Shown in pieces: positions 1 through 24,941 of a stretch of DNA of 24,941 bases (positions are counted from its first letter, which is position 1; the number at the start of each line of letters is the position of its first letter). Origin of the DNA: a virus (taxonomy: Duplodnaviria; Caudoviricetes); IMG/VR virus record IMGVR_UViG_3300048606_000042, positions 1-24,941 of that record. The stretch is one strand, 5' to 3'. Below the pieces are notes generated by a model. The model searched no databases, had not been told where the DNA came from, and saw only the letters and a list, made by a program, of their open reading frames with translations. A program made the position numbers and the translations under genes.

Positions 1-141
1 CCGGACGCGCTGCCAGTGCCGTGCGAGCACGGCGCGGCCGTGATCGCTGAGGAGCCCTCGCTGTTCGCTGGCGCTCAGCCGACCCGGACGTATTCCGACG
101 GATGCCAGAGCTACGGGCCGTACCAGAACGAGCGCTCGTGA
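1..141 (+). CDS. 3' end of a hypothetical protein (truncated by window start)
   Basis: Frame 1 is open from base 1 (PDALPVPCEHG...QNERS) to TGA 139-141, which overlaps the next GTG (GTGA coupling). Confidence 0.6.
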   Translation, partial: PDALPVPCEHGAAVIAEEPSLFAGAQPTRTYSDGCQSYGPYQNERS

Positions 142-293
142 GGCGCGCGGCGCTGGGCCTGGTCGTGCTCGTGGCCCTGCTGGCCGGTTGCACGCCGGAC
201 GGCCAGCCGTGCCACCGAGCCGGGGACGTGAAGGTCCAGGACGGTCACTCGTACACCTGCACGAACAAGCGCGGCGGACTGGTGTGGAAGTGA
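138..293 (+). CDS. small putative lipoprotein (51 aa)
   Basis: GTG at 138 gives MRRAALGLVVLVALLAGC-TPDG...: basic N-terminus, hydrophobic stretch and LAGC lipobox. GTGA overlaps occur at both ends. Confidence 0.7.
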   Translation: MRRAALGLVVLVALLAGCTPDGQPCHRAGDVKVQDGHSYTCTNKRGGLVWK

Positions 294-790
294 TCAAGGT
301 CGTGGGCCTGGACCTCTCGATCACGGGGACGGGTGTGGCTCACACGGTCGAGGGGGCCGTGTGTACCCACCTGATCAAGACCAACCCCAAGCACCGGGAC
401 GGCCGCCTGGCTCAGATCCAGAACGAGATCCGGATCTTTGCCGAGGGCGCCGAGCTGGCGCTGATCGAGGCGCCCACGCCGCGTTCGGCCAGCTCGGTCA
501 TCAGCGGCATGGTCCAGGGCGCGGCGCGGCTCGTGCTCCTGGAGCTGGGTATCCCGTACGGGACGCTCATGCCCGCGAGCCTCAAGAAGTACGCCACCGG
601 CAAGGGCACCGGGGACAAGATCCCGATGGCCATTGCCGCTCTCAAACGGGCGGGCCTGGAGTTCCCCGACGACAACCAGTGCGATGCGTTCTGGCTCTGG
701 GTGGCGGCCAACGACAAGCTGGGCCAGCCGGTGTTCGACCTCCCGATGATCAACCGGGAGTCACTGAGCAAGATCAAGATGGAGGGCTGA
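290..790 (+). CDS. ruvC: RuvC-like Holliday junction resolvase
   Basis: GTG start at 290. Motifs VVGLDLSITGTG, LIEAP, LKKYATGKG..DK..M and DDNQCDA match the RuvC acidic catalytic pattern. Confidence 0.85.
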   Translation: MIKVVGLDLSITGTGVAHTVEGAVCTHLIKTNPKHRDGRLAQIQNEIRIFAEGAELALIEAPTPRSASSVISGMVQGAARLVLLELGIPYGTLMPASLKKYATGKGTGDKIPMAIAALKRAGLEFPDDNQCDAFWLWVAANDKLGQPVFDLPMINRESLSKIKMEG

Positions 791-796
791 CGACCC

Positions 797-1246
797 ATGG
801 GTCTGCAACAGCGTAGGGCCGATCTGATCGGCGAACTGGAGCGCGACGAGGCGGCGCTACGGCGCCGGATCGAGCGCAAGGAGCGATACCTGGAAAGCCT
901 GGACGCCATGCCGGACTTCGACGCCATGGGGGACGGGACCATCCTGGCGATGACCGTCACCTACGGGGCGTCCAAGCCGTACCCGGTGGTCGCTTACAAC
1001 GGCGGCGGCAAGTGGTACCTGACCGGCGAGAAGTCTCCGAACGGGATCAGCGGGGACGACCTGGCCGAGTGGCTGATGTCCGGCGGGCGGCACCTCCGCT
1101 CGTCCCAGCCCATCGCGGAGTTCACGGTCCAGCGCGTGGTCCCGACTCCGTTCGACCTGACCGAGACCATGCTGGCCGCCATGCGCGAGTTCGGCTCGGT
1201 CCGGGTGGGTCGCTTGTCGGACCTCTACGACTCCCCCGAGGGGTGA
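797..1246 (+). CDS. hypothetical protein (N-terminal coiled coil plus GGxWYxTG domain; paralog of 3537..3875)
   Basis: GGAGGG RBS upstream, GC3-rich ORF, motif GTILAM...GGGKWYLTG...EWL. Confidence 0.75.
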   Translation: MGLQQRRADLIGELERDEAALRRRIERKERYLESLDAMPDFDAMGDGTILAMTVTYGASKPYPVVAYNGGGKWYLTGEKSPNGISGDDLAEWLMSGGRHLRSSQPIAEFTVQRVVPTPFDLTETMLAAMREFGSVRVGRLSDLYDSPEG

Positions 1247-1248
1247 TC

Positions 1249-1446
1249 ATGAAGACCCAGGTTGTTCTCCCGTTCTCCCGCGAGACCAAGGGCACGGTGG
1301 TCTACGCCGTGTCCAACCTCAAGTCCGTGGCCGTGGGCCAGGTGTACGTGAACAAGGAGCACCTGGAGAAGGTCGGCGGCGCGTGGCCCGAGCGGATCAC
1401 GCTCACGATCGAGCCGGGCGACACGACGGAGGACGAGACCGCATGA
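1249..1446 (+). CDS. hypothetical protein (65 aa)
   Basis: ATG 1249 follows GAGGG; MKTQVVLPFSRETKGTVVY...; the stop overlaps the next ATG (ATGA). Confidence 0.7.
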   Translation: MKTQVVLPFSRETKGTVVYAVSNLKSVAVGQVYVNKEHLEKVGGAWPERITLTIEPGDTTEDETA

Positions 1447-2558
1447 CGACCACCACCGAGGCGGGCCAGGTCGAGACGTACCTGGCCCGCTCCGGCGGGC
1501 GCCTCGGGTGCCCGCACCCGGTCCACCGGTTCGCCAGTCCTCGCAAGACACCGAGTCGTCTCATCCTCCCCGAGTGCGCCGGGCGCTCCGCCTGGCTGGC
1601 CGCTCGGCGCGAGGGGATCGGCGGCTCCGAGGTCGGCGCGCTCATCGGGGTGAACGAGCACGAGACCGCCATGTCGATCTGGAACAAGAAGCGCCGGACC
1701 GAGCCGGACGTGGAGCTGACCGGCGCGCCGATCGAGTGGGGCCACCGGCTGGAGGACGTGGTGGCGATGAAGACCGCCGAGGAGATCGGCATGGTGTCCC
1801 GGTTCGGCGGCGGGCTCTGGGCCGACCTGGAGCGGCCGTTCATCCGGGTGACCCCGGACCGGTTCGCGTGCAAGCCCAGGAGCTGGAAGGCCGAGGCGGT
1901 CATCGAGTGCAAGACCGCCGGATCGGACGAGCACTGGGAGTCCGGCACCATCCATCCCAAGGGCCACGGGACCGGCTCAGCGCCGCTCAGCTACCAGGCC
2001 CAGCTCCAGTGGCAACTTGGCATTCTCGGGCTCCCCGTGGGCTACCTGGGCTGTTTCGTGCTGGGCTCCGAGCGCCAGTTCTTCACGGTCGAGGTCCACT
2101 TCGATGCGGAGTGGTTCCGCGAGATGACCGACGAGGCCGAGCGGTTCTGGGTGACCAACATCCTGGGGGAGGAGATCCCGCTCCACGACTACCGCCACCC
2201 GATCACCGAGGACCTGATCAAGGAGCTTCACCCGGCCGTGGTTCAGCCATCGACTCAGCTCCCCGACCTGGCCGAGGAGTGGCTGGAGGACTACCAGCGC
2301 GCCAAGCTGGCGGCCGAGGCGGCGGAGACCGAGTTCACGGCGGTCAAGAACTTGTTCCGCGAGTGGACCGGCGACGCCGGGGCGGGCTACCTGGGCGAGG
2401 ACAAGCTGGTCAGCTACCCCGAGGTACGCTCCTCGCGCATCGACGTGGAAGCGCTCAAGCGGGACTATCCCGAGGTGGCCGAGGCCGTCACGGTTCACTC
2501 CCGGTACCGCCGGATGACCATCCGGGTGCCCAAGAAATACAAGCTCGCTGACAGTTAA
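1443..2558 (+). CDS. YqaJ-like viral recombinase / lambda-type exonuclease
   Basis: WLAARREGIGGSEVGALIG, WGHRLED, TPDR, IECKT and YQAQLQWQLGI are the YqaJ/lambda-exonuclease motifs; GGAGG RBS. Confidence 0.9.
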   Translation: MTTTTEAGQVETYLARSGGRLGCPHPVHRFASPRKTPSRLILPECAGRSAWLAARREGIGGSEVGALIGVNEHETAMSIWNKKRRTEPDVELTGAPIEWGHRLEDVVAMKTAEEIGMVSRFGGGLWADLERPFIRVTPDRFACKPRSWKAEAVIECKTAGSDEHWESGTIHPKGHGTGSAPLSYQAQLQWQLGILGLPVGYLGCFVLGSERQFFTVEVHFDAEWFREMTDEAERFWVTNILGEEIPLHDYRHPITEDLIKELHPAVVQPSTQLPDLAEEWLEDYQRAKLAAEAAETEFTAVKNLFREWTGDAGAGYLGEDKLVSYPEVRSSRIDVEALKRDYPEVAEAVTVHSRYRRMTIRVPKKYKLADS

Positions 2559-2564
2559 GTGTCA
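2549..2564 (-). promoter_or_regulatory. operator-like motif copy (TGACACTTAACTGTCA on - strand)
   Basis: Member of the repeated 16-bp TGAC-N8-GTCA family; overlaps the exonuclease stop codon and abuts a promoter. Confidence 0.75.
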
Positions 2565-2567
2565 ACG

Positions 2568-2596
2568 TTGCGACATTGACGGCAAGGCTGTAACGT
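2568..2596 (+). promoter_or_regulatory. sigma70-type promoter
   Basis: TTGCGA-17 bp-TAACGT, with the GGCTG-TAA(C/G)GT element shared by the promoters at 5997, 11063 and 16261. Confidence 0.65.
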
Positions 2597-2601
2597 ACTT
2601 C

Positions 2602-2924
2602 TTGGCCGGTGATCAGGACCCCCGATCACTGACCAACTCGGGCCGGTTTCGCGGTCGGTCCGGGCGCTCCGGATAGGCAGTTGTCAGCCCCTGATGCATC
2701 AGCGGGCCACCGTGGTTCGAGTCCACGGCAGAGCGCGACCGAGACGAGTTTGGGGTGAGCGGCAGGTCCGTTGTTACGCGGGCGAACCCTGTAGACCGGA
2801 GTTACGGATCTCCGGTGACGACGCCCAGAGGGCGTGACGGATCGGATAGACGATCAGGGGCGGCGGCCCACCAGAATCCGCCGGGCTCGGCCGGACACCC
2901 AGAGGCACCACGTCCGGCCGGGTC
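2602..2924 (+). ncRNA. putative structured RNA / long structured leader containing a tRNA-like domain
   Basis: Consecutive hairpins at 2602-2636 and 2637-2664, a tRNA-like fold at 2664-2737, a multibranch domain at ~2749-2875 and a hairpin at ~2884-2924. Many G-U pairs work only on the + strand, and no convincing ORF is present. Confidence 0.6.
2664..2737 (+). tRNA. tRNA-like element / pseudo-tRNA without a canonical anticodon loop
   Basis: GCGCTC/GAGCGC acceptor-like stem, TA-GGC-AGTTGTCA-GCC D-arm and CCGTGG-TTCGAGT-CCACGG T-arm. The anticodon arm is CTGA-TGCA-TCAG with a 4-nt loop, and no CCA is encoded. Confidence 0.5.
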
Positions 2925-2984
2925 GCACCAACAAACCACTCAGTACAGCGCACAGCGCACAGACAGCAGGAAGAGAGGGCCATC

Positions 2985-3461
2985 ATGGCTCGTTCCACCA
3001 GCAACACCCCGGCCGCCGCTCCGGCCGCCACGGCCGCTGACTTCGATGATGCCGAGGACCTGTTCGGCGGCACCGGGGTTGCGGTTGAGGGCGGGGACTT
3101 CGAGGACGCGGACGACCTCCTGAACACCGTCCAGGAGGACGACGCGGAAGGCTGGGTGCCGACCGAGAAGGGCGAGAGCCTGGCCGGTGTCGTGGTCAAG
3201 GTCGGGGAGACCCGGTCCGACTTCGCCAAGCCGGGCGAGGACCCGATGGTCCCGACCGTCACGGTCCTGACCCGCGAGGGCGACAAGTACCGGGTGATCG
3301 GGTTCGGCTCGGTGCTCAAGCGCGAGATCGAGGACGCCAACGTCCAGGTGGGCGGGCTGTTCGCGGTCAAGTATTGGGGCGAGAAGCCGATCAAGAAGGG
3401 TCCGTTTGCGGGCAAGAACTACAAGCACTACTCGGTGGCCTTCAAGCCCAAGAAGGGCTGA
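2985..3461 (+). CDS. putative OB-fold ssDNA-binding protein with acidic N-terminal tail
   Basis: Acidic N-terminus (DFDDAEDLF...DFEDADDLL), then a beta-rich core W.P..GESLAGVVV...VQVG..FAVKYWG...YKHYSV. Lies in the recombination module; GAGAGGG RBS. Confidence 0.6.
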   Translation: MARSTSNTPAAAPAATAADFDDAEDLFGGTGVAVEGGDFEDADDLLNTVQEDDAEGWVPTEKGESLAGVVVKVGETRSDFAKPGEDPMVPTVTVLTREGDKYRVIGFGSVLKREIEDANVQVGGLFAVKYWGEKPIKKGPFAGKNYKHYSVAFKPKKG

Positions 3462-3478
3462 CCCACCGGCACGACCTC

Positions 3479-3510
3479 GGGGGCCGTCCGGCGCACGCTG
3501 GGCGGTCCCC
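3479..3510 (+). terminator. GC-rich hairpin, putative terminator
   Basis: GGGGCCGTCCGGCG-CA-CGCTGGGCGGTCCC after the stop, followed by a pyrimidine tract. Confidence 0.5.
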
Positions 3511-3536
3511 TCCGTCTCTCTCCAGGAAGGCATCAC

Positions 3537-3875
3537 ATGACCGAGCAGACGTTCAGCCTGGGCAAGCTCCCGGTCCCGAACGGGACCATCCTGATCATGG
3601 GCATTCAGTACGAGAACCAGACCACGGACAAGGTCTGGACGTACGCCCTCCTCAAGGCTGGCGGGCTCTGGTACGTCACGGGCAACGGCCAGGTCCCGAC
3701 GGCGGCCGGGTGGGCGGCCGTGGAGCGCTGGCTGGCCAAGAGCAACCGGCGCGTGGTCTCGGTCCGGGCCGTGACCGAGACCGTCCCGCTCTACCCCTCC
3801 CCGGGTGCGCCCGAGGCGGCGCCGATCGTGGCCGCGCTGGCCGCTCGGGTTGACACTTCCCAGGCGGCCGAGTAA
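3537..3875 (+). CDS. hypothetical protein (GGxWYxTG domain; paralog of 797..1246)
   Basis: AGGAAGG RBS; NGTILIM...TYALLKAGGLWYVTG...W...RWL. Confidence 0.75.
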   Translation: MTEQTFSLGKLPVPNGTILIMGIQYENQTTDKVWTYALLKAGGLWYVTGNGQVPTAAGWAAVERWLAKSNRRVVSVRAVTETVPLYPSPGAPEAAPIVAALAARVDTSQAAE

Positions 3876-3878
3876 CCT
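3850..3878 (+). promoter_or_regulatory. sigma70-type promoter, leaderless transcript
   Basis: TTGACA-17 bp-TAACCT with ATG 7 nt downstream (3886) and no RBS. Confidence 0.75.
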
Positions 3879-3885
3879 CACAGTC

Positions 3886-4278
3886 ATGACGACAACGATT
3901 GAGCCACACGACTGGGACGGGTGCCTGATGTGCGCCGTCCGAGCGCTGACCGAGGGTCGGCCGCGCGACTGGGCGACCCGTAAGGACATGGCCGAGGGCG
4001 ACACGGTCACCGGTGTGGTCCTGCGGATGGGCACCCAGCCGACTCACTACACGGACGCTCAGGCGCCGTACGTGGACCTCTGGCTGGGCGGGGTGGAGCG
4101 CGTCCGGGTGGCCGGTCACGGCCAGGTGTTGCGCGAGGCTCTGATCTCCGCCGAGATCCAGGTGGGCGACACGGTCACGGTGACGTTCGAGGGAACCAAG
4201 GAGTTCACGCCCAAGACCGGGCGCGGCCCGCTGTCCTACAAGTTGTTCACGGTGAGCGTGGAGCGGGGGCATCACTGA
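3886..4278 (+). CDS. second putative OB-fold protein (paralog of 2985..3461)
   Basis: GDTVTGVVL...RVAGHGQVLREAL..AEIQVGDTVTVTFEG...YKLFTV aligns by eye with 2985..3461; N-terminal H...CxxC. Confidence 0.65.
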   Translation: MTTTIEPHDWDGCLMCAVRALTEGRPRDWATRKDMAEGDTVTGVVLRMGTQPTHYTDAQAPYVDLWLGGVERVRVAGHGQVLREALISAEIQVGDTVTVTFEGTKEFTPKTGRGPLSYKLFTVSVERGHH

Positions 4279-5978
4279 TGTTGGATCTCCGGCCCTACCA
4301 GCGCCGCGCGCTGACCGCCATCGAGGACGCGGAGCGCGAGGGCTTGCGCCGTCCGCTGCTGGTCCTGCCGACCGGCACCGGCAAGACCGTGATCTTTTCG
4401 CACGCGCTCAAGGAGCGGGCGCCGATGGGCCGGGGCCTGGTGCTGGTCCACCGGGAGGAGCTGGCGGACCAGGCCATGAAGAAACTGGCCATCGTGGCGC
4501 CGGACCTCCGTACCGGACTGGTCAAGGGCGACCAGGGCAACGACGTGGACGCGGATGTGGTGGTTGCCTCGGTCCCGACCGTGAGCCGGGACGGACGGCT
4601 GGCCCAGCTCCAGGCGGCCGACCGGCGCTCGCGGTTCGCCACGATCGTGGCCGACGAGGCTCACCACGCACCGGCGCCGAGCTGGACCAAGGTCCTCCAG
4701 GGCATGGGCGCGTGGTCCGAGTTCGGCCCGCTCACGCTCGGGTTCACGGCGACGCCCGAGCGGGACAACGGCAAGACCCTGGGCGTCTGGGAACGCGTTG
4801 TCACTTATATGTCAATCCGAGAGGCCATCTACGGGGACCGCAAGAAGGGGGAGGAGGGCGGATACCTCGTCCCGATCCTGCCCGCCGTGGTGGTCGAGAC
4901 CAAGATGGACATGGGCCACGTCGGCAAGGGCCGGGACGGTGACCTCTCCGGCGGGGACCTGGGCCGGGAGCTGGAGGACTCCGGCGCCATCGCTCAGATT
5001 GCCGACGCGTACAAGGAGCACGCGAGCGGCCGGAAGGGTGTGGCGTTCACCCCGACCGTGGCCACGGCCCACGCGCTGGCGGCCGAGCTGGTCAAGCGCG
5101 GCATCACGGCCGAGGCCGTGGACGGCGGCACCGACCCGCAACTCCGGCGCGACATCCTGGCCCGGCTCAAGACCGGAGAGACCCAGGTCGTGGCCAACTG
5201 CGCGGTCCTGACCGAGGGGTTTGACGAGCCCTCGATCTCGTGCGTGGTCGTCGCCAGGCCCACCAAGTTCCACGGGCTTTACGTCCAGATGGTCGGGCGG
5301 GGGACGCGACTCTACCCGGGCAAGAAGGACCTGATGGTCCTGGACATCGTAGGCGCCAGCAACCGTCACGAGCTGATCGGCCTGGTGGACCTCGGGCTGG
5401 ACATGGACGGAGAGCGCGACAAGAAGGAGCCGGGCGAGGCCCAGGCGTGCCCGAGCTGCGGCGTGCCGTGCGAGTTCGAGGAGCACCGGTGCCGGTTGTG
5501 CCAGCGCTACCTCCCCCGGGACATCTGCCTGGAGGGCGGCACGCGGCACCTGAACTGCCACGCGGGCGAGACCGGCAAGGTGGACGTGTTCGGCTCCTCC
5601 CGGCTGGCCTGGCTCCCGCTCCCCGGCGGCGCGTACTGCCTGACCGCTGGCAAGGAGGTGGTCGTCATGGCGCCGGTCGGAAGCGACACGTGGAAGCTGG
5701 CCGCCTACGAGGGCAACCGGCTGACGATCATCCAGGACGAACTCCCGGCGGACTGGGCAATGGGTATCGGGGAGGACCGGGCCAAAGCATTCCAGCGGCT
5801 GGCCGAGCGGTCCGCGCGCTGGCGTGGCGCTCGGGCCTCGGACGCTCAAAAGTCCCGGCTGATCCGCCAGGGCTTCCCGGAGAACCAGCTCCACCGGGTC
5901 CGCACGATGGGCGAGGCTTCCGACCTCTCGACCCGGATCACCGGGCGGCACGCGCTCAAGCGGATGGGCCGACTGTAA
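4278..5978 (+). CDS. SF2 DEAD/DEAH-box DNA helicase with Cys-rich (Zn) insertion
   Basis: Q motif LRPYQ, Walker A LPTGTGKT, DEAHH, TATP, LTEGFD and YVQMVGRGTR; CPSC/CRLC follows the core. Confidence 0.93.
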   Translation: MLDLRPYQRRALTAIEDAEREGLRRPLLVLPTGTGKTVIFSHALKERAPMGRGLVLVHREELADQAMKKLAIVAPDLRTGLVKGDQGNDVDADVVVASVPTVSRDGRLAQLQAADRRSRFATIVADEAHHAPAPSWTKVLQGMGAWSEFGPLTLGFTATPERDNGKTLGVWERVVTYMSIREAIYGDRKKGEEGGYLVPILPAVVVETKMDMGHVGKGRDGDLSGGDLGRELEDSGAIAQIADAYKEHASGRKGVAFTPTVATAHALAAELVKRGITAEAVDGGTDPQLRRDILARLKTGETQVVANCAVLTEGFDEPSISCVVVARPTKFHGLYVQMVGRGTRLYPGKKDLMVLDIVGASNRHELIGLVDLGLDMDGERDKKEPGEAQACPSCGVPCEFEEHRCRLCQRYLPRDICLEGGTRHLNCHAGETGKVDVFGSSRLAWLPLPGGAYCLTAGKEVVVMAPVGSDTWKLAAYEGNRLTIIQDELPADWAMGIGEDRAKAFQRLAERSARWRGARASDAQKSRLIRQGFPENQLHRVRTMGEASDLSTRITGRHALKRMGRL

Positions 5979-5996
5979 AGAACCTGGCGGGGGCGG

Positions 5997-6026
5997 TTGC
6001 ATACTTCCCCGGCTAGGCTGTAACGT
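5997..6026 (+). promoter_or_regulatory. promoter for the replicase operon
   Basis: TTGCAT-18 bp-TAACGT with GGCTG before the -10. Confidence 0.6.
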
Positions 6027-6033
6027 AGACATC

Positions 6034-6065
6034 CCAGGCGGGGGGAGCAAGGTCCCCCCGCCTGG
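6034..6065. repeat. perfect 13-bp inverted repeat (leader hairpin or terminator)
   Basis: CCAGGCGGGGGGA-GCAAGG-TCCCCCCGCCTGG. Confidence 0.75.
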
Positions 6066-6097
6066 TAACCCAGGGCAGAAGGGTACGGAGAGCAGCT

Positions 6098-6793
6098 ATG
6101 AAGATCGAGATTGATCTGGACCTCGGCCAGGTGGTCACTCAGGCCGTGGAGAAGATCGAGAGCCTGGAGAAGGCGCTCACCCTGACCACCACCTCCCGCG
6201 AGTTCAACCGCAAGCGCGTGATCGAGCTGGAGGACGAACTGGAGCGCTACCGCCGGGCGCACGTCTGCACGAGCCGGTGTGCGGAGAACGCTCACGTGGC
6301 GTTCGAGGGCAACAGCCTGGTCAAGGAGCTGGAGCGCGAGAAGGCCGACGAGACCGAGCGCGCCGACCGGGCGGAGAAGTCGCTGGCCGAGTCGCGAGAG
6401 CTGGTGGCGTTCAAGACCCGGGTGGCCGACGACATGGACAAGGACAAGGAGACGCTGTTCCGGAAGCTGGAGACCGAGCGCGCCCTGGTCCAGGACGAGC
6501 GCACCCGGGCCAACAACCTGGCCCGCCGGGTGGCCGAACTGGAGCGCTCGCTGGCCCTCTCGATCGACCGGGAGAACGTCCAGGAAGGGCTCGCGGCCGA
6601 GTCGCGGCGTACGGCCATCCAGAGCATTGCGGCCCGGGACCGGCTCCTGGCAGCGGCCACCACGCGGGTCCGGGCGGCAACCGAGATCCTGTCTCGCCCG
6701 ATGGTGGTCGGGGCCAGGAACGAGATCGTGACCAGCAAGGGCGCCGTCCTGGCGGACGCCATCGGCAACGCGCTTGACGCTCTGTCCGCGTAA
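6098..6793 (+). CDS. coiled-coil hypothetical protein
   Basis: GGAGAG RBS; E/K/R/L-rich heptad pattern with a short HxCxxxCxxxxH segment. Confidence 0.8.
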   Translation: MKIEIDLDLGQVVTQAVEKIESLEKALTLTTTSREFNRKRVIELEDELERYRRAHVCTSRCAENAHVAFEGNSLVKELEREKADETERADRAEKSLAESRELVAFKTRVADDMDKDKETLFRKLETERALVQDERTRANNLARRVAELERSLALSIDRENVQEGLAAESRRTAIQSIAARDRLLAAATTRVRAATEILSRPMVVGARNEIVTSKGAVLADAIGNALDALSA

Positions 6794-6816
6794 CCAGCAC
6801 CAAGGAAGGACCGAGC

Positions 6817-9800
6817 GTGAGCAATCCGAGCGCCACCGAGATTCACCTCAGCGACGAGCACCGGGCGTATCTGGCCAGTCAGGCCGTGGACCCCGATCTG
6901 GCCCTCAAGCTGGGAGTCCACACCGTCACCGAACGTGCCGACATGGAAGCCACGGGGAGTGACAACTGGGTCAACTTCGCCAACTTCCCGGCCATCCTCT
7001 TCCCCTGGACCAGCCCGGACGGCCGGATCATGTACCAGGCCCGGCCGGACACTCCGACCCTGGACCAGCGCACCCAGCGGCCCCGCAAGTACGTGTTCGG
7101 CCGTGGGGAGGAGCCGGTCCTCTGGGCCGTCCGTGAGGTCGAGGGCTCCGAGCGGATCGTGATCGTGGAGGGGACCAAGCAATGCCTGGCCGCCGCCTCG
7201 TACGCGCCGCCCGGAGTCTCGGTCTACGGCATCGCCGGTTGCCGCATGTGGCAAGTCGACGGAGTGCCGATCGGGGACCTGGCCGTGGCGGACGGTAAGG
7301 AGGTCGTGGTCATCCTGGACGCGGACGCGGCCGAGAACCCCGACGTGTACCAGGCCGGGATCGAGCTGGCCGAGGCGCTGGCGATGGAGACCGCCACCAA
7401 GGTCACGTTCGGTCGCCTCCCCGGCGGCGGCAAGAACGGCCTGGACGACATCCTGGCCAGCCGACTGGAGGAGCGGCGCGCGGTCTACCTGGCCGCCCTG
7501 ATCGACAAGGCCAAGCCCAAGCCAGCCGACAAGGCGCCGACCCGCAAGAAGCGCATCGGCGCGGCGCCGACCGGCACCAAGGACCGGCCCACGATCGTGG
7601 TCAATCGGGACCGCTGGGAAGTGATCAACGACCTGGCGGACGCGCTGCTCAAGCGCTGGAACGCCACCGAGCTGTTCAACCACGGGGGCGTGATCTCGCG
7701 GCGCGTGGGCGACTCGATGAGCCCGGTTGACCGGGGCACCTTCCACGACATCGTCCAGGCCACGGCCGTGACGGTGACCGAGAACGAGGGCGCCCAGGGC
7801 ACCACGTACGGCTACGCCTGGCCGGACGCCGGGAGCATGTCCGCCGTGATGAGCCGGGCCGACCGGTTCGCCACGCTGGAGCGGCTGGCTCACGCGCCGT
7901 TCGTGCGGCCGGACGGCTCGATCGTCACCGAGCCCGGGTACGACGAGGCAACGCGAACCATCCTCATGCCTGACGAGGTGTTCGCCGGGATCGAGGTGCC
8001 GGAGAGCCCGAGCGCGGACGAGATCCAGGCGGCCCGGGACCTGATCCTGACCGAGTGGCTGGGGGACTTCCCGCTGGACGGGGAGGCCGACCTGGCCAAC
8101 CTCCTGGCCCTGGTGGTCACCCCGGCCATCCGGGGCATGGTGCCGCGCGCACCAATGGCCGTGGTGGACGGGCTCCAGATGGGCGTGGGTAAGAACCTGC
8201 TGGCGGACTGCCTGCTCACGGTCTACACGGGCCACGCGGCCCAGCCGATGAACTGGGTCGAGGAGGCCGAGGAGCTGCGGAAGCAGATCACCTCGGCGTT
8301 CCGTACCGGCGCCGAGTTCTTCGTGTTCGATGAGGCCCACACGCTGGAGGGCGCCGCGCTGGCCCAGGCCCTGACCGCCGAGACCTGGCAAGACCGCATC
8401 CTGGGCGTCTCGACCATGGCCAACTTCCCGAACCGGGTCACCTGGTTGAGCCTGGGGAACAACGTCCAGGTCAAGGGCGACATCACGCGCCGGGTCTACC
8501 GGATCGCACTCCGGCCCCGGTACGCCAACCCCCAGGACCGCCAGGCGAGCACGTTCCGGCACCCGGGCACGTCCGGGCTCGACCTCGGGAGCTGGACCCG
8601 CAAGCACCGGCGGGAGCTGATGGTGGCCATCCTGACCCTGGTCCGGGCGTGGTTCGCCCAGGGCTCGCCGTACCCGACCCGGGGCGTCTCGTTCGGCTCG
8701 TTCGAGGCGTGGGAGAAGACCGTCGGCGGGATCGTGGAGGCGGCCGGGTTGCCGGGCTTCCTGGGCAACCTCACCGTGTGGCGCTCCGAGAGCGACTTCG
8801 ATTCCCAGTATTGGATCAGCCACCTGGAATGGCTCAAGGAGCAGTTCGGGGACCGGACGTTCCGGACCGCCGACGTGAAGACCAAAGCCCTGACCCTGGG
8901 GACCGACCTCTACGCGGCGCCGCCCCGGCTGGACGACCCGAGCGAGAAGACCTACGGCAAGGCCCTGGGCGAGGCATACGGGCGCATCCGGTCCCGGCGC
9001 TATGGCGGGTACTGGCTGGAGCGCGTGGGCTCGGCTCACGGCCACGTGAGCGTCTACCAGGTGTTCGCCGGTGACGATCTCCCCCCGGCGCCGCCGGTCG
9101 CCATCCCGGACCCGGAGCCTGACCCGGCGCTAGAGCCCGAGATCCCGGCCACGACGGCTAAGCGTGGCGGCATCCAGTGGGCCGAGCCTGACAGTCAAGT
9201 GTCAACCAGCCAGGTGGCAGACAGCGAGGTGGCCGACGTGGTCACGTTCGACCTGGAGACCCACGACGCTGAGCAGCTTCACCGGCACGGCCCGGGTTAC
9301 GTGCGGATCGGCGCGACGGCGGCCGACTCGGAGGAGGTCGTCACCTACAACGGGCCGGGCTCGACCGTGCCGCGCCAGGTGGCGGCCGACATCCGGACCG
9401 GCCAGGTGATCACCGGCCACAACATCATGGCGTTCGATCTCCCGGCCCTGGTCAACGACGGTGCTATGACCATGACCGAGGTCCACGACATGGCCGACGA
9501 GGGGCGGCTGGCGGACGCGCTGCTCATGGCCCGCTACATCGATCCCCCGATGGCCAAGGAGAAGGGGGTGGACCACGAGCGCAAGTACGACCTGGGAACC
9601 CTGGGCGCCAAGCTCGGCCTGGGCGAGAAGCTGACCGAGGTCTCCCATCCGCTGGCCAAGAAGTACGGCGGATGGGGCCTGATCCCGATCGACGTGGACG
9701 ACCCGGACGAGGAGCGGGCGCGCGACGCGGCCGACTTCATCGGCTACATGGCCCAGGACGTGAACCTTTCTCGCAAGCTCTACCGGGTGCTCCTGGCCGA

Positions 9801-11025
9801 GCTGGGCGGGACCATGCCGGACTACCTGGTCCGTGAGCACCGGGTGGCCGCCATCGGCGCCCAGATCGGTGTCAACGGGTTCTTGGTGGATCAGACGCTC
9901 CTCGGGGAGCGAGTGCGCGAGGTCGAGGACACCAAGCGCAAGGCCATGGCCTACCTCCACGGCCAGCACGGTGTCCCGCTGGCCGACGCCAAGGGCACGG
10001 CGTACAAGAGCCCGCTGGCCACCAAGCTGGGCAAGGAGGCCGTGGGCGCGGCGCTGGTGGAGCTGGGCGTCCCGGCGCGCTCGCTCTGGCGGACGCCCAA
10101 AGCCCAGGACCTCCAGCTCAGCTCGGACGCGATGATCTTCTACGGCCGGGAGTACGGCCAGAACCGGCCCGAGCTACGCAAGCTCTGCACGGCGGTCTAC
10201 CGGATCGTGTCCGCGCGCTCGGTCTACCAGACCGCGCTCGACCACACCGGCCCGGACGGCCGGGTCCACCCCAAGGTCTCGTTCGAGCAAGCCACCGGCC
10301 GCTGGTCCGTGACTCGCCCTGGCCTGACCGTGTTCGGCAAGCGCAACGGGCGGCACGTGGAGCGCGCGGTCTTCCTCCCCGATCCGGGCGAGGTGCTGAT
10401 CTCGGCCGACCTCTCCCAGGTCGACATGCGGGCCGTGGCCGCGCTCAGCCAGGACCCGGCGTACATGAAGATGCTGGAGTCCGAGGACCCGCACGCCGAG
10501 ATTGCCCGGCTCCTGTTCGGTGACCCCGGGATGCGCGAGGTGGCTAAGCCGATCGGCCACGGTTGGAACTACGGCCGGGGGATCAAGGCCATCAGCGAGG
10601 CCAACAACCTGGACCCGGCCATCGTCCGGAAATTTGACGAGTCGATGTATCAGCGCTTCCCCCGGCTCGTTCAGTGGCAAGGGGAGGTGCGAGCGCTGGC
10701 CGAGTCCGGCGCCCTGCTGGACAACGGCTGGGGCCGGATGATGCGGGCCGACCCGCACCGGGCGCACACCCAGGGTCCGGCGCTGATGGGCCAGGGCGCG
10801 GCCCGGGACATCATGATGGCCGGTCTCCTCCGGCTGGACCGGCGCATCCTGCCGATGCTCCGGGCTCAGGTCCACGATGAGATCGTGCTCTCGGTCCCGG
10901 TGGCCGAGGCCGACGAGATCGGCAAGGCCGTGGTGGACGCCCTCTCGTTCGAGTGGCGCGGCGTGGCCATCACGGCTGACGTGTCCAAGACCGGGACCGA
11001 CTGGAGCAAGTGCTACGAGAAGTGA
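6817..11025 (+). CDS. polA: fused primase (TOPRIM)-helicase/ATPase-3'5' exonuclease-family A DNA polymerase
   Basis: TOPRIM IVEGTKQ...ILDADA...GLDD; P-loop GVGKNLL with FVFDEAH; Pro-rich linker; ExoI FDLET, ExoII GHNIMAFD, ExoIII YMAQDV; PolA QATGRWS, DLSQVDMR, REVAKPIGHGWNYG, QGAARDIM, QVHDEIV. Confidence 0.9.
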   Translation: MSNPSATEIHLSDEHRAYLASQAVDPDLALKLGVHTVTERADMEATGSDNWVNFANFPAILFPWTSPDGRIMYQARPDTPTLDQRTQRPRKYVFGRGEEPVLWAVREVEGSERIVIVEGTKQCLAAASYAPPGVSVYGIAGCRMWQVDGVPIGDLAVADGKEVVVILDADAAENPDVYQAGIELAEALAMETATKVTFGRLPGGGKNGLDDILASRLEERRAVYLAALIDKAKPKPADKAPTRKKRIGAAPTGTKDRPTIVVNRDRWEVINDLADALLKRWNATELFNHGGVISRRVGDSMSPVDRGTFHDIVQATAVTVTENEGAQGTTYGYAWPDAGSMSAVMSRADRFATLERLAHAPFVRPDGSIVTEPGYDEATRTILMPDEVFAGIEVPESPSADEIQAARDLILTEWLGDFPLDGEADLANLLALVVTPAIRGMVPRAPMAVVDGLQMGVGKNLLADCLLTVYTGHAAQPMNWVEEAEELRKQITSAFRTGAEFFVFDEAHTLEGAALAQALTAETWQDRILGVSTMANFPNRVTWLSLGNNVQVKGDITRRVYRIALRPRYANPQDRQASTFRHPGTSGLDLGSWTRKHRRELMVAILTLVRAWFAQGSPYPTRGVSFGSFEAWEKTVGGIVEAAGLPGFLGNLTVWRSESDFDSQYWISHLEWLKEQFGDRTFRTADVKTKALTLGTDLYAAPPRLDDPSEKTYGKALGEAYGRIRSRRYGGYWLERVGSAHGHVSVYQVFAGDDLPPAPPVAIPDPEPDPALEPEIPATTAKRGGIQWAEPDSQVSTSQVADSEVADVVTFDLETHDAEQLHRHGPGYVRIGATAADSEEVVTYNGPGSTVPRQVAADIRTGQVITGHNIMAFDLPALVNDGAMTMTEVHDMADEGRLADALLMARYIDPPMAKEKGVDHERKYDLGTLGAKLGLGEKLTEVSHPLAKKYGGWGLIPIDVDDPDEERARDAADFIGYMAQDVNLSRKLYRVLLAELGGTMPDYLVREHRVAAIGAQIGVNGFLVDQTLLGERVREVEDTKRKAMAYLHGQHGVPLADAKGTAYKSPLATKLGKEAVGAALVELGVPARSLWRTPKAQDLQLSSDAMIFYGREYGQNRPELRKLCTAVYRIVSARSVYQTALDHTGPDGRVHPKVSFEQATGRWSVTRPGLTVFGKRNGRHVERAVFLPDPGEVLISADLSQVDMRAVAALSQDPAYMKMLESEDPHAEIARLLFGDPGMREVAKPIGHGWNYGRGIKAISEANNLDPAIVRKFDESMYQRFPRLVQWQGEVRALAESGALLDNGWGRMMRADPHRAHTQGPALMGQGAARDIMMAGLLRLDRRILPMLRAQVHDEIVLSVPVAEADEIGKAVVDALSFEWRGVAITADVSKTGTDWSKCYEK
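9189..9204 (-). promoter_or_regulatory. intragenic operator-like motif copy (TGACACTTGACTGTCA)
   Basis: The 19 bp CTGACAGTCAAGTGTCAAC at 9188-9206 is identical to 22861-22879. Confidence 0.7.
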
Positions 11026-11034
11026 TCTCGGTCG

Positions 11035-11057
11035 CGGGGGGAGGTTGACTCCCCCCG
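11035..11057 (+). terminator. hairpin after the replicase gene
   Basis: CGGGGGGAG-GTTGA-CTCCCCCCG followed by TTACCTT. Confidence 0.65.
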
Positions 11058-11062
11058 TTACC

Positions 11063-11092
11063 TTGACGACATACCCGGCGGGGCTGTAAGGT
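11063..11092 (+). promoter_or_regulatory. sigma70-type promoter
   Basis: TTGACG-18 bp-TAAGGT with GGCTG before the -10. Confidence 0.65.
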
Positions 11093-11127
11093 TCCGCCCA
11101 ACCAAGACCGAGCAGAGAGACAGGAAG

Positions 11128-11712
11128 ATGACCGACCACGAGCACCAGGCCACCAACTACCCCGGGGGACTGCCCCAACGTGAGCCGTTCGAGACGCTGG
11201 CCTCCTGGGACCGCCAGGCGCAACCGGCGCCGGTGAGTCCCGGGCGCCCGTACGTGAGCCCCGGCCCGGCGCCATGGGGAACCCTGGCTCAGGACGTGGG
11301 CCACGCGGCGCCGCGCAAGCGCCGGATCTGGCCCTGGGTCCTGGCGGCCGTGGTCCTCGTGCTGGGTTGCGGCGTGGGCGCGCTCGTCCTGGTGGGCGCC
11401 GGTGGCAAGGCCGTGGTCGACACGGTGAACGAACAGGCGACCGCTCGCGCGGCGGACATCAAGATCACGAGCTGCACCGGGCCGGACGAGTTCGGCATGG
11501 TCACCGTGAAGTACACGATCCACAACGGCTCGGGTGACCCCCAGAGCTACCTCCCCCAGTTCGACCTCGGGGACGGCAAGGGAACTGTGTACGGCCAGGC
11601 GGCCGACATCGTGAACAACCTGGGCGCCGGTAAGGACTACCGGGGCTCGGCGGCCAACGTGGTCCAGGCTCCCAAGGGCGCCAAGATCGTGTGCTCCGTC
11701 GCCAGCTCCTGA
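11128..11712 (+). CDS. single-pass membrane protein with extracytoplasmic FxLYD-like Ig-type domain
   Basis: Pro-rich N-terminus, RKRR followed by a TM helix, then VKYTIHNGS...SYLPQFDLGDGKG...NNLGAG with two Cys. Confidence 0.7.
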   Translation: MTDHEHQATNYPGGLPQREPFETLASWDRQAQPAPVSPGRPYVSPGPAPWGTLAQDVGHAAPRKRRIWPWVLAAVVLVLGCGVGALVLVGAGGKAVVDTVNEQATARAADIKITSCTGPDEFGMVTVKYTIHNGSGDPQSYLPQFDLGDGKGTVYGQAADIVNNLGAGKDYRGSAANVVQAPKGAKIVCSVASS

Positions 11713-11725
11713 CACTTAACCGTCA
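11710..11725 (+). promoter_or_regulatory. operator-like motif copy (TGACACTTAACCGTCA)
   Basis: Exact match to the 16262 and 18443 copies; begins with the upstream TGA stop. Confidence 0.75.
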
Positions 11726-11747
11726 ACACAGGAAGGGAAGACCGACC

Positions 11748-12287
11748 ATGCGACGCATGATCATCATGGCTCTGGCCGCACTGGCCGGAGGTTTCTACCT
11801 GGGCACTCCGGCGCCGACCGAGGCCGACGCGGCGCCGGTCCCGGCCGCGTTCTCGATCTCCTGGGGCACCGTCACGCCCACGGTCACTCCCGCGAACAAG
11901 CGGACGATCGAGGTCGTGGACCAGCTCAAGCCGAGCAAGTGGCGCGTGAGCCAGGCGGCCGAGTGGCTGGACCGCTACACGGCCAGCAACATGAAGACCG
12001 TCTCTCGGTGCTCGGGCCACGCCTGGAAATGCGTCTACATCCGGGGAGGCAAGCTGGGCGGTAACGTCCTGGCGTTGACCCGGGGCAACGTGATCACGGT
12101 GGACTACGGCAAGGTGGACCGGCACGGCTACCGCTCGAACCTGAGCCGGGAGAAGATCCTGGCCCACGAGCTGGGCCACACGTTCGGCATCGTGAAGCAC
12201 ACCAACCACACGGTGATGGCCGCCGCCATGGGCGGCACCCGGCTATCCCTGAACGGCACTCAGCGCGCGTTCCTCCGCAAGCGCTAG
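11748..12287 (+). CDS. secreted zinc metallopeptidase (metzincin/matrixin-like)
   Basis: Signal peptide MRRMIIMALAALAGG...ADA, HELGHTFGIVKH zinc motif and TVM Met-turn. Confidence 0.8.
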   Translation: MRRMIIMALAALAGGFYLGTPAPTEADAAPVPAAFSISWGTVTPTVTPANKRTIEVVDQLKPSKWRVSQAAEWLDRYTASNMKTVSRCSGHAWKCVYIRGGKLGGNVLALTRGNVITVDYGKVDRHGYRSNLSREKILAHELGHTFGIVKHTNHTVMAAAMGGTRLSLNGTQRAFLRKR

Positions 12288-12296
12288 CCTCGGCAC

Positions 12297-12418
12297 ACGG
12301 TCCCTTGCCTAGGACGTGGGGACCGTCCAGCCCGAGCCCCGGCCCCGATCCGACCAGACCTCCCCGTCCCGGATCGGACCAGCCGGGGCTCGGTGCTTCC
12401 CAGGCAAGGCGGGGAGGT
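12297..12418 (+). ncRNA. putative structured RNA element with two long-range pairings
   Basis: Two hairpins whose loop regions are complementary to the adjacent downstream segments 12398-12409 and 12408-12418. Confidence 0.45.
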
Positions 12419-12454
12419 ATCGAATGTCCCCCGGCTCCCGGATAGAGTGACACC

Positions 12455-13153
12455 ATGAAATCGACGCCACTAGGCCCCACGAACAACCCCGGCAAGGCCC
12501 GGTGGTGCGCTGATCACGGACGGCTGGAATGCACCCGGCACCGGACCAAGGGACGGGGGACTTGTCACCAGGCGGCCGTCCGGGGAACCGACGCTTGCCA
12601 GAACCACTCGGGCTACAAGCTGGTCACCCAGAAGGTCCGGGGCGAGGCCATGATCACGGCCTGGAATCCGGACAGCCCGGACGCCCCGACCATAGACGCC
12701 AGCTCGGCCGTGCTGCGCGTGCTCCAGATGAGCTATCTCCGGCTCGGTGTGTACTCCCGGCTCCTCCAGCGCCAGGTGGCCGTGGAGGGCGACCAGGCGG
12801 GCGGCACCGACGAGGATGCGCCGGAGACCTCGGGGCTGGTGGGCTTCCGCTACGGCATGGGCGGCAAGGACGGGATCTCGTACGTCCAGTCCGAGGAGAT
12901 CCGCGCGCTGGTTCTCCTGGAGGGCGCCGAGCGGGACCGCATCGTGAAGTACGCCAAGACCGCCCACGACATGGGGATCTCGACCCGGCTCACGGCGATG
13001 GCCGAGCAGTGGGGGGACATCGTGGTTATCCGGCTGATGAGGATCATCGACGCCTTGGGCCTAACGGCGGCCCAATCCGCCCTCGTGCCCGACCTGGTCC
13101 AGCTCCACCTCGGCTCGATCGACATGACCGCCATCGAGGGCGGCACGGAATGA
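12455..13153 (+). CDS. probable terminase small subunit (HGGxSTG-like Zn motif)
   Basis: C...TKGRGTCHQAAVRGTDACQNHSG resembles the HGGxSTG domain; helical C-terminus; located just upstream of TerL. Confidence 0.6.
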   Translation: MKSTPLGPTNNPGKARWCADHGRLECTRHRTKGRGTCHQAAVRGTDACQNHSGYKLVTQKVRGEAMITAWNPDSPDAPTIDASSAVLRVLQMSYLRLGVYSRLLQRQVAVEGDQAGGTDEDAPETSGLVGFRYGMGGKDGISYVQSEEIRALVLLEGAERDRIVKYAKTAHDMGISTRLTAMAEQWGDIVVIRLMRIIDALGLTAAQSALVPDLVQLHLGSIDMTAIEGGTE

Positions 13154-13317
13154 CGCACCGGCCGTGCGGCGCGTGCCGCTCGCTCGTCCCCGTGGACGAC
13201 GGGTGCGCGCACTGGCGGCCGGGACTGAGTGCCAAAGCGGCCGACTCCCGCGAGCGGCGCCGCCTGGCGCGCGAGGAGCTGGCCGCCTTCCGCCGACAGA
13301 TGAGGCTGGCCCCGTGA
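13150..13317 (+). CDS. small Cys-containing hypothetical protein (55 aa)
   Basis: ATGA and GTGA overlaps at the two ends; CxxC...CxH followed by a basic helix. Confidence 0.65.
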   Translation: MTHRPCGACRSLVPVDDGCAHWRPGLSAKAADSRERRRLAREELAAFRRQMRLAP

Positions 13318-14795
13318 GAATCGACCTGGCATCTAAGTTCCTGGCCCGGGGGAAGCTCGACCGCTGGCGGGACTCGCCGGTGGCCTGGGCGGCTGACTGC
13401 CTCAACGTCAAGCTGGCGGGCTATCAGGCCGAGGTCCTGGACGCTCTGCCCGTCCACCGGCGCGTGGCTGTCAAGGGACCTCACGGCCTGGGGAAGTCAT
13501 TCAAGGGCGCCCTCCTGGTGAACTGGTTCGCCACCACGCGGGAGCTGATGGGCAAGGACTGGAAGATCATCACCACGGCCAGCGCGTGGCGTCACCTGGA
13601 GGTCTACCTCTGGCCCGAGATCCACAAGTGGGCGGATCGGATCGACTTCGAGACCCTGGGCCGCGCGCCGTTCAACCCCCGGACCGAGCTGCTGGACCTC
13701 CGGCTCAAGCTGCGGTATGGCGCGGCCACGGCCGTGGCGAGCAACCAGCCGGAGCGCATCGAGGGCGCGCACGCCGAGGAGCTGCTGTACTTGCTTGACG
13801 AGGCAAAGATCGTGCCCCCGGCCACCTGGGACTCCATCGAGGGCGCGTTCTCGAACGCCGGTCCCGACACGGCGGACAACGCGTACGCGTTCGCCATGAG
13901 CACGCCTGGGGCGCCGTCCGGCCGGTTCTACGACATCCACCGGCGGGCGCCCGGGTATGAGGACTGGTGGACCCGCTCGGTGACGCTGGAGGAGGCCATC
14001 GAGGCGGGCCGGATCTCGCGTGCCTGGGCGGACCAGCGCCGGATGCAATGGGGCGAGGACAGCGCGGTCTACCACAACCGCGTGCTGGGCAACTTCCACG
14101 CCAGCGACGAGGACGCCGTGATCCCGCTCGCGTGGCTGGAGGACGCGGTAGAGCGCTGGCACGAGTGGGACCGGGCCGGACGCCCGGACCAGGGCGGTCC
14201 GTACTGGGTGGGCGTGGACGTGGGGCGCGGCGGGGACGAGTCGGTCCTGGCGCACCGCGACGGCCCGGCGCTCTGGCTGGAGGGCAACCGCAAGCGGGAC
14301 ACCATGTCCACGGTCTCGATGCTCCAGGGCCTGGATGAGCGGCCGATCATCGACGTGATCGGCGTGGGCGCCGGTGTCTACGACCGAGGCAAGGAGGTCG
14401 GGCTCAAGGCCGTGGCCTACGTCGGCTCGGGCAAGACCCCGGTCCGGGACCGCTCGCGCAAGTACGGGTTCACCAACACCCGGAGCGCGGCCTACTACCA
14501 CCTCCGGGAGCTGCTGGACCCGGCATACCAGCCGGTCCTGATGCTCCCCCCGGACGACCTGCTGGTCTCGGACCTGACCACGCCCACGTGGACGATCACC
14601 ACCGGTGTCCCGCCCAAGATCCAGGTCGAGCCCAAGGACAAGGTGATGGAACGCCTGGGCCGCTCGCCGGACCGAGGCGACGCCATCGCCATGGCGATGT
14701 GGGCCGACCGGCTCCAGGGCCTCGGTACCCACGTCGCGCCGGTCGGGTCGATGCCGGTCACGGGCCTGAGCCCGATCGGCCGTCCGGGCCGTTAA
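13314..14795 (+). CDS. terL: terminase large subunit
   Basis: Walker A VAVKGPHGLGKS, Walker B YLLDEAK, STP coupling motif, nuclease VGVDVGRGGDES and RSPDRGDA. Confidence 0.92.
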   Translation: MRIDLASKFLARGKLDRWRDSPVAWAADCLNVKLAGYQAEVLDALPVHRRVAVKGPHGLGKSFKGALLVNWFATTRELMGKDWKIITTASAWRHLEVYLWPEIHKWADRIDFETLGRAPFNPRTELLDLRLKLRYGAATAVASNQPERIEGAHAEELLYLLDEAKIVPPATWDSIEGAFSNAGPDTADNAYAFAMSTPGAPSGRFYDIHRRAPGYEDWWTRSVTLEEAIEAGRISRAWADQRRMQWGEDSAVYHNRVLGNFHASDEDAVIPLAWLEDAVERWHEWDRAGRPDQGGPYWVGVDVGRGGDESVLAHRDGPALWLEGNRKRDTMSTVSMLQGLDERPIIDVIGVGAGVYDRGKEVGLKAVAYVGSGKTPVRDRSRKYGFTNTRSAAYYHLRELLDPAYQPVLMLPPDDLLVSDLTTPTWTITTGVPPKIQVEPKDKVMERLGRSPDRGDAIAMAMWADRLQGLGTHVAPVGSMPVTGLSPIGRPGR

Positions 14796-14798
14796 CGT

Positions 14799-14867
14799 CG
14801 CACCTCCCCCGGTTGTCCGGCCATCGTGCAAAAGTGTGACCGGGATCACCGGGGGTTACCGGGTGCG
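14799..14867 (+). terminator. long imperfect hairpin after terL
   Basis: Nested stems CGCACC/GGTGCG, CCCCCGGT/ACCGGGGG and TCCGG/CCGGG. Confidence 0.45.
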
Positions 14868-14900
14868 GATCGACATACGAATACGACGGGGCCAGCTCGG

Positions 14901-14929
14901 TTGACACTTCGCAGTCGTGACGGTAAGGT
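14901..14929 (+). promoter_or_regulatory. sigma70-type promoter with degenerate operator
   Basis: TTGACA-17 bp-TAAGGT; the spacer holds TGACACTTCGCAGTCG and CAGTCGTGACGG. Confidence 0.75.
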
Positions 14930-14959
14930 AGAACCAACACCGAGCGAGAGGGGAGCCAC

Positions 14960-15085
14960 ATGGCGACCAACGGCCCGTACTCCTGGGGCAACGGACCCAA
15001 GCCCAAGCCCAAGGGCATCCTGGCCAAGTTGCTGGACCTGGCGGTCAACGGCGGCACCAAGAAGCCCAAGAAGGGCAAGAAGTGA
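14960..15085 (+). CDS. 41-aa Lys-rich amphipathic peptide (not in ORF track)
   Basis: GGGGAG RBS; MATNGPYSWGNGPKPKPKGILAKLLDLAVNGGTKKPKKGKK; GTGA overlap with the next gene. Confidence 0.7.
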   Translation: MATNGPYSWGNGPKPKPKGILAKLLDLAVNGGTKKPKKGKK

Positions 15086-15657
15086 CGACGAGGCCGGGGG
15101 TGATCTACCCCCGGTTCCTCGGGATCGACGGCTCGGGGGACTTCGTCTGGGAGCTGGCCAGCGGTCGGTGGACCTGGGGCGACGACCCGCACTCGGCGGT
15201 CACCAGAGAGCGGACGTTCGAGCCCGAGCGGTACGTGGAGAAGTACGGCCGCCCGGTGCCGATCGGAGAGCAGATCGACCGCCAGGCCGAGGCCGAGCTG
15301 GAGCCCGCCGAGTCGCTGGCCATGGTCGGACGGCCCGAGGTGCTACTGACGACTCACCACCTGGACGGCACCAAGACCGTGGCGACCCGGGCAGAGCCGG
15401 ACTCAACCCGCGAGGCCGACAAGATGGCCGGAGCCCGCCGGGCGACGGTGCTCATGCTCGGCGCGCTGGACGGCTGGATCGAGGGCGCCAGGGCCAACCA
15501 TGACGGGCTCGGCCACCGGGGCGAGAACGTGGGCGAGGAGTGCTGGACCCAGTTCCACCCCAACGACATCCGCAACATGGTCAACGACGTGAACCGCGAG
15601 ATGGGCATGTCCGAGTTCGCGGCTCCCGAGGTAGCAAAGGAGGACGAGGTCCGATGA
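15082..15657 (+). CDS. hypothetical protein
   Basis: Coupled start and stop overlaps; GC3-rich codons. Confidence 0.75.
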   Translation: MTTRPGVIYPRFLGIDGSGDFVWELASGRWTWGDDPHSAVTRERTFEPERYVEKYGRPVPIGEQIDRQAEAELEPAESLAMVGRPEVLLTTHHLDGTKTVATRAEPDSTREADKMAGARRATVLMLGALDGWIEGARANHDGLGHRGENVGEECWTQFHPNDIRNMVNDVNREMGMSEFAAPEVAKEDEVR

Positions 15658-16085
15658 GGTACGCCAACCGGTGGACCCTGCCAGACGTGACGTTCTACCA
15701 GGTCGAGGACCACGGGTTCCCGGCGTTCGAGGGCCAGCCGATGTTCGCCTACGGCAAGCCCGACGCGATGGACTCTCACGGCCTCCCCAAGGTGGGCGAG
15801 TTCCACACCAGCCTGGACCGGGCGCTCATCGCCTGGGTAGGCGAGAAGTACACGGGGCCGCGCGGCGCCGGTGGAACGGGCGTGGGCACGGCGGCCGACT
15901 GGTTCGCCCGGATGATCGGCATGGACACGCTGGTCCCGATCAGCTACGAGGACCGGGGCAAGGTGGTGACCGAGATCCTGGCCAGCACGGCCGAGCACAA
16001 CGGCCCGCTCTGGCGCCGGGCTCGCGCCGTGACCGATGCCCTGGAGGCCCGGGGCCTGACGGTTGCCACGGTGAACACGCCGTGA
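15654..16085 (+). CDS. hypothetical protein
   Basis: ATG 15654 overlaps the previous stop, GAGG RBS; MRYANRWTLPDV... Confidence 0.75.
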   Translation: MRYANRWTLPDVTFYQVEDHGFPAFEGQPMFAYGKPDAMDSHGLPKVGEFHTSLDRALIAWVGEKYTGPRGAGGTGVGTAADWFARMIGMDTLVPISYEDRGKVVTEILASTAEHNGPLWRRARAVTDALEARGLTVATVNTP

Positions 16086-16264
16086 GCACCAAGAAGGAGG
16101 GGCCGCTGGCCCGGCTGGTGCGCAAGTTCGGGCTGGGCAAGACCGGCGGAGGTGGCGGTCCGGGCGGCTACGCCTCGTGCTGGGGTTGCTCGCTCGGCCG
16201 GTGCGGCACGATGTTCGACAACACGTGCGCGTGCTGCCGGGGGAATCACTCCGGGATACGTTGA
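16082..16264 (+). CDS. 60-aa peptide: amphipathic helix, Gly linker, Cys-rich tail
   Basis: GTGA overlap; MSTKKEGPLARLVRKFGLGKTGGGGGPGGYASCWGCSLGRCGTMFDNTCACCRGNHSGIR. Confidence 0.65.
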   Translation: MSTKKEGPLARLVRKFGLGKTGGGGGPGGYASCWGCSLGRCGTMFDNTCACCRGNHSGIR

Positions 16265-16289
16265 CACTTAACCGTCATGGCTGTAAGGT
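16261..16289 (+). promoter_or_regulatory. sigma70-type promoter overlapped by operator
   Basis: TTGACA-17 bp-TAAGGT, with TGACACTTAACCGTCA at 16262-16277. Confidence 0.8.
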
Positions 16290-16333
16290 TGTCCCTAGCA
16301 GCACGGGGGACAACTACAGAGAGGACGCCAGCC

Positions 16334-16522
16334 ATGCGCGCACACGACATCGAGACCCTGGCCAAGCCCACGAGCAAGGGCGGGGACGAGGTGGACGCGT
16401 TCAGCCGGAAGGCTCGTAAGGCGCTCAAGTGGCGCCGGGGCGAGGTTCGCGGGATCAAGACCCGAGCCACCCGACGGCACCGGCACGAGGTGCGGGAAGC
16501 GCTCCGAGTCGAGCGGTACTGA
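16334..16522 (+). CDS. small basic hypothetical protein (62 aa)
   Basis: GAGGA RBS, its own promoter and terminator; KGGDEVDAFSRKARKALKW... Confidence 0.75.
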   Translation: MRAHDIETLAKPTSKGGDEVDAFSRKARKALKWRRGEVRGIKTRATRRHRHEVREALRVERY

Positions 16523-16554
16523 GAGAAGCCCCAGGGGAAGCCCTGGGGCTTCTC
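16523..16554 (+). terminator. perfect 14-bp hairpin terminator
   Basis: GAGAAGCCCCAGGG-GAAG-CCCTGGGGCTTCTC directly after the stop. Confidence 0.8.
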
Positions 16555-16599
16555 GGCGTGCTGGGGTGGGTAGACCATAGGGGGAGGAGGTGAGGTCCC

Positions 16600-16791
16600 G
16601 TGGTCAGCTCACGAGGGGGCAAGTACGGGTTCGTCTATAAGTCTCGCCAGCGGGTCTACAAGGCTCTCCGGCGCAAGGGCGCCAGCAAGAGCAAGGCGGC
16701 GCGCATCGCCAACGCTGGCCGCTTCCACCCGGCCCGCTCGCTGATGAGCCGGAAGGCAGCACGGACACGCCGAGAGCGCGCCGGACATTAG
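16600..16791 (+). CDS. small very basic protein (YxALRxxGxSKxKAARIANA, DUF7218-like)
   Basis: Strong GGAGGAGGTGAGG RBS; motif recalled from small actinobacterial proteins. Confidence 0.65.
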   Translation: MVSSRGGKYGFVYKSRQRVYKALRRKGASKSKAARIANAGRFHPARSLMSRKAARTRRERAGH

Positions 16792-16822
16792 GCGGTACTG
16801 TGAAGTCAGGAAGGGAGGTCCG

Positions 16823-17023
16823 ATGACGGACGCACCAATCACCACCCAGGGCGAGGAGCCCGAGGACGAGACCGCCGAGGTTGAGCTGGACCCCCGGGTC
16901 AGCACGGTGGACGACGGGTTCCCCGTGTTCGATGACGAGGACTCCGAGGAGGTCCAGGACGCGCTCGACACCGACCCGGACGCCTACGACGAGGCTACGG
17001 CCGACCTGGAGGGCGAGCACTGA
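16823..17023 (+). CDS. small highly acidic protein (66 aa)
   Basis: GGGAGGT RBS; D/E-rich with one Arg and no Lys; TGATG overlap with the endolysin. Confidence 0.7.
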   Translation: MTDAPITTQGEEPEDETAEVELDPRVSTVDDGFPVFDDEDSEEVQDALDTDPDAYDEATADLEGEH

Positions 17024-17763
17024 TGGCGCGGCACAGCCAGAACGGTTACTCGGCGTGTGACGGCTCGGTCATCGCCAAGTACACGATCCCCAACAGCGGC
17101 GGGATCACGATCAACCTCCGCAAGGGTGACGTGTCCGTGGTCGCCCTGGACTTCCTGGGCTGGTACCAGGTCAACATCGAGACGTTGCGCCAGAAGGACA
17201 CCGGCGGCTACAACTGCCGGGTCATCGCTGGCTCGGACGTGACCTCGAACCACGGCTCGGGTACTGCCTGGGACGTGCGCTGGCAAGACCACGTTCAGGG
17301 CAAGCGCAACGCCGGGTTCAGCGCGGCCGAGGTCACCAAGATCAACAACAAGCTCAAGGAGTACGGCGGAGTGATCCGCTGGGGGAACAACTACAACGGC
17401 ACCCCCGACGCGATGCACTTCGAGATCAACAAGGCTCCAGCGGCCGTCAAGGTCCAGGCCGACCGCATCCGGGCCAAGAACAACCCCAAGCCCAAGCCCC
17501 CGGTCGTCAAGCCCAAGCCCCCGACCGGGCTCGCGGTCCACGCTCCCGGGAGCCGCACGCTCAAGCAGGGCGTCTCCCCCGGCACGGACGTTCAGTTCGT
17601 CCAGCGCTGGATCGGCCCCCGGCACATGGGCACGGCGGACGGCATTCCCGGTCCCAAGTTCGCGGCCGGGGTGAAGTGGTGGCAGGCCGATCACTTCGGG
17701 TGGAAGCACCCGGACGGCGTGCTGACCAAGGGCGGCCAGTCCTGGCACGCCATGGGTCACTGA
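17023..17763 (+). CDS. endolysin, M15-family Zn peptidase with C-terminal peptidoglycan-binding-like domain
   Basis: SQNG start, GGYNCRVIAGS..TSNHGSGTAWD, RWGNNY...DAMHFEI, Pro/Lys linker, then TLKQG..GTDVQFVQ...ADGIPGP...VKWWQ. Confidence 0.9.
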   Translation: MARHSQNGYSACDGSVIAKYTIPNSGGITINLRKGDVSVVALDFLGWYQVNIETLRQKDTGGYNCRVIAGSDVTSNHGSGTAWDVRWQDHVQGKRNAGFSAAEVTKINNKLKEYGGVIRWGNNYNGTPDAMHFEINKAPAAVKVQADRIRAKNNPKPKPPVVKPKPPTGLAVHAPGSRTLKQGVSPGTDVQFVQRWIGPRHMGTADGIPGPKFAAGVKWWQADHFGWKHPDGVLTKGGQSWHAMGH

Positions 17764-17779
17764 GCAGGAGGAACACCGT

Positions 17780-18148
17780 ATGACCCAGATCAAGATTTTC
17801 GGTAAGGAGCCCGCCCTCATCGTCGGGTTCATCGCGGCCGTGGTGGCCGTGCTGGCTGGCCTGAACCTGAGCTGGCTGTCCGCCGGTGCCTCGGTCGCCA
17901 TCGTGGCGGCCGTCGGTGCTCTGCTGACCGCGCTCACCACGCGGCCGGTTGCTCCGGCGCTGTTCGTCGGCGCGTTCGTCGCCGTGGCGGCCGTGCTGGC
18001 CCAGTACAACTACCACCTCTCGGACGGCCTGATTGCGGGCGCCGGTGGCCTCATCCTGGCCGCGTTCGCGCTGTTCGGCGTGCGGCCCCAGGTCACTCCG
18101 TCCGCGAGCCCGGTTCCGATCGCTCCGGCCACCGGCAACATCCGGTAG
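17780..18148 (+). CDS. putative holin
   Basis: AGGAGG RBS; about four hydrophobic segments, KEPA N-terminal and VRPQVTP C-terminal motifs; immediately after the endolysin. Confidence 0.75.
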   Translation: MTQIKIFGKEPALIVGFIAAVVAVLAGLNLSWLSAGASVAIVAAVGALLTALTTRPVAPALFVGAFVAVAAVLAQYNYHLSDGLIAGAGGLILAAFALFGVRPQVTPSASPVPIAPATGNIR

Positions 18149-18173
18149 GGTCGGGCTGACTGCTCGGTCAAAC

Positions 18174-18209
18174 GGAGGAGCCCCCGCCAGTGTTGACGGG
18201 GGCTCCTCT
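18174..18209. terminator. hairpin between convergent genes (likely bidirectional terminator)
   Basis: GGAGGAGCCCCCG-N10-CGGGGGCTCCTCT. Confidence 0.75.
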
Positions 18210-18220
18210 GTGCTCTGGGC

Positions 18221-18388
18221 TCAGAGACCCAGGATCTTGCGGATGATGCCCTTCTTCTGACCGCCGTAGACGGTTCCGGCGGGGGGCGCGGCCTTCTTGA
18301 CCTTGCTCTTGGCCACCCGGGGCTGGGCCGCATCGCGCGCCTTACCCGCCTTGCTGTGCTTGCCTGCCTCGTGCTGTCCGCTCGGCAT
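18221..18388 (-). CDS. 55-aa Lys-rich peptide with C-terminal amphipathic helix (not in ORF track)
   Basis: GGGGAG RBS and its own promoter; MPSGQHEAGKHSKAGKARDAAQPRVAKSKVKKAAPPAGTVYGGQKKGIIRKILGL. Confidence 0.7.
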   Translation of the reverse strand: MPSGQHEAGKHSKAGKARDAAQPRVAKSKVKKAAPPAGTVYGGQKKGIIRKILGL

Positions 18389-18430
18389 CTCGTCTCCCCA
18401 TCCTCGCGGCCCCTTGCCGCTCTGGTTACT

Positions 18431-18459
18431 ACCTTACAGGCATGACGGTTAAGTGTCAA
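18431..18459 (-). promoter_or_regulatory. sigma70-type promoter overlapped by operator
   Basis: On the - strand TTGACA-CTTAACCGTCATGCCTG-TAAGGT, 28 of 29 nt identical to 16261-16289. Confidence 0.8.
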
Positions 18460-18541
18460 GCCTACGTGCTCGGCGCCGCTCGGTCAGTCCGGCCAGGTGC
18501 CAGCGCACCGGCCGCACCACGTGCCAGTAGAGCCAGCTCAC
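18449..18541 (-). CDS. 30-aa Trp/Arg-rich peptide
   Basis: GTGA overlap with the upstream minus-strand gene and GAGGA RBS; MSWLYWHVVRPVRWHLAGLTERRRARRLDT. Confidence 0.5.
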   Translation of the reverse strand: MSWLYWHVVRPVRWHLAGLTERRRARRLDT

Positions 18542-18708
18542 CGGCCGATCCTCGCCACCAGGCGACCCTCGCGCCGGACGCCCACGGGCTCCGGACGGCT
18601 CCAGCCGATCCCCAGGATGCCCGAGGCGGCCGGAGTCCAGCGGAGGGTCAGGACCCGACGCCAGCGCCACCAGGGCACGCCCCGGCCGGGTCCAGTCCCG
18701 TTGATCAT
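18538..18708 (-). CDS. 56-aa Trp/Arg-rich peptide
   Basis: ATG lies 6 nt after the previous stop; MINGTGPGRGVPWWRWRRVLTLRWTP...LVARIGR. Confidence 0.5.
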   Translation of the reverse strand: MINGTGPGRGVPWWRWRRVLTLRWTPAASGILGIGWSRPEPVGVRREGRLVARIGR

Positions 18709-18714
18709 GCGTGC

Positions 18715-18834
18715 CTACTTCCCGGGCTTGTTGCCGCGCTTGGGCTTCTGGGTGGTCGGACGTGGCTTGACCTTCTTGGGCTTGACCGGCTTGCGCGGTC
18801 GCTTCCCGCTTCCGAAAAGGTCACCTAGTCCCAT
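18715..18834 (-). CDS. 39-aa Lys/Pro-rich peptide (not in ORF track)
   Basis: GGGGAGGAG RBS; MGLGDLFGSGKRPRKPVKPKKVKPRPTTQKPKRGNKPGK. Confidence 0.65.
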   Translation of the reverse strand: MGLGDLFGSGKRPRKPVKPKKVKPRPTTQKPKRGNKPGK

Positions 18835-18873
18835 GTCGCTCCTCCCCTGGGGTACCTCCCCGTCATGACTGCA

Positions 18874-18902
18874 ATGTTACCAGCCACGCCGGGGAGGAGC
18901 AA
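18874..18902 (-). promoter_or_regulatory. putative promoter
   Basis: On the - strand TTGCTC-17 bp-TAACAT, followed by the palindrome CAGTCATGACGG. Confidence 0.55.
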
Positions 18903-18905
18903 CCC

Positions 18906-19292
18906 TCAGAGCGCTTGCACCTCTTCCGCGCGCTCGGACTCGGTCCACACGTAGCTGGTGATGCCGAGCGGCGCCTGGGCCACGATCTCGCCCACCCATC
19001 CGGGCACGTCCGCCAGCTTGCCCTTGTGGTAGCCCCCGGCGGTCCAGGTCATCGAGTCCCGGGACTGGTGGTTGTCACTGACCCGGCCGCCCTTGAGCAC
19101 GAGGTAGCCCGAGACGTTGATCGACTTGACCTCGCCCTGGTCGATCACGAGCCGGGCTCGGTCCGGCCGGAAGATCCGGGGGACCTTGCGCCAGGTGGCG
19201 GTCACGTCGTGGAGATCCCACGCCGCGCTCGGTGCCTCTAGCTCCAGCTCGATCACGCGCGTGGTCTGGTCCTTGGTGACGCTGGCTTTCAC
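18906..19292 (-). CDS. hypothetical protein
   Basis: GAGGAG RBS, GTGA overlap, 128 aa. Confidence 0.75.
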   Translation of the reverse strand: MKASVTKDQTTRVIELELEAPSAAWDLHDVTATWRKVPRIFRPDRARLVIDQGEVKSINVSGYLVLKGGRVSDNHQSRDSMTWTAGGYHKGKLADVPGWVGEIVAQAPLGITSYVWTESERAEEVQAL

Positions 19293-19579
19293 CCTTGCTC
19301 CTCTCTGGGCTGGCCGAACCAGGAGGTGGCCGCCTCGTCCGCCAGGTGCTCGTCCACCTGGCCCAGCAGGTCCGCGACCAGCCGGGCGCGGCCCTCCAGC
19401 GGGACGAGCACGTAGCCCGCTCGCGCCAGGGCCTCGGCCTGGACGGTCGCCAGGTCCTTGCGGGGGATCTCCACGTCCCGGAATCCGTCCCGGGCAACCT
19501 CGGGTAGTGCGGCGGCCAGGGCCTCCACGGTCTCGTGGTGGTCGAGGGCGTTAGTCCAGCCGGTATCAGCGCTGGTCAT
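19289..19579 (-). CDS. hypothetical protein
   Basis: GAGG RBS, 96 aa, first gene after the divergent promoter. Confidence 0.7.
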   Translation of the reverse strand: MTSADTGWTNALDHHETVEALAAALPEVARDGFRDVEIPRKDLATVQAEALARAGYVLVPLEGRARLVADLLGQVDEHLADEAATSWFGQPREEQG

Positions 19580-19614
19580 GGTGCCTCGCTTCCTGCCCGG
19601 TCCGTCCGGGCCAC

Positions 19615-19647
19615 TTGCAACATAGCAGCCATGACGGTAAGGTACAA
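19615..19647. promoter_or_regulatory. overlapping bidirectional promoter
   Basis: + strand TTGCAA-17-TAAGGT (19615-19643); - strand TTGTAC-17-TATGTT (19647-19619); central CAGCCATGACGG. Confidence 0.7.
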
Positions 19648-19650
19648 CCC

Positions 19651-19845
19651 ATGGGAGTCAAGCTGGTGGTCTACAAGGACGCGGAGCCCGAGATCGGGAT
19701 CACGCTGGAGTACACGGCACCGGGCACGCTGGGGAAGGCACAGGGCTGGCACGGCACGTGTACGCAGTGCGGGAAGCCGATGCACTTCTGGAACCAGGAG
19801 AAGGCGTTCGAGGCAGGCCAGGCGCACGTGGACCAGTGCGAGTGA
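19651..19845 (+). CDS. small Zn-finger-like protein (64 aa), leaderless
   Basis: ATG 7 nt after the -10; WHGTCTQCG...AHVDQC. Confidence 0.7.
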   Translation: MGVKLVVYKDAEPEIGITLEYTAPGTLGKAQGWHGTCTQCGKPMHFWNQEKAFEAGQAHVDQCE

Positions 19846-19909
19846 CACCCACCGACGAGAACGGCCGGGCTGACGAGACCCGGCCGAACCCTGAACAGGA
19901 AGGAATGCC

Positions 19910-20497
19910 ATGACCAACAGGCAAGCCAAGAGTATCCCGATCGAGCCGCGCCGGGCGTTCCAGATGCTCGGCAAGCTGCTGGGCGGGCTGGCCGCGTTCG
20001 GCGTGCTGGTCTACATCATCGTCACGGCGGACAGTTCCCTGGACGCGGCCATGGCCGTGATCTGGGCCTACGTCGCCAAGAGCCTGATGGACTCCGGTGT
20101 CCGCGACGTGCTGGCTCAGGGCCGGGCTGAGCAGGCCGAGGCCGCGCGCCAGGCCGAGAACACCGGCGTGTGGAAGGCGGCCGAGGCCGGGAGCTTCACG
20201 GTCCGGTTCGAGCCGCTGACCGGGGTCTACTGGCTTTCGGGCTGGGTCGAGCCGGACCACGAGCTGACCAGCGAGGTGGCGTACGCCAGCGCGGCCGGGG
20301 TGTGCTCGATCGTGGAGGCGGCCGAGACCGAGGGGATGATCCCGGAGGATGACGAGGCCACCCGGGCCATCCGCGCTCGGCTCCAGGTCAAGGGCTGGGA
20401 CCAGCGGCCAGTCCGGCCGTACGGCGTCCAGGGCGGCTCCTGGCTCAGTGAGGACCTGGGCATCCACCCGAGGCCGGACGGGCGGGACTTGCGGTGA
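19910..20497 (+). CDS. membrane protein, hypothetical
   Basis: AGGAAGGA RBS; one or two N-terminal hydrophobic helices. Confidence 0.75.
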   Translation: MTNRQAKSIPIEPRRAFQMLGKLLGGLAAFGVLVYIIVTADSSLDAAMAVIWAYVAKSLMDSGVRDVLAQGRAEQAEAARQAENTGVWKAAEAGSFTVRFEPLTGVYWLSGWVEPDHELTSEVAYASAAGVCSIVEAAETEGMIPEDDEATRAIRARLQVKGWDQRPVRPYGVQGGSWLSEDLGIHPRPDGRDLR

Positions 20498-20649
20498 GCA
20501 TCCCGCCGTACGACCCGCCCCCTCCCCCGTCCGGCCGCCGGTCGCTGACCCGGCTGGAGGTCGGTCTGATCCTCGGCGTGGTGGCCCTGGTGGTGTTCTG
20601 CTGCCTGGGCGTGGCGGCGCTGAGCACGCTGGTTCCCCCGCCGCACTGA
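20494..20649 (+). CDS. 51-aa single-TM micro-protein (not in ORF track)
   Basis: GTGA overlap; MSIPPYDPPPPPSGRRSLTRLEVGLILGVVALVVFCCLGVAALSTLVPPPH. Confidence 0.65.
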   Translation: MSIPPYDPPPPPSGRRSLTRLEVGLILGVVALVVFCCLGVAALSTLVPPPH

Positions 20650-20662
20650 CACTCAAGAGTCA
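20647..20662 (+). promoter_or_regulatory. operator-like motif copy (TGACACTCAAGAGTCA)
   Basis: TGAC-N8-GTCA beginning at a stop codon. Confidence 0.6.
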
Positions 20663-20688
20663 AGGGCTGGCCCTCGGGCTGGCCCTTG
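20661..20688 (+). terminator. hairpin terminator
   Basis: CAAGGGCTGGCC-CTCG-GGCTGGCCCTTG with G-U pairs. Confidence 0.65.
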
Positions 20689-20696
20689 GTTCGTCC

Positions 20697-20724
20697 TTGA
20701 CTTCACAGTCATGACTGGTAAGCT
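20697..20724 (+). promoter_or_regulatory. sigma70-type promoter
   Basis: TTGACT-16 bp-TAAGCT; the spacer contains the perfect palindrome CAGTCATGACTG. Confidence 0.65.
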
Positions 20725-20753
20725 TGGCTCAACCGATCGAGAGGAACACAGCG

Positions 20754-21317
20754 ATGAGCAGCACGAACCGGTACGACCCGAGCGACCCCAACCACAAGGT
20801 CACGTGCGGCCGGACCAAGTGCGCCGAACTGGAGCGCGCGCCGCACCCGGCCGGACGCCACCTGGACCAGCGGGACGAGCTGTACGACGGGCCGGACTCG
20901 CAACTGGCGGCTACGTCGATGTACGTCCGGGGCAGCGCTCGGAAGATCATCAGCGACGCCCCGGCGCTCACGCCCGAGGTCGTGGACCTCGTGACCTACA
21001 TCGGGTTCCTGGAGGACCAGGCGACCCACGCCCGAACCGACAGAGATCGGTCGGTCCGTGAGGCCAGCGCGCGAGCCCTGGACTGTGCGGACCACGGGGA
21101 GGTCATCAAGGCCCTGGAGGCTCAGGTCCACGCGTTCGACCAGAGCGCCGCGCGGTCCGAGGCCGGACGGCTGGCCGTGCTGGGCTTCCTGTTCGCCGTG
21201 GACCAGCTCCTGGGCGGCACCGTCCGGCCAGACCTCACGGTGGCCGAGCTGATGGCCTCGCTCAAGGCGGCGGCCAAGAAGACCCACGCGGCACACGATC
21301 GGGCGTGGAAGCGATGA
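20754..21317 (+). CDS. hypothetical protein
   Basis: GAGGA RBS before ATG 20754; N-terminal C/H cluster and helical C-terminus. Confidence 0.75.
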   Translation: MSSTNRYDPSDPNHKVTCGRTKCAELERAPHPAGRHLDQRDELYDGPDSQLAATSMYVRGSARKIISDAPALTPEVVDLVTYIGFLEDQATHARTDRDRSVREASARALDCADHGEVIKALEAQVHAFDQSAARSEAGRLAVLGFLFAVDQLLGGTVRPDLTVAELMASLKAAAKKTHAAHDRAWKR

Positions 21318-21544
21318 GCGCCGGATACATGCGCCGGTGCGCTGGCAAGAACCGGCACGAGACCAAGAGCGGCGCGAGCGCTCAGCGCGCGTCGCTGGCG
21401 GCTCACGAGGGCCTGAGCAAGGACTCCCTGAGTGTGTACCGGTGCGAACAGTGCATGGGCTGGCACGTGGGCGGAGCGCGGAATGTCTTCATCACCCGGA
21501 CCCGGTCCGGCAAGCGAGCGAACAAACGACTGAGGGGCCGCTGA
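21314..21544 (+). CDS. small basic Zn-binding protein
   Basis: CAGKNRH...A...VYRCEQCMGWHV pattern; ATGA overlap. Confidence 0.7.
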   Translation: MSAGYMRRCAGKNRHETKSGASAQRASLAAHEGLSKDSLSVYRCEQCMGWHVGGARNVFITRTRSGKRANKRLRGR

Positions 21545-21545
21545 C

Positions 21546-21911
21546 ATGACGACGACCGAGGAACCGCGCCGGGTTGTGGCGCGGCGCGGCACCACGAACG
21601 GCAACGCCCGGGGAGGCAGCGACGAGAGGCGGCGCCGCCGGGTGTGGCTGGTCGAGACGTATCGAGCGGACAAGGACCTGGTCCTGATCCAGCTCCCCTA
21701 CGGGCCGGTCGCGGTCGAGGTGGACCGGGGGACGGAGGGCAGCGAGCCCGCGTGCCGGTGCTACCGGTGCGGCGTGCTGATGACCGAGGCGACGCTGACC
21801 GTTGACCGGATCAAGCCCGGGTGCCACGGCGGGACATATGCACGCTCGAACATCCGTCCGGCGTGCGGCACGTGCAACAGCTCCACCGGCGCGACGACCA
21901 GGAGGAAATGA
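21546..21911 (+). CDS. HNH endonuclease-like protein
   Basis: CYRCG...TVDRIKPGCHGGTYARSNIRPACGTCN. Confidence 0.8.
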   Translation: MTTTEEPRRVVARRGTTNGNARGGSDERRRRRVWLVETYRADKDLVLIQLPYGPVAVEVDRGTEGSEPACRCYRCGVLMTEATLTVDRIKPGCHGGTYARSNIRPACGTCNSSTGATTRRK

Positions 21912-21912
21912 G

Positions 21913-21981
21913 ATGTGGATCTTGTGGGGGCTACTCCTCGGGTTCGCGGTCTACGGGCTGATCAAGGCCGTGGTCCGATGA
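21913..21981 (+). CDS. 22-aa hydrophobic micro-peptide
   Basis: AGGAGG RBS; MWILWGLLLGFAVYGLIKAVVR; ATGA overlap with the next gene. Confidence 0.55.
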   Translation: MWILWGLLLGFAVYGLIKAVVR

Positions 21982-22535
21982 GGCCCGAACAGATCGTGGA
22001 TGCGACGTTCCAGGCTCGCGCGGTCCGGGAGCTGCGCAACGCCGTGCTGGCGGACATCGGCCACGAGGACTGGCGCCGGATCATCCGCGACACCTACCCC
22101 ACCAGCCTGAGCAAGGTCAGCCGGGTCTGGGTCGAGCGGTTCGGGGGGACCATCGACTGGACCGCAACCGACCTGTACGGCGAGGCCGTGCGCGAGCGCT
22201 GGGCGCGCAACACGGTGGCGGCGGCCGGGAAGGACTGGCGGACGCACCTGGCCAAGTTCAGCGGCGCCGTGCTGCCACGTGACCCGCTCCCCCCGCTACC
22301 TGACCCGTGGGCCGATCGGAGCGACCACCTCCACCTGGAACTCCCGGGCCGGGTTCGTCCGGTGGTCGTGGCGCCCGAGGACCAGGACGAGCTGTACGCG
22401 GTCCAGGAGCGCGCGGTCCGGCTGGTGGCGTGCGCGAGGGCCGACGCTCGGGAGATCCACGCCGAGCACATCACCGGCGGCCGGGTGTGCGCCGGGTACG
22501 GCAACCAGCAGCCCACGCCCAGGCCATCGCGCTGA
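21978..22535 (+). CDS. hypothetical protein
   Basis: ATG 21978 is coupled to the micro-ORF; 185 aa, GC3-rich. Confidence 0.7.
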   Translation: MRPEQIVDATFQARAVRELRNAVLADIGHEDWRRIIRDTYPTSLSKVSRVWVERFGGTIDWTATDLYGEAVRERWARNTVAAAGKDWRTHLAKFSGAVLPRDPLPPLPDPWADRSDHLHLELPGRVRPVVVAPEDQDELYAVQERAVRLVACARADAREIHAEHITGGRVCAGYGNQQPTPRPSR

Positions 22536-22685
22536 TCCTCGCTCTCTAGCTCAGTCAGCAAGCGGCCCCGGTACCCGTGTTCAGCGCGGCGGCCGGGGCC
22601 GTTCGCGTCGTATGCCGTTCTGGCCATGCCTCGTCTCGATCCGCATGTGTGTCTAACCCTCAAGTAGAGGTTGAGGGTTGCGCTC

Positions 22686-22856
22686 AAGGGGCGGGGGGAG
22701 CGGGGGACCGGGGGAACCCCTCCTCCTACACACATTGGAAAAAACCCTTTCCCTTGTTACCCGCGAGTAGGCGAGCGCGCGAGGCGCGCACACATGCACG
22801 CACGCGGGGGCCGGGCTTTGACCCCCTCCCCCCGGTCCCCCGGTCCCCCCCGCCTT
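22686..22856. repeat. G-run/C-run inverted repeat flanking an A-tract and a purine-pyrimidine core (origin candidate)
   Basis: Left arm AAGGGGCGGGGGGAGCGGGGGACCGGGGG (22686-22714); right arm CCCCCGGTCCCCCGGTCCCCCCCGCCTT (22829-22856). Confidence 0.7.
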
Positions 22857-22861
22857 CCGTC

Positions 22862-22877
22862 TGACAGTCAAGTGTCA
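22862..22877 (-). promoter_or_regulatory. operator-like motif copy (TGACACTTGACTGTCA)
   Basis: Identical to the 9189 copy. Confidence 0.75.
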
Positions 22878-22924
22878 ACGGGGCGAGCGGGCCGAGATGT
22901 CCGCCGAGCCCGTACCATGAGGCC

Positions 22925-23236
22925 ATGACGATCCCGCTCTGGCTCCAGCTCCTGATCTACGCGATGGCGGCGGCGCGCGTCACGGGCCTGATCGTGGCCG
23001 ACTCGATCACCGAGGGCGCGCGAGACTCGCTCACGGCTTGGCTGGATGACAGGCCCCGTACGCTGGGCGCGTTCATCATCGGCGTGATCGAGTGCCCCTG
23101 GTGCGCTGGTATGTGGGTCTCGCTCGTCGCCTCCCCCTTGGTCTGGTTCTGGCACGCGTCGCCCGTCATGCTGATCCCAGCCCTTGCCCTGGCCTTCTCC
23201 CAGGTCATCGGGATGACCGCACCGCTCGGGAGGTAA
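22925..23236 (+). CDS. DUF1360-like membrane protein
   Basis: AAARVTGLIVADSI...IECPWCAGMWV with TM segments; TACCAT -10 lies 6 nt upstream, suggesting a leaderless transcript. Confidence 0.75.
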   Translation: MTIPLWLQLLIYAMAAARVTGLIVADSITEGARDSLTAWLDDRPRTLGAFIIGVIECPWCAGMWVSLVASPLVWFWHASPVMLIPALALAFSQVIGMTAPLGR

Positions 23237-23239
23237 CAG

Positions 23240-24941
23240 GTGGCGCTCCGCAAGCCCAAGCTGGCGCGGCCGGACACGCGCCGTGCGCTGACCGGCGCCA
23301 CGGCGATGGTCACGCTGGACGGGACCTCGTCCTGGAAGACCTGGAAGTTCGGGAACACCGACTGGCAGATTGAGGCGTGGCGGCTCTACGACATCATCCC
23401 GGAGCTTCACAAGCTGTCCGGGCGCATCGGTGACTCACTGGCCCTGGCCCGGATGTACGTGGCCGAGCTGGACGAGCGCGGCGAGGAGATCGGGGAGACC
23501 ACCGACGCGCGGATCTCGGCGCTGGCGGGTATCCCGCTCGGCACCGGCGACCAGCGGGACGACGCGCTCCGGCTGGCCGGGATCGACCTGGCCATCGGCG
23601 GAGAGTGTTGGATCGTCGGTGAGAACGCGGCGGCCAGCCCCGAGAAGGCGGCCGGTGCCTGGTTCGTGGTGACCGGCTCGGCCTTCAAGAAGGTGGGCGA
23701 CCAGGTCAAGGTCAAGCGGCCCAAGATCCTGGGCGGCAAGGACCTGGTCCTGACCGATGGCGTGGACATCCTGATCCGCTGCTGGCGTCCGCACCCCAAC
23801 GACACGGACCAGGCCGACTCGTTCTCGCGCTCGGCCATCGTGCCGTTGCGGGAGATCGAGCTACTGACCAAGCGCGAGTTTGCCGAGCTGGACTCACGGC
23901 TGACCGGCGCCGGGATTATGTTCTTGCCCGAGGGCGTGGACTTCCCCCGCGAGGAGGGCGACCCCGAGGGCCTGGCCGGGTTCATGGCCTACCTCCAGCG
24001 CGCCGCCGCCGCTTCCATGCGTGACCAGTCCACGGCGTCCGCCATGGTGCCGATCATGGCCACCGTGCCGGACCAGGTGCTCCCCGACCTGGACAAGATC
24101 AAGGCTGTGAACTTCTGGTCCGAGCTGTCCGCCGAGATCGGCCCGATGAAAGAGAAGGCCATCCAGCGACTGGCCAGCTCGGCCGAGATCCCCGGCGAGG
24201 TGCTGACCGGGATCGGGGACGCCAACCACTGGACCGCCTGGCTCATCTCGGACGAGGGCATCCGCTGGATCAAGGGCTACCTCAGCCTCGTGGGTGCCGC
24301 GCTCTCGCGCGGGTTCCTCCAGCTCTCGCTCGCATCCATGGGCGTGGCCAACCCCGAGCGGTACGCGTTTGCGTTCGACACGTCCACGCTGGCGGCCAAG
24401 CCCAACCGGCTGGACGACGCGCTCAACCTCCACGATCGGTTCCTGCTCAGCGATGAGGAGACCGTCAAGGCGGGCGCGTTCGACCCGGCCCAGATGCCGA
24501 GCACCACCGAGCGCGCGGCCCAGATCCTCCTCAAGCTGGTTCAGTCTCAGCCCGAGCTGATCCTGGACCCCAAGATCCAGGCGGCGCTCGGTCTGCCCAC
24601 GGTGACCGTGGTCGGCCCAGCGGCGCCGCCAGCGATCGAGGGGGGAAGCCCGAACGACGCTCCCCCCGCCGACGAGCCCGACGGGGACGAGGGCGCGCCG
24701 AACGGTGGCGACGCACCGGCTCAACCGGACCCGAGCGAGAGTGCCGCGCTGGCCCAGGCGCTCGCCGTGCGCGTGCGGGAGCTGGCCGCGATCGAGGCCG
24801 CGCCGCCGAGCCCGGAGCGTGTGTTCAACGCGGCGGCCAAGCTGACCGTGTTGCGCGCCCTGGAGCTGGCGGGCGGACGGCTGGCTACCCCGGCCGAGCG
24901 GGCCGGTCGCTGGCGCGAGGTGCCGCGCCACGAACTCCACC
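23240..24941 (+). CDS. portal protein (runs off window end)
   Basis: GGGAGG RBS, GTG 23240 and no stop to the end of the window. WQIEAWRLYDIIPELH, WRPHP..QADS, SRLTGAGIMFLP, ANHWTAW and RALELAG are typical of actinophage (cluster-B-like) portals. Confidence 0.85.
   Translation, partial: MALRKPKLARPDTRRALTGATAMVTLDGTSSWKTWKFGNTDWQIEAWRLYDIIPELHKLSGRIGDSLALARMYVAELDERGEEIGETTDARISALAGIPLGTGDQRDDALRLAGIDLAIGGECWIVGENAAASPEKAAGAWFVVTGSAFKKVGDQVKVKRPKILGGKDLVLTDGVDILIRCWRPHPNDTDQADSFSRSAIVPLREIELLTKREFAELDSRLTGAGIMFLPEGVDFPREEGDPEGLAGFMAYLQRAAAASMRDQSTASAMVPIMATVPDQVLPDLDKIKAVNFWSELSAEIGPMKEKAIQRLASSAEIPGEVLTGIGDANHWTAWLISDEGIRWIKGYLSLVGAALSRGFLQLSLASMGVANPERYAFAFDTSTLAAKPNRLDDALNLHDRFLLSDEETVKAGAFDPAQMPSTTERAAQILLKLVQSQPELILDPKIQAALGLPTVTVVGPAAPPAIEGGSPNDAPPADEPDGDEGAPNGGDAPAQPDPSESAALAQALAVRVRELAAIEAAPPSPERVFNAAAKLTVLRALELAGGRLATPAERAGRWREVPRHELH

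Follow-up and report, generated by a model that had tools for sequence, protein, structure and literature searches.

A modular cassette of tRNA-like units and exchangeable pseudoknots before a likely single-strand DNA-binding protein gene of phiAsp2-like actinophages

Mitochondrial transcripts are punctuated by tRNAs, and the early mRNA of phage T7 carries RNase III sites, at which a host nuclease cuts the phage polycistron and leaves a stabilising structure. The tRNA-like units described here, from an intergenic cassette in a 24.9-kb piece of a phiAsp2-like actinophage genome (24,941 nt, hereafter the window), are comparable with the former; compared with the latter, the mark is tRNA-shaped and the predicted nuclease is RNase P. 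Described tRNA-like marks cut by RNase P, including MALAT1-mascRNA and the 5' ends of tmRNA and 4.5S RNA, share with the cassette an acceptor and T-arm stack that lies in a longer transcript and does not decode (PMC4919913, available text). The cassette differs from these in that it is phage-borne and modular, ends in RCG rather than CCA, has a swappable pseudoknot directly 3', and recurs in its unit before genes of the Gordonia phage VanLee; if the cassette does work as an RNase P mark, its end in RCG, its loss of the anticodon and its exchangeable pseudoknot cargo set it apart from the known ones.

Several other systems share single features with the cassette. In theta ribozymes, as in the cassette, a pseudoknot begins right at the 3' end of a phage tRNA, whereas the cassette lacks the HDV double pseudoknot and its tRNA partner cannot decode (PMC10879173, available text). 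The tRNA-like domain of tmRNA (RF00023) resembles the class of unit found in the window in its T-arm, its long central stem and a D region that shows no covarying stem; in the window class, however, the central stem is a short hairpin, and identity with tmRNA was rejected in view of the missing RF00023 match, tag reading frame, G3-U70 and CCA end. A tmRNA-pseudoknot origin of the modules was rejected as well, only T-arm words being common with two Streptomyces tmRNAs. GOLLD and ROOL are, like the cassette, phage-encoded, pseudoknot-rich and tRNA-associated, with palindromic loops, whereas the cassette has no Rfam match, is much smaller and modular, and has its own sequence motifs. In the T4 gene 32 operator a pseudoknot and an unstructured stretch precede an SSB gene; the cassette has both before its likely SSB gene, parted by a hairpin, but is far more structured upstream and is A/C-rich, not A/U-rich. 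The literature searched for the phiAsp2-type cassette (few subscription papers) contains no description of it, and four supplementary files of a survey of viral structured RNAs (PMC10690425) contain no match to four contig identifiers or to the motif; single modules may be listed in the remaining supplements.

The window encodes RuvC, a YqaJ/RecE exonuclease, a helicase, a primase-polymerase, a terminase, an endolysin and a portal protein (Pfam and PHROG matches), and its sequence is confirmed by contigs from four sequencing runs (X1). The product of positions 6817-11025 is a 1402-aa fusion of a primase, a central helicase-like region and a family A polymerase (compare phiAsp2 Pas55). Actinoplanes phage phiAsp2 is the only cultured relative found by search, and its unannotated pas49-pas50 gap has a 75% match to the 5' half of the cassette. 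Syntenic loci were gathered by searches with both flanking proteins, the exonuclease and Pas50, and after removal of duplicates 40 regions were counted, the window included; left out were two truncated regions (L019, L031) and two in which the limits of the gap were not delimited (L074, L120). No relatives of either flanking protein were found in the bacterial chromosomes (genome_contigs), where the D-region pattern of the unit occurs at 70 loci, all lacking a downstream T-arm, and the T-arm pattern at 19 loci, all of them real tRNAs or chance matches.

The homologous exonuclease-to-Pas50 gaps measure about 100 to 930 nt, and their comparison reveals mosaics of recurring blocks (Table 1). The promoter, hairpins H1 (GACCCC loop) and H2 (TTCGCGG loop) and an optional longer 5' domain come first, followed by one to three tRNA-like units, each with a pseudoknot module directly 3', and then by short hairpins with GAC-R linkers, the CCAGAAT stem, the long terminal hairpin with GCACCAAC, the A/C-rich stretch and the ribosome-binding site.

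Table 1. Features of the cassette and its flanking genes in the window, and of the VanLee units.
Feature	Position	Strand	Basis or remark
YqaJ/RecE-like exonuclease gene, upstream neighbour	1443..2558	+	PF09588 E 3.7e-21; phrog_434; phiAsp2 pas49 71%
Operator-like inverted repeat TGAC-N4-AAGTGTCA	2549..2564	.	11 matches at 9 window sites vs 0.05 expected
Likely promoter: -35 TTGCGA (2568-73), 17-bp spacer, -10 TAACGT (2591-96)	2568..2596	+	By eye; conserved in relatives
Hairpin H1, loop GGACCCCC	2604..2634	+	23/24 motif matches in hairpins, 22 regions
Hairpin H2, loop TTTCGCGG	2639..2662	+	33/34 motif matches in hairpins, 25 regions
tRNA-like unit	2666..2736	+	Covariation, 18 sequences; single copy in window
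Unit: acceptor, 6 bp	2666-71/2729-34	+	
Unit: D region, 15 nt, no covarying D-stem	2672-86	+	
Unit: central arm with self-complementary tip	2687-2707	+	
Unit: 6-bp T-stem and TTCGAGT loop	2710-28	+	
Unit: 3' end, G73 C74 then G75; no CCA, no anticodon loop	to 2736	+	
Pseudoknot module A	2737..2792	+	Covariation, 11 sequences
Module A: P1	2737-40/2765-68	+	GACC/GGTC pairing
Module A: loop pairing with CCCTGT	2750-56/2786-92	+	Covariation
Module A: invariant ACGCG	2776-80	+	11 sequences
Three short hairpins with GAC-R linkers; loops TTACGGAT, CCAGAGG type, GGATAGAC type	2795..2854	+	Folding; motif recurrence
GGGG and 6-bp stem, loop CCCACCAGAAT, possible compact pseudoknot	2857..2883	+	Covariation, 14 sequences
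13-bp terminal hairpin, then GCACCAAC	2884..2932	+	25/40 regions; resembles GCACCCAAC motif before VanLee genes
Weakly folding A/C-rich stretch with ribosome-binding site	2933..2984	+	A+C 0.60-0.79 in 35/40 regions
Pas50-family gene, likely OB-fold single-strand DNA-binding protein	2985..3461	+	Predicted model; phi29-SSB-like features
VanLee minimal units	NC_073474.1, about 72100-81500 (L305 / L616)	minus	Unannotated

The initial annotation, made from the window alone, had placed an operator-flanked promoter before the cassette. Its inverted repeat is real and its -10 and -35 elements are conserved in relatives, whereas a consensus promoter scanner returned none, the TAACGT/TTGCGA candidate scoring below its bar; transcription would start near 2604. 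Copies of the repeat lie at 2549, 4799, 9189, 11710, 14902, 16262, 18443, 20647 and 22862 of the window, some of them within genes. The two 5' hairpins also proposed there recur across the relatives: the GACCCC-loop motif lies in a hairpin of at least 6 bp in 23 of its 24 matches, and the TTCGCGG loop forms a hairpin in 33 of 34. Fourteen regions (L002, L005, L007, L009, L011, L012, L013, L015, L016, L056, L062, L070, L071 and L090) have a longer 5' domain before the first unit, with no counterpart in the window, which comprises a three-way junction and a second TTCGC-loop hairpin and ends in CCGGCGCTA; both H2 and this second TTCGC-loop copy bear CGCG, and could kiss. The GTGACAGCCCGGAGAGACGGGC hairpin of the cassettes, for which no Rfam match was seen there, has further copies outside coding sequence in Rhodobacter and Ralstonia phages (L302:2501-2527, L303:2400-2524), and the GACAGCCCGGAGAGACGG hairpin is found in phages of Ralstonia and Rhodobacter in which no tRNA-like unit is evident.

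The tRNA-like units occur in 36 of the 40 regions, in six of them as arrays of two or three, while four regions (L050, L051, L054, L075) keep the same gene without any unit. Covariation bears out the tRNA-like domain of the initial annotation: among 18 sequences of the window class, 98.3% of cells are paired, with 28 two-sided changes across acceptor, T-stem and central stem, a level reached by none of 500 shuffles. Because these 18 sequences were picked by their D-region motif, its invariance is circular; the shuffle controls used for covariation throughout ignore relatedness, and slid controls fall to 20-55% paired. A GGC/GCC D-stem in the window's unit was ruled out because the bases on its 3' side show covariation with the central stem. 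The units retain from tRNA a T-loop-capped 12-bp acceptor/T-arm stack and N73-C74, and some have a canonical D-arm; the window class combines a 6+6 bp stack with an unusual D region. In all units the anticodon position is a free hairpin, and this central arm varies in length and sequence, its loop being 4 nt long in the window. ARAGORN and Rfam detect no tRNA in the window, where a cloverleaf of four arms with a 7-nt anticodon loop is absent, and ARAGORN makes calls inside the cassette in three of 18 relative loci.

The 3' end of the unit sets it apart from host tRNA genes. After the 12-bp stack, R73 follows in 41, C74 in 40, G75 in 36 and CCA in one of 44 T-arm matches, a count that includes one false positive and three matches shifted by a single base. 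Among 36 tRNA genes that were read at 30 loci, out of 62 matches, in a Streptomyces genome, C74 is found in all, CCA in 10 and G75 in three. In S. coelicolor, 53 of 65 tRNA genes lack an encoded CCA, and RNase J is present (PMC4681348, available text). Since C74 is universal and G75 rare in the host genes, the unit copies the end of a host pre-tRNA as far as C74 and then departs from it.

Directly 3' of the unit, the initial annotation had drawn a four-way junction, which the covariation contradicts. In module A, the GGTC that was to close the junction pairs instead with GACC at the start of the module, and CCCTGT pairs with the upstream loop (Table 1); across 11 sequences 96.5% of cells are paired, with 11 two-sided cells, and none of 500 shuffles does as well. 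Only 67.5% of cells preserve the competing TACGCGGG/CCCTGTA hairpin, a level that 26 of 500 shuffles reach, and the junction was therefore rejected. The outer GGTGAGC/GCCCACC pairing is likewise unconfirmed, as it needs bases taken up by covarying helices. The module A pattern has 119 viral matches, of which six are genuine, all within the clade of the window. Other phages use at the same position module B, which is also a pseudoknot (99.4% paired) and covaries as a separate unit. The pseudoknot behind each unit belongs to one of several swappable types, and at least six unrelated module types were distinguished; in the contigs from the four runs, other modules stand behind the same tRNA-like unit, so that modules are swapped even among close relatives.

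Further downstream, the CCAGAGG-type and GGATAGAC-type hairpins have 26 matches across the 40 regions. The CCAGAAT element is present in 14 regions, where its stem is 100% paired with 23 two-sided changes, and the extra GGG/CCC pairing considered for it shows no two-sided change in the same 14 sequences. The final 13-bp hairpin recurs as a terminal hairpin followed by ACCR in 25 of the 40 regions. All of the complementary stretches first named are indeed present in the sequence at the positions given, and the structure read on the plus strand is supported at the RNA level by covariation in unit, pseudoknot and CCAGAAT stem and by more stable folding of the plus than of the minus strand in 30 of 37 regions. 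The folding energy of the whole region, with a z-score of -1.83 and six of 100 shuffles as stable, is barely above chance (minus strand, -1.15). By comparison among relatives, the cassette is best described as a string of independent, exchangeable modules, not a single 320-nt multi-domain fold. The proposal of an undescribed non-coding RNA or processed leader on the plus strand thus holds up, though not as one fold: neither the window nor its relatives match a family at gathering or E-value thresholds, with GOLLD, ROOL, OLE, YrlA, C4 and all other Rfam 15 families below gathering, and no reading frame is conserved across the 40 regions. A 122-codon open reading frame at 2755-3123 was rejected, since only 10 of 40 regions keep its frame open over at least 76 codons, and translated matches fall in various frames.

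The gene behind the cassette, Pas50, has no Pfam or PHROG family and no PDB sequence match, no annotated PHROG among 50 distant relatives, and no profile match to the genes behind two distant cassettes. Its predicted model (mean pLDDT 76) has the order strand-strand-strand-helix-strand-strand, with phi29-SSB-like feature matches of 0.84-0.85 that serve as a lead only; from this strand order and the weak phi29 SSB likeness, Pas50 is likely an OB-fold single-strand DNA-binding protein. A distant paralogue (about 30% identity) lies two genes downstream, at 3886-4278, with its own promoter-like site near 3850. A joint action of the RNA with the neighbouring exonuclease, which had also been suggested, finds no support, as nothing links the two functionally and VanLee has the unit before many unrelated small genes.

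Weak repeated matches to the unit model, at 17-26 bits (a real tRNA scores 18 bits with the same model), were found in Gordonia phage VanLee. Here a minimal unit, consisting of acceptor, small loop or hairpin, and T-arm, occupies 15 of the 17 gaps of at least 70 nt in a series of small genes read leftward. Each of the 16 minus-strand copies has RCG (ACG or GCG) at its end, and 12 of them are followed by a GCACCCAAC-like motif and then a start codon; their 3' flanks hold plain hairpins or nothing. VanLee and the window cassette have the same GCACC(C)AAC leader motif, and VanLee, as read from sequence, appears to repeat the window grammar on a small scale (unit, RCG, structured module, GCACC(C)AAC, gene), a link by shape and RCG signature and not proven descent. 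The gene-by-gene layout argues for a cis processing mark, and judging by it the VanLee unit can hardly be other than a cis mark on mRNA. Minimal units also occur in four related Gordonia phages (Cafasso, Aleemily, ObLaDi and Morgana). Close to the VanLee units are a tRNA-Arg and a gene annotated as encoding a Ro-like RNA-binding protein.

Two distant phages carry units of the window class, with the accompanying blocks, behind an exonuclease of another family (phrog_466), the cassette lying between it and a gene with an acidic N-terminus. An inserted region in the exonuclease gene of one distant phage (L610:1948-3075) matches intein-like parts of terminase profiles. In G007, one of the two phages with phrog_466, a second array of tRNA-like units (L613:1470-2030) has a near-consensus promoter to itself, and no gene is evident between it and the promoter that follows; it lies after a tail-completion-type gene and ahead of a run of repeated promoters. 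Another distant viral contig (L395) carries H1, H2 and repeated unit-plus-module blocks, one unit having a TTCGCGG hairpin in the anticodon position.

We propose that the core of the cassette is an anticodon-less, tRNA-shaped cutting mark for host RNase P that caps the downstream RNA and its pseudoknot cargo, and we find the balance for and against this reading about even. RNase P measures the T-arm/acceptor stack, can do without the D-loop and has many substrates that are not tRNAs (PMC4919913, available text); its RNA pairs with C74, and precursors lacking CCA are still cut (PMC1874595, available text). The T-loop-capped acceptor/T-arm stack and free 5' leader typical of its non-tRNA substrates are both found in the units. 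Host RNase P would cut at the 5' side of the unit, at about 2666, and free an H1-H2 RNA. Normal 3' trimming and CCA addition would be impeded by G75 and by the pseudoknot, which begins at position 75, and with 3' maturation so hindered the unit would remain attached as a 5' cap that resists nucleases (actinomycetes have RNase J). The capped RNA would carry the pseudoknot cargo and the message from Pas50 (likely SSB) to the helicase, with stability and output raised. Consistent with such a mark, the stack, the canonical T-loop and R73-C74-G75 are conserved while the anticodon position is freely replaced, C74 without CCA follows the host tRNA-gene pattern, and the spread of VanLee units over 15 of 17 gaps with 16 of 16 RCG ends points the same way. 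Against it, arrays of two or three units with elaborate modules, and the stand-alone array of G007, exceed the needs of an mRNA cap, and four of 40 relatives keep the Pas50 gene without a unit. The homology of window and VanLee units also rests on shape and the RCG end, at low model scores, and the window class, with its 6+6 bp stack, has an unusual D region whose elbow contact is putative. Tentatively, and with less confidence than doubt, we consider a combined reading, in which a general RCG tRNA-mimic grammar would punctuate actinobacterial phage transcripts by way of host RNase P, and the array of the phiAsp2 group would in addition release swappable pseudoknot RNAs as anti-defence effectors or self-assembling scaffolds.

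Alternatively, the cassette may be a polycistronic non-coding precursor that host tRNA-processing enzymes cleave on either side of every unit; the tRNA mimics and pseudoknot RNAs so freed would be trans-acting decoys for tRNA-targeting toxins, for abortive-infection nucleases or for other defence proteins that bind RNA. Several unrelated, exchangeable pseudoknot families with one to three units per phage, their swaps among close relatives, the optional presence of units (absent from four of 40 regions), the stand-alone array in G007, the separate covariation of module B and the host-type C74 ends would all suit decoys. Yet the enrichment of G75 (36/44, and 16/16 in VanLee, against 3/36 host tRNA genes) is contrary to plain tRNA-like maturation, the VanLee units are gene-by-gene cis marks, and no target was identified. 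Most tRNA nucleases, moreover, attack the anticodon arm, which is the least conserved part of the unit, and we regard this explanation as unlikely.

Pas50 itself might instead bind the cassette, nucleating on a pseudoknot and covering the A/C-rich stretch and ribosome-binding site, as in the autoregulation of T4 gene 32. The gp32 precedent (PMC3014915, available text), the OB-like model, the pseudoknots and unstructured stretch before the ribosome-binding site, and the location of the two distant cassettes, also between exonuclease and acidic-N-terminal gene, fit this idea. It leaves the tRNA-like units, H1/H2 and VanLee unexplained, however, and Pas50 proteins are 50-80% identical between phages whose pseudoknots differ; a long hairpin parts pseudoknot from unstructured stretch, and the CCAGAAT element is in 14 of 40 regions only. 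We judge autoregulation to be distinctly unlikely as the main role, although it may coexist with the RNase P mechanism.

Self-assembly of the RNA into dimers or larger forms, through self-complementary tips of the central-arm loops as in OLE, GOLLD and ROOL, is improbable in our estimate. Four-base palindromes occur in nine of 22 distinct central-arm loops (5.3 expected, P 0.036) and, with the closing pair, in 13 of 23 (7.8 expected, P 0.012), with switches between different palindromes of the kind that underpin kissing bridges in OLE and GOLLD (bioRxiv 2024.12.08.627333, available text); this test was nevertheless post hoc, with a modest effect among related sequences. A similar enrichment is seen for other cassette loops by one test of the two (46 vs 32, P 0.002), and palindromes are missing from many canonical-D-arm units and from the VanLee units.

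It is still harder to credit a new class of self-cleaving ribozyme that frees each unit from behind, as theta ribozymes do phage tRNAs. The module does sit immediately 3' of the acceptor as a small pseudoknot with many invariant bases, but a loose descriptor of the theta/HDV-like nested double pseudoknot (P1, P2, P3-L3, J4/2 cytosine) fits only four of 42 units, that of the window not among them; at least six unrelated module types would all need to be ribozymes, and VanLee units have plain hairpins or nothing there. A DNA-level site (an origin or a recombination substrate for the flanking proteins) or decayed, functionless tRNA genes can be dismissed almost entirely: the location between recombination and replication genes and the weak energy z-score would suit them, but they are opposed by G-U-tolerant covariation, pseudoknots, T-loop conservation, strand bias and stems that are compensated though the anticodon is lost.

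The locus thus holds several new RNA motif families backed by covariation, together with a portable signal. As this signal is present in cultured phages with hosts (phiAsp2, and VanLee with its four relatives), it is directly testable. Should the modules act in trans, they would parallel, at the RNA level, the variable cassettes of anti-defence genes that phages carry. If punctuation by RNase P proves true, it would constitute a new route of phage mRNA processing, and the unit would offer a small tool to cut and stabilise actinomycete transcripts.
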